DNA of 64,000 nt from Azolla caroliniana (Eukaryota > Plantae > Polypodiophyta), in contig JBHGNT010000009.1 of NCBI GenBank assembly GCA_043228905.1, positions 4,898,001-4,962,000 of the forward strand, in the 5' to 3' direction. The notes below the pieces were generated by a model. The model saw only the letters and a list, made by a program, of their open reading frames with translations. It searched no databases and was not told where the DNA came from. Both the position numbers and the translations under genes were made by a program. This document shows, in pieces, positions 1 to 64,000 of the stretch (the first letter of the stretch is position 1; each line of letters starts with the position of its first letter).

Positions 1-2760
1 GGATTGTCAAAGTAGGAATGCACAGCATCTAATAGCTCCAACCTTACATGTGATGGGGTTAAAGTCTCTATAATGACTGAAGAGATAAGAGGAAAGAGTA
101 TAGTGAGACTGGAGGCACAGCACAAAGTCTAATGAAGAACAACGAAACATGAGCAATAAAAGCAAAATATGATATTACATGCTACCATTGCGGTAGGAAA
201 GGCGATAAGAAGTCTGGTTGCAAGTATTTTAAGAAACAAATTGAATGTAGGAAGAATGCCAATGACAATGATGCAAAACAAACCATTTCTAAAGATAAAA
301 ATAGGCGATGAGAAGGCCAACTTGATCTCAAATGTGGTCATTGAAGAGTGCACTTAATGTAAAGCAAAATCTGTGCACATTGCCTTCAAATGATGCTTCC
401 ACTCTCCATATGTAAGTTATGCTATTGATGCATTACTTACTGTTAGCGATACACTGAATTAGACTTGGTTTGTAGACTATTCCACGTGACTCCTAGGATG
501 TGTTTCGTCACTTCTCATGTAAGAAATTATAGTGAAGTTTATTTGGGCAAGATTGCAGTATTGATTGTACAGGCATGGTGCATTTGGTTCTCAATGATGC
601 CAAGAGTCTAGAGTCTGTTGGTCAAATGGATGACTTTGAGAGTAGATCATGAAAATTAACAAAGGTTCTAGATTAGGTATCAAGGGCACAAAGATAAGCA
701 CTCTGTATTGCAGCAATTGTTGTAGAGGTTTGACTGTCACTTGGCGCTTTAACAAAAAGTTGGACCATATGAACCAAAAAGGATTAGATATCCTCCCTTA
801 CAGACACTTAATGACAAGGGCATGACAGATGATTTTTGTCATGATTATCAATGTGAAAAACAAGGGAGGATTTCCTGTTACTTTTGGATCTTGTCCATTT
901 TGATATTCATAGCATGCCAACTAAATCTATGGCGGTTCTTCATATTTTATTTGCTGATGATTGTTCAAGGAGAATTTGAGTTTATTTCTGAAAGGCAAAG
1001 ATGAAACCTTGGCTGTGTTTTAAGTTTTTTCATGTTTTTGTGACCACCTAAACAGGCGGAAAGCTAAATTGCCTGCATACAAAAGGGGCCGAGTTTTATG
1101 CATTGAATCCAGAAGATTATGGGAGTAGATTATGGGAGTAGCATGGCATAGAGAGGAAGGTAATAGCACCATATGATCCTTCTTCTAATGGCTTGGCTGA
1201 AACATGTTATAGGACACTATGTGAGTATGCCATGAATGCTATTTATAGCTAATCTCCCTTGTGGCTTTCGGAGAGAGGCTATTTGAACTGCAGTACATAT
1301 ATGCAGTAGATCCCCAAACACAATGTTGAAAAGTGGCATCCCTGAGAGCTTTTGTTTCCGCAAACTAGCCACAGATGACCATCTACACATCTTTGGTTTG
1401 ACGCACTTGTGCACATTAGATATGAGCTCAGGAATAAAGTTGAAGTTTGGTGAGTCCATTAAGGGCATCTTCCATTGGCGTGGTAAGGAAAATGAAATGG
1501 GTTACAGCATAAGGCTACCTCAGTTCAAAAATGTGGAATGCAGCCTGTAAGTCTTTAATTAGGCTAAGTTGCTTGATTTGTTGTGCCTCTAAGAAACATA
1601 GCAAAAATGCTAGATTTCAGCCACTGGTGATGATAATGTGCCTCAAGTGGAATTTCAAAGGACTGAAAATTCTCACGAATCCGTGGTGATGATAGGCAGC
1701 CATTCCATGCACCTATAAATCATGAGCAGCCAATGAATAAGGTTGAACATAAGGCTATAAATAGACAATCACTTAATAATGAAGATATTCTTGCCACTCT
1801 TAATGTAGATCCCATGCCTGACAATAGCAATGGGCATGGTTTTGGCTCAAACTGAACCGAACTGTTAAGCTATGGTTTAACGGTTTATTGGTTCCAAAAA
1901 AATTAATGGTTTGGTTTGGTTTGGATTTTTGATAAACTGTTCGGTTTGATTCTAAACCTCGGGTTTATAGATTTATAGGTTTATAGGTTTAAATGATTTG
2001 GTTTAAAGGTTTTTGGTTAACTTTTTTATACCTAACAGTTTATTAATTTAATGGTTTAATTAATAGTTTTTTATTGATTTAATTAATTTAACTTAAATGT
2101 TTATTTAATTTAATGGTTTAATTAAAGTTTCTTTTATTGATTTTATGAATTTAACTTAAATGTTTGTTTAATTTAATGTATTTTTGTTTATTTAGATGTT
2201 TAATTAGTTTGACATAAATTGTTAGGTTTAAATTTTTTATTCAATGGTTTGGTTTGGTTTCAACTTTTCCCTAAACGGTTTGGGTTTAAATGGTTTGATT
2301 TAAATACTTGAGAGTTTAAACGGTTTGGTTTGGTTTTTGTTTTATATAAACGGTTAAGTTTTGGTTCGGTTCGAACCGAACCGTGCCCATTGCTACCTGA
2401 AAATATAGAATGATAGACAGCCAACCCATACACCTAGAGAGATCATGAGCAGCCAATAAATAAGGTTGAAATTAGGGCTATATTGAAGATTTTGTGGCCC
2501 CTCCTGATGTAGATCCCATGCCTGATAATGTAGATAATTGGGTAGGAAGATTATATTGGATACAGGGGTATGATCCCTCCTTGCAATATATTATGTCAAT
2601 GATGAGGATGAGTGAGCTTCTTAAGTTAAAAGAGGCTACATCATGTGAATAAAAAGTCTGTCAATGATGAGGATAAGTGAGCTTCTTTCTTAGTTAAAAG
2701 AGGCTACATCATGTGAATAAAAAGTAAGTGAGATTTTGCAATGCAAAATGAAATATGAAG
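1..2760 (+). mobile_element. Highly degenerate Ty1/copia internal-domain remnant (gag/protease/integrase to start of RT)
   Basis: Frameshifted integrase-like pieces near 1170-1300 (P-x-SNGLAE, LP-x-FxxEA-xxTAV-type motifs). An AMQNE-type RT-start motif sits near 2740. No LTR was identified and the boundaries are approximate. Confidence 0.6.
1825..2395. mobile_element. hAT-type MITE (571 bp)
   Basis: TIRs TAGCAATGGGCA (1825-1836) and TGCCCATTGCTA (2384-2395). 8-bp TSD CCTGACAA (1817-1824) / CCTGAAAA (2396-2403), one mismatch. Subterminal AACCG/CGGTT motifs and an AT-rich core. Confidence 0.88.
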
Positions 2761-3431
2761 CATATTAGCCATAACTATAATCATCATTTTTCCTTGCTGG
2801 GTCTAGAGCACAGGTTCTCATGGTACTTGTTGAATATATTAAACATGAGACTAATATCAGGTAGCACTACTCCTCTCTTTAAGGCATGTCCCCATATCAA
2901 ATATCATTTCTCAGGCAGATTCCAAATCTGTGAGAATGTCCAAACAGAAGGCAAATCGGTGAAAATGCAAAAATCCAAATGCTTGGCATTGAAGGCATAT
3001 CTAGCACAACTATTGGAGTATAGACACAAGGTAAATAAAATCAACCCCAATTTGTATTGCTGCTGAGACCATGTGTCATATTTTCCAACAAGCTGCAGAA
3101 TTAAGAGGGATTTGTCTCATGTAAAAACATCTGCGGTTATCTAAGTTGGCTGCTATACCTTAGGAGGGAACGTTCCAAATCTCTGCCACTACTACAGAAC
3201 AAAGAACTGAGAAGCACTTTGTATTCGTACTCTGAACTTAAAATAAAAGAGTGCAAATGTCTGAATTAATTTGGCCTGCAAGTAGTTTATGTGCTTTATG
3301 AGACTTAAAATTGTTATGTAACAAGAATCTTCTGTACAAAAGATGAATACAATGTAAGCAGTTCTTGAGCAACATTAAGAAAATCACGTACATGTGATTT
3401 TTCTTCTGAACTTTTGTTTCAAGGCCATTGT

Positions 3432-3580
3432 AGACAGATAATGGCCATACATGTTATATTTCTTCATTAGGCATAGCCTAAAGTTTAGAAAAACAGCAGG
3501 GAAATAGACAGATAGTGGCAATACACGTTATATTTCTTCATTAGGCATAGCCTAAAGTTCAGAAAAACAGCAGGGAAATA
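3432..3580. repeat. Tandem duplication of about 75 bp downstream of the ARM gene
   Basis: Two copies of ...TTATATTTCTTCATTAGGCATAGCCTAAAGTT(T/C)AGAAAAACAGCAGGGAAATA. Confidence 0.8.
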
Positions 3581-4298
3581 ACCGAAATGGAGTGTCAGAC
3601 ACAGCCCACTGAAAAACATACTGTGTACGGGGCATTTTCACATGTCATAGTAATGTCCTTGTTTAAGTACATATTGTGAAATATCCTATGTACTATGGTT
3701 ACCCTAGATGCATATGCCAACATGTCTGCATATTGAAGATGTTTTACAACTTAGCATGGTATCTTTTGAGAGTTTCATATCTTGTGCCCTTCCTAAGTCC
3801 TTCTCATTATCATTCACATTGGATCTATGGACAGCCAAAATTTCCCAGCATTTTATGTGTATTTTCAATACGTTTTTGCCCAAAACAGCTAACAGAGGAG
3901 AGAAAACACCCAAAAGAAGAAATAAATAGAGAAAATTAAAACGCTTAAGAAGGAAAGCGACAGGAAACATCTGAACGTGATATTTATAATTATAGGCTCT
4001 TTAAAAATACAAAATACACAATCATGATCTTCCGAAATGTCATTTGCATTGTTTCCTTCTCAGCAGCATGAAACAGTTACTCTTGCAAATGTGTTAATGA
4101 AAGGTAAAATATAGCTTACCAATCAATGATTACCGTGGACATCAAGCCCAATAAACTTGAGCGTCCTCAAAAGGCATAACAGCAGATGAGTCCTTTCTAC
4201 TAATCACCAGCAAGAGAATTTAGTATGGCATATTGATCCTTTTGCCCATGGTACTGGATAAAAAACCTCAATAGAACACCTCCAGTACAGATAAATAT

Positions 4299-7200
4299 TC
4301 AAACATTGATCAATCCCATGAACTGCTCTAAAGCCGTCTTTACACGATCCTGCAGCACACAGAAGAATTGCTATTCAACTTTCAAGATGCTTTCACAAAA
4401 GAATAAAATTATAAATTAAAGTCATGTTAATGAACACTGACCTTCACATCCATACAAGGATCATCTACCATTCTTGTCAGCTGTTGCTCTATACCTGCCT
4501 CCCGGAGCATTACTACTCTAGTTGCAGCACCAGAACTATCAGGATAACTCAAGTTCATAACACACCATACAGCAGCTACACGAAGTTGTGAATTGCTCTT
4601 GTCCTGAAGGAATCTCAACATGGGGGAAGCACCACATCCTGCACCTGGAGCCACAAACTTCATGACTGCATCCTTGTGGAATTCATTACCGGCAGCGATA
4701 TTGCTTAGTACATACACACCCTATCATATGCTTTCAATAATCAGTTAAAAAAGAAGATGAATCAAATCGACAAATTTCCCAGAAAATATCATATATTTAA
4801 AATCATCATGAATCAAATTTAAAACATCGCCAGGCAAGTGTAGAACCTGAGTGCAGACTTCAGGCCTTGAAGCAATGCAAAGTTGCCTTTCAACAGAAGC
4901 AAGGATAGCACCATCTTCAGTAAATACTTGTTGTACAGAATCCACACTCCCATACACAAGATTTCGCACAAAAGCTAAAGCTTGTTCTTCCACCATCTCC
5001 TCACAATCTGGTTAAAATACACAGAAATTTGTGATACTATGCAGTCAGAAACAGGCATCTCAAGGCTTCATGCTCTTTCCAATCGAATTTGTGTTTCAAT
5101 ACATGGTCATTTGACATGAAGGTTTAATGTATCCATGAAATGGAAATAATTGCAGTCACAAACAGACATCATCATATGCTTGATAATAGTTTCAATCGGA
5201 GAATACGTTATGTTCTTAATAGCTCATGTATTTCTAATCCATCAGCCAAATATCCTTGATAAAGCAGAATAGACAGAAATACTTTAATAAGAATTTGAAA
5301 CACTAATGCAAACTTACCATGAATCAAACTTATAAGTGTGGATACAGTCAACTCTGCCATTACTTTTTCCTTGACTGACATATCCGCCAAATATAGAAGA
5401 TTTCTTAAAGCCCAAACAGCATTCAACCGTAACATTGAATCCATTGATTGGGCTAGTTGAATAAGCTGGCTGACACCTCCACATTGAAAAAATACTGACT
5501 TGTAAGGAGTGAAATCCAGCACAACATTACTGACAGCACTTAATGCAGCAATCTGCAGTAAATTGTCTGTAAATAAAATAGTGAATTTAAAATATTAAAA
5601 AGTGAGATTAGTGAGCCCGGGTTCTAACCTGAACAAGAGGAGAAGGATCATCTAGGAGTTTGAAAAGAGAAAATACAAGTCGTTCATCAGATAAACTTGT
5701 TCGCAGATTCTGTCCCCAGAAAGCAAGTTAGAAGTGTAAAAAACTAATTTAAAAACAGTGTTACAATGGAAATATCTCCTAACCTTAACAGATCTGGATA
5801 TGCTCTTTATACAAGTACATGCTGCCACTCTCACTCCTTCAGATGGATTAGATAAAGCAGACATGATCGCCTTTTGTGTCTGTTTAAAGAGAAATATTAG
5901 AATTCCAATTACCCATCATATAGTTAAGCAGCATTTCTCTCCTACCTTACAAACTAAAACTAGGTGATTTATCATTTCATCCAAAGATGTGTTCTTTAAT
6001 GTTAATATCAATGTTTCTAAAGATAGGCCAAGGAAACATACAGCCTTCCCAGACTCTTGATCAAGCAATTGTCTCCGGCTATCTTCCAACCTTGAACACA
6101 GCTCAGCAAGTGACATTAGAACACCCTCAAGCTGCTTCGTTGAAAGAGAGCCTCTTTGCAACAAGGCACAAAGCTTCACGATGGCATCAAATTTATAAGC
6201 TGCTCTCTGGAGTTCTTCATTATTAGCAACAATGTCTGCTAGTACCATAGTAGAATCCTCTCCCACTTGCCCAGACTCCTCAACCAACTTTATAACAACT
6301 GCAAGCATACTTGCCCTTACTTCCCATTCTTGTGGATAAGAACAAGGGCATGATCTGCTTATATTTGCAAGGCACATGCATGCAAGAACCCTTGTTCTCG
6401 GTGCTTTATCCTTCACAAACTTGATGATAGAGGCCAGAGCTTTTCCTTGATCCATAGCCACAAGTCTCATTGAAATTTGAGGATTATTCTTCACTAATGC
6501 GGCAAGTCCATCAAGGACAGCTTCTCTTCTCCTCACAGATGCTGAAAGAAGGCTCACTAACTTCTGCAGCCCACCTGCATCCACAATAGCCCGTTGATGT
6601 TGTGAAGTCTCACAACATCTTGCAACAACATGGGCAGCAACCTCAGCCACATTTTCATTTCCACTATATAACAGAGCTAATAGTTGCTCCATTCTTTGCC
6701 CAGCCAACATGTCATCTTTTGGAGCAAGACTAGATTGGAATATCATCTTTAAAGTGCGAGCACAAGACTCTACTACCTGCTGCATACAGAAATTTGATAT
6801 CAGAACTTCCAAATTCCAAGTTTTAACCTTGTATTAAAACTGAGGAACCATGCCTCCTGACATGTTGCAGTATGGGGTTATGAGGTATCCTGCATTCAAA
6901 AGGTAGGCAGACAAGAATCTGGTCCAGTAGAATAGACTTGAAAAAAGGAACATGTAGAAAAAAAATGGGTTACAACAATAATGATTTTAAGATAACAAAA
7001 AAGCACACAGGACTCCATGTTCCGGTAGTTCTCTTTCGTGCAGTGAGATGAGAACCTTGTCCTTGGTATAGCAAGTTCTGCATGTGCAGACAAGCATATG
7101 TTGAACATAAAGATATCATTCATCACTAGATGAATTGGTGATGACTCAGATCTCGTACATTTTTACATTCAATCACATACATGTGAATATATTAAAAACA

Positions 7201-8069
7201 GAATTCCATCCATCATATCTTGCATCTATGTCCCTTTATGAAGATATATTGAACACTTGTAATATACATTGTTACAATAACTTCGAAGATCCATCAAACC
7301 TCACATCTAAGTACATTTAAACAGATGGATCAGTGAAGTTGGTCTTCTTCACATTCCCTCAGTGCTATTTTCAATCAAAATTAAGAAGCTAATCTGTACA
7401 TGCCTTTTTTATGCCAGCATTTAAGCCCAACCGTATGTAAAACGAGCACACATGAAACATCTCGCCTATGTATACTCATGAAGATGAGCTTGTGAAGTAC
7501 ATGTGGTTTATTAGACCAGCATTGAAGTCCACATATGGAAAAAAAAATAGATCCTCGAACAGTGAGAAGAGCTAACATCTTCCAGATCTTTACAATGTCA
7601 GCATTTAGAGTACACATAGTGTTAAACATAAAAATCATAGATGCTAATGTCTAAATGCCTTTTAAAGATGCCAGTATTTATAAGACTGCAATACACATAC
7701 ATACAGAAACAGAAATCCATAAATATAAGAGGTAAGCCCAACCTTGTTATCTCCAAATGAGAGCATTTTCAAGAGATGGGGAAGAACTCCACTATCGAGG
7801 ACAGCCTTAACACCAGCTTCATTTCCACACGCAAAACTACCAACAGCAGCAGCAGATTGCACTAGCAAAGGTGTTTCGGTATCACTAGCGAGAATTTCGA
7901 CTACTCGAGGCACTGCTCCCAGCTTTATATAAGAAAGCTTTTTGGTCTTATTTCCGATAATCTGATTCTTTACATCTCGAAGAGCCTTTAGCCTCGCAGA
8001 GGTATCAAGAGAGCTGAGATTTTCCACCAGATCTTCAGGCTTTGCCCATCCAGCAGAAGAAGCCGGCAT
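4299..8069 (-). CDS. ARMC8: Armadillo-repeat protein, ARMC8/GID5-like (CTLH/GID E3 ligase subunit); exons 8069-7743, 6776-6042, 5879-5784, 5709-5629, 5552-5318, 5007-4847, 4720-4442, 4349-4299
   Basis: All 7 introns are GT-AG with consistent phases. The spliced length is 1965 nt (654 aa). The N-terminus LKALRDVKNQIIGNKTKKLSYIKLGAVP and the motifs AAAVGSFACG and SMDSMLRLNAVWALRNL match ARMC8 proteins as I recall them. The C-terminus is DRVKTALEQF. Confidence 0.92.
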
Positions 8070-8988
8070 CCCGACCGAAATGTGTGAAACAGCAAATACT
8101 TCCTTTACTTTAATAGAAGCAGACACTTTGGAGCTATATCAAAGAAAAAGTTTAGGCTCCACAAACAAGAAATGTCCATTTATGTGAAACACAAAAACAG
8201 AGCATTCAGACCTATATCAAAAGATGGTTAAGAACCATAGACAAGAAAGAGCATCTAAATAAGTGCAAATTAAGGCCTTTTTATAGTGAAGACAGAGTAT
8301 CTCTTTGCATATAGCTACAAAATTACATACCTTAATCAAGACGCACTCTGTTTTTCACCATGTCAATTACTTGGATTGAATCAGAGAGTTTAAACCTAGA
8401 TCAAAACATGGGTTGATTTGGTTAGAACAAGATAATGCCATCTGAGCAAATGCAAAAACAGAGCACTTCTCGCATAAACAGAGCATTTTTTTGGGGGGGG
8501 GTATAGAAATCGAGCATTTCTTTTGGTACAAAGAGAAGATTTTCCTGGCAGTGTAAGCATAGAGAAATCCATACCTGAATCGTGACATACTCTGTTTCTC
8601 CATAATCCTTGAAAGGCGATAAATTTAGGGATAGAAATAAATATGGGCATACTGCTCATTTGAAAAGAAAAGAAAAGAAGCATCGGATCGATGGATTGAC
8701 GGATTGATGGATTGATGGATTGATTGATTGATTAAAGAATGGGTGGATTGATTGATCAAAGAACAGAGTTTCGGCGAGGGGGGGAGAGGGAATCAGCAAA
8801 ACCAAAGGAGGTTTCTGCAGGTTATTATTATGAGAGAAGAAAAGTTAGGGACAGTGGAGGAAGATCCTCTGATTCTCTGCAGAGAAACCCTAAAAAGAGG
8901 GATGCAGAAGAAGAGAAGAATCTCTTGGGGAGAGGGGGAGAGAGAGAGTCACGACTTATTTTGATATTGACCTTCTTTCATCATCTAC

Positions 8989-8989
<1 letters not shown>

Positions 8990-9019
<30 letters not shown>

Positions 9020-9130
9020 TGTATGTATGTATGTATGCATTATATGTATGTATCTAGGGCTTCAAGAGTTATGTATGTATGTATGTATGTATGTATGTAT
9101 GTATGTATGTATCTAGGGCTTCAAGAGTTA
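8990..9130. repeat. (TATG)n microsatellite, duplicated together with ATCTAGGGCTTCAAGAGTTA
   Basis: Two (TATG)n blocks, each followed by the same 20-mer. Confidence 0.85.
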
Positions 9131-9634
9131 CGCCCTTTGATGACCATTATACCCTTCTTCTCTCTCTCTCTCTCTCTCTCTTAGAGAGAGAAACAACACA
9201 ATGGAACAAAAGATAATGTGTGGGGGGGGGGGGTGTCAAGGAAAGAGAGAGAGAGAGAGACAAAGAGAGACAAAGAGAGAGAGAGATCCAAGACAACAAG
9301 AACAAAAGATAATGTGGGGTATTGTCTAGGAAGTGACAATGAAGAGAGAAAATTAGGTTGCCCCAAGACAAAGAGAGACAATGAAAACCAGGGGGGGAGG
9401 GGGAGAGCGAATGGATGTATTCCAGGGGGGATGAGAGAGACACACAGACATTGGTTTGTTGTTGACCCCACCGCCACGAGACTAACCCTGGCCACGAATC
9501 TCATCTCCGAGATGGGTGTTGAGAGATCATGGCGAGGTTTCGCCTGGCTTGGGAGCTCTGTATCGTCCAGAGCTCCTACACTCCGAGGAATTCCTTCGTG
9601 GAGGTGGTGGCGAGGGTGTGGGGCGAGCAACACT

Positions 9635-9905
9635 ACATTGAGCTACATTGCTACATGTTGATTGTTTGTTCGGATCCGCTACCTCCATGTGGAGGGTCGA
9701 TCACTGTCAAACCTCCTCGTCATCGAACCATACAGAGCCTTGGGGTTCACATTGTTGAACCCTTTTCGACGACATTGAGCTACGCGACTATTAATTGATT
9801 GTTTGTTAAGATCCGCTACCTCTATGTGGAAGGTCGATCAATGTAAGACCTCGCCATCAAACCATTCTCAGCCTTGGGGTTGACACCGTTGAACCCTTTT
9901 TGACT
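9635..9905. repeat. Diverged tandem duplication of about 135 bp
   Basis: ACATTGAGCTAC...TTGATTGTTTGTT..GATCCGCTACCTC.ATGTGGA.GGTCGATCA...AGCCTTGGGGTT.ACA..GTTGAACCCTTTT occurs twice. Confidence 0.75.
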
Positions 9906-10124
9906 TTTCCCTTTGCTTCAATCCCCTCCTTTCACACTCGACACCTTAGGATGAATGGGAGGGGGGGCATTTTATGTTGCCAAAATACCATAAGTTTGGA
10001 TACAATGCACAAACTCCTAAAGTCTACCCAAATACACCATCTATAAAGTTTAAAAGAAACTTACGCACAACACCACCGACAAATATACACTTATGATTCT
10101 ATACAAGAACACGCACATTCATGT

Positions 10125-10174
<50 letters not shown>

Positions 10175-10625
10175 CACACACACACACACACATTTCAAAC
10201 AAGCACATGCACATTTACACATAAGCCCATCTCTATTCAAACAATTCACAAACTAATTACATATATTCACATTCTATCACATGAATTTGCTGAATACGAA
10301 CACATACACGTACATGTCAAAGAACATGGGCACACATTTATAAGAACCCCCCATACATTAAAAAGACACATTTGCATATGCATTGATATGCACATGTTTA
10401 TACCAGAAGATATTGCAAGTACCCACAAATACATGTAGAGATGCACAGATACAAAACTTTATCCCACACAAAAAGTACATATTTACACATTCATTGGCAA
10501 CCATGGCAATCCGATGTTGTGATGTGGTGTGCTCATGGGAAGAAAAGCATCAAACTCCAGGTTTTATTAGAGGTGGAAGGCTAGGACGAAGGTATGACTC
10601 CAAGGACTTGTGACCGGACGAGGAT

Positions 10626-11070
10626 TAACAATCGGCAACGGTTCGAGACTGTAAAAACCAAGCTGTTTAAAAATTTTGAAACTTAAACCGAACCGAACCA
10701 TGAAACCATTTTAACTTAACTGTTACAAAAAATCCAAATCGTTAAACCATTAAACCGTTTAAACTGCGGTTTCATGGATTGGTTTCGATTTTCAAGTTAG
10801 GTTAAAATTCAAAAATTTCAAATATTTAAAGTTTTTTCCTAAAATGTGAGAATTAAGCTTTAAAATGAAAAGGTTGTTTAAAAAAATATTTTAAAAATCA
10901 ACTAAACAAACAAATCGTTTTAACCGAACCGAACTGTTTAAACCATCAAGCTGTTAAGTCGTGATTTCACGGTTCGATTTGAACTGAACCATTAAAAAAC
11001 ACTTGAACTTGAACCGAACTATTTAAACTGTCACGTCGTTAAGTTGTGTTTTTGCGGTTGCCAATTGTTA
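10626..11070. mobile_element. MITE, hAT-like, related in architecture to 1825-2395
   Basis: Imperfect TIRs TAACAATCGGCAAC / GTTGCCAATTGTTA. Many AACCG(AACCG)/CGGTT subterminal motifs. No clean TSD seen. Confidence 0.7.
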
Positions 11071-11087
11071 GGCTTAAGACAACAAAA

Positions 11088-11160
11088 AGGTATAGCTCAA
11101 TCGGCAAGAAATTATGCCTTCAAAATAAAAAAGGTCAAAGAGTTCGAATAATGTGGAGGC
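11088..11160 (+). other. tRNA-derived (SINE-head-like) Pol III cassette
   Basis: A-box TAGCTCAATCGG (11093-11104) and B-box-like AGTTCGAATAA (11141-11151). I see no convincing cloverleaf. Confidence 0.55.
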
Positions 11161-12474
11161 AATGAGAACAGATGGACATGATGATTGACTTTTTGCTCAC
11201 ACCAAGCGCCCTGAGTGTTTATGTATGTTTGGATATATGCGCGGAAGTATGTGTATGAGGACCTATCTTTCTATGCACAACAAACAACACAGATATGAAG
11301 TGATAAGAAGAAGAAGAAGATAGATGCAATAAATACAATTAGAGCTTCAAAAGTTCTCTATTTCTCTGTAACTCTCTCTCTACAAGACAAAAGATCGATC
11401 ATACTCGTTACAATGTTAGATTAGAGTTTATATACTCAAACCCTAACTATTTGGACGTGTTCACACTTGTATGGATACAAAGTGGAAGGAGTCAACGTTT
11501 TATGCCAACAAACTCTCATGTAAAAGGACTACTCTTTCTTATGTATACAAATGATTGGGGTTATCTCCCCCGTAAACCTAGATTACAAGTCTAATCTATA
11601 GGTACATATATACAAGCTAGGTTGTCGGCATGTAACCGAAGTTGTAGAGGTAAAGTCGGTTTTCAACCTGATTCGGCTGATTGTCCAAATTGGAGTTGGC
11701 TTGTCGAAACCGCTCGGATTGACTATACAGGTCGACTTTCCACCTGAGTCGGCTCGTTCGGTCGGTCGGCTCGTATCCAATTCCGACTCTCGTCCTCTAC
11801 CCGATCGTCTATTCTCCACTCATACTTGCTCCTGTGCTCTCTGCTAGATTCTCGGTCTGTCTTCCGACTTGTTCATCCCTCGATTGTTTCTTCTCTAGTC
11901 GGTGTCCTTGCTTAGTGCGACATATTTGATCTCTCGATATTCCGACTTTGCAGACTTTGATCCTGCATCTCGTTTGATCCGGTCAGTTTTTGACTTACCT
12001 TTTGCACTGTGTTCGGCTTTCTTTTGCTTTGTCGCTTGTCATAGTCACATTTTTGTCCTCAGTGCTTTGAAGTGTTGATATGGGAGTGGCTTTGTCAGGC
12101 AATCGGCAATGTTCACCTCAGTGTCGATCTTCCAGACTTCAAATTTTTTTTTGGTTACTAGCTCTCGTATGTGATGATACTGCACATCAATATGCTTTTT
12201 CTTCACATGATAGACATGATTATTGATAAGGTGTATTGCACTCTGTGAGTCGCAGTAGATGCTTGGTGCTAGGTGGTCGATTCGGCTCGTAGCTAAGAAG
12301 TCGGCAGTCAGTTGGTGCAGCCAGATCACTTCCTTCACTGCCTCCGATGTTGCTATGTACTTAGCCTGTGTGGTAGATAGAGTCATGCACTCTTGAAGCT
12401 TCGACCTCCATGATATGACACTGCAACCATAGGTGAAGATGTAGCCTTATGTTGACTTCCGATTATTCAGATTC

Positions 12475-13020
12475 TGTCGTGACTCTTGAGTAGGAAGCAG
12501 AGAGAGAGCGATGGCGATAGAGATAACGATAACGATAGAGATGGCGAGAGCGGTAGAGATAGCGATAGTGATAGCAAAAGAGAGTGAAAGAGGGAGAGAG
12601 TGCGAGAGAGAGAAAAGTATAAGTGAGAGATAAGAAATGGGAATGAGATTATATTATGAGAAAGAAGATTACAAGGAGTAGGCTAAGGGCTAAAGACTGG
12701 TGTTGAACCGAATGAGTTGTGATGAGTGTATGGACTCTTATTTATAGGCCCTTATGGAGTATTCTAGAATGTTCTAGAATATTTTAGATATTTATGAATA
12801 ATAATAATAATAAATATAATCATGAAATATTCAAGAACATTCTAGAATAATCTAGAATGTTCTAAATATCTCGTAATAACTAAACATATAATTATAATGT
12901 CATGAAGACATACATCTTGGCTTATCATGACATTCATCTTGGCGAACCAGGAATCGAACCCATAACCTCTTGGTTTACATATTGTACTTTAACCATTGTA
13001 ATAACATATGTGAGATGTAA
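12475..13020 (-). mobile_element. Truncated LTR-like segment from a second family
   Basis: Starts TGTCGTGA exactly where the copia RNase H breaks. Contains GA-rich tracts, a TATA on the minus strand (TATTTATAGG near 12740), TTCTAGAA repeats and the hairpin AATGTCATGA..TCATGACATT. Joins gypsy RT at about 13020. Confidence 0.55.
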
Positions 13021-16000
13021 TCATAATAAGATCGTCAGCTCGGGGGCAATGGATATGAATTCTTGATTGCCATTTTATTTAGGCGTTGGTAATTAATACA
13101 CATACGCCATGTGCCCTCTTACTTTTTTTACCAAGAGAACAGGTGCACCCCAAGGAGATTTACTATAATGTATATAAACCATTCGTAAATAGTCCTTGAG
13201 TTGCTTAGATACCTCATCCTCTTCGGATTGACTTAAGCGATAAGGAGGTATACTTATTGGTGCAATGCCAGGTACAATATCCATACAATGGTCTATATTA
13301 CGTTTAGGAGGTAACCCATGTGGTAGTTCACTTGGAAAAACATCAGGAAAATCATTTAAGATTTCATCGAGTTGTTGTTCAAAATATGATAATTGAACCG
13401 AGACATTATCAATATTGTAAACGTGAATGTCCAGATCAAGTACACAATAAAATAAAGTAGAACCAGACAACTCAGATATTGATGGTGAGGAAACAATCGA
13501 AAGAGATTGTTTTTTAACACATTGAATTAAATGAGTACAATCGTTCAGTACAAAAGTAATTGAATGATGAACCCAATCAATAGATAAAAGAAGAGTTTTT
13601 ATTAAAAACCAGGGATAACCCAGTATTACCTCAGTGGTACAAAGATTCATTACATGGAAGTCTACTTCCTCTATATAAGTATCAATTGAAATTCCTAATG
13701 AATGAATCACCCCATTGATGTATTATACTCTTCCATTAGCCAAGTGCACCCTATAGACTAGATCACTTACGGTGGGTTGGATTCCCCATATTTGAACCAA
13801 ACGATCATTCACAAAATTGTGTGAGCTTCCTGAATCAAATAAAAATTGTACGGGAGATCCATTGATATACTCGTTTGCACGTAGTAAATCATTGGGTCCC
13901 ACCCAATACATAGTGAGGGAAAGAACATTGACAATTACTTAAATGATGTGTATAGACGTCAAGGACATTAGGAATGTGACCTTTATGGTCTACAACTTTT
14001 GCTTTGTTGTCGTGCTCTTTCTGTTGGAGCTTTCAACATTGTTCTTTTGTATGACCCTTCTTTTTGCAGAATACGCAAAAAGGATGTTGTCGTTTACAAT
14101 CGCGATCCATGAATTCGTTAGGTGTCTTGCGTTTCCCAACGAATTGCGACTGCTTAGTCCCGAGCGCTTCGTTGGGTTTGTTATGGTCCTTCTTCGAAAT
14201 GTGTTGATAGCAAAGAACTATTTAAACGGCCTCTTCGAAGGATTTTGGATCCTTATCGTGCACTATCCAGTGATAGTCCGAATTGGGGATGCCATTGACA
14301 AAACAAGCTATTAACCAATTGTCCCCTTCTAGACCCGATTTTTGGATTTGGGTTCTAGCATGGTGGACATAGTCTTCTAACAAGGAAAACTTCCTACTAG
14401 AGAGGTTCATTAAAGCTTGTGTTGCCTCGGTTCGAGAGGGAGGTTGTAGAAATTGGCTCTTGAAAACTATGACAAAATCTGTCTAGGTATTGGGCAATTT
14501 CCCCAAAGTTCGGAGCCCACGTCGCCAGGCGGCGGCCTTACCCCCTAGTTCTCGATCGACATATGCAATCTTCGTACTATTTGGCGTGGGATAGAGCTCA
14601 AAGTGAGACTCCCATCGGCCCAACCACGTGCAGATTGCTTCTTCGGTTCTTTCCTTTTTTTCTCTCGCAAATGGCTTTACGACAAATGATGGTTCACCCT
14701 GACGCTCATCGGGTCTATTAGTGTCCCGTTGTAAACTAATGGCACCTGCCTCGTGAGCACTTTGAGGTTGCTGAAGTTCTGACATCTGATGCACGGTTGA
14801 ACTAAGGAAATGTTGTATTTGTAAAAAATACGACTCAATGGACATTGGTCCAGGAGGATTTCCTTGAGTTCCTAACCTCAAGTCTCAAGTCTCATAATTA
14901 CGATGTTGGTATGTTACCTAACCTCAAGTCTCATAATTACGATGGCATACGCCAAAGTGCAACCTAATGTTCAAGCCAAATGAGCCCTCTTTTCGTAGTA
15001 GGCCCACGTGACCCATCACATGGTTATGTCATTACAAATGCCTTTTGTAAGAATGATCTCATGGTGGGATCGTATCCATGTAATGAGGGAGGGATGTTGG
15101 ATATGTGTGTCATTGGAGCGACCTCACATGAAGTGGGTCAAGCCCTACGTTCTCAACATCATTGTGGCTATGAGCATTTTGTTACATAACGAAATCGAAG
15201 TGACCAATGGGGATGTCAACAAAAAAAATTGTTGAAAAAAGGATGGTGACTACGCCATTCTCACAAAAATGTGAGTACAGACACCAAGATCCTTTCCTTG
15301 AATATACACATGTGATATAGAAATCACGTAATAACTAATATACACATATGATATAGAAATCACATAATAACTAATATACACATATGTATATTTATCACAT
15401 ACATACGATCAAATACGTATACATGTGACCACATATGCGTATATTAAAAAAAATCGTAACATCAAATAGCCAACAAATAATGAAATCGTGACACGTATTC
15501 GAGGTATATAGCCTCTACGCACACGAAATATCCAAAAATAAGGGTTAATCGTAATACGCAATTGAGGTAATGAACTCTTACGCATATGACACCAAACACA
15601 TATCATTTACATAAACATCGAGGTATTGACCTCATACGCATACGTAACATATGTATGTGAACGTAATACGCAATTGAGGTATTAACCTCGTACGCATACG
15701 ACACAAATCACATATCAAATATATGTCAAATGAGGTATTGACCTCACACACATATATAAACGTTTTATGTAACGAATTAATTACCACTACAACATCATTG
15801 AATCAATGGAAAAAATTACATATTAACCATACACATGATTAGATTGGGAGAAGAAAGAATAGGAAAAAAAACAAGAAAGAGTTACCGAAGTTCCTTTGCT
15901 TATTGCTATCTGGACCAAGGTCGACCGCACATCGATCAATCACCATCCATCAAGAAGACAAAAAACCACAAAAGAAACATTAGAAACATGAGCTTTGAAA

Positions 16001-17100
16001 CCAACTGTTAGAGTGATGGTCTAATGTTAGCATATGATAAGGATATAAGATATAAGAAATAAGAAAGGTGAGAGAGAAAGAAGGGCGTCGATCCACCCGA
16101 CCACCCTCGAGCGAAGGAATCAAGACGGACTCGAGCCTCGATCGGCGTCCCATACCACCGTCGTGGCGTCAAGTCGTACCTGTTGCTGGCGCGTTCGCTA
16201 CAAGAGTCGACCCACCACAATGTTAGAGTCTCGATGTAGTCAAAAGATGATGAAATGAGGGTAGTTAGGCCTCATATTTATAGCGATACCCAAGGCCCCC
16301 AGGCAATTTCACACTTGGCCTAACGGGTTGTCTCAATCCCGAGGATTAAAAGTAATCCTCCCCTTCTTTACACTCTCATTTAACCCTCACACTTATCCAC
16401 ATTGTCGTGATGTGGCGTGTTTAATGTGAGAAAAAGTGAAAAATTGAGGATACATGCACATTACACAAATACTTGTAAAACTGAAAATAATAATAAATAA
16501 ACCTAAGACATGATGGCACTGAGTGCATATTGAGGGTTGCAAGTAGGATTTGAACTTTGCACGTCTAAGATAAGAAGCAATTATCATACCACTAAAGCTA
16601 CTACTACATGCTGTACATTTTGTATATTTGCTTTTCATATTTAGTATTTCATAGGTAGCAAACAGTCAAAACCGTGTACACAAAACCATGGTTTCAAGCC
16701 CATGGTTTTGTCCATGTCATAAGCAAAACCGTGTGCACAAAACCATGGTTTTAGCCCATGGTTTTGTGCATGTCACAAGCATGGAGAGACCTATAAAAGC
16801 CTCTAGTAAGGCTTGTGTAAGGGGGGGCTCAATATGTGATATTATCATCATCATCACTATCACCGTCAATATAATAATCTTCTTCTTATTATTCTTTTTT
16901 ATCTTCTTCTCAAGTGTAAAAATTTCCGATCTTCTCAAGTGTAGTGGTCATTGTTTTCTCAAATCTTACATTCACATCGTCCTCTTCTCAATAAGTCCCA
17001 TTCAAGCGAAGCACACACACACGTGCATCTTCGCGACAACGTGTATAGAATACTACGGTAAATTCTCACCACGGGATATTATATGGTCATGCCCGTAACA
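13021..17100 (-). mobile_element. Ty3/gypsy 5' half (LTR, PBS, gag, protease, start of RT), pseudogenised
   Basis: LTR 16006-17100 (TGTTA...TAACA). Degenerate PBS GCTTTGAAACCA at 15992-16003. gag 14881-14222 (LGGKAAAW). Protease LFDSGSSHNFV at about 13830. RT start PYRLS...SKSPWGAPVLLVKK...KNSYPLP at 13240-13040. Confidence 0.85.
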
Positions 17101-20100
17101 TATACGGAGCCTATCGTAGGTCGGCTATTTGTCTAACCATAGTGCCTGTGGCACTTCGAGCCTTATTGGATCATTCAGCTGATCCGTTCAACTACTCCAT
17201 TCTACATGGGTGTGTATGGATCCCTCTATTAGACAAGTACTGTTTGAAGTCTCGGGAGGTTTATTCACCTCCGTTGTCGGATCTAAGTCTCTTCACTCGG
17301 TATCCCGACCGATTCTCCACTTCAACTAACCATCGAGCGAAGATTTTGAGTGCGTCGTCTTTGAACCTAATTGAATAGGCCCAGACCTTCCGTGTACAAT
17401 CATCGACAAAAGTGATGAAGTACCAAGAGCCACCTAGTGATCTTTTAGGAAACAACCCACATATGTCTATATGGATTAGTTCTAGGGGTTGTCATACCAT
17501 CTCATAATGGAAAGAGTGCAGGCTTCTTGTCTATTTCCCCTATCGACAATGCTCGCATAAGTTTGTCTTTGTCAAGAGTTTCGGAATGTAACTGACCGCC
17601 ATTAGCTGGTCCAGTCCGGCTTGAGACATATGACTGAGTCGGCCATGCCATAAATTCGGGTTGGTCGAATTGGCTACGTGCATGACCCCGTCTGGATTGA
17701 TCGCCATTATTGGATACAAGTTGTTGTACTTGTGTCCGCTTCGGATCTTCACATTTCCTCGGTTGATCATCCATGTCAACTCATTGAGAATTGTTCGGTA
17801 CTCGTCTTCAGCTAACATGCTGATGGAGACCAGACTCCTTTTTAGTGCAGGTACGTGCCAGACTTGGTGCATGAATATTTTGTTGCCATTCGACAATTCG
17901 ATCAGTACTTCGCTGATTCCGGTGATTTTGCATTCCTGCCCGTTGCCTAGTCAGATTGTGCCATTGGCGTCGGTCGAATAATTCGAGAACCATTCGATGT
18001 TCGAGGTTACGTGAAATGTGGCACTGGAGTCCAGTAATCACGTGTGTGCTTATTGCTCACTATAGAGGACTTCTTCGATCATCGAGTCCTCTAAAGAGAG
18101 GATTTCTTCTGATCGAGAGTCGGCAACATTGATTTGATTGTTGATTGGAGAGCGATTCGAGTCGGATCGTCCTTGGTTCCACTTGGATCACCAATCGCTC
18201 TCTTTTTTCTTGATCGACCAACAATCGGAAACGTTGTGACCGACTTTTCTACAATGAGTGCAAAAATCACATGGTCGGTTATTTCTTGACTTTGACTGTT
18301 GTCAGTCTCTCCTCTTTCTCGATCGATTGTTGTTTCAACCGGAGCGTTCGGCTTGTTCTCTTGATCGACTCGATCGAGTGATGGGCTTCTGCCGACTTGT
18401 CGATGGTTGAGTCCCATCGATTTTTGCCGAATATCCTCCGTGAGGATTTGGCCAATAGTTTCGTCCAGGTTCAGCCTAGGGTTGTTAATGGCGAAAGTCA
18501 TGTAGAATACCTCCCAACTCATCGGCAAGCTCAATAGGAGAGCAAGGCTTTCACTTCTTCTTCAAAGTTGATCCCTTGGGAGGAGAGTTCAAACAACACC
18601 CGACTGAAGGTGTTGATGTGAGAGGTGGCTAGATCGGTCTCTCTCATCTTCATGTTGAATAGTTGTTTGATAAGTATCGGTTTTGAAGATGAGGACTTGT
18701 TTTCATATACCACATTTAACTTCTCTCACAACAAGAATGTTGTTGTCTCCTTTGCCATATTGAAGTAGACGTTTTCGGCCAAGTGCATTCGATTGGTGGA
18801 GCGTACAATCTTGTCTATTGATCTCCACTCTTCGGCTGAAATTGAAGCAGGTCTTTCGCTGTGTCGAATGGCTTCAACCTGTCTTCGAATGATCAACACG
18901 TCTTGCATCATCTCCTTCCATAGGGCAAAGTTTTTGTCGTCGAACTTTCGGATTTCAACTCCTGTTCCAGATGTTGAAGCCATGTTCTTTTGAAGTGAGA
19001 TTGCTAACCTGGTCTATTCTTTCAGCTGTGGAGTTTCCTTTTCTTGGTTTTTCTACTATTTGTCACCGTTGAACAACAAGTCGCTCTGATACCACTTGTT
19101 GATGTATGTTCAGATATATGCACGGAAGTATGTGTATGAGGACCTATCTTTCTATGCACAACAAACAACACAAATATGTAGTGATAAGAAGAAGAAGAAG
19201 ACAGATGTAGTAAACAGAGTTAGAGCTTCAATGGAAGCTCTCTATTTCTCTATAACTCTCTCTCTACAAGATTCAAGATTGATCATACTCATCACAATGT
19301 TCGGTTAGAGTTTATCTACTCAAGCCCTAACTATTTGCATGTGTTCACACTTGTATGGATACAAAGTGGAAGGAGTCGGCCTTTTCTGCCAACACTAAGG
19401 GGATAAGTATGGATGCATGCAAAAGGGAAAAAACAAAGTGCAAGTTAAAAGTAGGCTTTACAATTTTCATTTGGAAGAGACCCTCGAATAGCCTATAAAA
19501 GGGACAAGAGAGCTCATTGGCATGGATCATTTTTTTTTGCATAAGACAAAAGCACTTACCAAATTTTGGATTGGGCTCGAAAAAGTGAATCAAGCAAGCA
19601 TGCAAGACCAATGACGACAAAAGTTGACATGGTCGTCATCCATTGGGACGTTGTACCAAAACTGAAGGATTTTCTCTTGAAGCTCTTTTCTCAAATCTAA
19701 TACTACTTTTGTCTTATTTATTTGTAATATAAGCCATTTCATGTAACAGAGTTGAGACTTTGTCTCGTTAGTATTTCAAGATGTTAATACCTATAAAAAA
19801 CTGTTTTGGTAATCCCATTGTCTTACATACATTGCAAGGGAACGAGGATCGCTACGAATTTTTAGCTCGGAAATCTAAGCACAATGCTCGAAGAGACTCG
19901 AATTGAGCAAATTCCACGAAAGATGGATTCCAAAAATTCGCACTGAAAGTTTCTTAATGTAGACATGAAGAGGTCCCTAGAAGAATTGTGGCAGAATTTT
20001 CGAAATGTGAATCCAAGCTCGAACAAAAGTTACAAGTGCAATATTGATTTTCGGATTGAACTAGCCAAGTTGAACAAGGTCAGCATCTAACGTGAAAGCA

Positions 20101-20779
20101 CTACTTTTGAAAATTTGGGAAAACATTTCCCTGATTTGAGCATCACTTCACGAAATGAGGAAATTAATATTTTCGCCATCGCGAACTCTACATCGTCGAC
20201 CACTACCGCTACATTTGACAATGACGACATTGACACCAATGCCGACCTTGCTATAGGTGATGTTTGTTGACATCTTTTATTAGCTACGTCACTTGCCACA
20301 CTTACATTCCCTTTACACTTTAAGAAAAACCTTAAGACCTTACCCACAAGCACTTAAACCATTCTTATTTTCCCAAACATGCCTCCTACCTACCAACACA
20401 TTAAAACATGCATATATATACCCATACAAACATTGAAGAGAATACTTGTAAACACACACATTAGTATTTAGAACTCACATACATGCACATATACCCCCCA
20501 TTGCATATCAAGATTCACCAAACAAGCACATTATTTTACACATATAAAACACACTAGAATTATAAACACTTAAGAGTTGCACATTTACACACACCTCTTT
20601 GGTTCGAGTTCCTGGTGGTCCCATTCACATTTCAAACACATGTACATATTCTCACGACAGTGATTTGTGCAACATGACCTCGAGAAGGAGATAGAACTTA
20701 GATCAAGAGAAAGACGTGTGCTAGGTGCAACTTTCTTAGAAGTGACACAAAGTTCTCTATTGCCCTCAAATTGAGTAAA

Positions 20780-22300
20780 TAGGGCACAAACCATAAGGAG
20801 GAATGCATGCAACAAACACTACCCAAGGGCATTGGGAACTTACGATAATTTGAACTCACTACAAGTACTAGTCACCTTAATGGATAGGGACAACGATAAT
20901 GCCACCACCTTTGAGATCAATCGATGACCATGGTAAGTACACAAAATCACATGTATAATAAGGATGATGGCTTTCAAGGTCATGCTTGATGATAAAGTTA
21001 GGGTATGGTCCTTGAATCTCCCAAAAAAAGACTTACATAAATGGCAAAGATTCCATGACAGGCTTACAAGTACCAACCCAAGTCCCAACTAACAAATGCG
21101 AGAATTTCCCTGAACCTACACAAGACCCAACACCAATACCTCATGTGGAACAACCCAAAGCCTACACAACAAGGGAAAACATTTGTTTTCCTACATGTCA
21201 AGGATATCACACAAGATATGAATTCCCCCTCTTACACCAAAGACAACCCCACTATTGCAAATGGTGCAAGGCCTTCTTGATGCAGTCACAAGAAAACTCG
21301 TCGCAAGCACCCATTAGGAGGTTCGAACAAGGACTTGTAATCGAACGCTCAAGGTGACCACCATGACCAAACCATCTAACCCAACTTGCCATGCTACCAC
21401 AACAACCACCACTCCCTCAAATCAAAACCTGACTACCATAACTTGAACACGATAGAGATAAACAAACCCAAGTTCGGGTGGGGGCATAAAACAACCATGA
21501 GAGCTAATACCAATACGATGACGACGATGCTGACAAAGAAGTATTGTCTCACTTCATCAATTACGAAGGTGACCAAATACTAGTCTACATCCTAAGAAGT
21601 GAACAACGAGAACCCCCAATGGGATACATAGGATGCCCAAGATGACACAACCTCAAATGCTTCAAATGCCAAGGTTCACATATGGTCAGTGAGTGCCCCA
21701 CTAAGCATGAGTACTACAATTGCATGACACAATGACCAAGGTACAACCAACAGGATGCACTAGTACCTGCACAAGCATTAAACCCCTTTGACCAACAAGC
21801 ACAAGAGGTTATCACTTGGTTCCACGAGAAGCTTCATGCCTCGCATTTGGACGAGAACACCTAGTGCCTGACTGCCCCGAGAAAAAAAAGAGAATCGTAG
21901 CGGGTCTATTATCAATTGTCCCATCCATAATTGGAGCCAATGTTATCATGCGCTCATGCCCAAAGGATTGCGCACAATCTCAAACATCAAGAGAATGGGA
22001 CACAAACTACCCATCATAGGAAGAGGAAACCAAAAAAGATCAAATTAGAGGAGTACATTAAGCTACTTCATCAAGAAGAGGAACAAACACCACCAAATCT
22101 ACTGAGCTTGAACTTGAACCAACTCAACAATTCCTCCCTACCAAAATAAGGTACCCATTGAGGGACATACCCCCGCCACAATGACCAACTCCTTCCCTAT
22201 GACTAGCAACAAGAAGTTAACGTGGAGCTCTTGCAACAAATACTAACACTCAAGGTGCAACTCACGTCACTAGAGTTGTATGACTCGATAGGTGTCCTCA
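20780..22300 (+). mobile_element. Old, degenerate gypsy-like gag remnant
   Basis: CCHC zinc knuckle CFKCQGSHMVSECP (~21658-21700) and a decayed second knuckle CLAFGREHLVPDCP (~21837). Many stops; boundaries uncertain. Confidence 0.5.
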
Positions 22301-23471
22301 CAAAAATCGATTGTTTTAACCACATTCTATCTAAGAAGGTTTTAACCGCCCATCTACATCACTCTTTCCTTTATCGCTATTATTTCATCCTTACTCTTCA
22401 ACTTTAAATGATAAAGCTTCATCACTAAAACTTTTGTTCATCAAAAGCATCAACGTGTAGAAACCCCCACTTATTTCATCTCTCTCTTTTATATGACCGT
22501 TGTGGCCCTTCCCTCTAGTTATACCTCTCTTCACTTTCACAACATAGCCCAATTTGGTGCCCTTTGATTTTGTATACCACCTTGCCTCTTTCTTATTTTC
22601 CATTGTATTGGTTTAACATCTTCTTTACATCCATTGGAGTTTATATGTATAATGTTCCTCTACCCTCTATACTCCTAAATGATAACCGTCCTACATCCCT
22701 ACATTCTCATATTTAATCTTCTCAACCCCCTCTTTTCTTCCCTTGTACTTTCAAAAGGCTTCTTCCTAGAACCATTACATCCTTTCTTTCACATGCATGA
22801 ATGTTCCTTGGGAATCTTATGACCCTTCCCACATTTACTCTTTGAAGTTAAAAACCCTCACTACAAGGTGCCTCCCTTTTTTAAACTTGCACCTTCACCC
22901 TTTTTTACTATGTATGAGTTACCCTTTTATTGGGGTGAAATTGGTTTACATGTAAGCATCTTGTGTATATATGTAAACCAATTGACTCCTAATTTCAATA
23001 ATAAGTGCTCATTATAAAAGCCTCTCTCCCTCTATCTCAAACTCTGATGCAACTAGGAAAGTCTTTCATTATTTTTTGGCATTGCTTGTATTAGACGAGT
23101 GTGGAATACTTGTGATTTTGAAATTTTAAAAGAAACTATATTTGTTGAAGTTCCAAAAACCCCAATTCAAAATTTGCATCGAGAGAGGCTGTTGATGACC
23201 AAGTATTAACCAACCACCTTCACATTCATTGTGGCTTACAATATCCATGAAAACCTCATATTTGTTCACTAAATGACTAGGATAGAAGGGTTATTCTAAG
23301 GTATGCATTTTACAAGTTCATCTAAAATAATACATTGCTCTCCAAAAGGTTATTTACTATGGCTCATTTTTTACTCTTCACTTCTTGATAGGAGAAAGGA
23401 TTGTGGCTACACAACACATAAGAAATGATATTTCATTTGCTTCCAGTACAAAATCCATTCAAATCAACTTC

Positions 23472-25945
23472 TCAATTTTGGTTTGCAATTTTGTCACATT
23501 GAAAATTCAAGTCAAGACCTAATCTTAAGTCAATACGCGAGGAACAATACGACGACATATTTTGAGGCCCCATTGGTTTGGATATACTTAACTGATTAGA
23601 CATGCATATAGCAGTATGCATTGCTTGTTTTGATAGAGGTTTTGTCTCATTTGCCTCGTTAGAGACTAGTAATCTATCACTAAGAAATGTTCTCTTATCC
23701 ATTAACTCATTGTCATCAATAACTTGTGCATATGGCAATCCCCTCTCAAATCCTCTTGTTGTTGAGACTAATCGCCTATCAACAAACCCTCTCTTATGTG
23801 CACTAACTTGTTCCATTAACCTCAAACCTCCCATTCCAACATCCTCATCCTCATCCTCATCTTGCACTTGGATTTCCTCTTTATACTTGAGCATCATCAT
23901 CCCAACTGATTCCTGATCCCCAACCAAATCTCCTCTATATTTCTTCTCTAATCCTCCATTTTCTTCGGTTTCATACCTCTCTTTTGAGATCACATTAGTG
24001 ATGGAGCTGTCAAAGGAGCATTCTGTCTTTATGTGAGATTCACATTCATCCATTGCACCACATTTCGAAAAGTCGTCCATACAAACTTCTTTGTTGGTTA
24101 TATCCAGAAGCCGTGCTTGGTCCATCCCAACAAGTCCGAGTGTTTTAGTGGCCAAATTTTCTTCGGCTTTTCTAAGTATAGAATGCAGGTACCTCCCCTG
24201 AGCCTCAATACGAGCTTGTAAAAGTCGTTGCACCTATATGTTAAAAACTTGTCAATATATTACAATGTATTTTAAAAAGAAGAAAGAAAATGATATCCTA
24301 ATCATTAGGGGAAACCACCGAAATAGCCCTAGTGGTTTTTTGATAGTTACCAAAATACCATCAAGTAGCAGCAAATTTCCTACTATTGATGGTAGTTAGT
24401 AAAATTTGAAAATTTTCATAGGAGGTATTTTCATGTTTTGCACTATATCTTTATCTTGAGGTTGTAACCTCTAGTTGTTCTTGAAGCTTCCTTTGTACCT
24501 CCATTTGAATGTGCAAAGCTTCGGCTATTTGTACGTTTCTGAAACCCAAGAAAAGACACACTTTCTCATGATATCCTTTGAACAAAAGAACGGAAACTAT
24601 GGTACAAAAGGGGAGGAGATTGGCCTAGTGGTTGTATGGGGCATTTCAGTCTGTAAAATCCCTATGTTGGGAGAGATCAAACTTCCCCTTCCATCAAGTT
24701 TGGTTGTGGCAAATTGGAATTGAGTACCACCATTAAAAGAAGGAGAAAGCACCCAAAATTTACAAGATTTTCATACTTACTCGGATGTTGCTTGGTTTTC
24801 TGAACCTGTCGTGATTGTTATTGAAGGTTTTATATTCTCGTTAGCTCCTGTACCTTGCACATTTATATGTAACCATTGCGATATCTTTCATAAGTCCACC
24901 AAATTAAGCGGTCTATAAAAGAAAGAGTGCTCAGCTAGATTTTATTCTCACCAGAGAAATGCTCAATCTTAGTATTAGGTTCTTTCGAATGCTTTCCAAG
25001 GCGATATTTCTGACAGTCAAATCAAAGAACTGATTAGGGACATAGTTATAACAAGAAGCAAAAGAAACTCCACATCCAATCATCAAGCTCAAAAGAAATA
25101 TTTCCTATGTTCCATCATCAAACTCAAAAGAATCATTTCCTATATTCATTCATCAGATGGTGAGTTTATTCCTTGAGCTCAGGAAAATTTTGATAACTGA
25201 TTTATTCCAAAGGCTTTTCTGTGCAAGCTTAAGCTTGGTTTAACATCTTATCTTTTCTTCAATGGACAAGTCTATCATCTATATGATTGATTAAACACCC
25301 ATGAATAGGTGCCTATGTAGGGAGGTAATGGAACTCAAATCCCACCTGGTAAGAAGCTATTGATTGATTGTCTCATTAATATTATGTTTGTTCATTTCCT
25401 GTCCTATTAGACTTTAGTAGCAGACACATATATATAGCAATTTTTATAGGTCACAGACCTCCTGAGGACTGTAATATGTCATCATCGTTCTCTTTCTCTC
25501 CCATGTAACAAGACTGTCGGTTAAACGCATGAATTGTTACCTGAAGATGACTTTTCAAATGGTATAGTGTGAGCCCTTTGATATTCATAACTTTCATCAC
25601 AGCCTTTGGTGTAGCCTCTGCATGCACAAACCTAGACAATCTCAGCACTGGATATGCATCCATGGAAACCACAAAATCCACCATCTACACAATTTTAGCC
25701 ATTATGATTGGCATCATCAGATATGCATCCATGTAAAACAAAACACACTTACTGCCAGCTCCTCCAAGTTGATGAACAGCTTCGACAAATCGTTCATGAA
25801 GTTCAGCAGTCCATCGGAGGCGAGGTTTCGGGTCAGTTGAGAGGATTACCCCACCAACATCAAAATCATTTGTTCCATGTAAATGTGAGAAAGTAAAGGA
25901 CCTTCGTGTATCCGAATAAGTACCATATGAATCAATATGAGTCAT
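23472..25945 (-). CDS. MYB-CC / PHR1-like (GARP SHAQKYF-class) transcription factor; exons 25945-25753, 25617-25541, 25009-24952, 24847(or 24853)-24781, 24538-24469, 24233-23472
   Basis: DPKPRLRWTAELHERFVEAVHQLGG / KATPKAVMKVMNIKGLTLYHLKSHLQ / KYRLGK. The coiled coil reads QIAEALHIQMEVQRKLQEQLE-VQRLLQARIEAQGRYL. Introns are GT-AG with consistent phases. The start codon is uncertain because in-frame upstream ATGs exist. Confidence 0.92.
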
Positions 25946-26234
25946 TTCTGAAATGAATAAATAAAACGAAACATCAGTGTCTCGATGACAAAATGGTCTC
26001 ATTTCAAACACTTGCATTGATTCTATTCCACCCTGAGCCCTACACCATGTGGCATGAACTATTCTATTTAAAGAAACAGATAAAGTCAATCGCATTGATT
26101 CTATTCAAATCTGAACCCTCTGATTTCCTTTACTTCTTCTTTTTTTCTTTAATACAATCCCTTGAATTGCTTCCCATTCTTGTTCCTTTACTTCAGGCAT
26201 TATACAAAAGTGCAAGCAATTCAAGGAAGTTCCC

Positions 26235-26740
26235 TCAATCAATACTACAATATTAGGAAAAAAGCAATCAATAGGTATAAAAATGGGAACATACCCATCC
26301 GTCGATACACTATCAGGCAGATACTTATTAATAGGTACACTATTAGGCAAAGACCTACCAATTGGTATAGAATTGGGCAAATACCCATCAATGAGTATAA
26401 ATTCCATCAGTTAACTATTAATTAAACAAAGACTCATAAGCAAATATACATCAAATGCTAATATTAAACAAACAACTGCCAATGGTGGGTAATATCAGGC
26501 AAAAAAAGCTCACCCATAAATGTGTATACAATTTGACATCAATATCTATTATAGGCAAATATCAATGAATGTCCATGGATACTATTAGACAAAGAACCAG
26601 GTATAACAAAGATCCCCTGATGCCTACTATTTAGCAATCGCCCATAGCAATGGATATACAAATTAGAATGGATATGAGCCATTCAATGGATACCTCAATA
26701 AGGCAGAGTTTCATCAATGGGCACATTACTAAGGAAAGAG
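26235..26740. repeat. Degenerate ~30-bp minisatellite upstream of the MYB-CC CDS
   Basis: Recurring ATCAAT(A/G)GGTA.AC.ATTAGGCAAA.ACCC. The 10-aa periodicity in ORF 26105-26407 reflects it. Confidence 0.65.
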
Positions 26741-27399
26741 ATATTGATTGATTATTTCAATCGGTAAGGAAAAACACAACATTTATCAAATAGTAAGCAA
26801 ACACCACATTATATATCAATGAGGTTGAAAAATGAGTAATAAATACCTCTGGATGATAGGTTTTCTTTCTTTTGTGTTTTTTCTTTTTCAAAAGGAGAAG
26901 AAGAATGCCCACTTGTTGGTTAGGGCGAGAACCAAGTTTGCATTTCCTGAAAGCAAAACGGCATGCCCAATAAGGTTATGAAGAAGGAAACAGCGCATAT
27001 ATAAAACAGAAACAGAGCATATATATATATATATATATACATACATATATATAGCAGAAACAGAGTTTTGAAATATATGGGAGATTTGATGGCAAGCTTT
27101 ACCATAACCAAAGTGCCCACAAGAAGCTTTTTAAAGACCAGGGGATTGATGAAGAAAGCTCACTGACTACACAAAGAACAAAAGCAAAGGAAAAGAGAGA
27201 AGAGAGAAGAGAGGAAGAGAGGAAGAGGCAAGATATGGAATATGCTGTCTTCCAAGACAAGACAAGAAGAGACATTATTCCTTATTTTTATCATATCATC
27301 ATCACAATAATATAATAACATGAAAGGAAAGATATATACCTATTCTACTACTACATAATTCACCCACCAATGACCATACCTCCTTTCTATAAACATAAG

Positions 27400-27720
27400 A
27401 ATGGTCATATTCATCATAAAATGCTCAATCTCATTCATTACATTAGGATGCTTGCCCCCCTAATTCCTCTTATGAATCATGATGATCTTATAATGGGTCA
27501 TATTCATCATAAAATGCTCAATCTCATTCATTACATTAGGATGCTTTGCCCCCCCCCCCCCCCCCAATTCCTCTTATGATTATCTTATAATGGGGTCATA
27601 TTCATCATAAAAATGCCCAATCTCATTCATTACATTAGGATGCTTGCCCCCTTAGTTCCTCTTATGATGATCTTATAATGCAAAAACCATTCAATCTTAG
27701 TTCCTCTTATGATGATCATC
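27400..27720. repeat. Tandem repeat, about 95-bp unit, three copies plus a partial copy
   Basis: GGTCATATTCATCATAAAATGCTCAATCTCATTCATTACATTAGGATGCTT(T)GCCCCC... repeated three times. Confidence 0.9.
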
Positions 27721-28601
27721 GTAACACTTTCCTTCGAGAATCCATATCGAGAATCCGTATCGTATTATGCATACAATTTCGTTTGAGCACCCAACCCACC
27801 CTTTCCCCTTGCGAGGTCCCTCCCTGGACCCTGATCTTTGTGAGACTAGTTGTAGAACTTCCATATGTCTCCATCGGATCGAATCATTGACATCATATGC
27901 CTTTGAGCATCAAACCCATGATGTGACTTTGATGCGCATCCATGCGGGGCTCTAGGCTACTTCCATTAACATTTTAAGAGCATATGTTTTGAGTTAATAA
28001 TATATTGCGTTATAGGTATCGTAATTCCCCTCTTCTAGTTGACTTCCAGTCTGCAAGCACGTCATCTCCTAGCTCTTAGTTTACTAGATCGCAAGTGTGT
28101 TTACAACTCATTTCTCTTTCTTGACCACTCATGTATAGTAGTGACATTTAGTCAATTTATGCGATCATAATTGATCCATGCCCCATATCTAATTTTTTTT
28201 CATGCATATAATCTAATGTTCACATATGCCCTGGGACCCCATAGTGACATCCATCATATATGGGTTTTATTTTCTAAACGTATCTATGTTGTGATACAAT
28301 TTTTAATGCGCTAATGAGTGTATCAATGCACAATTCTCCCTTATACGATGGATTTAACAAATAATGAAGTAAACTTTATAATGACGAATACCGATATAAC
28401 TTCTCCAAACTTGTCTTTGTATCCTCTAGTAATATGCGTCACCCGTTTCTATAATCCACTCCTTCATCAATCTTTCAAAGGCTCGTAGTTTTGGACTCAT
28501 TTATGATTTGGATCCAATGGTTTTTCGTTTTCTATTTATTCTTGTCTCTTGGTCTCTCAAAGCTAGAGAGAGCACCTTTACCTTCTTACCAATGTCATAT
28601 T

Positions 28602-28657
<56 letters not shown>

Positions 28658-30759
28658 CCATCTTTGCTATCTTTGCTCCTCCTCAAGCACCATAGTTCCA
28701 TATCTTGTTCACCATTAAAACAAAAACTCATTTCCCCCTTATAGTCAAGTATAAATACTAGTGAGGATAGTGTGGACTCAAACTTATTGATTCATTCATA
28801 CTTCATCATTCTTCTCTTCATTGTCTCCCACATTTATTCCTTTATCATTCAATGTAATTCCTTTTGGAAGTTAGAAAGGATACTTTGAGCATCCATTAAC
28901 TAGCATGGAGAAATAAATCGAAGATGTTGGCCTCCAAGTAATCTACTACACAACTTGGCTTACAAACCATACTACGTAAAATTTGTGTTGATTAGGCCAA
29001 ATATTCATTTTCATACGTATGCAAACGAATGCATATGTTATTATTATTTTTTACACTTCTTACCTTAACTTTCTTACCCTATAAATAATTTACCTTATAA
29101 TAAATAATGAGTGCAAAAGTATGGTATTTACCATACTTCCGAGGCTGTTTTTCTTATGCGAATGATAAGAATGTTCGAGAATGTGAATGCACGAATGGTA
29201 CGCATGCTTCATACTATGTTACAAACCATGCTCCGTAAAACTTGGCAGAACTCAATTCAACCAACCTTGATTGTTAAACGTTCAAAAGACAACAAGAAGT
29301 AAGATGAAGAATCTGTCCCCATACATTTATGTTGTAAGTCTATCATTTTTTTGTTATAACTCCATATATCTATATAGTATGACACACATTTTCCATTCTC
29401 TCATGTTCAGTCATTTGATGAGAAGATTGGTGGCCTATCCAGAAGTGACTTAGACCTACTACCTACTTTAAATATCTTCCAATTACAAAAGTCATAGTGC
29501 ATAAGAAAGGCTCGCAACAATTATTTTGGTGAAAACGTAATACATATAAGATGCACAAAGGTCAAGAGAGTGTTGCAAATACCAACTACATATCAAGACA
29601 AGTGAAATTTGTTACATGGAGGAGTTTTCATTGATGCATGGAGAAGAAAACTGTATCTACTTGACATAATTGATAATCATCAGTGCGAGGGTTGAGTTTT
29701 CTTTATTGTTATATAGAGCGTTTTCTTCATTACCATAGGAACCTTCATTGGGCATTGTGTGTGCAAGCATACCATTGCATGTAGAGAAAGTTTACTTCAT
29801 CATCATATATAGAATTTTCTTCATTGTCATATAGATCTTAATTGGCATTCTGTATGCAAGCCTACCATTGCATTGCCATTCAGAGAGTTCTCTTCTCTAT
29901 CATATCAAGATTTTTTTCTTCATTGGCATTTTGGGTGCTGCATTGTTAAGTATTCGTCAAACTATTTTCCGAAATAAATGTAAAAGATGGTGATGGGCAA
30001 GTATAAGAGCTTAGATATCCACGTGTTGAGTTTTAAGATGATAAATGTAATGACGAGATGTTTGATATTGTTGAATTGATAAAATAATAGAGAAGACTTG
30101 GGGGTATGCTTTAACTTGGGTATTCCTACACATTTTACCACATTTCACCCTCAGGCGCCTTTATTTTTCTAATTAAGAATCATAAGTGTGACATAAATTG
30201 CTTAAAGTTTTTTTTAAAGCTTTATTAGTTTGTTATTTCCGAATAAAGACATTTGTTACATTTCAAAATAGTATAGATTCTTCTCATTGTGTGATAATAA
30301 TATATTACTAGACTTTAAATGTTGCATGTCACCTTATTTTCAATTTTTCAATATCATGGTTTTAATTTTGTAGATTTTCTGACGTTGTTTCATTATGTCA
30401 TAGGAGTGGGGTTCTAATATGGCATTTTTTGTTTCAAAAGTTAGATGCAATATATATGCCTCGACAATGTGATGTGTCGATGGAATTTTGTCGACTTCAT
30501 TAACATGTGATAACTAAAGGCAACAATATTGTCTTTTAGTATCATTATGACATAACATGTTTCTTTTATGACATGCATAGTTGCAACCTTTTCAATGGTC
30601 ATTTTTGTTTATTTGGCTTTGGACCAACACTCGTTAGAATTTAGCAGGCTCAACATAGTACACACATTTGGTAAACTGATTTATTAATTCTTTATTTTAG
30701 TAGAAAGCTTTACACACATCAATGCCTAATCAACAAATTCAAGTGTGATAAAGGAATGA

Positions 30760-33700
30760 GTGCACATTGTTTGAAGTATGTAATCTATTGAGATGATTTC
30801 CGACAAGGGTCTTGATGTTCGAATCAAGAAGTTTGGTGCAAAAGTAACAGATTCTTCTAGCAAGGTTGTAAGAATAGGGGTAAGATGCAACACTCTCTAC
30901 GAGTTGAGCACGTTTAAAATCTCTATCGACCAGAGTATGAGTACCAACACAAAACATGTGAGATTTGGGCATCTCAATGTTGTTTTATTGAAGGAGATGA
31001 AGAAGTCGAATATGGTAGTTGGGTTGCCAACCCTATCTTACTTATGTCATGTTTTTTATGCTTGTATGATGGGAAAACATCAAAGATCAATCATTCCAAA
31101 AGAGAGTTGAAATCGGATAAAGTCTCATCTATAGCTAATACACATCTCCCTTGCTGGAAAAATGCTAGTATTTGACGACTTTAGTAGAAAGATGTGGGTT
31201 TACTTCCGTCAAGAGAAAGCTGAAGCTTTTAACAACTTCAAAAGATAGCATAAATTTGTCGAGAAGGAATCTAGAAAGTTAGTGAAGGAGTTATTCTTTG
31301 ATCAAGATGGAGAATTTTGTGAGTATTGCAATGTGCATGGAATTAAGCACCAACTTACAACGGCCTACACCCCATAATAGAATGGCGTTGATGAACACCA
31401 GAACCAAACTATCATCGAGATGGCTAGGTGTACGTTGAAGGCACAAGCATTGATCGACCCATTCTGGGTTGAAGCAGTGAATACAACAATTTACGTCCTC
31501 AATTGGAGCTACATGAAGGCACTTCAAGGGAAAACACTACAAGAAGCTTATTCCAGCGAGAAATTTTTAGTGCTACACTTCAGAGCTTTTGGATGTATGT
31601 GCTACACACATGTTCCAAACATCAACAGGAAGAAGTTGGATGCCAAAAGCAGGAGGTGCACGATTCTCGAATACAACGAAGATTCAAGAGTCTATCGACT
31701 CTACGATCCAGAGGCAAGAAAGATATTGACAAGCCACGATGTGGTGTTCAATGAGGAATGACTATAGCTAGATGAGAACAAGAATTCTCAAGTTACCTCA
31801 TCAACTGAAGAAGTATTCCACCCATTGTCGACCCATTGTCCAAGAAGGGAAGCTTAATTGTCTGATGGTAATGACTTGTTTGTTCAACCTGTGCTAGAAC
31901 CATGTGTAAAGAAAATACATAAGTGGGCTCAACAACTTTCAATGATTGTACTTCTAAAGTTAAGTTTCCCAAAACTCCAACTAATGGATTACGAAGATCA
32001 AGAAGAATAGAGGAGCAAGGGAGAGCCCGTGACCACATCATCAAGATGGCTCCAATGGTAGACATCATAGGCCTAGAGAGTGAGTTGACTTCAATGGAGG
32101 AAGCCATGTCCAACCCGAAGTGGAAAGAGGCAATGCTATCAAAATACAACAACATCATGAAGAATGACATATGGGAGTTGGTAGAGAGACCAACAAAGAA
32201 GAATGTGATAGGCATAAAGTGGGTGTGGAAATCAAAGTATAAAACTGATGGTACTTTGGAAAAATTCAAGGCTAGGCTAGTAGCGCAAGGATACTCCCAA
32301 ATCGAAGGGTTCGATGTACAGGAAACCTTTGCCCCGACAACTTGCATGACAAGTTAAACAATCATAACTTTGGCTACTTCAAGAGGATGGTTGATTTATC
32401 ATATGGACATCAAATCGGCATTATTGAATGTGCGTTTCAAGGAGGAGGTATACATGACACAACCACCAAGGTTTGAGATGTTGAATTCAAAAAACAAAGT
32501 ATGCAAGCTGAAGAAGGCATTGTATGGTCTAAAGAAAGCATCAAGAGCTTGAAACAAGAGGATAGACAATTCCTTACAATCAATCAACTTGAAACAATGT
32601 GCTTCTGATGCAAGTATGTATGCCCGAATGAAGGGTGGGAAAGAAGTCATCATCATCATTTACGTAGATGATCTAGTACTTGTCAGTGGTCATGAAGAGT
32701 GCATTGGTCAAACACAAGAGTGTTTAAAAACTGAGTTCGAAATGACAGACTTAGGGATTCTACACTACCTCCTTGGGATCAAGGTTTGGCAAATCTCGAT
32801 TGGCATCTTCTTGTCACAAAGAAAGTATGCAACAGAGATATTGAGGACCTTTGGGATGATGACATGCCGAAGTCAACTCCAATGGAGTCAAACTGCAAGC
32901 TATCCCAAGAAAACCCTTCATCGATGGTTGACATAAGGAAGTACATGCAGCTTGTAGGGAGTCTAATTTTCCTATGCAATAGTAGGCCGGATATTTGCTT
33001 TGTAGTCAATGTGGTGAGTTGATTCGGCAACAAGCCAAAGAAGACTCATTGGAAAGCTACCCTACATGTATTAAAGTACATTGCAAGTACTTTAAATTAT
33101 GGAATATTCTACATGTCGATAGTTGACGAATTTAGTGGGTATTGCGACTCTGACTAGGATGGAGATAATGACACCAATAAATCAGTTTCTAGATATTGTT
33201 TTTCAATGGGTTCATGATCTATTTCCTATAGCAGTCAAAAGAAACCAACAATGGCACTATCTTCGACGAAGGCGAACTACAAAGCGGCATGCATAGTGAC
33301 ATGCAAGGTAGTTTGGATAAGAAGAATCCTTATGGATGTGGCGATTCAAATTAGAACAACAACCGCATTGAGGTGTGACCACCAGAGATGCATGGCCATT
33401 GCCAAGAACCCTGTATTTCATGCACGTACTAAACACATCGTGATGCAGTATCACCATGTGTCCGACATCGAGCTAATAGATAATGAGACTGTGGAGCTTG
33501 AGTACTATCCGACATCAGACAATGTTGCAGACATCTTCACAAAGGCTATAGGAGCAGAACAACTACAACACCACCTTCAACAACTCGGAGCTGACCCGAT
33601 TCCATGTTAGGTCAGTGGGTTGACCATTGATGGGGCATGCTACATATAATCAATGATCAACCCCAAGTTGACAATTTATCCCCACATGTATTCTTAGAGT

Positions 33701-34223
33701 GCACATTTTGTGAAAGCACCCACAATGGAGAGTAGCTATTGTGCAAGTTGACCATATGGGTCGATAAGGTGTCAATGTAGGAAACTATAGATGAGTAGGA
33801 TAGAATATTTTGTGAGAACATTAAGATGTACTAAGTCTTGAAGTATGTGCCATTGACTTTACGAGAACTACTATTAAGCACTAGCTTGTAACTAGGGAGT
33901 TGGGTCATATTAAACTAGAAGTTAGTTGACAGAAAAGGAATACCCCCACTACTATAATTTGACTTATACATTTATTATGACACTGAGACCAAATAGAGAT
34001 ATAATCCACTCTCTCTATCTCCGCAATGGTTGTGACTATTATCTTTCCCCACTTAGTTTGTAGTCGATTGGTCCATATCCCGTCTAAGCTCTAAGGTGTG
34101 AGCGCATGGGTGGGCTACCATTGTGAGCTACTCTCATATGTAATAGAAAGTTTGATTTCATATATGCATCTCTATGATTGTAACTCTATATGCCTATCTA
34201 ATCGATTCTCAATATTTCTAACA
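30760..34223 (+). mobile_element. 5'-truncated, degenerate Ty1/copia element with probable 3' LTR
   Basis: Integrase (FWVEAVNT, KKLDAKS), RT (KWVWK..KARLVAQG, YVDD) and RNase H (HARTKHI, ADIFTK), all with stops or frameshifts. PPT-like GATGGGGCA at about 33629. Putative LTR 33638-34223 (TG...CA). Confidence 0.85.
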
Positions 34224-34447
34224 ATTGTTCTTAGAAGTATGTAATACATTGGGATGTTTCACAAAAATACGAAGAGGACAATAATTATACTAAGTATGAA
34301 TAAGTTCTCACTCATCTTTCGAACATAGCTTTGAAATTGACTCTCTCATTGTCAGATTGATATGCATTGAATCATCAATCATTTGTATAATCAATGTATG
34401 GCATTACGTTAGTTTCTTTGGCATACCATTCGTTTCTTCTCAAAGTT

Positions 34448-36593
34448 TTTTTTTTTTTTTTTTTTTCCAAAAAAAGATACTACATTAGTATTAGAAAACC
34501 GCCATAAGGCTAAACATACAAGCTATACCGATCCCCTATATTTTTCTAAAGTCTAACCATTGGCTTGAATAAACACTTTGGTGTTGAGTAGAACCACTCC
34601 ACCTTACCAAAATACCGTCTATAAAATATACCTATGTCCCAAATGGCATGAAACTCCACCCGCCTAAGCTCCGCTTGATGCGTATTACCTTTTATACCAT
34701 CCAACATCCCTCTAAGATTATGTACAATCTCTATCCAAATTCCAGAGATTATTTGAGCAGGTCTTTCAGTCGTATTTTGAAATACCTTCAAACATCGAGC
34801 CTTCCAAATATACCAAATTGTAATACTGCTTACCAATTGCCATATTTGAGGTTTATCAGTTTGTATTTGTGGATTCGGAGGGATCAAAATTTTTTCCATC
34901 ATACCATGCCTCACCATAATAGCATCCGCAACCTCCTCATGTTCATATTCCATCGGTTTATCATGTACCGCTGCCCATAATACTGCACCCCATGTGTACA
35001 CTGCTCTAGGATATATAGGAATTAAAAATTTTATAATTTGTTTCCATATATCCATAGCAAAACCACAACTCCACAAACAATGTTTAGCAGTCTCTATTAC
35101 ATCTGTACAAAAAGGACACATCTTGTCTACATTTCCTTTTCGCCACCCATTAACTGGTATAGCATTATGAACCAACAACCATCGAAAACCAACAATTTTC
35201 CTACTCATCTTTATACCCCATAACCATTTCCAAAATTGTTTAAGATGTTGTGGAGAAAGTTCATTTCGTCTCCAAACAATATTTGCAGTTGGTTCTTTCC
35301 ATGATCTAGCAGCTAATACTTTCCTACCAATCCTCACAGAATACTAAAAAAACGGCACATATTTGATGTTATCTTGCATCCTCACCTTCCAATACAGTTC
35401 TCCAGGATCCCAAGTTAGTGTAGATATTGATCTCCTTTCCAAAATCCAAATCCTCCACAAACAATTCACCTTTTGAGGATCCGGGTCTAATACCCAATTT
35501 GATCCATCATTTGCAATCACCCTCACTTCTTTATGTAAACAAAAACTAAACAAATCATGTTCCATAGATGTACAGATTAACCTACCATCATCCTGTACAT
35601 CCAAAGTCATGCATTCTTGTTCCCCAATATAGGCTTTCACTCCAATTAAAACATCCAATGGAGTAAATAAACCCATCCACTTGTGTGTAGTATATCCAAT
35701 TTGCATTTGAACATTAACAAGGGCATTCTGGATCGCAGAATACATTATCTTCCCACCCCTTATATTACTAATTAATAGCATTTGTTGATCTATAGATTTA
35801 GACAAAAAAGTTATCCATGCACCTATAGACTGTGCTGGCCCACGATCTAATTCTGCCCATGCACATTTAGTACGCTTTCCCAACATTTGTCCTCTTAGGT
35901 CAGTCAACCATGAATTCCAAATCAGCGGTTGCCTACAGAATTCAGATTCTGTTTTTGGCAATGTCTTAACTAAATCACGAGAAATATCTTTCCATGCTTT
36001 AAGAACACATCGAGCAAATCTATCTTCCCAACTTGTAGCAATAGCCAATTTATTATGTTCCATAAAAGCCCATCTAGCACTAGGCGTCCAATCTCCACCC
36101 GTCTTGGGACAAAACCTTTGCAATTCATAAAACAACAATTGTTTCCAAGGTTCCGATCCTGGCAATAATCCTCGAATCACCAATTTTGCCATTAAAGCTT
36201 TCGATTGTTGTAATGGATCCACAATCCCTAATCCTCCTTGATCCAATGGCTTAACAATTGTGGACCAAGAGACTTTTGCCCTAGCATGGCTTCCATCATT
36301 ACCAGACCACAAATAATTTCGAATCAATCTTTGCAATTGTCCCATACATGATCTCGAAAAACTCCAACATGACATAATATACCAGAGACTAGACAACAAA
36401 ACATGATTAACGACTATCACTCTACCCGCAAATGATAGTTTAGCTTTACTCCAAAACATAAGTTTTTTCCTAATTTTCAATAACAAAGAAGCAACCTGAA
36501 TTTCTGAAGAAATATTCAACCCTACTTGACATCCCAAATATCTAACTGAAGTGCCCTCGGGAACCCATCTGAAATCTGGATGAGGACTCCATT
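34448..36593 (-). mobile_element. 5'-truncated L1-type LINE (ORF2 C-terminus with zf-RVT) with poly(A) tail
   Basis: ORF2 motifs YLG, LSFAGRV, GGLG, CPFC..ETAKHCLWSC and IWYIWKARC. Poly(T) on the plus strand at about 34446-34466. Perfect 16-bp TSD GTTTCTTCTCAAAGTT (34432-34447 / 36594-36609). One in-frame TAG at 35344-35346. Confidence 0.95.
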
Positions 36594-38984
36594 GTTTCTT
36601 CTCAAAGTTAATAAACATTATGTCACGTTTCTATAATGTCTACATGGTTGTCATATGTAATTGTGTATTTTCGTGTTTGTATTTGGAATAATGTCACTTC
36701 ATCCAATGAAGCATTGATTATTAAGATATATTGTGCAAAGTGTATAGATTGAAATATTTTGATTACCATCTTTCCTTTAAAAGTTTAGAATAGTAGACAA
36801 ATACTATATGACAACTTTATTGCAATAAAGAGCAAATGATTTTACTAGGTGGCAAATATATTCTCCGTCAAGTTGTATGCTTTGACACATTAGTAGTTCA
36901 ACTATAACATGTGAATGTGAGAATGAGAGAATCTTGATATTTGTAATAATGTTAAACCCTAGTATAAAGAGCATTATGTTGACTATGTCCATGTCAAAAA
37001 GTGAGGATAAAACATTGACGCTCATCCAGAACTACTCTAGTATTGTCATGTGAATGAATATGCACAAACAAGGAGAACTAGAGAACCAACAAGTTATTAA
37101 CATCTGAATAAATATCCGAGAGATAGAGAAAACATAAAACCTCCCATTTTGTAACAAAACAAAATTTTCCTAGTGTTTGTATATTGTTCAAAATTGTTTG
37201 GAGTCTTTGGATCCATCCATATAAAAGTATAGTTTCCTATCTTTCCATTAAATTCATAATTGGGTGTGAATGGATGCACCTATGAATTTGCAATGATTGC
37301 AGCATTCCAACAATGATATTCAACACAAATCCTTGCCTTCCATTGTTCTTATGGACCAAGACAATTAGGGAAATCAATGTTTTTGGTATGGTAATAAGAT
37401 GATGTCCATAAACAAGTTGGTATAAAGCTTACATATTTCTCAATATCTATTTCACAAAGTAAATGACTTATTCTACACTTGGATGGAACATTGATCTCCT
37501 CTTCTAGTTAATGTGACAACATGGATGCGATTTTTTAGTTTTAACACATTAATTCTATCATCAATTCATTTTTGGAAGTTGAGAAATTCATGACATTTGC
37601 TTACCATCATATAACTCAAAGGTTGCAAATTTGAACCAAAACCAATGAATCAAATGTTATGCTCATTGTAAAACGAGTTCATATTTTGGTTGTGCGTTCA
37701 ATTCTAATGCCACATTCATTGTACAAAGATATTCGTATTTTTTAATAGTAGCATCTAGATCATACTCTAATAATATTGGATTTACAAATTCATTCACAAA
37801 ATCTTACATTATGATGATCAAAGTAGTATAGTATACACACATATGTAATTGCTTTCTTGGGCTCGATTTACATCACCCCACATGTAACAAAGGACGATTA
37901 ATATAAGGCAAGAAAAGAACACTTTCATTTATAGGCTAGAGTCTAGTATGAGGTGTGCCATCACTTGATTCACATTGTTGATAGGTCAGGTGTGAATCCA
38001 CCATTAGAATGTTTTTTGGGGAAAGTAGTGTGTATAACTTACTCTGAAGGTGAAACCATTTCAACCATGATTATCGATTATCTCAAGATAGCTAATATAA
38101 ATGATAAAGATTCGTCCACCATGATGCACAACTCCACATGAATAACAATGTCAACTTTTATTAGCTAAGCAAAGGTAGCTTGAAAATAGGATAGTGGAAT
38201 TCACAAGATTGACCTAAGACTCGTTTGAATCTCAGAACCCTAGGTTTTTAAAGAGGATCGCTTTCCCAATAAACCTCGTCAAAATTAGTAAATGAAACAA
38301 CGAGCAAAGCTCTAAGAGTAGTTTACCGCTCTAATAGTAAAATGAGATATCCCCCCCAACAAAAGCCTATGAAAAAAGTAAATTCAAAGCTAAATATGTA
38401 TGTCCAAAAAACTTGTGACACGATTTTCAAAACCTTGAGATCAGCAATTCTACCTCGAGCTTGGTCTTTGTTTTTTTACTCTTCGTATATCATGTGATTA
38501 GTATAGACACATACATTTTTATATTACTCAATAGTACAAAGGTTAAAACTATTAGATTGAAATATGTGCATATTTCCTTCATAAAGCTTGTGAATGATTG
38601 ATGACAAGGATATTAAGAGAATTGAACAATATGTTTTCATCACAATAGTACCTTGCTATACATCCTTCATTAGCAAGAAACGGACATTGATTTTCAACAC
38701 TAACACAAAGCAAAATTACCTAAGTTGCAACATAAGTCTTTGGATGGCATACTAGTTTCTAGATATAAGACAAGAGTATAACAACCCCTATGACTAAACG
38801 AGTTGTAATGAAAAATCACTTGCATAGTTCTCTCTATAAAAAGAGTACTAGAACTTTTATATCATATGTACACAATCACTTAAAGTGAAAAAGTTGTGCA
38901 ATAAAATTGAATACGTTAAGTAAGAGGCCATCTGCATTATGCAATGGCAACAATTAGCGGTTATTGAGATATTCTGTGCAAAGA

Positions 38985-39280
38985 AAATACCATGACAATA
39001 ATGCTTCATTTCAAGATGATAATAATATATGTACAATGCAATAGTTCCAAAGTTAGGCCAATAAAGGAGCTTCCTAGAGCTAGAAAATGTCTTGTTTCTT
39101 GAATACAATGTTATCTCAATACATGTTGTGTACAAAAGAAATACAATGACAATAATGCTTCATTTAAAGATGATAATAATATTGTACAATGTAATAGTTC
39201 CAAAGTTAGGCCAATAAAGGAGCTTCCTAGAGCCATAAAATGTCTCAGTTCTTGAAGACAATGCTATCTCAATACAACAC
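38985..39280. repeat. Tandem duplication of about 155 bp
   Basis: AAAGAAA.TAC.ATGACAATAATGCTTCATTT.AAGATGATAATAAT...CCAAAGTTAGGCCAATAAA.GGAGCTTCCTAGAGC occurs twice. Confidence 0.85.
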
Positions 39281-39743
39281 AAAGACTATGTGCTTGCAAA
39301 CATTTTCTATCCTAAAGATTAGTTTTGAAGTATGAGAGTCTAAGATACATTGGAGAAAAATGGAAAAAAGAAGCCAACAAATTACTTTAGAGCTCCTATC
39401 AAATAAGTGTATTCGTGATCTTAAACATGAATCTGTCACTCAAGTGTGTATGAAGACATTCACTCCATGCATGATTTGGAAGAAAGGTATTTCCTTCTTC
39501 GAAAGCATGATATAGCTATGGCATCGTACACATGAATACATGCAAGTGTAAGATGATGATGAATAAGATGACATAGCTTGCCAAGGTTTGAAAATACGAT
39601 ACGGTTTTACAACCTTGGCAAGCATGTGTTCTCCATCGGGAACCAAATAAAGTGCGTCATAAAATGTGTTTCGAATCCTAGGCCCTTGTTACATTTAGAT
39701 GAAGGGGGTTAACTAGGTGAATGGCAATACAAATCCATTTGAG

Positions 39744-42700
39744 TTAGGAAATAGAGGCATTCCTATCATGCCTTGATCCCTTTGATGGAGGTGCTTGGAC
39801 CGGGGGACCTTGATTGTGAACCACATTGCCTTTAGCCCTACATAGTTGAGCTTTGAATTTGCTTCCCATGACAGTTGAGACAATTCGCCAATGCGCTCGA
39901 AATTTCCCGGTTTTTCGAATCTCTTGCTTTATGCCAGAGCATTCCCTCTCAAGATCTTGTACTCGAAGCCGAATGTTGTCCATGTCCACCTTGAGGTTTT
40001 GATTTTCATGCCCCCACCCATCCCCTGTCCTCATGGCACCGGAAAGCATTCCACTCGGTCCATCGGTTACAGACTGTGTTCTGAAAGGCCGTGATGTGTC
40101 AGACATCATGAAGCAATTTGCTATGGCCGTCCTAAGTTGTAGTTGCTCGAAGAAGAGGACTTGCACAACAACACGCAGTGGCAACCGTTCATTTTGAGCC
40201 GCGTGTGTACAAGCCTCTAGTGAGAGCTTTTGACAATCCATAATCCTACATAATTGCTCCCTTTCATCTTCTTTTAGCCAAGGATGTGCCTTTCAAAAAC
40301 CAAGGGGAACCATCAACAAAACAAAAAAGAAGGTAAAAAAGCACTACCCCTGAACATGTCTTCAAAGCTTTAAAGACCAACCTTTAAGTAGATGTCAATG
40401 GCTCGATAGACACCATCGTCACAAATTCTCGAGTACTCGGGAAGAACTTCAGCTAGAGACAAGAATTTCATCGGCTTCAGGCTCACATCCGGGGCAATTT
40501 CGGCAAGGTAACCATCCAATATCCTTGCTACCATCATCATGGGGGACAAGGATGATGGGCTCATAAGAGGACCATCATAAATTGAGCTTTGCGGGGAGAG
40601 TGCCGACCCTTTCCCACCTCCGGACACAGACGACTGGTCGAGCAAGAGAAAATGGTCTAGGATCCGTTGGACGGTGTCGATGTCGTAGAGCGTCTCCACA
40701 TTGTAAGACAAGTTGGGTAGGAGCAAGTCTTCTAGGCTCGCTTGTTCAAGGTGTGCACCCATTCGTCTCTCGAGGCTACTCTTGCACTCAGGGCTCACAT
40801 TGAGTAGGATGGCACACCGAAGGAGGCCGGACAGGAACTTGGTGGACACGATGCCTTTTTGGGTCGGAAGGAGGCTCTCGATGGTCTCTAGGACTACTCT
40901 AGTGTCGTGGTCGGTCTCCAACGGGGAAATGGCGACCTCCGAGGTATGAACACAGGTACCTGAGGAGCCGGACATATGGTCGGAGCCGGCCATTTGGCAC
41001 GATCCGGACATCTGGCCCGAGCCTGTCATTTGGCATGATCCAGACATTTGGCTTGAGGTGTAGATATGGCCGCTCTCGGGTTTCGCCGATGCCGTCCGGG
41101 ATCGGGTGTTGGTGGCGAGGCCGGGGAGGTGTTTCTTCGCGTAGTGCACAAGGGCACCAGCGATGCTCTCGGGTCTCATGCCCCGGGATTCCATGGCGAT
41201 GACGGTTCTCCGGAAGAGCGGGAGGGATAGGACGGACACATCGTCGTGCCACCACCGGCCGGCCGATTCGGAGCTCGAGGATTGCGGCTTCTTCTTCGGC
41301 TTGGCGCCGGTGCTGATGCCATTCCAGAGGAGGGTGCCGCCGGGGCTCATGTGGTGGATGAGCAAGGGCCATCCATGGGGGTCAGTACAAGCCATGATGG
41401 CTATGGAGTCTACGCACAATGCGACCAAGCCGAGGTCCTCGGCGCGGGAGCAGACGCTCGGGGGCTCGCAGCTGCGGAGCGCGCGAACGCACTCCTTCCA
41501 GTTGCGGAGCACGACCTGGTTGAGGAACTCGTCGGCTTTCGCAGTGAGGTTGCCTTCGCCGAGGTCCTCGTTCATGTCGAGGTATTCGGACGCGCACCGT
41601 GCGGGGACCACGTTGCACGGGGTCAGCTCGAGTCTGAAACCGTAGCAGAATCTCGCCACGATCCCGAAGGTCTCGGGGCCGCCCGGTATGTCCGACAGAT
41701 CCAATGCCAGTTTCCTCTTCTTGTTCTCATCATCATCTGAGCTACCACTACTAGTACTACTAGTACTACTACTACTAATACTAGCATTGCCACTATTACT
41801 ACCTCCTCCACCACTAGAGGAGCTCTCTTCCACAAGCTTAGCAATCTTCCCACTCTTTGCAACCAGAGGAAACTGTTGGACACAGAAAGAAAAGAAAAGA
41901 TTTCAATAAATAAATAAGTAATGTGGTTACAATTTCAAGTGTTAAACCCCTTAATATGCCTAAAGCCCTGAATTCCTCCCCTTAACATTAGAGGCACCAA
42001 AGGTTTATTAATATGCATTTATTTATTACTTAGCAGTAATGAAATTAAATGTTTAAGAAGAGATGTTCTTCCATGGTTTTAGGGGGTGTTAGGGTTTTTA
42101 ATTAAGGGCTGATAAGTAAGTAGTAAATTTGCATAATAATCCCTTGCTATCTCCAAAGTTTTTCAGAAGGGGAATTCAGGGCCTTAGGCATATTAAGGCT
42201 ACAATTGTAGTTATAACCTTAATATGCCAGACATATTAAGGTTATAACTATAATATTTAGGCATATTAAGGTTACAATTATAGTTATAACCTTAATATAT
42301 CTGGCTTATTAAGGTTTCAATTTCAGTTATAACCTTAATATGCCTAATCAGCCCTTAAATTAAAACCCTAACACCCCCTTATACAATGGAGGAACCTCTA
42401 TGTTTGTTTTTCTTAACATTTAATTCATTACTGTTGACAAGAGAATGCTGTTTTATTCAACTTAGGTAGGGCTCCTGATATATGGTACCTTATGTAGATG
42501 GAAGGACATGTCTTGCACCTTAATTGTGATGTCACTTGGGAGGCCAGATGTGCAGAACCTGTCATCGGAAAAGAGTGTTATCTGCTCGCATTTAATTTGA
42601 GTTGTGTCTCTCTTCATCACATACACAGATTTATGTGAACTTTTGACTGGTTATGGCATAATTAAGGACGGCTTTATTGTTAATGGTTCATAATGTTCCA

Positions 42701-43263
42701 AGGAAGGCCTAATGATGTCTATTGAGCTATGCCTTACGTTATTGAGCAGATTTAATTGTCTTTTCAGCACAATTAATGGCTTAATCAAAGGCGTTGGGTA
42801 AATTAAGAGAGTTTTCTGGCGTAATTAGGTGCTTTAAGCAACGGCATATTTAATAAGAGAATTAGCACATTGTTTCCAGAATGAATTAAGCAAAAGGCAA
42901 ATTTAAAACCAAATGTTTTTTATGTAACAGTTTTCAGCATAATTCATGAGATAAGAAAAAGGCGTTAAGAGAATATTAAATTGTGACATTATTATAGCAT
43001 AATTAATGCTACATTATGAGCTACATAGCAATTAGGGGGTCAAAAGGACTCTTTAAATGATAAATAAATCAATTGCATTTTTAACATTAACGAATTGCCT
43101 TAATCAAATGCACAGTTTGAATTGAAAAATTTTGGAGACTAAAATTAGGTAACTTCTTATTACATATCAGGACACAGAGAGTTTGAGAGAGAGAGAGAGA
43201 CCATGTTTGCTCCTTGCACAGGAAAGTGTCAGGTTTGGAACCAAGCTTGAGGCAAGCAGCCAT
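39744..43263 (-). CDS. NPH3/RPT2-like (NRL) BTB/POZ-NPH3 domain protein; exons 43263-43202, 42558-42489, 41872-40382, 40289-39744
   Basis: [14 protein letters not shown] / [24 protein letters not shown] / FPLVAKSG...DIPGGPETF...FCYG...WWHDD...[13 protein letters not shown] / AHPWL...[33 protein letters not shown]. Introns are GT-AG and phases are consistent; 2169 nt (722 aa). Confidence 0.95.
41945..42436. repeat. Interlocked inverted-repeat (foldback/MITE-derived) segment in NRL intron 2
   Basis: CCTTAATATGCCTAAAGCCCTGAATTCC pairs with GGAATTCAGGGCCTTAGGCATATTAAGG. AGGGGGTGTTAGGGTTTTTAATTAAGGGCTGAT pairs with ATCAGCCCTTAAATTAAAACCCTAACACCCCCT. Internal GGCATATTAAGG...CCTTAATATGCC palindromes. 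Confidence 0.8.
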
Positions 43264-43744
43264 AGAAGAAGAACGAAAGAAAGAAAGACAGAGAAAAAGT
43301 ACGTTAGTAAAGAAAGAAGCAGAGAAGCGTGATGATGCGTATAAGGCGATGGATTCCTATGCAGGAATTATAATTGTAACAAACTATGAGGCAATTATTA
43401 TTAGGGTTTCCATTTGCAAATTTTGAGAGAGAATTACAACACAGGCGATGGTATTTGCTGCTGGTGGGGTGGGGGGGGGGGATTCAAATGGGGAGGAGAT
43501 GTGGCAGGGATTTTGAGAAGAAAAGCAAAATGGAGGATCCATGGGGAGGTAGAAGTTAGCTATGGAAGAGGAAAGAGAAATCAAACAGAGGAAAGAGACA
43601 GAGAAGAGGAACATGCTCTCTCTGGCAAAAGATAAAGAAAAAAAGGCAGGCCACTGTCCAAATGGAAGGTCCTTCCTTTCTTCTCTATGTGTGTTAGTAT
43701 GTATGAGTGTCAGAGTTCTTCTCTATACATACATTACCTTCCTA

Positions 43745-43819
43745 CACATACATACATACATACATACATACATACATACATACATACATACATACATACA
43801 TACATACATACATACATAC

Positions 43820-43851
<32 letters not shown>

Positions 43852-44097
43852 CTTTGGTAAATAGGGCTAGTTCCGGTCCATTTCTTCCATCTTTGATAAA
43901 TAGGGCTTGTAGATTTGAGTGTATAATTACTTTATAAAGTGTAACTTTTTGGACATAGAGGTAGTTTGGTAAATTTGGAACTTTCAGGGGCATTATGGTA
44001 AATAGATGAATTTCCAAGGGTATCCTGGTACTTTTCCCTACATAGTATGACTTTCATCCGTACATACATACATACATACATACATACATACATACAT
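43745..44097. repeat. (TACA)n microsatellites flanking a ~190-bp Mutator-TIR-like fragment
   Basis: (TACA)n at 43745-43852 and 44061-44097. The intervening minus-strand sequence GGGAAAAGTACCAGGATACCC...TTTACCATAATGCCCCT resembles MULE termini. Confidence 0.55.
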
Positions 44098-44876
44098 TCC
44101 ATGTGACAGTCTTCTCTGGAACACGTGAAGACAATAACTCGCACTCGCACCTCCTCAGTGTCTTTTGTCTTCTCCGGACTCTGGTAGATCTTTCCGGGCT
44201 CACTTCATCTTGATGCCCATTATCCGCCATCTTCATTCACACTTTTCACCTGTATGTATTGCAATGCACCTCCCCACATTCTGCTTCAGTCTAAAACGGA
44301 GCGTTGCGCCAGAGGCATCTATAGTGTGCGCCGTCGACCTCCACCTTTTTTCTCTTTTCCTTTGCCTTGTGTATCACACGCTCCATTGCAATGCTTTGGT
44401 CCCCCCTCACCCCCCCAATGGACATGCATTGGAGGAACCCAACAATGATCCTCATTGACTATGCCTTCCTTCATCATCAATCTTCTTTTTCTTTGGCTAT
44501 AGACTAGGGTGGGTTTCCAAGTTTGAGTATTACACACTCTACTTCATTGCTCATTGCATCTTTTGGTTTCCCCTTGTTTTCAACATCAATCTGTCCATAT
44601 ACACATTCCTTTCCATCATGATTTCCACTCTCAATAGCAATGTTTAGTGGTTGGTAACAATTCATGGACATTTGATAAAAGTCATTTAAATCAACTCCAC
44701 AATGGACTATATGCAAATGCTTGACTTTGGTCCCATATGCCCCATTTGACCTACAAGATTTTATATCATGTATTAATTATATAAATAATCCAGCACAATA
44801 CCAAGTGGTCCCATGCCATGGCTCACGTTGACTCCAGGATGGATGCTAATTTATAACCATCATCATCATCATCATC

Positions 44877-44909
<33 letters not shown>

Positions 44910-47900
44910 AGGCACATGATATGGTCTATGAATAGGAGCATCCAAAGGGAAAATGCATGAGCTGAATGTACCTTTGCTTCTATAGCAAGAATGGAGACCC
45001 CATTATAATGCATGTTTTCGAGTTCCAATTGGTCATGTTATTGGGGCCCCCTCAAGGACGAAAACATGTTATTGTCCAATGAAAGTAAGTACTCTACCAA
45101 GGACAAGAGACCAGACAAGAATCCTAATCTCCCAACCCTTTCCATTTTTTATCCACAACCTGGGAGTCTACTTTCGTAAGCTTGGCCCCTTTGGCATCCA
45201 TGGAACTAATAGATCACTCTCTCCTCTGACCACCGAGGATGACATATTTGACCTCTAAGGATGATAGTAAAATCTATCCACCTCTCACAAACATGGCTTC
45301 ATGTTATATGTTTAGAATATCCAATACAATAGCCAATGCTGGTACTACGAGAATTAGACTAACACACATGGAATCACATCTCCAATACATCTCTACAAAG
45401 TAATTTGCTCTATAAGCCATCTAGAGAATAACAAAATAGTAGGCTTAATTTGTGAATGCCCCTAAGTTGCAACAGAAGCATACTTTCTCTTTGTCTCTAG
45501 ACCAAGGTTTGATTCCTGCATGGATTGGGGAAACTATCCCATTTATTCTTCCTTATGGGATGATGGAGAAGAGTATCCAAAGTCTTACCCCCCACATGTT
45601 AACTCATTTGGCAATATAAACTCTTACTATGAATCCATTAAAACAAAATTAGTTGGATTTGATAATCACAATTTTGTTGTCGAAACAACTCCCGATAGAG
45701 ATATAACTTGAGAATGAGAGTTGGAAAGGGAGGATTTATGAACATAACATCCCACTAATAATACGGCTGAAATGGAAAGATATTGCCAAACTCCTTTTAT
45801 TATGTATGTGATTTACCGATTACAAACCCAAAGGATAATACTGCTACTTTGACGAAGAGGTTGCAAATACGATATGGAAATAAAAAAGATATACAAGTGC
45901 TTATTGAGATCTCACCATATCACGACAGGAGAATGGAAAACTAGACAATATCATCAACTTGCACAAGAATCTAAGTCGAAATTCATGGACAACTCAAATA
46001 CAACAGTGTATGATGTCGACTTTACTTATTTGTGATGAGGCTTTGAGTGGCCATAAGGTTCCACTTCTTCTTCTTGGTTAAAAAAGTTGAAATTTTCTTG
46101 CTCCCAAATTGTTTGCTTTATTCTCCTAAAATCCATCCACTCTAGAATTCTTCCACAAAAGTATGCAAAAATAACTCCAAAAGAACTCTTTTTTAATACA
46201 ACATTATGCCCTTCTTTTACATACTCAGTGATAGGCAAAACCAAGCTCAAAACCAAGCTCAAAACCAACTTTCCCAATAGTTAAAAGTGAAAGAGGTCAT
46301 CATGTTTTGTTGTGAAATTTTGGTTTTCTTATTTGGACCATATTGTCTTATCTAAAATTCCAATTTTAGAGATACATACTTGCATGAAGATGGCCATGAT
46401 ATCATATCCTACAATGTTGTAGCTTGAGTGGAAATATGTTTGGTCATTTTGACATAAAGAAATCATTGTTTTTGAATATATGTTCAAAAAGCAAAAAACA
46501 TTCCATCTAAAAATAAAAGATGATTGATCAAGCACATCCATAAAAAAACAAAAGAATATTTGTTGCATTTTGTGTGATGTGCTCAAAGTAATAAAAAGAG
46601 GAGGAAAGAGGTTTTTTACCATAAGCTAGTATCAATGGTGGATGCATAACACCTTTGCATACATGATAGTATGATTGACTCTAGTAATAAACATTAGTGC
46701 ATGAAGAAACCATTGAAACATAAGATTATATTCTTTGACCAATGTAACTTGAAAGGGTTTATTCGAGATTAAGCATGATGCCGAGGTGGTATAACAATGA
46801 CCACTATGATGCAATGTAGGTTGGTGACATAACTACCACATTTTCCATATGGTGTAAAAACATGAGAATATTATTAGGTTTTAGTTGGAAATCGTGACAT
46901 TGTTAGCATGTACTTCTCATTTTTTTTAAAATAACTATTAGGGATTCTTTTGTAGAGTAGAGAACTACCAAGTTTACTTTCCAGACTCCACCCTATATGA
47001 GTTTCATAGTATGCTAATTGGCTTTGAAGTGGGGATATGCTCTATTCCTTACTATGTGCTTACAAGGCTTGTTAGTGCCATATTGACTAACCAATACATC
47101 AATGTATACATCTAGCTTTGCAAAGGTGGATGTTACATATAGGGGGCGAAATGATACTACTCCTCTACGATACTCCTCCATTTAGATTTGACCTTCCTCA
47201 ATCACCATAATAGAAGCATGATGTACCCATTTGTGAAGTAGAAGGGAAACCTTGTATGCCATGCTTTTTGTACCCAACATCAAATTTATTTAGACGTATA
47301 TTAGCCCTTAATATATATGTTTTTAAAAGACAGGAAGTTATGTATGAAAACCATCAACTTTGGTCTTAATTGTAGACCATTAGATTTATCTTAACATTCC
47401 TCGTTAAGTTTATGAAATCTTTAAAAGTACCTTCAACACATGTGAACATATTTCTTCGTGGATGGGTATGATTGGGTATAGTCACATTTCCATATGTTTC
47501 ATAAACCTTTGTTTTTTACCTTTCAAGTGTCATAATATCATAAATCTAGTAAAGCGCCATAGGAAACTAAATGCCCAATATGGCATGATGATAATAATAA
47601 ACATTTCTCATATAAGTAAATGTGAAATTATCAAAAAAAAATTTCAACACCATATATTCAATGTCACAAAAACTAAACACTCTCATCAAATCAAAATCTT
47701 ATTTATATCCCACCACACTTGTCCCAATGTCTCTAAATAATGGATGTTTTCCGTATTGATTTTATTATCTTAGATTTCATTAAGATTATATTAGAATGCG
47801 ACTTTGATTTGTGACATATAAGATTGTCACTTGGTGGTCAGAGTGGATATGTGTTTTTGTATGTATATGTATGTGAAATAAAAAAATAAGCACGTGTCAA

Positions 47901-49349
47901 GTAAACCTCAAAGTTCATGTGACTTACTTCTTTTTTTAACCTTTGAACTAACCATAGTTCATCGATCATTTTATATATAGGCTTTTGTGGAAGGGCTCTA
48001 GTTTAAAGGAAACCTAACAAAACAACGTGTTCGTTTTAAAAACATACAAGTGACACAAAAACTTCAAGTTGCTGAGCTTTTCCTTGAAAAGGCAGAAGGC
48101 TTGTGAGGCCAACCTTGTTGGTTAGTGATTTGGTAACGATATAATACTTTGGCTATAAAGGATTAGTGGGAGAAAAGAGAACAAAAAGCAATGCAAAATA
48201 ATGAATGAGAGAGGTAATGAAATTGAAGAGTAGGAGACAACTCACTATATAATGGAAGTTTTGGACATTGACCTTCAGAATTGAGGTCTCGGTCACATGG
48301 TCTATCACCTTACAAGGATCAAGTCGAAAAATAAAATACCTAGAAGACTTATGAGGAGTAGGGTATACTACCTTTAATTATTAAGAGGGATTTCTTTTGT
48401 ACGAAAGGATTTCTTTAAAGGTAGACAAGCAACAACAATACAAAATATTTCGAAATATTACCCTACCGTGGATGTTAAGAGAAGAGGGAACTATAATCTA
48501 TTCTACTTGTAGCATTGCGGAATAATGAGTAATCTCTATGACTTTCCCTTTGCACAAGCCATTAAAATGACAAGGTCTTGTTTGAATTGTGGGGCCAATT
48601 GATGCCTGAAAAGGCACATGCACACACTAGAATAATATTTTGAAATTTATTAAACAGATAGCAATGAGGGAAATTATAAATTCCGTATACGAAACATTGA
48701 AAAACAATGAGAAATCATTGCAACTTCCTTTTGGGCTACGCCAAAAACTAGAGGCATATATTGTTAACATAATTGGGAAGATCTCCTTGTCATTATAGGG
48801 ACATTTCAAATATTTACAATCATTGCACAATGTATGTACAAGTTTTGTGTGGTCAATCATCGATAATTGTCTCCAACATTAAATAACTATCAATATCATC
48901 AAGGATGCACATTGCATACTTCAATTACTGGCAGTCAAGTCAAATGGATAATTCAACATCTAGGCTATCCATACATCAATATGCCTAATGCGAAAGTAAC
49001 ATCTCACATTTTTAGAAAATTTGATGTTTTTGCGGAAAAACACTATGTGACCTAAAGTTGTCGAATTAGTGGTAAATTGTAAAGAAGATTTTATAAGGAA
49101 GAAATACAGACTGCACTTCAAGACAAAAGGTATAGATACTTTAATTGAGATAATGCAAAAGGAAATAAGAGGTGGAATTGCTTGCTAGCCTGTACAACAA
49201 ACTTGGTTAAATTAATGTTAATATGGCAATGTAAAGACACAAGAGTTGTTTGTTAGTCACTTTCTTGGATGTTTTGCAATTTCACATTACATATTTCTTG
49301 CCATGTCAGATTTACTAATTGTGCTTCTATATATGTATATACATACATG

Positions 49350-49351
<2 letters not shown>

Positions 49352-49430
<79 letters not shown>
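49352..49430. repeat. (CA)n microsatellite
   Basis: Long perfect CA run. Confidence 0.95.
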
Positions 49431-49434
<4 letters not shown>

Positions 49435-50546
49435 CTGGTGCTCATCTTTATATATCTATATACATTTTGAACACTTCTCCCATTCGTTGTAAAGAGAGAA
49501 AATTCGGTTCATTCAATTAGTTAAGCTCGTTTTTAGTGTTTTGACACTATGTACATAAAAAATGCACGAAATCCATAATTTCTTTGTCGAGGAGCACATG
49601 CAAACACGTTTTTGGTCATAAAAGTATACCCTTAATTAAAGGATGGGCCTCCTTAATTACATGCTCTCAACATGATATTTAGGGCAATGTGAATCACGAT
49701 CTTGATTCCTCATAGCCATTCCATAAATTGCTAATGTCTATAATAATATTGGCCATTGATTTTTGACCAAAAACTCAAGAAAGCTACAAATCTAGCAATT
49801 TTAAGATCTAGATTCTACATAACCCATGATGTTTATTTCGATCCATCCCTTATTTCTTCAAAGAGAATATGACTATTTTATAGACATATTGAGGAATAAT
49901 GGTAACAAAGTGCCACAAATCGATGGGTTTAATGTAAATTTAGTGTTGTGCATGCACAACGAATGATTATGTGCTCTAGGAAGTTTAATAAATGAAGAAC
50001 TACATCTTTCCACAACATTAACCAATTAAAATTGAGGATAACTTTTCATCCTTCTAATTTTGTAAGGTTCTTTCTTCATCATTAAGTGACTTGGATAAAA
50101 CCACATCCTCCTACTATATAACAAGAGAACACAAACTTATATCTACTTTTGTGTAATAGAGTGGGATAGGTGTACATGCAACACTTTACAGCTCCATCCA
50201 TGTTCGTTTCCCACTCTTTCATTTGTCATCTCATCTTTTTTGCTTAGTGCATCAACACCACTACCTGCTTTTACATGCCTTTGTATTCCCAAATGGCAAA
50301 CCTTTTATTGTATGGATTTGAGTATAGAGACTAAAATACACACCTTTCCTTTTCATATATATGCATGTTCATATCTTGTCGATTTGGTATGGGTTGACTC
50401 ATGTGGATGTGTACATCGAAAGCAATATTGTATTTTGATTGGGAAGAGTGTTTTGAAAGTTTCCATAACATTTTATGGTTTAGTAGTATGTTCATTGAGC
50501 TAGAATTTTTTGGTGTTGGGCATTCCATAAATGTCTTGTAACATCA

Positions 50547-50598
<52 letters not shown>

Positions 50599-51419
50599 CA
50601 CTTCGATAAACAAGGCTTTTGTAGGGAGAATCACATGTTAACTGCAAAACATGTTTCTATGAAATTGTATGGATACAGTATTCATTCAAACAACTCTAGT
50701 CCAATAAGATGCTAAAGTGTAATAAAAGAACATGTACAATTGTACAGTGCGCTTGAAAAGCAAGAAAGAAAAAAGTTTACTCATCGATTCCCAATGCCAA
50801 TATTATGCTAGAGATATTTAAAATTTGTCGCTATTGAAAGTTTGGCTTGAATCAAACTTCATTCTTATTCCATGAAGTGAATTTCATGCTTACTACCACA
50901 TCATCAGAATTTATCGAGAATCCATTCAAAATTTGAAAAACCAAAAATACTAAACTAGAGTAATTAAAGTAATTTGCTATTACTTAGTAACATATATATT
51001 AGGACAACTAATTTTTTAATATCAATTAACCTCTTGTGTTGTCCTTCGTCTTTTGACTCCTGCGGCTATATGTAAGACAATGTTCCAAAGAGAGAATTGA
51101 ACACTTTGAAGTCTTACCAATTTCCATGGGAACTCGAAGCTATGTTTGCCTTGGCCAAGTATATTGCTTTTCCTTTACTTATCATAATTTGCAATAACAT
51201 GTCATTGGTTTAAGTCAATGGCTTGTCAATGCCTATGTTCAATTGATAATTAGTCATTGCAAGTCCAAAGGAGATTGGCAAATGAGGTTCAAACTAAATC
51301 TAATATCGGGACATTCTCTTCTTCATTACAAAGTGTCACATTGTCTTCTCTCTCTCTCTCTCTCTCCCCCTCTCTTTCTCTTGGTAAAAGCACACAATTA
51401 TATTTATTGTTGTAAAATC

Positions 51420-52220
51420 CATAGTTACAACACTTCTTAGTCTGCTCTACCTACCTATCCTTTGCCTATGTAGGGAGAGGGACGTCTTGTAATGACATTA
51501 GAAAACTTGAATATGCATTTGAGGAAATGATTCCAACATGCTCTAACATCTAGAAATTCCACATAAGAATACCTTCCAACTTCTTAATATAGGCTTTCAC
51601 CCCATGTTTACTATCAAACATGAAAGCATTACGCATATTCCAATTGTGTTGTAGTCTCCATTAACGTAAAAATTGGAACAATATCTCCATCTCATCATTT
51701 GAAACATTTTAAACATATTGAGAAAAAACCCATTGTTGAGGTCTCAAATAACAACGAGTTAAAACTTGCCAAATGTCCGATAAATACTTCCAAATTATAC
51801 ACGCTATACCACATTTAATGAACGTATGTGTACTGACTATCCTCCAATGGAATGGTGCAAAAGAAACAAATGCCTTACCCTAATCCTTGTCTCTTTAAAG
51901 CTGAACCTAATGGAAGCCCACCAATCATGACTCTCCATATGAATACCTTTGCATGAAATGGCAGATGGGAATGCCAACCACGTTGTAATATGTTCCACCA
52001 CCTTGCATTCAACTTAGATACATTCCATGCCTTTTCTGGTTTAGGTGATAGCCAAGATAATGATGTCATTGCATGATGATACAACATATTTGTAGTGACT
52101 TGTAACAAGCGTGTACCATCCTGTTGTTGGAGACTTAGGCTGTCAGTGCAGAATGTGAACAACACTATGTGATGAAGATCGCCAAGTTGATGACAGAGAT
52201 TAGCAAGGCCACTTAACAAA
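51420..52220 (-). mobile_element. Degenerate L1-type LINE 3' fragment
   Basis: W..IL...W....PFHAKVFIWRVMIGGLPLG, followed by decayed C-x2-C...H.FIKC and W.IW..RNA..F motifs (zf-RVT region). Confidence 0.75.
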
Positions 52221-52271
52221 GATCAAGATAAAAAAGACCAAATATGAGAGAGGGAGAGAGAGCGAGAGAGA

Positions 52272-52460
52272 TGGATGTAGCTCAGTTGGTAAGGTTGCCC
52301 AATGGAGACCAGGTGGTCATGGGTTCAACCCCTACATTCCATAGTGGCATCTAGTGAATTATGAGATATATAAGAAGTATATAATAGAGAGGTGAGGAAG
52401 TTGGGTTTTGAACCCACAACGCAGTGCTTGTAGTGCTAACAACTTACCACTAGGGTAAGG
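52272..52460. other. Convergent pair of tRNA-like cassettes inside a (GA)n tract
   Basis: Plus-strand cassette: A-box TAGCTCAGTTGG (52278-52289), B-box GGTTCAACCCC (52322-52332), acceptor-like GGATGTAG/CTACATTCC. Minus-strand cassette: A-box TACCCTAGTGG (52457-52447), B-box GGTTCAAAACC (52414-52404). Confidence 0.7.
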
Positions 52461-52498
52461 TAATTACGATTAAAAGAGAGAGAGAGAGAGTCACACAA

Positions 52499-55122
52499 TG
52501 TAATAGTCTTATTTCAAAAGGTTACAATACAAGAATAACACTTTCAACAACAACATGAACTAGGTGACAAAGCCAGTTATATATCAATTGGGCTAGGGCA
52601 ACTACCCTTCAACATATTTACATAATTGTCCTAAACCTAGTATGTCCGAAGTGGGACAGTGTGAATACGACCATTATACACCCATATTTAACACTCCCCC
52701 GTAATGGGCGTATACACTAAGGAGAGGCCTGTAATATAAAACAAGAGATACAAGATATACAACGAGATGCTAGGATAGATCGGATTATTGCCGAATTGGT
52801 AATGGCCGAAATAAACAGAGGCCAAATCGGTTGGTTCAAGAGTAGAATCCGGGTCGGCTGTCCAGGCCGATTGTTCGGAGCTATCATTGTTGTCCGACTT
52901 GATTAGACTGATTTCTCCTTAAGCCCATCTGGTGCGTAAGTGACCGTAATTAGTCCATTGCGACCCACTTAGTCATCCCATCTGATATGTTTTCGTCCAT
53001 GGAGATCTTCTCGAGGCCGAGCTTACCTGAGGTTAAACAGTCCCGAACGAAGTGGTATCGAACGTCGGTGTGCTTCGAGGTGTTGTGGTGGACAGGGTTC
53101 TTCAACAAGGCGACAATACCCTGACTGTTGTTGTAGACAACTGGAGCCGAATTGGGATTGGCTTGTCGAAACGTACACGCTTGCCGACCAAGCCATAAAG
53201 CCTCTTTCTCTGTGTCAGACGCGGATACATATTCAGCTTCGGTGGTGAAAGTGGCCGTGCACCCATGAAGTTTCAACTTCCATGAAATTGCTCCATTACC
53301 GAGTTGAGTCGGTGTTGCCGACTACTCTTGGGTTCTTGTTCGGACTGAAGAGGATGCCAAGGTCTTGTGTGCCTACCAAATATCTGAACACATGCTTGAC
53401 TGCTTTCCAATGTGATCGGCCAGGGTTGTGCATGAATCTGCTAACGACTCCTACGGTGTGAACAATCTTTACATTAAGGAGCCGACTACCGGTGCATACT
53501 ATACTGACTTCATATCTTCCCCCTTCAGACTAGATGTTGGAGAGTCTTGTTGAGACAATCGAAGGTTAATGGGGAGCGGGGTCGAAGCAGATTTGGCCGA
53601 TTGCATGTTCACGAATTCCAGGACACGTTTGATGTAGTCGGCTTGGGACAAAAATGATTGTCGTTGATTCCGAAGCCAACTAATCTTCATGTTCCGAGTA
53701 TGTGTCGAGCCGGACCTAGGTCCTTCATTGCAAACTTGAATTGCAGTTGTTGAACATGATCGACACATACCGGCCAGGAGAGTAGCATGTCGTCCACATA
53801 GAGGATGAGAAAGATGGGAGACCCATCTTGAGTTGTTTTTTAGAAGAGGCAACGGTCCTCATTGCTCTTGGAGAAGTCAATCAATTGTATAAAATCGTCA
53901 AACTTCTTATACCACTGCCGGGGAACCTGCTTCAAGCCATAGAGACTCTTCTTGATTCAACAGACGAGACGTTCACGACCGGTTTTAATAAAGCCTTTCG
54001 GTTGTTCGAGATAGATTTCCTCCTTTAGGTCACCGTGGAGGAATGCCGTCTTCATGGCTAGTTGGATCAACTCCAAATCTTCGGCAACCACTACGTCGAG
54101 TAAGAATTGAAGGGTGGCCATTTTCACCACCAGTGAAAAGATCTTGTCAAAGTTGACGCCATATTGCTATCAGAAACCCTTTGCGACTAATTTGGCTTTG
54201 AATTTGGAACTTGCTGAATTAGATGTCTCTTTGAGTCGATAAATCCACTTGCATTGAAGAGCACGTTGATTTTTTGGCAAGTTGACTAAGGCCCATGTCA
54301 TTTTCACCACTGGTGAAAAGATATTGTCGAAGTCAATGCCATATTGTTGTTAGAAACCCTTTGCGACTAATCTGGCTTTGAATTTGGAACATGCGAAATT
54401 AGACGTCTCTTTGAGTCAATAGACCCAATTGCACGGAAGAGCAGCAGGTTGACTAAGTCCCATGTGTTATTATGCTGAATGGAGTTCATTTCAGACTCCA
54501 TAGCCAGATGCCATGTGGCCGAATCGGCGCATGCCAATGCTTCTTCGTAGGATGTCAGCTCGTCGGGGTCTGTGAAAAAGAGACCATGAGAGTATCTCTC
54601 CTATATCTGAGACAATCGTTCAGATAATCTTGGGACGACTGGGCTCGCCGGATCATCATTGATGATTGTCTCATGAGTAGCCGATCGCTACTTAGGTGCC
54701 TTTCTGAGACAAATGGTTTTGAAGTTTCGGCCGTTGCCATATTTTGATCCATGGAGGCGGCTTGTCATGCTGCCGCTCTCGTATTATGGGCTGGGCCATC
54801 TGAAAATGTGACTCGTCTAACTTCCATCGGTCTTTTGGCCGGCTTGTGCATCTCTAACTTGTTGAAAATAACGTCCAAACTTCAGACGACTTGTCTATTT
54901 TCTGGATCCCAGAGTCGGTAGCTAAATTTTGCCGTCGAATCCATAACTAAAGACAATGCATTTTCTAGACCGCGACTCAAGATTTCAGCGATCATTGTTC
55001 AACAGAAGGGTGAATACTTTGCATCCAAAAATCCGCAACTTCTCATAAGTCGGCCTCTGGCCGGTCCAAAGCTCTTGCAAAATTTTGAAGTCCTAGAGGC
55101 CTACTTGGTGACATGTTGATTA
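52499..55122 (-). mobile_element. Ty1/copia 3' half (integrase end, RT, RNase H, PPT, 3' LTR), interrupted by another copia
   Basis: RNase H TTEAEYV..KEALWL..KHTDVRYHFVRD. RT LYVDD near 53790. PPT (CTCCCCC on plus, 52694-52700) next to the LTR end ...TTTAACA at 52693. About 180 bp of RT is duplicated in tandem (54120-54470). The left LTR boundary is uncertain and may extend to about 52225. Confidence 0.85.
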
Positions 55123-58100
55123 TGTTGAGATTCAGTCCCTCCGGATGGGGACCGGTTGAGCCGGATCGGAGGATCCGGAGGAGGAAGCCGGACCGGATGA
55201 AACCGGAAGGAGTTCAGTCGGATCCGGTATGAACCGTGAAGAGAGACATATTTGTAAATATGTTTCTTATGGGCCGTTGAGGTCACATTTGTAAATAGCT
55301 CGTAAGTTATATAAGTATAAATATAACTAGGGCAAATGGTAATAGAGTTAGTTGTTATAAGATGTATGACTATTATTTTGAGTTGAGTGCTACTATTGTA
55401 TAGACAGAGAGTGAGAGTGAGTGAGAGAGAGAGAGAACAAAAAGTAAGTTTCTATTGTAAACGCTTGTTAGCAAGGTCACAGAGCTAGAGGTCGGTGCCT
55501 CTGAGCTTCACATTATATCTCTCTATTTCATATAATGATTTGGTTCGGAGTTAGAAAACTCTCGTGGTTTTGTCTCCTTGAGGTTTTCCATGTTAATATC
55601 TTGTGTCATCTTATTTTGTGTGCAAGTGTGTATCAATCTACTTGGTTTTTGTTTGTTTCTTCCATTGTGTGTTTGAGACTCGGTTGTGGCTGATCACTAT
55701 TTGTAACAATCTCGTATCAGAGCTTGGTTTCAAGCCTCAATAGAAAATGGAAGATCCATTCGGTGGCATGTTCAAGCTCACCAGCTCCAACTACTCAGTG
55801 TGGATGTCGAAGATGAGGGACATGCTGGTGGTCAAAGATCTCTAACTGCCGATATAGTTTCGAGATGCAAAACTAGACAAAATAGATGCGCCGACCTGGG
55901 AGGTGATGCATATGAAGATGACAACCTACATTCGATGCTTCATCGACATGAGCTTGTACAACAACTTCAATGAAGAGAGTAAGGCTCATGAACTCTAGGA
56001 GAAGATAGGCATCATGTTTCAAAACAAGAATGTTGTAAATCGAGTCTTCTTATTCTGGAAGTTAGTGAGAATCAGATATCAAGACGGCTCTAGCATGGCG
56101 GAACACATGAATGCCTTCCAAGGGCTTATAAATTGAACTACCTCATTGGAGGTACCTCTAGCCGACGAGGTACACGCGTTGTTACTGCTTGGTTCCCTCC
56201 CAGATAGCTGGGAGACGTTAGTCGTCACTTTGGGCAACGCCGGGACGGAAGGTAAACACCTATCCCTAGCGAGAGTAAAATCAAGCTTGCTGGATGAAGA
56301 GGCTCGTCAGAAAGACAAGGAAGTGATCTCCGACTCAAAAGCTCTAGTTATCGAAACCAACACACAACGAGGGAGAGGCCGGAATCAGAGTCCCCAAAAC
56401 TGGGAAAAGTCATGGACGAGGTCAAAGTCAAGGGGGAGGCCCACGTCTTCTATTGTGGGAAGCCATGGCATTTCTAGAAGAACTGCTGACACTTCCTGAA
56501 GGAGAAAGGGGGAGCCGACAATGCCGACTCGAAGAAGGGTCTGGACTGGAAGAGTTTGGATCAGAAAGGAACATCGACAATCACGACAAGTGAAGAAGAA
56601 CTGCCGCTTATTACCAAGGAGAGCGAGCTACACCTTGTAAGTGACGAAACGAAATGCGAGGTCGACTCTAGAGCGTCGTTCCATCTGACCCCTGATCAGA
56701 AGTGCTTTGCATCCTATAGAGCCGGATATCACGACTGTGTGCGGATGGGGAATGAAGGTGCATGCTGAATTGTCGACATAGGAGACGTGTGGCTAGCAAC
56801 GTCAATCGAGTGCAAGTTACTATTGAAAGATGTCTGACACGTTCTGGAGGTTTAGTTGAACCTGATATCAGCTAATCGTGTAGAAGATGAAGGCTACACA
56901 GGCAGCATCCAGAACAGAGTCATGAAGTTCAACAAAGGAAGCTTGATCATGGCCCAAGTCTGAAAGATCATCACCTTGTACCTGATGCATGCCCGGATCT
57001 GTTGGGAGGAATTAAATGTTGCATCTGACACTGTTGGTGAGATGTGGCACATGAGGTTGTGTCACATGAGCCATAAAGGGATGAGAATACTTGCTGAGGA
57101 TAACCTCATTCCGGAGGTGAAAGACGTGTAGCTTGAGAGGTGCACCGATTGTTTGGCCGGCGAGCAGAACCAAACCTCTTTCCGGTCGAGAACACCAAGA
57201 AGATGGAAAGAATCACTCGAGCTCGTGCATACCGATGTATGCCAAGTGGATACGAAGTCACATGCTGGGTTGCAGTACTTCGTGACGTTCATAGATGACC
57301 CCAACCGAAAGTTGTGGGTCTCACCGCTGAAGACAAAGGATCAGGTACTGACTGTCTTCAAGGAGTTCCATGCAAGAGTGGAAAGAGAAACCGGCCGAAA
57401 GCTGAAGGCAGTTCGAGCCGACAATGGTGGAGAGTACCGGGGCAGTTTGAGGAATATTGCCGGTCAAAAGGAATCAGTCTCGAATTTACCGTGCTGAAGA
57501 TGCCGGAGCTGAACGGATTGGCCGAAAGGATGAACCAGACGGTGATGGAGAGAGCCTGAAGCATGCTGGCACATGCTAAGTTGCCCAAGACGTTTAAGCT
57601 GAGGCGCTGATGACGACGACCTATGTGATAAACATATCACCCTCAACACCCTTGGAAAGAAATACACCATAGAGAGTATGGACCAGTAAAGACGTGTCTT
57701 ATCGGCATTTGAGGGCATTCGGTTGTCTTGCCTATGTGCATGTAGCAAAGGACAAGAGAGCAAAATTGAACCCGAAATCCCGACCATGCATATTCCTCGG
57801 GTGATGATGAGTTCAACTATCGAGTATGGGACTTGGTCGACAAGAAGGTCTTTCAGAGCTGGGACATAGTCTTCATGGAAGACAAGACCATTACCGACTA
57901 GGAGTTGGAGAAGAAGATAACGGACTCTGGGTCGAACAACAGAGATCGGTCGAAAGATACAAGGACTGATCTGATCGGATGCCGGACGACACTCGATGAA
58001 CAAGCTAGATTCGGGTGAGAAACTGAGCCAACCGAAGAAGAATTGGACATCGGAACCAGACAAGACCCCAAACGACACCGGAACCAAACAAGACCCCAAA

Positions 58101-59752
58101 TCGGATTCAGATGAAGAATAAACGAAGGAACCGGTTGTCGAAAACCAAGGATGGAGATAGATAGATAGATAGATAGATTATATTATATTATCGTCTTCGA
58201 AGGTCAAATATGACCTATGAGACCAAAAATATCACATCTCACGTGATATGTGTGAAAGTGAGTAGTGACTCTCGATGTTCAAGAACTTTACCAATCAATT
58301 GTGCAATCGAGAGTGCACATTGTGGTTGTGAGAGGAATTCATGCAAGGATTGGGCTCGGTTGAAGAGATGTGGAAAGCATGGTCGAATATGATCAAAGGT
58401 AGAGCATTGTATCAAAGTGTGATACTTAGACTCGCAAACTTGTTTAGGGCAAAGTGTGCATAGCCGACCACTCTCGTAGTGAGCTTCACCACTAGCTGGA
58501 TGAGCCAGCCATACCACATTTTCACCTATCAATCTGTTGCTAATTCTATCGGTATTTAGATTTCCTTTAGTAGAGTCATAAGTGAACAGAAAGGGATTTT
58601 CAAAGAATTTGGTAGTTTGTTTCAAGTTTTATGAAAATATCCTGGTATCTCGCGAAATAACTCATTTTGTGCCAACATCTTGAGGTTTTTCTATAAGCAG
58701 GCTTTTTTTTATTTCCCTCGTAACTCATACTGGTTCTGGTTTAGCGACTTCCGTTGAAACGATATAAATGATGTTTTCTTTATGGTATCTTTGTTTGACC
58801 AACCCCTTATCGTATTTGAACCGATGACTTACGCATTACCATGGCGATCAACCGGTTCATGAGCAATCTGGGAAGAGAACACTAGGCCGTCGTCAAGTGG
58901 ATACTCCGGTACCTAAAAGGCACCTTGAGGTTGTGCCTCCGATTCGGCTCAAGTAAACCCCAACATGAAGGATTCACTGATTCAGACATGTCGGCTGATA
59001 CAGACATCAGTCGGTCTACATCCAGATATGACATTTGCAGGGGGAGCCATATCGTGGCAGTCAAGGCTGTAGAAATGCGTTGCACTAGCGACAATGGAAG
59101 CGGAGTACATGGCGGGCATGGAAGCTGGCAAGGAAATAGTCTGGATGAAGGACTTCCTCATAGAGTTGGGGATCTAACAGGAGGAATACTGGCTCTACTG
59201 TGACAGTCAAAATGCCATGCACCTTGCAAAGAACACAACCTACCACTCCAGGATGAAGCACATCTAGCGTAGATACCATTGGCTTTGGGAGAGAGTAGAA
59301 GATCAAGACTTCACTCTAGTGAAGATCCACACAAAGGAGAACGGGTCGGATATGCTGACAAAGGTGCTGTCAACCGACTAGCTAGACTCGTGCCGGAGAC
59401 AGATTGGGTTAACCAAGACCCCATGTGGGAGTGAAGGGGGAGATTGTTGAGATATCGGTCCCTCCGGATGGGGACCAATCGAGCAGGATCGGAGGATTTG
59501 GAGGAGGAAGCAAAATCGGATGGATCCGAAAGCCGGACTAGATGAAACCGGAAGTAGTTTGGCTGGATCCGGTATGAACCGTGAAGAGAGACAAATTTGT
59601 AAATATGTTCTTATGGGCCGTTGAGGCCACATTTGTAAATAGCCCGTAAGTTATATAAGTATAAATATACCTAGGGAAAATGGTTATAGAGTTAGTTGTT
59701 ATCTGATGTATGATTATTATTTTGAGTTGAGTGCTGCTATTGTATAGAGAGG

Positions 59753-59785
<33 letters not shown>
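55123..59785 (+). mobile_element. Ty1/copia LTR retrotransposon (decayed, RT deleted, 3' LTR interrupted)
   Basis: 5' LTR 55123-55708. PBS TCGTATCAGAGC at 55712-55723. gag from 55747 (LLLLGSLPDSWE), integrase (LELVHTDVC, RADNGGEY, NGLAERMNQT), RNase H 58970-59380, PPT GAAGGGGGAGA. The 3' LTR starts at 59445, matches the 5' LTR, and breaks at the (GA)n tract near 59785. Confidence 0.92.
58156..58510 (-). mobile_element. RTE-like LINE 3' end inserted in the copia
   Basis: RLCTLCPKQVCESKYHTLIQCSTFDHIR (C-terminal CCHC motif of non-LTR ORF2), then a short 3' UTR and a simple-repeat tail (TAATA)n/(TCTA)n. Confidence 0.7.
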
Positions 59786-59789
<4 letters not shown>

Positions 59790-60244
59790 CAAAGCATGCT
59801 ACGGTGTACCAAAAAAGTACCGTTTTTGACCAATAAAAACACGAGTACTTTATAAAAAATATTTTAAAAAAATTGAAAAATTTTATAATCTTTTTAGGGA
59901 GTGGGGTGGGGGTAGTACACATTGCATTTAATGGGGGGAAACAATTGTGAGGTATTCAGGAGTCAGGAGTGATTTGGGGGCTATTTCCCCCTCACTTTTT
60001 ATTTAGCACACCACATTAATTGAATGTGGCGCTTCTCACCATTTTGGCGCATCCCCTTCCTCCTTCCAACCGAGCCCATCTCTGTTTGTCGTTCTCTACA
60101 TCTCAGGTATTCACAACACGCGAATGTCCCCAAGATTTGGGGTCTTGCCATTCCTTATCTACGAATCAAACCTAGGTGGAAATGATCAAGCGTTCTTTGT
60201 GTCACACATCTGAGCCATCTTCGCCTTTCGTCGCTATGTCTTCT

Positions 60245-60905
60245 CCTTCCCTCGGTATGTCTTCTTCTTCCCTCGGTATGTCTTCAAAACTGTTTTTTCA
60301 GAACTGTTTTTTAAGCATTGGTTATTTAAGAATTGTTTTTTAAGGTTTAATATTTATTGATTATCCTTTGAAATGGAAACTTGAGGATTTATTTATGCTG
60401 AAAAGATAATGTCTTCATCATCATCATGATTATTATTGTCAAGTTCTAGATCTTAATAGAATGATAATCTTCCCTCGGTATGTCGTCTCCTTCCCTCGGT
60501 ATGTTTTCAGAACTGTTTTTTAAGCATTGGTTATTTTAGAACTGTTTTTTAAGGTTTCATATTTATTGATTATCCTTTGAAATGGAAACTTGAAGATTTG
60601 TTTATGCTTAAAAGATAATGTCTTCATCATCATTATGATTATTATTGTCAAGTTCTAGATCTTAATACAATGATAATCTTCCCTCGGTATGTCGTCTCCT
60701 TCACTCGGTATGTCTTCAGAACTGTTTTTTCCAGAACAGTTTTTTAAGCATTGGTTATTTCAGAACTGTTTTTTAAGGGTTTATTATTTATTGATTATCC
60801 TTTGAAATGGAAACTTGAAGATTTATTTATGCTGAAAATATTATGTCTTCATCATCATCATGATTAGTATTGTCAATTTCTCGATCTTAATAGAATGATA
60901 ATCTT
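60245..60905. repeat. Tandem repeat, about 210-bp unit, three copies
   Basis: CTTCCCTCGGTATGTC...AGAACTGTTTTTTAAGCATTGGTTATTT...TTATCCTTTGAAATGGAAACTTGA...TCATCATCAT repeated three times. Confidence 0.9.
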
Positions 60906-61094
60906 CTGCCATTGATGTTAGACACTTGTGGATAACACCTGAAACTTGACTTTTATATTAGCCTGTTGGTATGGTTGTCTTTCTTAGTATTGTATTGTTT
61001 TGTTAAAGGAATATATGTGTGTGGTATTATCGTACATGTTTATTCGAAAACTGGTTGATGTGGTTAATTAGGTACTGAAATAACAAAAAATTAG

Positions 61095-62756
61095 GTGCTG
61101 GAATACATGAGAGTGGCAATGGTAGATGTCAAGGAGAGTGACTTGTCATGTAGCAATTCTATGTCTGAGAGGAGCAAGAGACGGGTGGTTCTTCACATAG
61201 TTCGTTATTTACTAGAAGTAATTGAGAGATTTACCAAGGAAGATCGTAGGGATATTATCTCTAGAGTGTTACACCATCAACTTTTGAATGAGTGCATGGA
61301 AAATATTAAGATTAGGGACCAATGTGTTTCAGAGGAGATTGTAGAGTCTATGAAGTCGTCACTACACTTAGTGAAAGGGGTAGAGAGCATAGATAAGCTT
61401 GGCGCAAAAAGAGCATCCCTTCACATGGTTGTAAATGGTACAACCAAAAACAAATATAGTGATACTAAAGTTGCCTTAGCCCTTGGTATTCAAAGAAGAA
61501 ACTTGAGGAAGCATCAGACAAATATACAGTCAAATCAATTTAAGTGGTTGGGGTTAGGCCGTAGACGACGATGTGATGCCTTGTCTCAAGAGATTGTTGA
61601 GAAAGTGGATTCCATTTGGACAAAAAACACTCATGTCTCACTGAATAAAAAAGATGTATGTAGACAACGTATAAGTCGGGGTAGGTACCAAATTCACCCA
61701 AGACACTTCTTGGAGATGACTAAGGTAATTCTTTTGTTTTTATCTATTTGTTTTTAAATATTTTTTGTATTAAAGGATTCTATTAACATTTGTTATTTAT
61801 TGAGTGATGTAGGCGGAATTGTTCATGAACTTCAAAGACCAACATCCTAACATCAATCTTGGATTTCGCAAGTTCCAAGGTTTGAAACTGTTTTTTGTTA
61901 GAAAGTTAAAAGAGAGGAACACATGTTGTTGTGTGTACCACATTAAAATGGACATGTTAAGGCTTGGCCTGAATAGTATGCGTACTGATTCTAAGGGTAT
62001 ACACGGGGATGGGTGTGTTTGCACTTGTGAGATATGTAGACCAAATGGGAGTGATAATAGATGTAATGCACGAAACACGACTTACGCATCAGTTTCTGTG
62101 ATATGGGGGTCTTTTGTTTGTGAAAAACAACCATCATCTGAGTGGCATAATCGTACATGTCTTCTAAGAACATGTAAAGTTTGCCCACAACCACCATTTT
62201 GTAGACAAGACCTTGATGTAGATAACTGTCATATTGTGAAATATTTAGAGTATGTGACAGAAAATATAGGTAAGGGTCTTGTTAGTAAGCGTATCAAGGA
62301 AGTATATAAGGAGACATGTGCTACTACCCTTGTCTCAGAATTTAAGAACCAACTCGAGGAGTTCATTCCACATAACTTTAGGAGTTATTGGCAAAATTCA
62401 CAGTTCAAGGAATGTATAAATAACTTACCACCAAATGTTATAGTATCCGTTATTGACTTTGCAGAGAACTATACGTTTAAAGTTCAAAATGAGGTTCAAT
62501 CAATGCATTGGTATAATGACCAATGTACAATACTTGTACATATTTGCTACTGGAGAAAAGACGTCGAGTTACATAAGAAATCAATATTCTACATTTCAGA
62601 TGATAAAAAGCACGATACACTATTTGTTCAACATTGTTTTAAGCTTCACCATGCAGATTAATTGTCCTTGGATGTTAACTTTAATCGGCATTGGGTTTGG
62701 TTTGATGGTGTTGCCTCACAATTTAAGGCGGCCCGGTCCTTCTACTTCATTGCAAG
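61095..62756 (+). pseudogene. DDD/E transposase pseudogene (exons ~61073-61723 and 61813-62756)
   Basis: RRRRCDAL and WTKNTHVS..KKDV in exon 1; intron GTAATT...ATGTAG at 61724-61812. Cys-rich TCCCVYH, then DFAENYTF..QNEVQSMHW, ISDDKKHD and HWVWFDGVASQFK. In-frame TAA at 62659-62661 and a GT donor after 62756. The Sola2 assignment is from recalled motifs only. Confidence 0.75.
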
Positions 62757-62864
62757 GTGAGGAAATAATCCATATGTTTGGTACTTATAAATGGAAGTCT
62801 ATTTTGGTAATACTCCATAGTACTTAGAAATGTTTGTATAAAATACTGAATGACATGCACCTAG

Positions 62865-63377
62865 ATTCACTAGTACTGATTATGTATCCGTAATTTACAA
62901 CATAGTATTGTCCCCAAAGGTGCACATGTGCAAGTACTAAATTATAACTTAGGATTGCCCCCTCTTAGTAATGTTTGTACTAATGAGTAACTTAGCTATA
63001 ATCAACTTTGTTCGTTAGTACTAATTTATAATTTAGGATTGTTCTCTCTCATTAATACTAATTATTAACTTAGTACTATCCAACCATGTTCATTAGTACT
63101 ATCCATTAACTTAGTACTGTCCAACTTTATTCATTAAGACCAACTTATAACTTAGGACTGTCCATTGTCATGCATTAGTACTAATTAATCACTTAGAACT
63201 GTCCAAGTTTGCTCATTAAGACCAACTTATAACTTAGGACTGTCCGTTGTCATGCACTAGTACTAAATTATAACATAGGATTGCCCCCTCTCAGTAATGT
63301 TTGTACCAATTCATATCTTAGCTATATTCAACTTTGTTCGTTAGTACTAATTTGTTCATTAGTACTATCCATTAACT
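62865..63377. repeat. Degenerate TAGTACTA-rich minisatellite in the transposase intron
   Basis: Many TTAGTACTA / AACTTAG units with higher-order duplications (e.g. 63120-63185 vs 63205-63270). Confidence 0.75.
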
Positions 63378-63633
63378 TGTTAGGAAACAAGTCCCTCCGG
63401 ATGGGAAATGAGAAGAACAGTACTGATGAGCAAACTCGGCCGAGGCCGAAACAGGATTTGGAGTACCCAGCTACGGAAGACTCGGTGAGAACCGGATGAC
63501 AAGTACCCGGCAACGGAAGACCCGGTGAGAATCGGATGTGGTGTACCCGGCAAGCGCCGGATGAGGAGTACGCGGCTACGGAAGACCCGGTGAGAACCGG
63601 ATGAGGAGTACCCGGTGAGAACCGGATGTGGTG
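63378..63633 (+). mobile_element. Copia-LTR-like 5' fragment
   Basis: TGTAGGAAACAAGTCCCTCCGGATGGG shares GTCCCTCCGGATGGG and the AACCGGATG repeats with the LTR starts at 55123 and 59445. Confidence 0.65.
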
Positions 63634-63903
63634 TACCAATGCATTGATTGAACCTCATTTTGAACTTTAAACGTATAGTTCTCTGCAAAGTCAATAACGG
63701 ATACTATAACATTTGGTGGTAAGTTATTTATACATTCCTTGAACTGTGAATTTTGCCAATAACTCCTAAAGTTATGTGGAATGAACTCCTCGAGTTGGTT
63801 CTTAAATTCTGAGACAAGGGTAGTAGCACATGTCTCCTTATATACTTCCTTGATACGCTTACTAACAAGACCCTTACCTATATTTTCTGTCACATACTCT
63901 AAA
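63634..63903 (-). repeat. Inverted duplicate of transposase segment 62244-62513 (270 bp)
   Basis: The reverse complement matches 62244-62513 with no mismatch that I could see. The ORF track shows the same peptide TENIGKG...QSMHWY on both strands. Confidence 0.95.
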
Positions 63904-64000
63904 CTAGAACAATGTCATGATGAGGGTAAACAATAACTTAACATTCCTATCAATTATAGACAACAACCTATATACAATAAACTTATCGTTAGTACTAAAG

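What the first reader, a model, noticed from the sequence alone, without database searches (positions are those of the whole stretch)
12940..16600. tRNA-like Pol III promoter cassettes at equivalent positions in two unrelated LTR-like sequences
Seen on the minus strand: cassette 1 has B-box GGTTCGATTCC (12960-12950), a weak A-box TTATTACAATGG (13004-12993) and ends ...TCGCCA. Cassette 2 has A-box TAGCTTTAGTGG (16600-16589) and B-box AGTTCAAATCC (16556-16546). Both have a 32-nt A-B spacing, as in tRNA genes. Both lie about 200-270 bp upstream of the LTR's TATA (near 12740 and 16278), in the same orientation as LTR transcription. Known: Cassandra TRIMs carry a 5S Pol III promoter in their LTRs, and TFIIIC-bound B-boxes can act as chromatin barriers. 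Inference: these LTR families may have captured tRNA-derived modules as Pol III promoters or as insulators against silencing.
Basis: partly seen in the sequence, partly recalled or inferred. Interest (0 to 1): 0.7.

Follow-up and report, generated by a model that had tools for sequence, protein, structure and literature searches.

The report
Backward tRNA-type promoters inside retrotransposon LTRs
Two abundant, dissimilar families of plant jumping genes each carry a tRNA-type promoter motif as a fixed, backward-facing part of their terminal repeat, where it likely acts as a landing site for the tRNA transcription factor that would help keep the element's own promoter open.

Summary
Both A-box/B-box cassettes are real (4 in the window; shuffles mean 0.1, maximum 2) and are fixed parts of two multi-copy LTR families present in three related plant species, not one-off SINE insertions. 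Cassette 1 lies in the first ~130 bp of its LTR, a piece that is flipped in this copy. In both families the cassette sits in U3, antisense, with its A-box 172 and 192 bp from the LTR's own TATA. So it cannot drive the genomic RNA as in Cassandra or Helenus, whose cassettes read in sense in short TRIMs. Neither cassette folds as a tRNA. Best reading (0.45): captured tRNA-derived heads kept as TFIIIC docking sites back-to-back with the Pol II promoter; neutral hitch-hiking is the main rival (0.3). Box conservation is only suggestive (p 0.035 to 0.14). No expression or chromatin data. The scan noted antisense tRNA-like units in gypsy internal regions of two other genomes (unchecked), none in an LTR. 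New variant of a known kind.

The parts
12940..13010 (-). Cassette 1, tRNA-like head (edges approximate); antisense to its LTR in the abundant form of the family
12993..13003 (-). A-box of cassette 1 (one mismatch to the recalled consensus)
12950..12960 (-). B-box of cassette 1 (exact match to the recalled consensus)
12898..13029 (+). 5' piece of the family-1 LTR (begins TGTCATGA at 12898), inverted in this copy relative to the abundant form
   Evidence: opposite-strand joints 12891/13029 and 12895/13025, depth 9250 (X1) and 4358 (X4); contig of depth 9016 with 0 differences over 12898-13019
12475..12895 (-). Rest of the family-1 LTR with TATAAA at 12746, pyrimidine-rich leader, ending TCACGACA
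16403..17038 (+). Family-2 solo LTR, 636 bp, TGTCGTGA...TCGCGACA, TATAAA at 16792
   Evidence: (joints skipping about 641 bp in 4 of 4 runs)
16530..16607 (-). Cassette 2, tRNA-like head in U3 of the solo LTR, antisense (edges approximate)
16589..16600 (-). A-box of cassette 2
16546..16556 (-). B-box of cassette 2 (first base is a private variant of this copy)
16399..16402 (+). Left copy of the 4-bp target-site duplication (ACAT)
17039..17042 (+). Right copy of the 4-bp target-site duplication (ACGT)
16006..17100 (-). Very abundant host gypsy LTR, split by the solo LTR; TATAAA at 16282; PBS-like TGG from 16003; the start at 17100 is inferred from the terminal letters
13030..14700 (-). Decayed gag-protease-start of RT of the host gypsy element, broken off at about 13030 (domains read by eye from the translation)
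11216..19394 (-). Outer old copia element (LTRs 89% identical) into which all of the above is nested; its middle is missing
52271..52343 (+). Third tRNA-like head; its spacer resembles cassette 1 (possible relative of the donor)
52392..52464 (-). Fourth tRNA-like head, tail-to-tail with the third

Best explanation
Two dissimilar LTR families each carry a tRNA-type A-box/B-box cassette as a fixed, antisense part of U3, with the A-box 172 and 192 bp from the LTR's own TATA; the cassettes were likely captured from tRNA-derived SINE-like heads and are likely kept as TFIIIC (and perhaps TFIIIB/Pol III) docking sites that would hold the neighbouring Pol II promoter open against silencing. Shown: motifs, spacing, multi-copy linkage to both flanks, orientation, distances, loss of the tRNA fold. 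Inferred: origin from a SINE-like head (cassette 1 shares its spacer with the head at 52271); copying into every new LTR by normal reverse transcription of U3; factor binding; any effect on chromatin. Any Pol III transcript would be short and antisense (cassette 2: T-runs 59 and 103 nt past the B-box, still inside U3) and cannot be the genomic RNA.
For: Fixed part: one contig of depth 9016 (X1) or 4358 (X4) covers cassette 1 with 0 differences, about 150-370 times the low-depth contigs of the same runs (a rough copy estimate); depth over cassette-2 bins is 12,000-25,000 against 11,000-13,000 in its U3 flanks in X1, and an X4 contig of depth 112 spans cassette and both flanks; L001 is a second copy with both termini, 93% identical over 496 bp. 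Orientation: in L001 the LTR is followed by a PBS-like TGG and an ORF whose intact relatives resemble retrotransposon Gag; for family 1 a purine run precedes 12898 in 2 X4 contigs and the TATA lies downstream. Same geometry twice: A-box to TATA 172 and 192 bp, in 2 of the 4 LTR families between 11.2 and 19.4 kb, although the families are dissimilar and the cassettes share only 32 of 78 letters. Boxes and exact spacing are kept while the cloverleaf is lost. 9 of 9 listed between-species or between-subfamily variant sites in the cassettes fall outside the boxes, p = 0.035. TFIIIB/TFIIIC barrier function is described for yeast and animals (PMC9540200, passages) and TFIIIC-only sites exist (PMC4370569, passages).
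Against: Only two families. No RNA, ChIP or methylation data. The box test rests on truncated tables (40 of 75 and 40 of 212 rows shown) and falls to p = 0.14 if the window's private B-box variant at 16556 is counted. Window versus L001: 1 of 78 differences in the cassette against 14 of 311 in the rest of U3, p = 0.16, the one difference is in the B-box, the spacer is as conserved as the boxes, and L001 was found by a pattern that demands both boxes. The two heads at 52.3 kb show the same 'boxes kept, fold lost' pattern without a shown link to either family, so it may be inherited from the donor. The A-box of family 1 is imperfect in the abundant form. The TATA region of family 1 has about ten times the depth of the cassette region, so larger relatives may do without this cassette. 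The passages of PMC9540200 that I saw give no plant example of a tRNA or TFIIIC barrier.
Confidence: 0.45

Rival explanations
1. Neutral passengers: a tRNA-derived SINE head inserted backwards into U3 of a founder element in each family and has been copied along since, doing nothing.
For: Such heads are common here (4 in 64 kb); cassette 1 resembles the head at 52271 in the spacer (19 of 32 letters; local score reached by 2 of 300 shuffles); a T/TTA-rich run follows cassette 2 like a SINE tail; cassette conservation is not significantly above the rest of U3; family 1 is young (0 differences from the abundant form), so conservation may only reflect age. PMC10886601 says 'not a few LTRs' in Repbase hold tRNA-like pieces.
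Against: Two of four local LTR families show the same strand, region and distance to the TATA, which a random insertion at about 2 heads per 64 kb would seldom give (rough inference, not computed); listed variants avoid the boxes; no target-site duplication around either head was evident by eye.
Confidence: 0.3
2. The cassette is a working Pol III gene for a short antisense RNA against U3 (and the PPT) that tunes the element's own RNA level or silencing.
For: Both boxes and tRNA-like spacing are present; T4/T5 runs follow cassette 2 within U3, giving a predicted RNA of about 120-165 nt; the spacer of cassette 2 is as conserved as its boxes between two copies.
Against: No conserved fold; weak A-box in family 1; antisense RNA would more probably feed silencing than help the element (inference).
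Confidence: 0.15
3. One reading: Cassandra/Helenus-like Pol III promoters that drive the element's genomic RNA.
For: Fixed tRNA-like cassettes in LTRs with intact boxes.
Against: Both are antisense to the PBS/gag or PPT/TATA direction; the LTRs are about 549 and 636 bp and have their own TATA; family 2 continues into a long ORF.
Confidence: 0.04
4. Cassette 1 is one of this genome's 'tRNA end in place of the PPT' priming sites (earlier notes e1-10597625, e1-10618115, e1-10597906) or an extended PBS.
For: In the window's flipped arrangement a CCA stands 7 nt before a TGTCATGA.
Against: In the abundant form the cassette lies inside the LTR, about 43-113 nt from its start, and a purine run precedes the LTR; the letters before the CCA vary between species and the CCA lies in a local repeat.
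Confidence: 0.06

Closest known systems
Helenus / TRIMp3 (Kojima 2024, PMC10886601; read parts 1-4 of 6, passages, and 6 supplement passages)
   Same: tRNA-derived sequence fixed in both LTRs of a family, A- and B-boxes kept, not a functional tRNA, proposed origin by SINE2 insertion into an LTR, solo LTRs occur.
   Different: Helenus are TRIMs of 311-1263 bp in all, with LTRs up to 323 bp; in the LTRs I read by eye in the supplement (Helenus-1_SMo, LTR-1_PTrit, Helenus-8_PSt, Helenus-9_PSt, Helenus-2B_ToGe) the boxes read in sense towards the PBS. Here the cassette is antisense, in U3 of 549- and 636-bp LTRs that have a TATA, and family 2 runs on into a Gag-like ORF. The only plant Helenus listed is from Selaginella.
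Cassandra and Ajax (5S-derived promoter in LTRs; PMC10886601, and abstract of bioRxiv 10.1101/2023.07.14.548913)
   Same: Pol III internal promoter motif carried in an LTR.
   Different: 5S-type, TRIM, transcription runs from the 5' LTR through the element; here tRNA-type and pointing out of the element.
tRNA-derived SINE heads (SINE2)
   Same: A-box, 32-33-nt spacer, B-box, decayed cloverleaf; cassette 1 resembles a dispersed head at 52271.
   Different: Spread here by the LTR pathway as part of U3; no own target-site duplication seen; cassette 1 has no tail.
tDNA/TFIIIC barriers and ETC/COC sites (PMC9540200, PMC4370569; passages)
   Same: B-box-type sites next to chromatin borders; TFIIIC can bind without Pol III.
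   Different: Described for host loci of yeast and animals; here inside mobile LTRs of a plant, and untested.
Phygy-like non-chromovirus gypsy elements (PMC6317226; passages and section 9)
   Same: Family 2 has a 4-bp duplication that fits NCGN, the preference given for Phygy.
   Different: No RT or integrase of family 2 was obtained, so the clade is not established.

Membership tests
Helenus / TRIMp3 | tRNA-derived sequence with A- and B-boxes fixed in the LTR | tested here: met
   tRNA origin itself is inferred from boxes and spacing, Rfam gives no hit
Helenus / TRIMp3 | Short non-coding TRIM (about 300-1260 bp in all, LTR up to 323 bp) | tested here: not met
   LTRs of about 549 and 636 bp; L001 runs from the LTR into more than 800 bp with long ORFs. 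The internal region of family 1 was not seen.
Helenus / TRIMp3 | Pol III promoter in sense, able to transcribe the element | tested here: not met
   antisense in both families; sense in the Helenus LTRs read by eye
Helenus / TRIMp3 | PBS and PPT present, 4-5-bp target-site duplication | tested here: inconclusive
   family 2: PBS-like site and 4-bp duplication, PPT not seen; family 1: purine run before the LTR, PBS and duplication not seen
Cassandra / Ajax | 5S rRNA-derived sequence in the LTR | tested here: not met
   no 5S match in Rfam scans at E up to 5-10; motifs are of the tRNA type
Free tRNA-derived SINE insertion | Present in this copy only, with own duplication and tail | tested here: not met
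   depth continuous with flanks and contigs spanning both edges; second copy L001; exceptions: low-depth contigs in X4 and X5 skip 12925-12986
Functional tRNA gene | Cloverleaf recognised by a covariance model | tested here: not met
TFIIIC barrier / ETC-COC site | TFIIIC occupancy and a block to spreading of silent chromatin | not testable with these tools
   needs ChIP, accessibility and methylation data
TFIIIC barrier / ETC-COC site | B-box conserved above its surroundings | tested here: inconclusive
   p = 0.035 or 0.14 on truncated tables; p = 0.16 for two copies
Ty3/gypsy with Gag (family 2) | Gag ORF after the PBS | tested here: inconclusive
   ESM Atlas feature hits to Retrotrans_gag/Ty3_capsid at 0.90-0.94, a lead only; no Pfam gag hit; low-confidence model
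Phygy clade (family 2) | RT/RH/INT phylogeny; 4-bp NCGN duplication | not tested
   only the duplication fits; no pol sequence in hand

The most novel reading that the evidence does not exclude
Several protein-coding LTR retrotransposon lineages of this plant have convergently built a back-to-back Pol III/Pol II promoter: an antisense tRNA-derived cassette about one nucleosome upstream of the TATA recruits TFIIIC/TFIIIB and acts as a portable anti-silencing barrier that every new copy, and every solo LTR, carries into heterochromatin.
Probability: 0.25. Interest if true: 0.75.

Novelty: new variant of a known kind. Interest (0 to 1): 0.42.

Why it matters
If the cassettes bind TFIIIC, they give hundreds of near-identical natural test sites for an open question, whether tRNA-type promoters act as chromatin barriers in plants, and show a way for retrotransposons to resist silencing with a host housekeeping factor. 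They would also extend small-RNA-promoter capture from tiny TRIMs (Cassandra, Helenus) to long, TATA-bearing LTRs, in a role other than making the genomic RNA. If neutral, the result is an ordinary SINE relic and a caution for tRNA annotation in repeat-rich plant genomes.

Tried and rejected
No whole genome is held, so no copy census was possible. ARAGORN found 0 tRNAs in the window and in L001; Rfam gave no tRNA hit for cassettes 1 and 2 and 15 bits, E 1.7 for the head at 52271. Self-BLAST found no second copy of either LTR in the window. Pattern scans for family 1 found 0 loci in viral, metagenome and prokaryote contigs; the cassette-2 pattern found 0 in viral contigs and 1 in metagenome contigs. 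Protein-based locus searches found no relatives. No RNA holder listed. The Gag-like protein gave a poor model (mean pLDDT 39.6) and no clear fold match. Homology between the two LTR families was tested piece by piece and rejected (160 and 38 of 300 shuffles scored as high). My first reading, that cassette 1 lies outside the LTR before TGTCATGA at 12932, was rejected. (bacterial promoter scan) was irrelevant. Look-ups of earlier notes near this place or by sequence gave nothing. Seven paper searches listed no report of antisense tRNA-type cassettes in U3 of plant LTRs; the library lacks most subscription journals, Repbase reports were not searched, and I saw only 6 passages of the Helenus supplement, which may hold antisense cases. 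Whether the flipped arrangement at 12895/12898 and 13029 is bridged by contigs could not be read from the cut tables.
Full report
Observation. The window is land-plant DNA (NPH3 and MYB-CC genes). Using recalled consensus motifs (exact B-box, at most one A-box mismatch, gap 24-60), the window holds 4 cassettes, all with gaps of 32-33 nt; 200 dinucleotide shuffles gave mean 0.105, maximum 2. The four align without gaps from A-box to B-box. Cassettes 1 and 2 are not tRNA genes: ARAGORN 0, no Rfam tRNA match at E up to 10, folding z-scores +1.4 and +0.1.

Surroundings. An old copia element (19394-11216, LTRs 89% identical) is interrupted in its integrase by a gypsy element (LTR ending 16006, PBS-like site, decayed gag-protease-start of RT, read by eye), which breaks off at about 13030; copia RNase H resumes at 12474. 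No genome is held, so I laid the contigs of 4 of the 22 listed runs (X1 and X4, organism A; X5, organism B; X10, organism C) on each cassette.

Cassette 1. One contig of depth 9016 in X1 covers 12898-13019 with 0 differences, and one of depth 4358 in X4 reads 12898-13025 on the + strand and then 12895-12768 on the minus strand. The same opposite-strand joint appears in 4 of 4 runs (in X5 only at depth 17). Against the low-depth contigs of those runs this is roughly 150-370-fold (the tool warns that depth is no copy number). A purine run precedes 12894 in 2 X4 contigs. So the abundant form is an LTR of about 549 bp that starts with TGTCATGA at 12898, carries the cassette backwards (B-box at LTR position 53-63, A-box 96-106), has its TATA at position 278 and ends in TCACGACA at 12475. 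The window's copy has the first ~130 bp flipped, which is why the cassette looked to be in sense. Low-depth contigs in X4 and X5 skip 12925-12986 and so lack the B-box; these are the only listed exceptions. The 'CCA' lies in a short unit repeated at the LTR's 5' end and the two letters at 12944-12945 differ in much of the X5 and X10 depth.

Cassette 2. Many contigs in 4 of 4 runs skip about 641 bp between 16398 and 17040. The insert is 16403-17038, bounded by TGTCGTGA and TCGCGACA and by ACAT/ACGT: a solo LTR with a 4-bp duplication inside a far more abundant host LTR. Depth over the cassette (12,000-25,000 in X1) is continuous with its flanks (11,000-13,000), and an X4 contig of depth 112 spans 16482-16648. 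A metagenome scan gave one locus, L001, a second copy with both termini, 93% identical over 496 bp, followed by a PBS-like TGG and long ORFs. Twelve intact relatives of that ORF (399-719 aa) resemble retrotransposon Gag by language-model features (0.90-0.94), a lead that Pfam and folding did not confirm. This fixes the LTR's sense as the window's + strand: cassette 2 is antisense in U3 (B-box position 144-154, A-box 187-198, TATA 390).

Common design. The two LTRs share no detectable similarity and their cassettes 32 of 78 letters, yet both are antisense, in U3, with the A-box 172 and 192 bp from the TATA. Two of the four LTR families between 11.2 and 19.4 kb have this; the strict scan found none in the copia or host LTRs. 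Cassette 1 resembles the head at 52271 in its spacer (19 of 32; 2 of 300 shuffles as high), which points to a dispersed tRNA-derived donor.

Conservation. Of the variant sites listed by the read tables that separate species or subfamilies, 6 of 6 in cassette 1 and 3 of 3 in cassette 2 lie outside the boxes (p = 0.035); I left out 16556, a B-box variant private to the window's copy (26040 of 26520 depth in X1 differ from it); with it p = 0.14. The tables showed 40 of 75 and 40 of 212 rows. Window versus L001: 1 of 78 against 14 of 311 differences, p = 0.16, and L001 was selected for intact boxes. Selection on the boxes is suggested, not shown.

How it most likely works. U3 is copied into both LTRs at each round of reverse transcription (established), so an insertion there spreads with the lineage. 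An antisense cassette cannot make the genomic RNA. I infer that it is kept as a TFIIIC site whose upstream TFIIIB footprint would face the Pol II TATA about one nucleosome away, holding the promoter open (0.45). TFIIIB/TFIIIC barriers are described in yeast and animals (PMC9540200, passages), and TFIIIC-only sites in fission yeast (PMC4370569, passages); I saw no plant case there. Rivals: neutral passenger (0.3), short antisense Pol III RNA (0.15; T-runs 59 and 103 nt past the B-box of cassette 2), second priming site (0.06), sense promoter (0.04).

Known systems. The closest is Helenus (PMC10886601; parts 1-4 of 6 read; passages; 6 supplement passages): TRIMs with tRNA-like LTR sequence, in sense in the LTRs I read by eye, LTRs up to 323 bp, one plant family. 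These families fail its size and orientation features, so they are not Helenus, though they share its likely origin. That paper also notes that 'not a few' Repbase LTRs hold tRNA-like pieces and analysed only TRIMs, so such relics are not unprecedented. Cassandra is 5S-type (same paper; abstract of bioRxiv 10.1101/2023.07.14.548913). The 4-bp NCGN-like duplication of family 2 fits Phygy (PMC6317226, passages and section 9), untested. Seven searches (listings only, apart from the papers named) showed no report of this antisense U3 design. Earlier scan notes describe antisense tRNA-like units in gypsy internal regions of two other genomes and tRNA ends replacing the PPT in this genome; all are unchecked, and the latter does not fit cassette 1.

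Verdict. New variant of a known kind; interest 0.42.

Noticed in passing
window 12475-13029: A copy identical to the abundant young form of family 1 over 122 and 124 bp has its first ~130 bp inverted, with a 4-letter microhomology at the joint, and sits at the junction of a truncated gypsy RT and copia RNase H: likely an aberrant integration or repair event with a large deletion; misassembly not excluded.
   Followed up: partly
window 52271-52464: Two tRNA-like heads tail-to-tail, about 50 bp apart, between (GA)n runs; the first gets 15 bits on the Rfam tRNA model (E 1.7) and resembles cassette 1. Context unresolved.
   Followed up: partly
window 12898-12932: The family-1 LTR starts with a 35-nt hairpin bounded by TGTCATGA and TCATGACA (z -2.2), i.e. 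a second terminus-like motif inside the LTR.
   Followed up: partly
window 16841-17010 versus L001:860-1040: Between two family-2 copies U3 differs by about 4% but U5 by 76 of 170 positions: possible subfamily recombination.
   Followed up: no
window 16660-16790: Tandem, partly palindromic ~50-bp units (CCATGG-containing) just upstream of the family-2 TATA, with much higher depth than the cassette region and variable copy number: shared with other subfamilies.
   Followed up: no
L001:1-843 and proteins P0001-P0012: Gag-like ORF family of 400-720 aa found only in unnamed ENA records, with a long low-complexity tail, no Pfam hit, and no protease evident in the same frame of the three sequences read; may be gag-only elements.
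   Followed up: partly
window 62244-62513 and 63634-63903: Perfect 270-nt inverted repeats 1120 nt apart enclosing two tandem arrays (41-nt and 25-nt units): a very young foldback or TIR element.
   Followed up: no
window 16399-16402, 17039-17042: The 4-bp target site of the solo LTR fits NCGN, suggesting CpG-directed integration as reported for Phygy.
   Followed up: partly

What the first reader, a model, noticed from the sequence alone, without database searches (positions are those of the whole stretch)
62244..63903. Mu-killer-like locus: inverted duplication of a transposase catalytic core fused to an LTR fragment
Seen: 270 bp of the transposase (62244-62513, covering DFAENY...QSMHW) recurs inverted at 63634-63903, apparently identical. 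It is joined directly, at a GTACC junction, to a copia-LTR-like 5' fragment (63378-63633). Known: maize Mu killer is an inverted partial MuDR duplication whose hairpin RNA yields siRNAs that silence the family in trans. Inference: read-through from the transposase promoter would give a 270-bp stem with a ~1.1-kb loop, and an LTR-driven transcript would be antisense to the transposase. Either could make this a natural family-specific silencing locus. The identity implies a very recent origin.
Basis: partly seen in the sequence, partly recalled or inferred. Interest (0 to 1): 0.8.

Follow-up and report, generated by a model that had tools for sequence, protein, structure and literature searches.

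The report
Inverted repair scar in dead transposon
A broken jumping-gene copy in a plant (likely a fern) carries a perfect 270-base mirror copy of part of its own enzyme gene, likely a scar left by repair of a DNA break; an RNA running across it would fold into a hairpin, but nothing shows that it is transcribed or silences its relatives.

Summary
The inverted repeat is real: 62244-62513 and 63634-63903 are 270/270 complementary. The source is exon 2 of a Sola2-like DDD transposase, not a Mutator element. This copy is dead: in-frame stop at 62659, a 6-bp deletion, and 15 residues that at most one aligned relative shares. Both arms carry three of these rare residues, so the right arm was copied from this decayed copy. 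It bridges a truncated copia LTR and repeat DNA that likely belongs to the same transposon, with 4-nt microhomology at both ends. That is the signature of a templated filler insertion at a repaired deletion. The LTR piece has no TATA box, so an LTR-driven antisense transcript is unlikely. The right arm lies behind the intron-2 splice donor. No terminal repeat is duplicated, unlike Mu killer. Transcription, siRNAs and trans-silencing were not testable. The scan noted similar hairpin scars in other genomes. Verdict: an ordinary repair scar with hairpin potential; a working killer locus about 7%.

The parts
55123..55708 (+). 5' LTR of an older, decayed copia element (TG...CA, PBS-like word after it); context
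   Evidence: gag_2 and rve Pfam hits inside the element
59445..59784 (+). 3' LTR of the same copia element, after a polypurine tract; keeps TATAWA words at 59652 and 59660; cut off in its (GA)n tract by the DNA transposon. Points into the transposon; a possible but old promoter (LTR pair 8.9% diverged)
59785..61094 (+). Inferred 5' non-coding part of the Sola2-like transposon, with 209-bp tandem repeats; the exact terminus and target-site duplication are not established
   Evidence: sequence, repeats; boundary inferred from the break in the LTR alignment
61095..61724 (+). Transposase exon 1 (open frame from 61095; GT donor at 61725)
   Evidence: ORF; tblastn with P0015 covers 61122-61733; splice words read from the sequence
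61813..62756 (+). Transposase exon 2 with Sola2 motifs; broken by an in-frame stop at 62659-62661 and a 6-bp deletion near 62237
62244..62513 (+). Left arm: the template segment inside exon 2 (DFAENY...QSMHW block)
62757..63377 (+). 5' part of transposase intron 2 with AGTACT-rich tandem repeats; GT donor at 62757
   Evidence: relatives' reading frames end at the same FIAR position
63378..63637 (+). First 260 bp of an LTR of a very abundant retroelement family (copia-like by its 5' words), inserted in intron 2 and truncated; no TATAWA word; no 3' end or second target-site copy in view
   Evidence: (depth, polypurine tract in loose ends)
63634..63903 (-). Right arm: perfect inverted copy of 62244-62513; microhomology TACC (63634-37) and TAAA (63900-03) at its ends
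63900..64000 (+). Repeat DNA that likely continues the same transposon downstream (same orientation); AATAAA at 63976
   Evidence: repeat depth like the transposase; 13-mer shared only with intron 2, 3 matches against 0.04 expected

Best explanation
This is a perfect 270-bp inverted copy of part of exon 2 of a dead Sola2-like transposon, likely pasted in as templated filler when a DNA break was repaired, and likely without a silencing role. Inferred order of events: a Sola2-like element jumped into the 3' LTR of an older copia element and decayed; a younger LTR retroelement inserted into its second intron at 63378; a break then removed all but the first 260 bp of that retroelement plus an unknown stretch of the transposon; the left broken end primed on TACC in exon 2, 1.1 kb upstream and on the opposite strand, copied 270 nt, let go, and rejoined the far end through TAAA. 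Shown: the inverted identity, both microhomologies, the shared rare alleles, the stop codon, the truncated LTR. Inferred: the break, the repair pathway (polymerase-theta-type end joining or a similar template switch), the identity of the right flank, and the lack of function.
For: Both junctions have 4-nt microhomology: the LTR's own internal unit continues GTGTACCC where the junction reads GTGTACCA, and family contigs of the right flank start at 63900 and carry other letters before it. The chance of at least 4 nt at both of two random junctions is 2e-4 to 9e-4. Deletion with an embedded templated insertion and about 3 nt of microhomology is described as the TMEJ footprint in Arabidopsis (PMC10923293, passages). 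Local template: both arms carry T171 (0 of 15 aligned relatives), N179 (1 of 15) and E182 (1 of 15); at 62323 family contigs read the other base in 93-100% of depth in 4 of 4 runs, and the mirror site 63824 shows the same. Dead source: stop at 62659 where family contigs differ in at least 99.9% of depth in 4 of 4 runs; 15 of 282 residues shared by at most one aligned relative. Right flank: its 13-mer TCGTTAGTACTAA occurs elsewhere only in intron 2, twice, same strand (3 matches, 0.04 expected). No TATAWA in the LTR piece. The nearest host gene found on the left (NPH3 family, first exon near 43250) reads away from the locus.
Against: No read of the source individual was available, so the junctions are not independently confirmed. 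The flank assignment rests on one 13-mer and on similar depth; no full-length family member was obtained. 270 nt copied from 1.1 kb away is a long, distant filler; the Arabidopsis passages say fillers often map to the immediate flank. The laid runs hold at most 0.40 of the stretch's words and may be other individuals or species, so some 'rare' alleles may be lineage or subfamily differences. Lack of function is inferred, not shown: the old 3' LTR keeps a TATA box pointing into the element, an AATAAA lies 73 nt past the right arm, and about two thirds of the arm's 24-mers (167 of 247) avoid the five rare alleles used in that count, so siRNAs, if made, would likely match relatives.
Confidence: 0.72

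Rival explanations
1. A working Mu-killer-like locus: a + strand transcript from the transposon's promoter or the old 3' LTR runs through both arms, folds into a 270-bp stem, is diced, and silences Sola2 relatives in trans.
For: The stem would form (269 of 270 pairs, duplex -486 kcal/mol). An Ac killer allele is likely transcribed from the transposon's own promoter (bioRxiv 10.1101/2020.01.07.897926, Discussion). Ferns have DCL and RdDM genes, with a 24-nt peak mainly in Polypodiales (PMC5569507, passages). Upstream TATA words and an AATAAA just past the right arm. 167 of 247 arm 24-mers avoid the listed rare alleles.
Against: Source copy decayed before it was duplicated. The right arm lies behind the intron-2 donor and would likely be spliced out if the next exon survives (inferred). 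No terminal or promoter sequence is duplicated, whereas Mu killer has two TIRA copies and a ~4-kb hairpin (PMC3440606) and the Ac killers have 1.8-3.9-kb repeats of the 5' end. The LTR piece lacks a TATA word. The family is already multi-copy and mostly 90-99% alike to this stretch, so a late, single hairpin may have had nothing active to silence (inferred).
Confidence: 0.07
2. Assembly or library artefact: a chimeric long read or amplification template switch made the inverted copy, or polishing made two slightly different arms identical.
For: 100% identity; the structure lies 100 bp from the window's end; inverted chimeras with short microhomology are known from amplified libraries (recalled, no call).
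Against: Two switches are needed (onto the opposite strand and back), and the far side rejoins repeat DNA that shares an intron-2 word in the original orientation. Four-base overlaps are too short for a graph misjoin (inference). The window has no N.
Confidence: 0.1
3. The right arm came from a second family copy inserted in reverse, from alternative transposition, or from capture of transposase RNA by the retroelement.
For: The family is multi-copy; alternative transposition makes such repeats in maize.
Against: The arms share alleles that are rare in the family. Neither arm end is a transposon terminus; both are inside exon 2 with microhomology. The LTR has no 3' end or second target-site copy in view.
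Confidence: 0.06
4. The rearranged form is a mobile fold-back derivative that has spread as a small family, as noted for other windows of this scan.
For: Such derivatives were reported elsewhere in the scan (AI notes, not checked here).
Against: Every loose end shown at 63899-63903 continues into ordinary transposase or ordinary flank sequence (12 loose-end rows shown). No look-alike stretch was found in the scan's other windows.
Confidence: 0.03

Closest known systems
Templated (filler) insertion at a repaired deletion, polymerase-theta-mediated end joining in Arabidopsis (PMC10923293, passages)
   Same: Deletion with an embedded copy of nearby DNA; short microhomology at the joints.
   Different: Here 270 nt from 1.1 kb away and inverted; the passages read describe fillers often mapping to the immediate flank. 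The pathway itself was not tested.
Mu killer of maize (PMC3440606, abstract, introduction and start of methods)
   Same: Inverted partial duplication of transposase coding sequence that could give a fold-back RNA.
   Different: Muk has two TIRA copies and a proposed ~4-kb hairpin read through from a host gene, and silences an active MuDR genetically. Here: 270-bp internal arm, 1.1-kb loop, no terminus, dead Sola2-like source, no host gene found pointing in from the left, no functional data.
Ac killers p1-ww-id1 and id4 of maize (bioRxiv 10.1101/2020.01.07.897926, abstract, sections 16 and 19)
   Same: Natural inverted repeat of DNA-transposon sequence; one allele likely uses the transposon's own promoter.
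   Different: Made by alternative transposition, contain 1.8-3.9 kb of the Ac 5' end, dsRNA and siRNAs shown. Here the ends are internal with microhomology.
Stabiliser loci OSt and NSt of Antirrhinum Tam3 (bioRxiv 10.1101/2024.06.24.600476, abstract and part 1 of 3 of the Discussion)
   Same: Rearranged transposon copies as family-specific suppressors.
   Different: Their small RNAs come from the 5' terminal region with transposase-binding motifs; the arm here is coding sequence only.
Sola2 DNA transposons (PMC3627910, passages and supplementary alignment)
   Same: DFAENY, Q.EVQS.HW, ISDD..HD, SDG.ASQ.K motifs in the window copy or its close relatives; HGKG..D in longer homologs.
   Different: Termini and 4-bp target-site duplication could not be checked; this copy is broken.

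Membership tests
Mu killer-type transposon killer loci | Natural inverted duplication of partial DNA-transposon sequence | tested here: met
   270-bp perfect inverted copy of transposase exon 2
Mu killer-type transposon killer loci | Duplication includes the element's terminus or promoter region, arms of kilobases (true of Muk, Ac killers, NSt) | tested here: not met
   Arm is 270 bp inside exon 2; compare
Mu killer-type transposon killer loci | A promoter placed to transcribe both arms | tested here: inconclusive
   No TATAWA in the LTR piece; TATAWA in the old 3' LTR 2.6 kb upstream of the left arm and at 59851; NPH3 gene reads away; DNA right of 64000 not seen
Mu killer-type transposon killer loci | Transcript across both arms that forms dsRNA | not testable with these tools
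   Folding is predicted; no RNA data were laid
Mu killer-type transposon killer loci | 21-24-nt siRNAs from the arms | not testable with these tools
   No small-RNA reads were available
Mu killer-type transposon killer loci | Dominant, heritable silencing of active family members in trans | not testable with these tools
   Needs crosses or population comparison; family activity is unknown
Templated filler insertion at a repaired break | Insert is a copy of nearby DNA | tested here: met
   Identical to 62244-62513 and shares its rare alleles
Templated filler insertion at a repaired break | Short microhomology at both junctions | tested here: met
   TACC and TAAA
Templated filler insertion at a repaired break | Insert sits in a deletion | tested here: inconclusive
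   LTR is truncated at 260 bp without 3' end; flank likely the same transposon; deletion size unknown
Sola2 transposons | Transposase motifs of the Sola2 alignment (DFAENY/DFSENY, QS.HW, SDG, HGKG) | tested here: met
   Window copy and relatives against published Sola2 rows; HGKG seen only in longer homologs, its exon is outside the window or deleted. No profile or tree test was run.
Sola2 transposons | Terminal inverted repeats and 4-bp target-site duplication | not testable with these tools
   3' end lies outside the window and no genome is held; 4-bp TSD

The most novel reading that the evidence does not exclude
A break-repair accident turned a dead Sola2 copy into a family-specific silencer in a fern: an old LTR or the element's own promoter drives RNA through both arms to the AATAAA just past the right arm, and the hairpin yields siRNAs that silence intact Sola2 relatives. 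It would be a killer locus outside flowering plants, for the Sola superfamily, and made by repair rather than by aberrant transposition; the listings of four literature searches showed no such case.
Probability: 0.07. Interest if true: 0.65.

Novelty: new member of a known kind. Interest (0 to 1): 0.22.

Why it matters
As a repair scar it is a tidy example of how nested transposon DNA in a large plant genome is deleted and patched, and of how perfect transposase hairpins arise by accident. If it proved to be transcribed and diced, it would show that ordinary break repair can create transposon-killer loci and would give a handle on how silencing of a DNA-transposon family starts in ferns, where this is little studied. 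Nothing found here shows that step.

Tried and rejected
No whole genome is held, so copy number, the element's 3' end and the DNA beyond 64000 could not be examined. Run search: 23 runs listed, 20 holding part of the stretch, best share 0.40, no RNA holder listed; this is no evidence on expression. Contigs of 4 DNA runs (3 samples) were laid twice. None of the 32 of 118 pieces shown at junction 2 bridged it; these are shallow contig sets of probably other individuals, so this neither supports nor refutes the junction. Junction 1 was not resolved (15 of 175 joints shown, none a strand change). Table 3 showed 40 of 350 rows, so the list of rare alleles is incomplete. A 22-mer of the right flank hit one metagenome contig, L001, which matched over 27 nt only and encodes no transposase: a chance hit, dropped. 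Viral contigs gave nothing for the transposase, the LTR word or the flank word. Pfam has no family for the transposase. Site 62434, a minority base at DNA level (mirror 63713), did not pass the at-most-one-relative filter at protein level, so it is not counted among the three rare residues. The idea that the locus lies in an intron of the NPH3 gene was rejected: exons 1 and 2 map near 43250 and 42500. The idea that the right flank is an inverted 3' end of an intron (it reads ...TTCTAG in the arm's sense) was rejected because family contigs continue through that place and share TAAA with the arm. The original Sola paper and a transposase-signature paper were not held; classification rests on a supplement of PMC3627910, of which files 13 and 14 of 14 were not searched. 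Supplements of the two bioRxiv preprints were not seen and may hold details of arm lengths and siRNA maps.

Full report
Observation. The repeat finder gives arms at 62244-62513 and 63634-63903, 270 nt, 100% complementary, 1120 nt apart; it is the longest of 258 inverted pairs in the window and the next is 71 nt at 87%. An exact string test and blastn (E 3e-139) agree.

What the source gene is. The left arm lies in a 282-residue frame (61813-62661) with no Pfam family but many homologs: 37 longer proteins and 109 of similar length. Six named hits are from the fern Adiantum nelumboides (best 58% identity), others from Klebsormidium and Taxus, so the host is likely a fern; this is inferred from a transposon protein and is not firm. 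The motifs DFAENY, Q.EVQSMHW, ISDD..HD and SDG.ASQFK in the copy and its relatives, and HGKG..D in longer homologs, match the rows of a published Sola2 transposase alignment (PMC3627910, supplementary file 2 as searched). Sola elements encode DDD transposases, have 4-bp target duplications and are known from some plants such as Physcomitrella (PMC10741241, passages). The gene has an 88-nt first intron (61725-61812) and a second intron from 62757; close relatives' frames end at the same FIAR position. The element sits in the (GA)n tract of the 3' LTR of an older copia element (LTRs at 55123 and 59445, 8.9% diverged over 270 aligned bases). Its 5' end near 59785 is inferred from where the LTR alignment stops.

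The source copy is dead. It has an in-frame stop at 62659-62661, before the SDG block, which here reads FDG. Contigs of four DNA runs (three samples) differ from the window at 62660 in at least 99.9% of depth, and show six extra bases near 62237. Against 16 close relatives (76-97% identical; 14 of them from a 59-member cluster), 15 of 282 residues are shared by at most one relative, including a conserved proline and a cysteine. Caveat: the runs hold at most 0.40 of the stretch's words and may be other individuals or species, and relatives from shallow assemblies may be collapsed repeats, so their open frames do not show that the family is active.

The right arm was copied from this copy. Three of the rare residues lie in the arm: T171 (0 of 15 aligned relatives), N179 (1 of 15), E182 (1 of 15). 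At 62323 the family reads the other base in 790 of 845, 28113 of 28113, 3598 of 3598 and 7394 of 7522 depth units, and the mirror site 63824 shows the same difference. Since the arms are identical, the duplication came after these changes. With no difference in 270 bp the 95% upper bound on its age is about 0.85 million years at the rate of 6.5e-9 used for Ceratopteris (PMC6890710, passages; computed), if polishing or gene conversion has not levelled the arms.

Junctions. The LTR piece starts with TG at 63378; family contigs carry a polypurine tract before that place, so it is the 5' end of a + strand LTR of a family about a hundred times deeper than the transposase (table 2). It shares a 16-nt 5' word with the older LTR. 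Its internal unit reads GTGGTGTACCCGG, and the junction reads GTGGTGTACCAAT, so TACC (63634-63637) belongs to both sides; with the family's C at 62514 the overlap would be six bases. At the other end, family contigs of the flank begin at 63900 with other letters before them, while transposase contigs run to 63903 and continue into normal exon 2, so TAAA (63900-63903) belongs to both sides. Chance of at least 4 nt at both of two random joints is 2e-4 to 9e-4. The flank is itself a repeat of similar depth to the transposase, is non-coding in six frames, and shares a 13-mer found elsewhere only in intron 2, twice, on the same strand (3 matches, 0.04 expected). It likely continues the same transposon; I could not obtain a full-length copy to prove it.

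Mechanism. The simplest history is a deletion that removed most of the inserted retroelement and an unknown part of the transposon, patched by 270 nt copied from the opposite strand 1.1 kb upstream. Deletions with microhomology and embedded templated insertions are the described footprint of polymerase-theta end joining in Arabidopsis (PMC10923293, passages). The break and the pathway are inferred. Alternative transposition, which made the maize Ac killers, engages element termini; neither arm end is a terminus.

Could it silence? An RNA across 62244-63903 would form the stem (269 of 270 pairs). Read-through from the left remains possible: the old 3' LTR keeps TATA words at 59652 and 59660 and points into the element, and an AATAAA lies at 63976 (one of three on this strand in 4.3 kb, so weak). 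Against this, the right arm is behind the intron-2 donor and would likely be spliced out if exon 3 survives, the copy is decayed, and the NPH3-family gene on the left starts near 43250 and reads away. Ferns have the RNA-silencing genes, with strong 24-nt peaks mainly in Polypodiales (PMC5569507, passages). About two thirds of arm 24-mers avoid the five rare alleles used in the count (167 of 247), so siRNAs would likely match relatives. Transcription, siRNAs and trans effect were not testable here.

Comparison. Mu killer has two TIRA copies and a proposed ~4-kb hairpin read from a host gene (PMC3440606, abstract, introduction, start of methods). The Ac killers have 1.8-3.9-kb repeats of the Ac 5' end with dsRNA and siRNAs shown (bioRxiv 10.1101/2020.01.07.897926, abstract and sections 16 and 19). 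The Tam3 Stabilisers act through small RNAs from the 5' terminal region; that paper counts six transposon-specific repressor loci (bioRxiv 10.1101/2024.06.24.600476, abstract and first part of the Discussion). This locus meets the first defining feature (inverted partial duplication), fails the shared feature of a duplicated terminus, and is untested on the functional ones. It resembles them in shape and cannot be filed with them. The listings of four searches showed no killer locus for Sola or in ferns; only listings were seen for most of those papers. Earlier notes of this scan describe similar hairpins in dead transposons of other genomes, mostly read as repair scars (AI notes, not checked, seen after I had recorded the same reading); no look-alike of this stretch was on record.

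Verdict. Real sequence feature, most likely a young repair scar in a dead Sola2-like element (0.72); artefact 0.10; working killer locus 0.07. Interest 0.22; a new member of a known kind.

Noticed in passing
window 59785-64000: A multi-copy, intron-containing Sola2-like transposon family in what is likely a fern, with homologs in Adiantum nelumboides, Klebsormidium and Taxus proteins annotated as hypothetical. Sola is described as uncommon in flowering plants; the listings did not show a study of Sola2 in ferns.
   Followed up: partly
window 55123-64000: Three-level nesting: old copia element, Sola2-like element in the (GA)n tract of its 3' LTR, younger LTR in the Sola2 intron.
   Followed up: partly
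window 60246-60906: About three tandem copies of a 209-bp unit in the inferred 5' non-coding part of the transposon.
   Followed up: no
window 62925-63377: Intron 2 is built of degenerate 41-bp units rich in the palindrome AGTACT; TTAGTACTA occurs 7 times in the window, all between 63015 and 63989.
   Followed up: partly
window 42061-42399: Nested inverted repeats (71-nt arms at 42184-42254/42277-42347 and 56-nt arms at 42061-42116/42344-42399) in an intron of the NPH3-family gene; looks like a small fold-back element.
   Followed up: no
window 39744-43270, minus strand: NPH3-family gene with four exon blocks.
   Followed up: partly
window 53000-54750, minus strand: Decayed copia-type reverse transcriptase and RNase H-like pieces, with a 145-bp direct duplication at 54119-54263/54299-54443.
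   Followed up: no
window 59803 and 63630: The 10-mer GGTGTACCAA occurs at the inferred transposon 5' end and across junction 1; probably chance.
   Followed up: no
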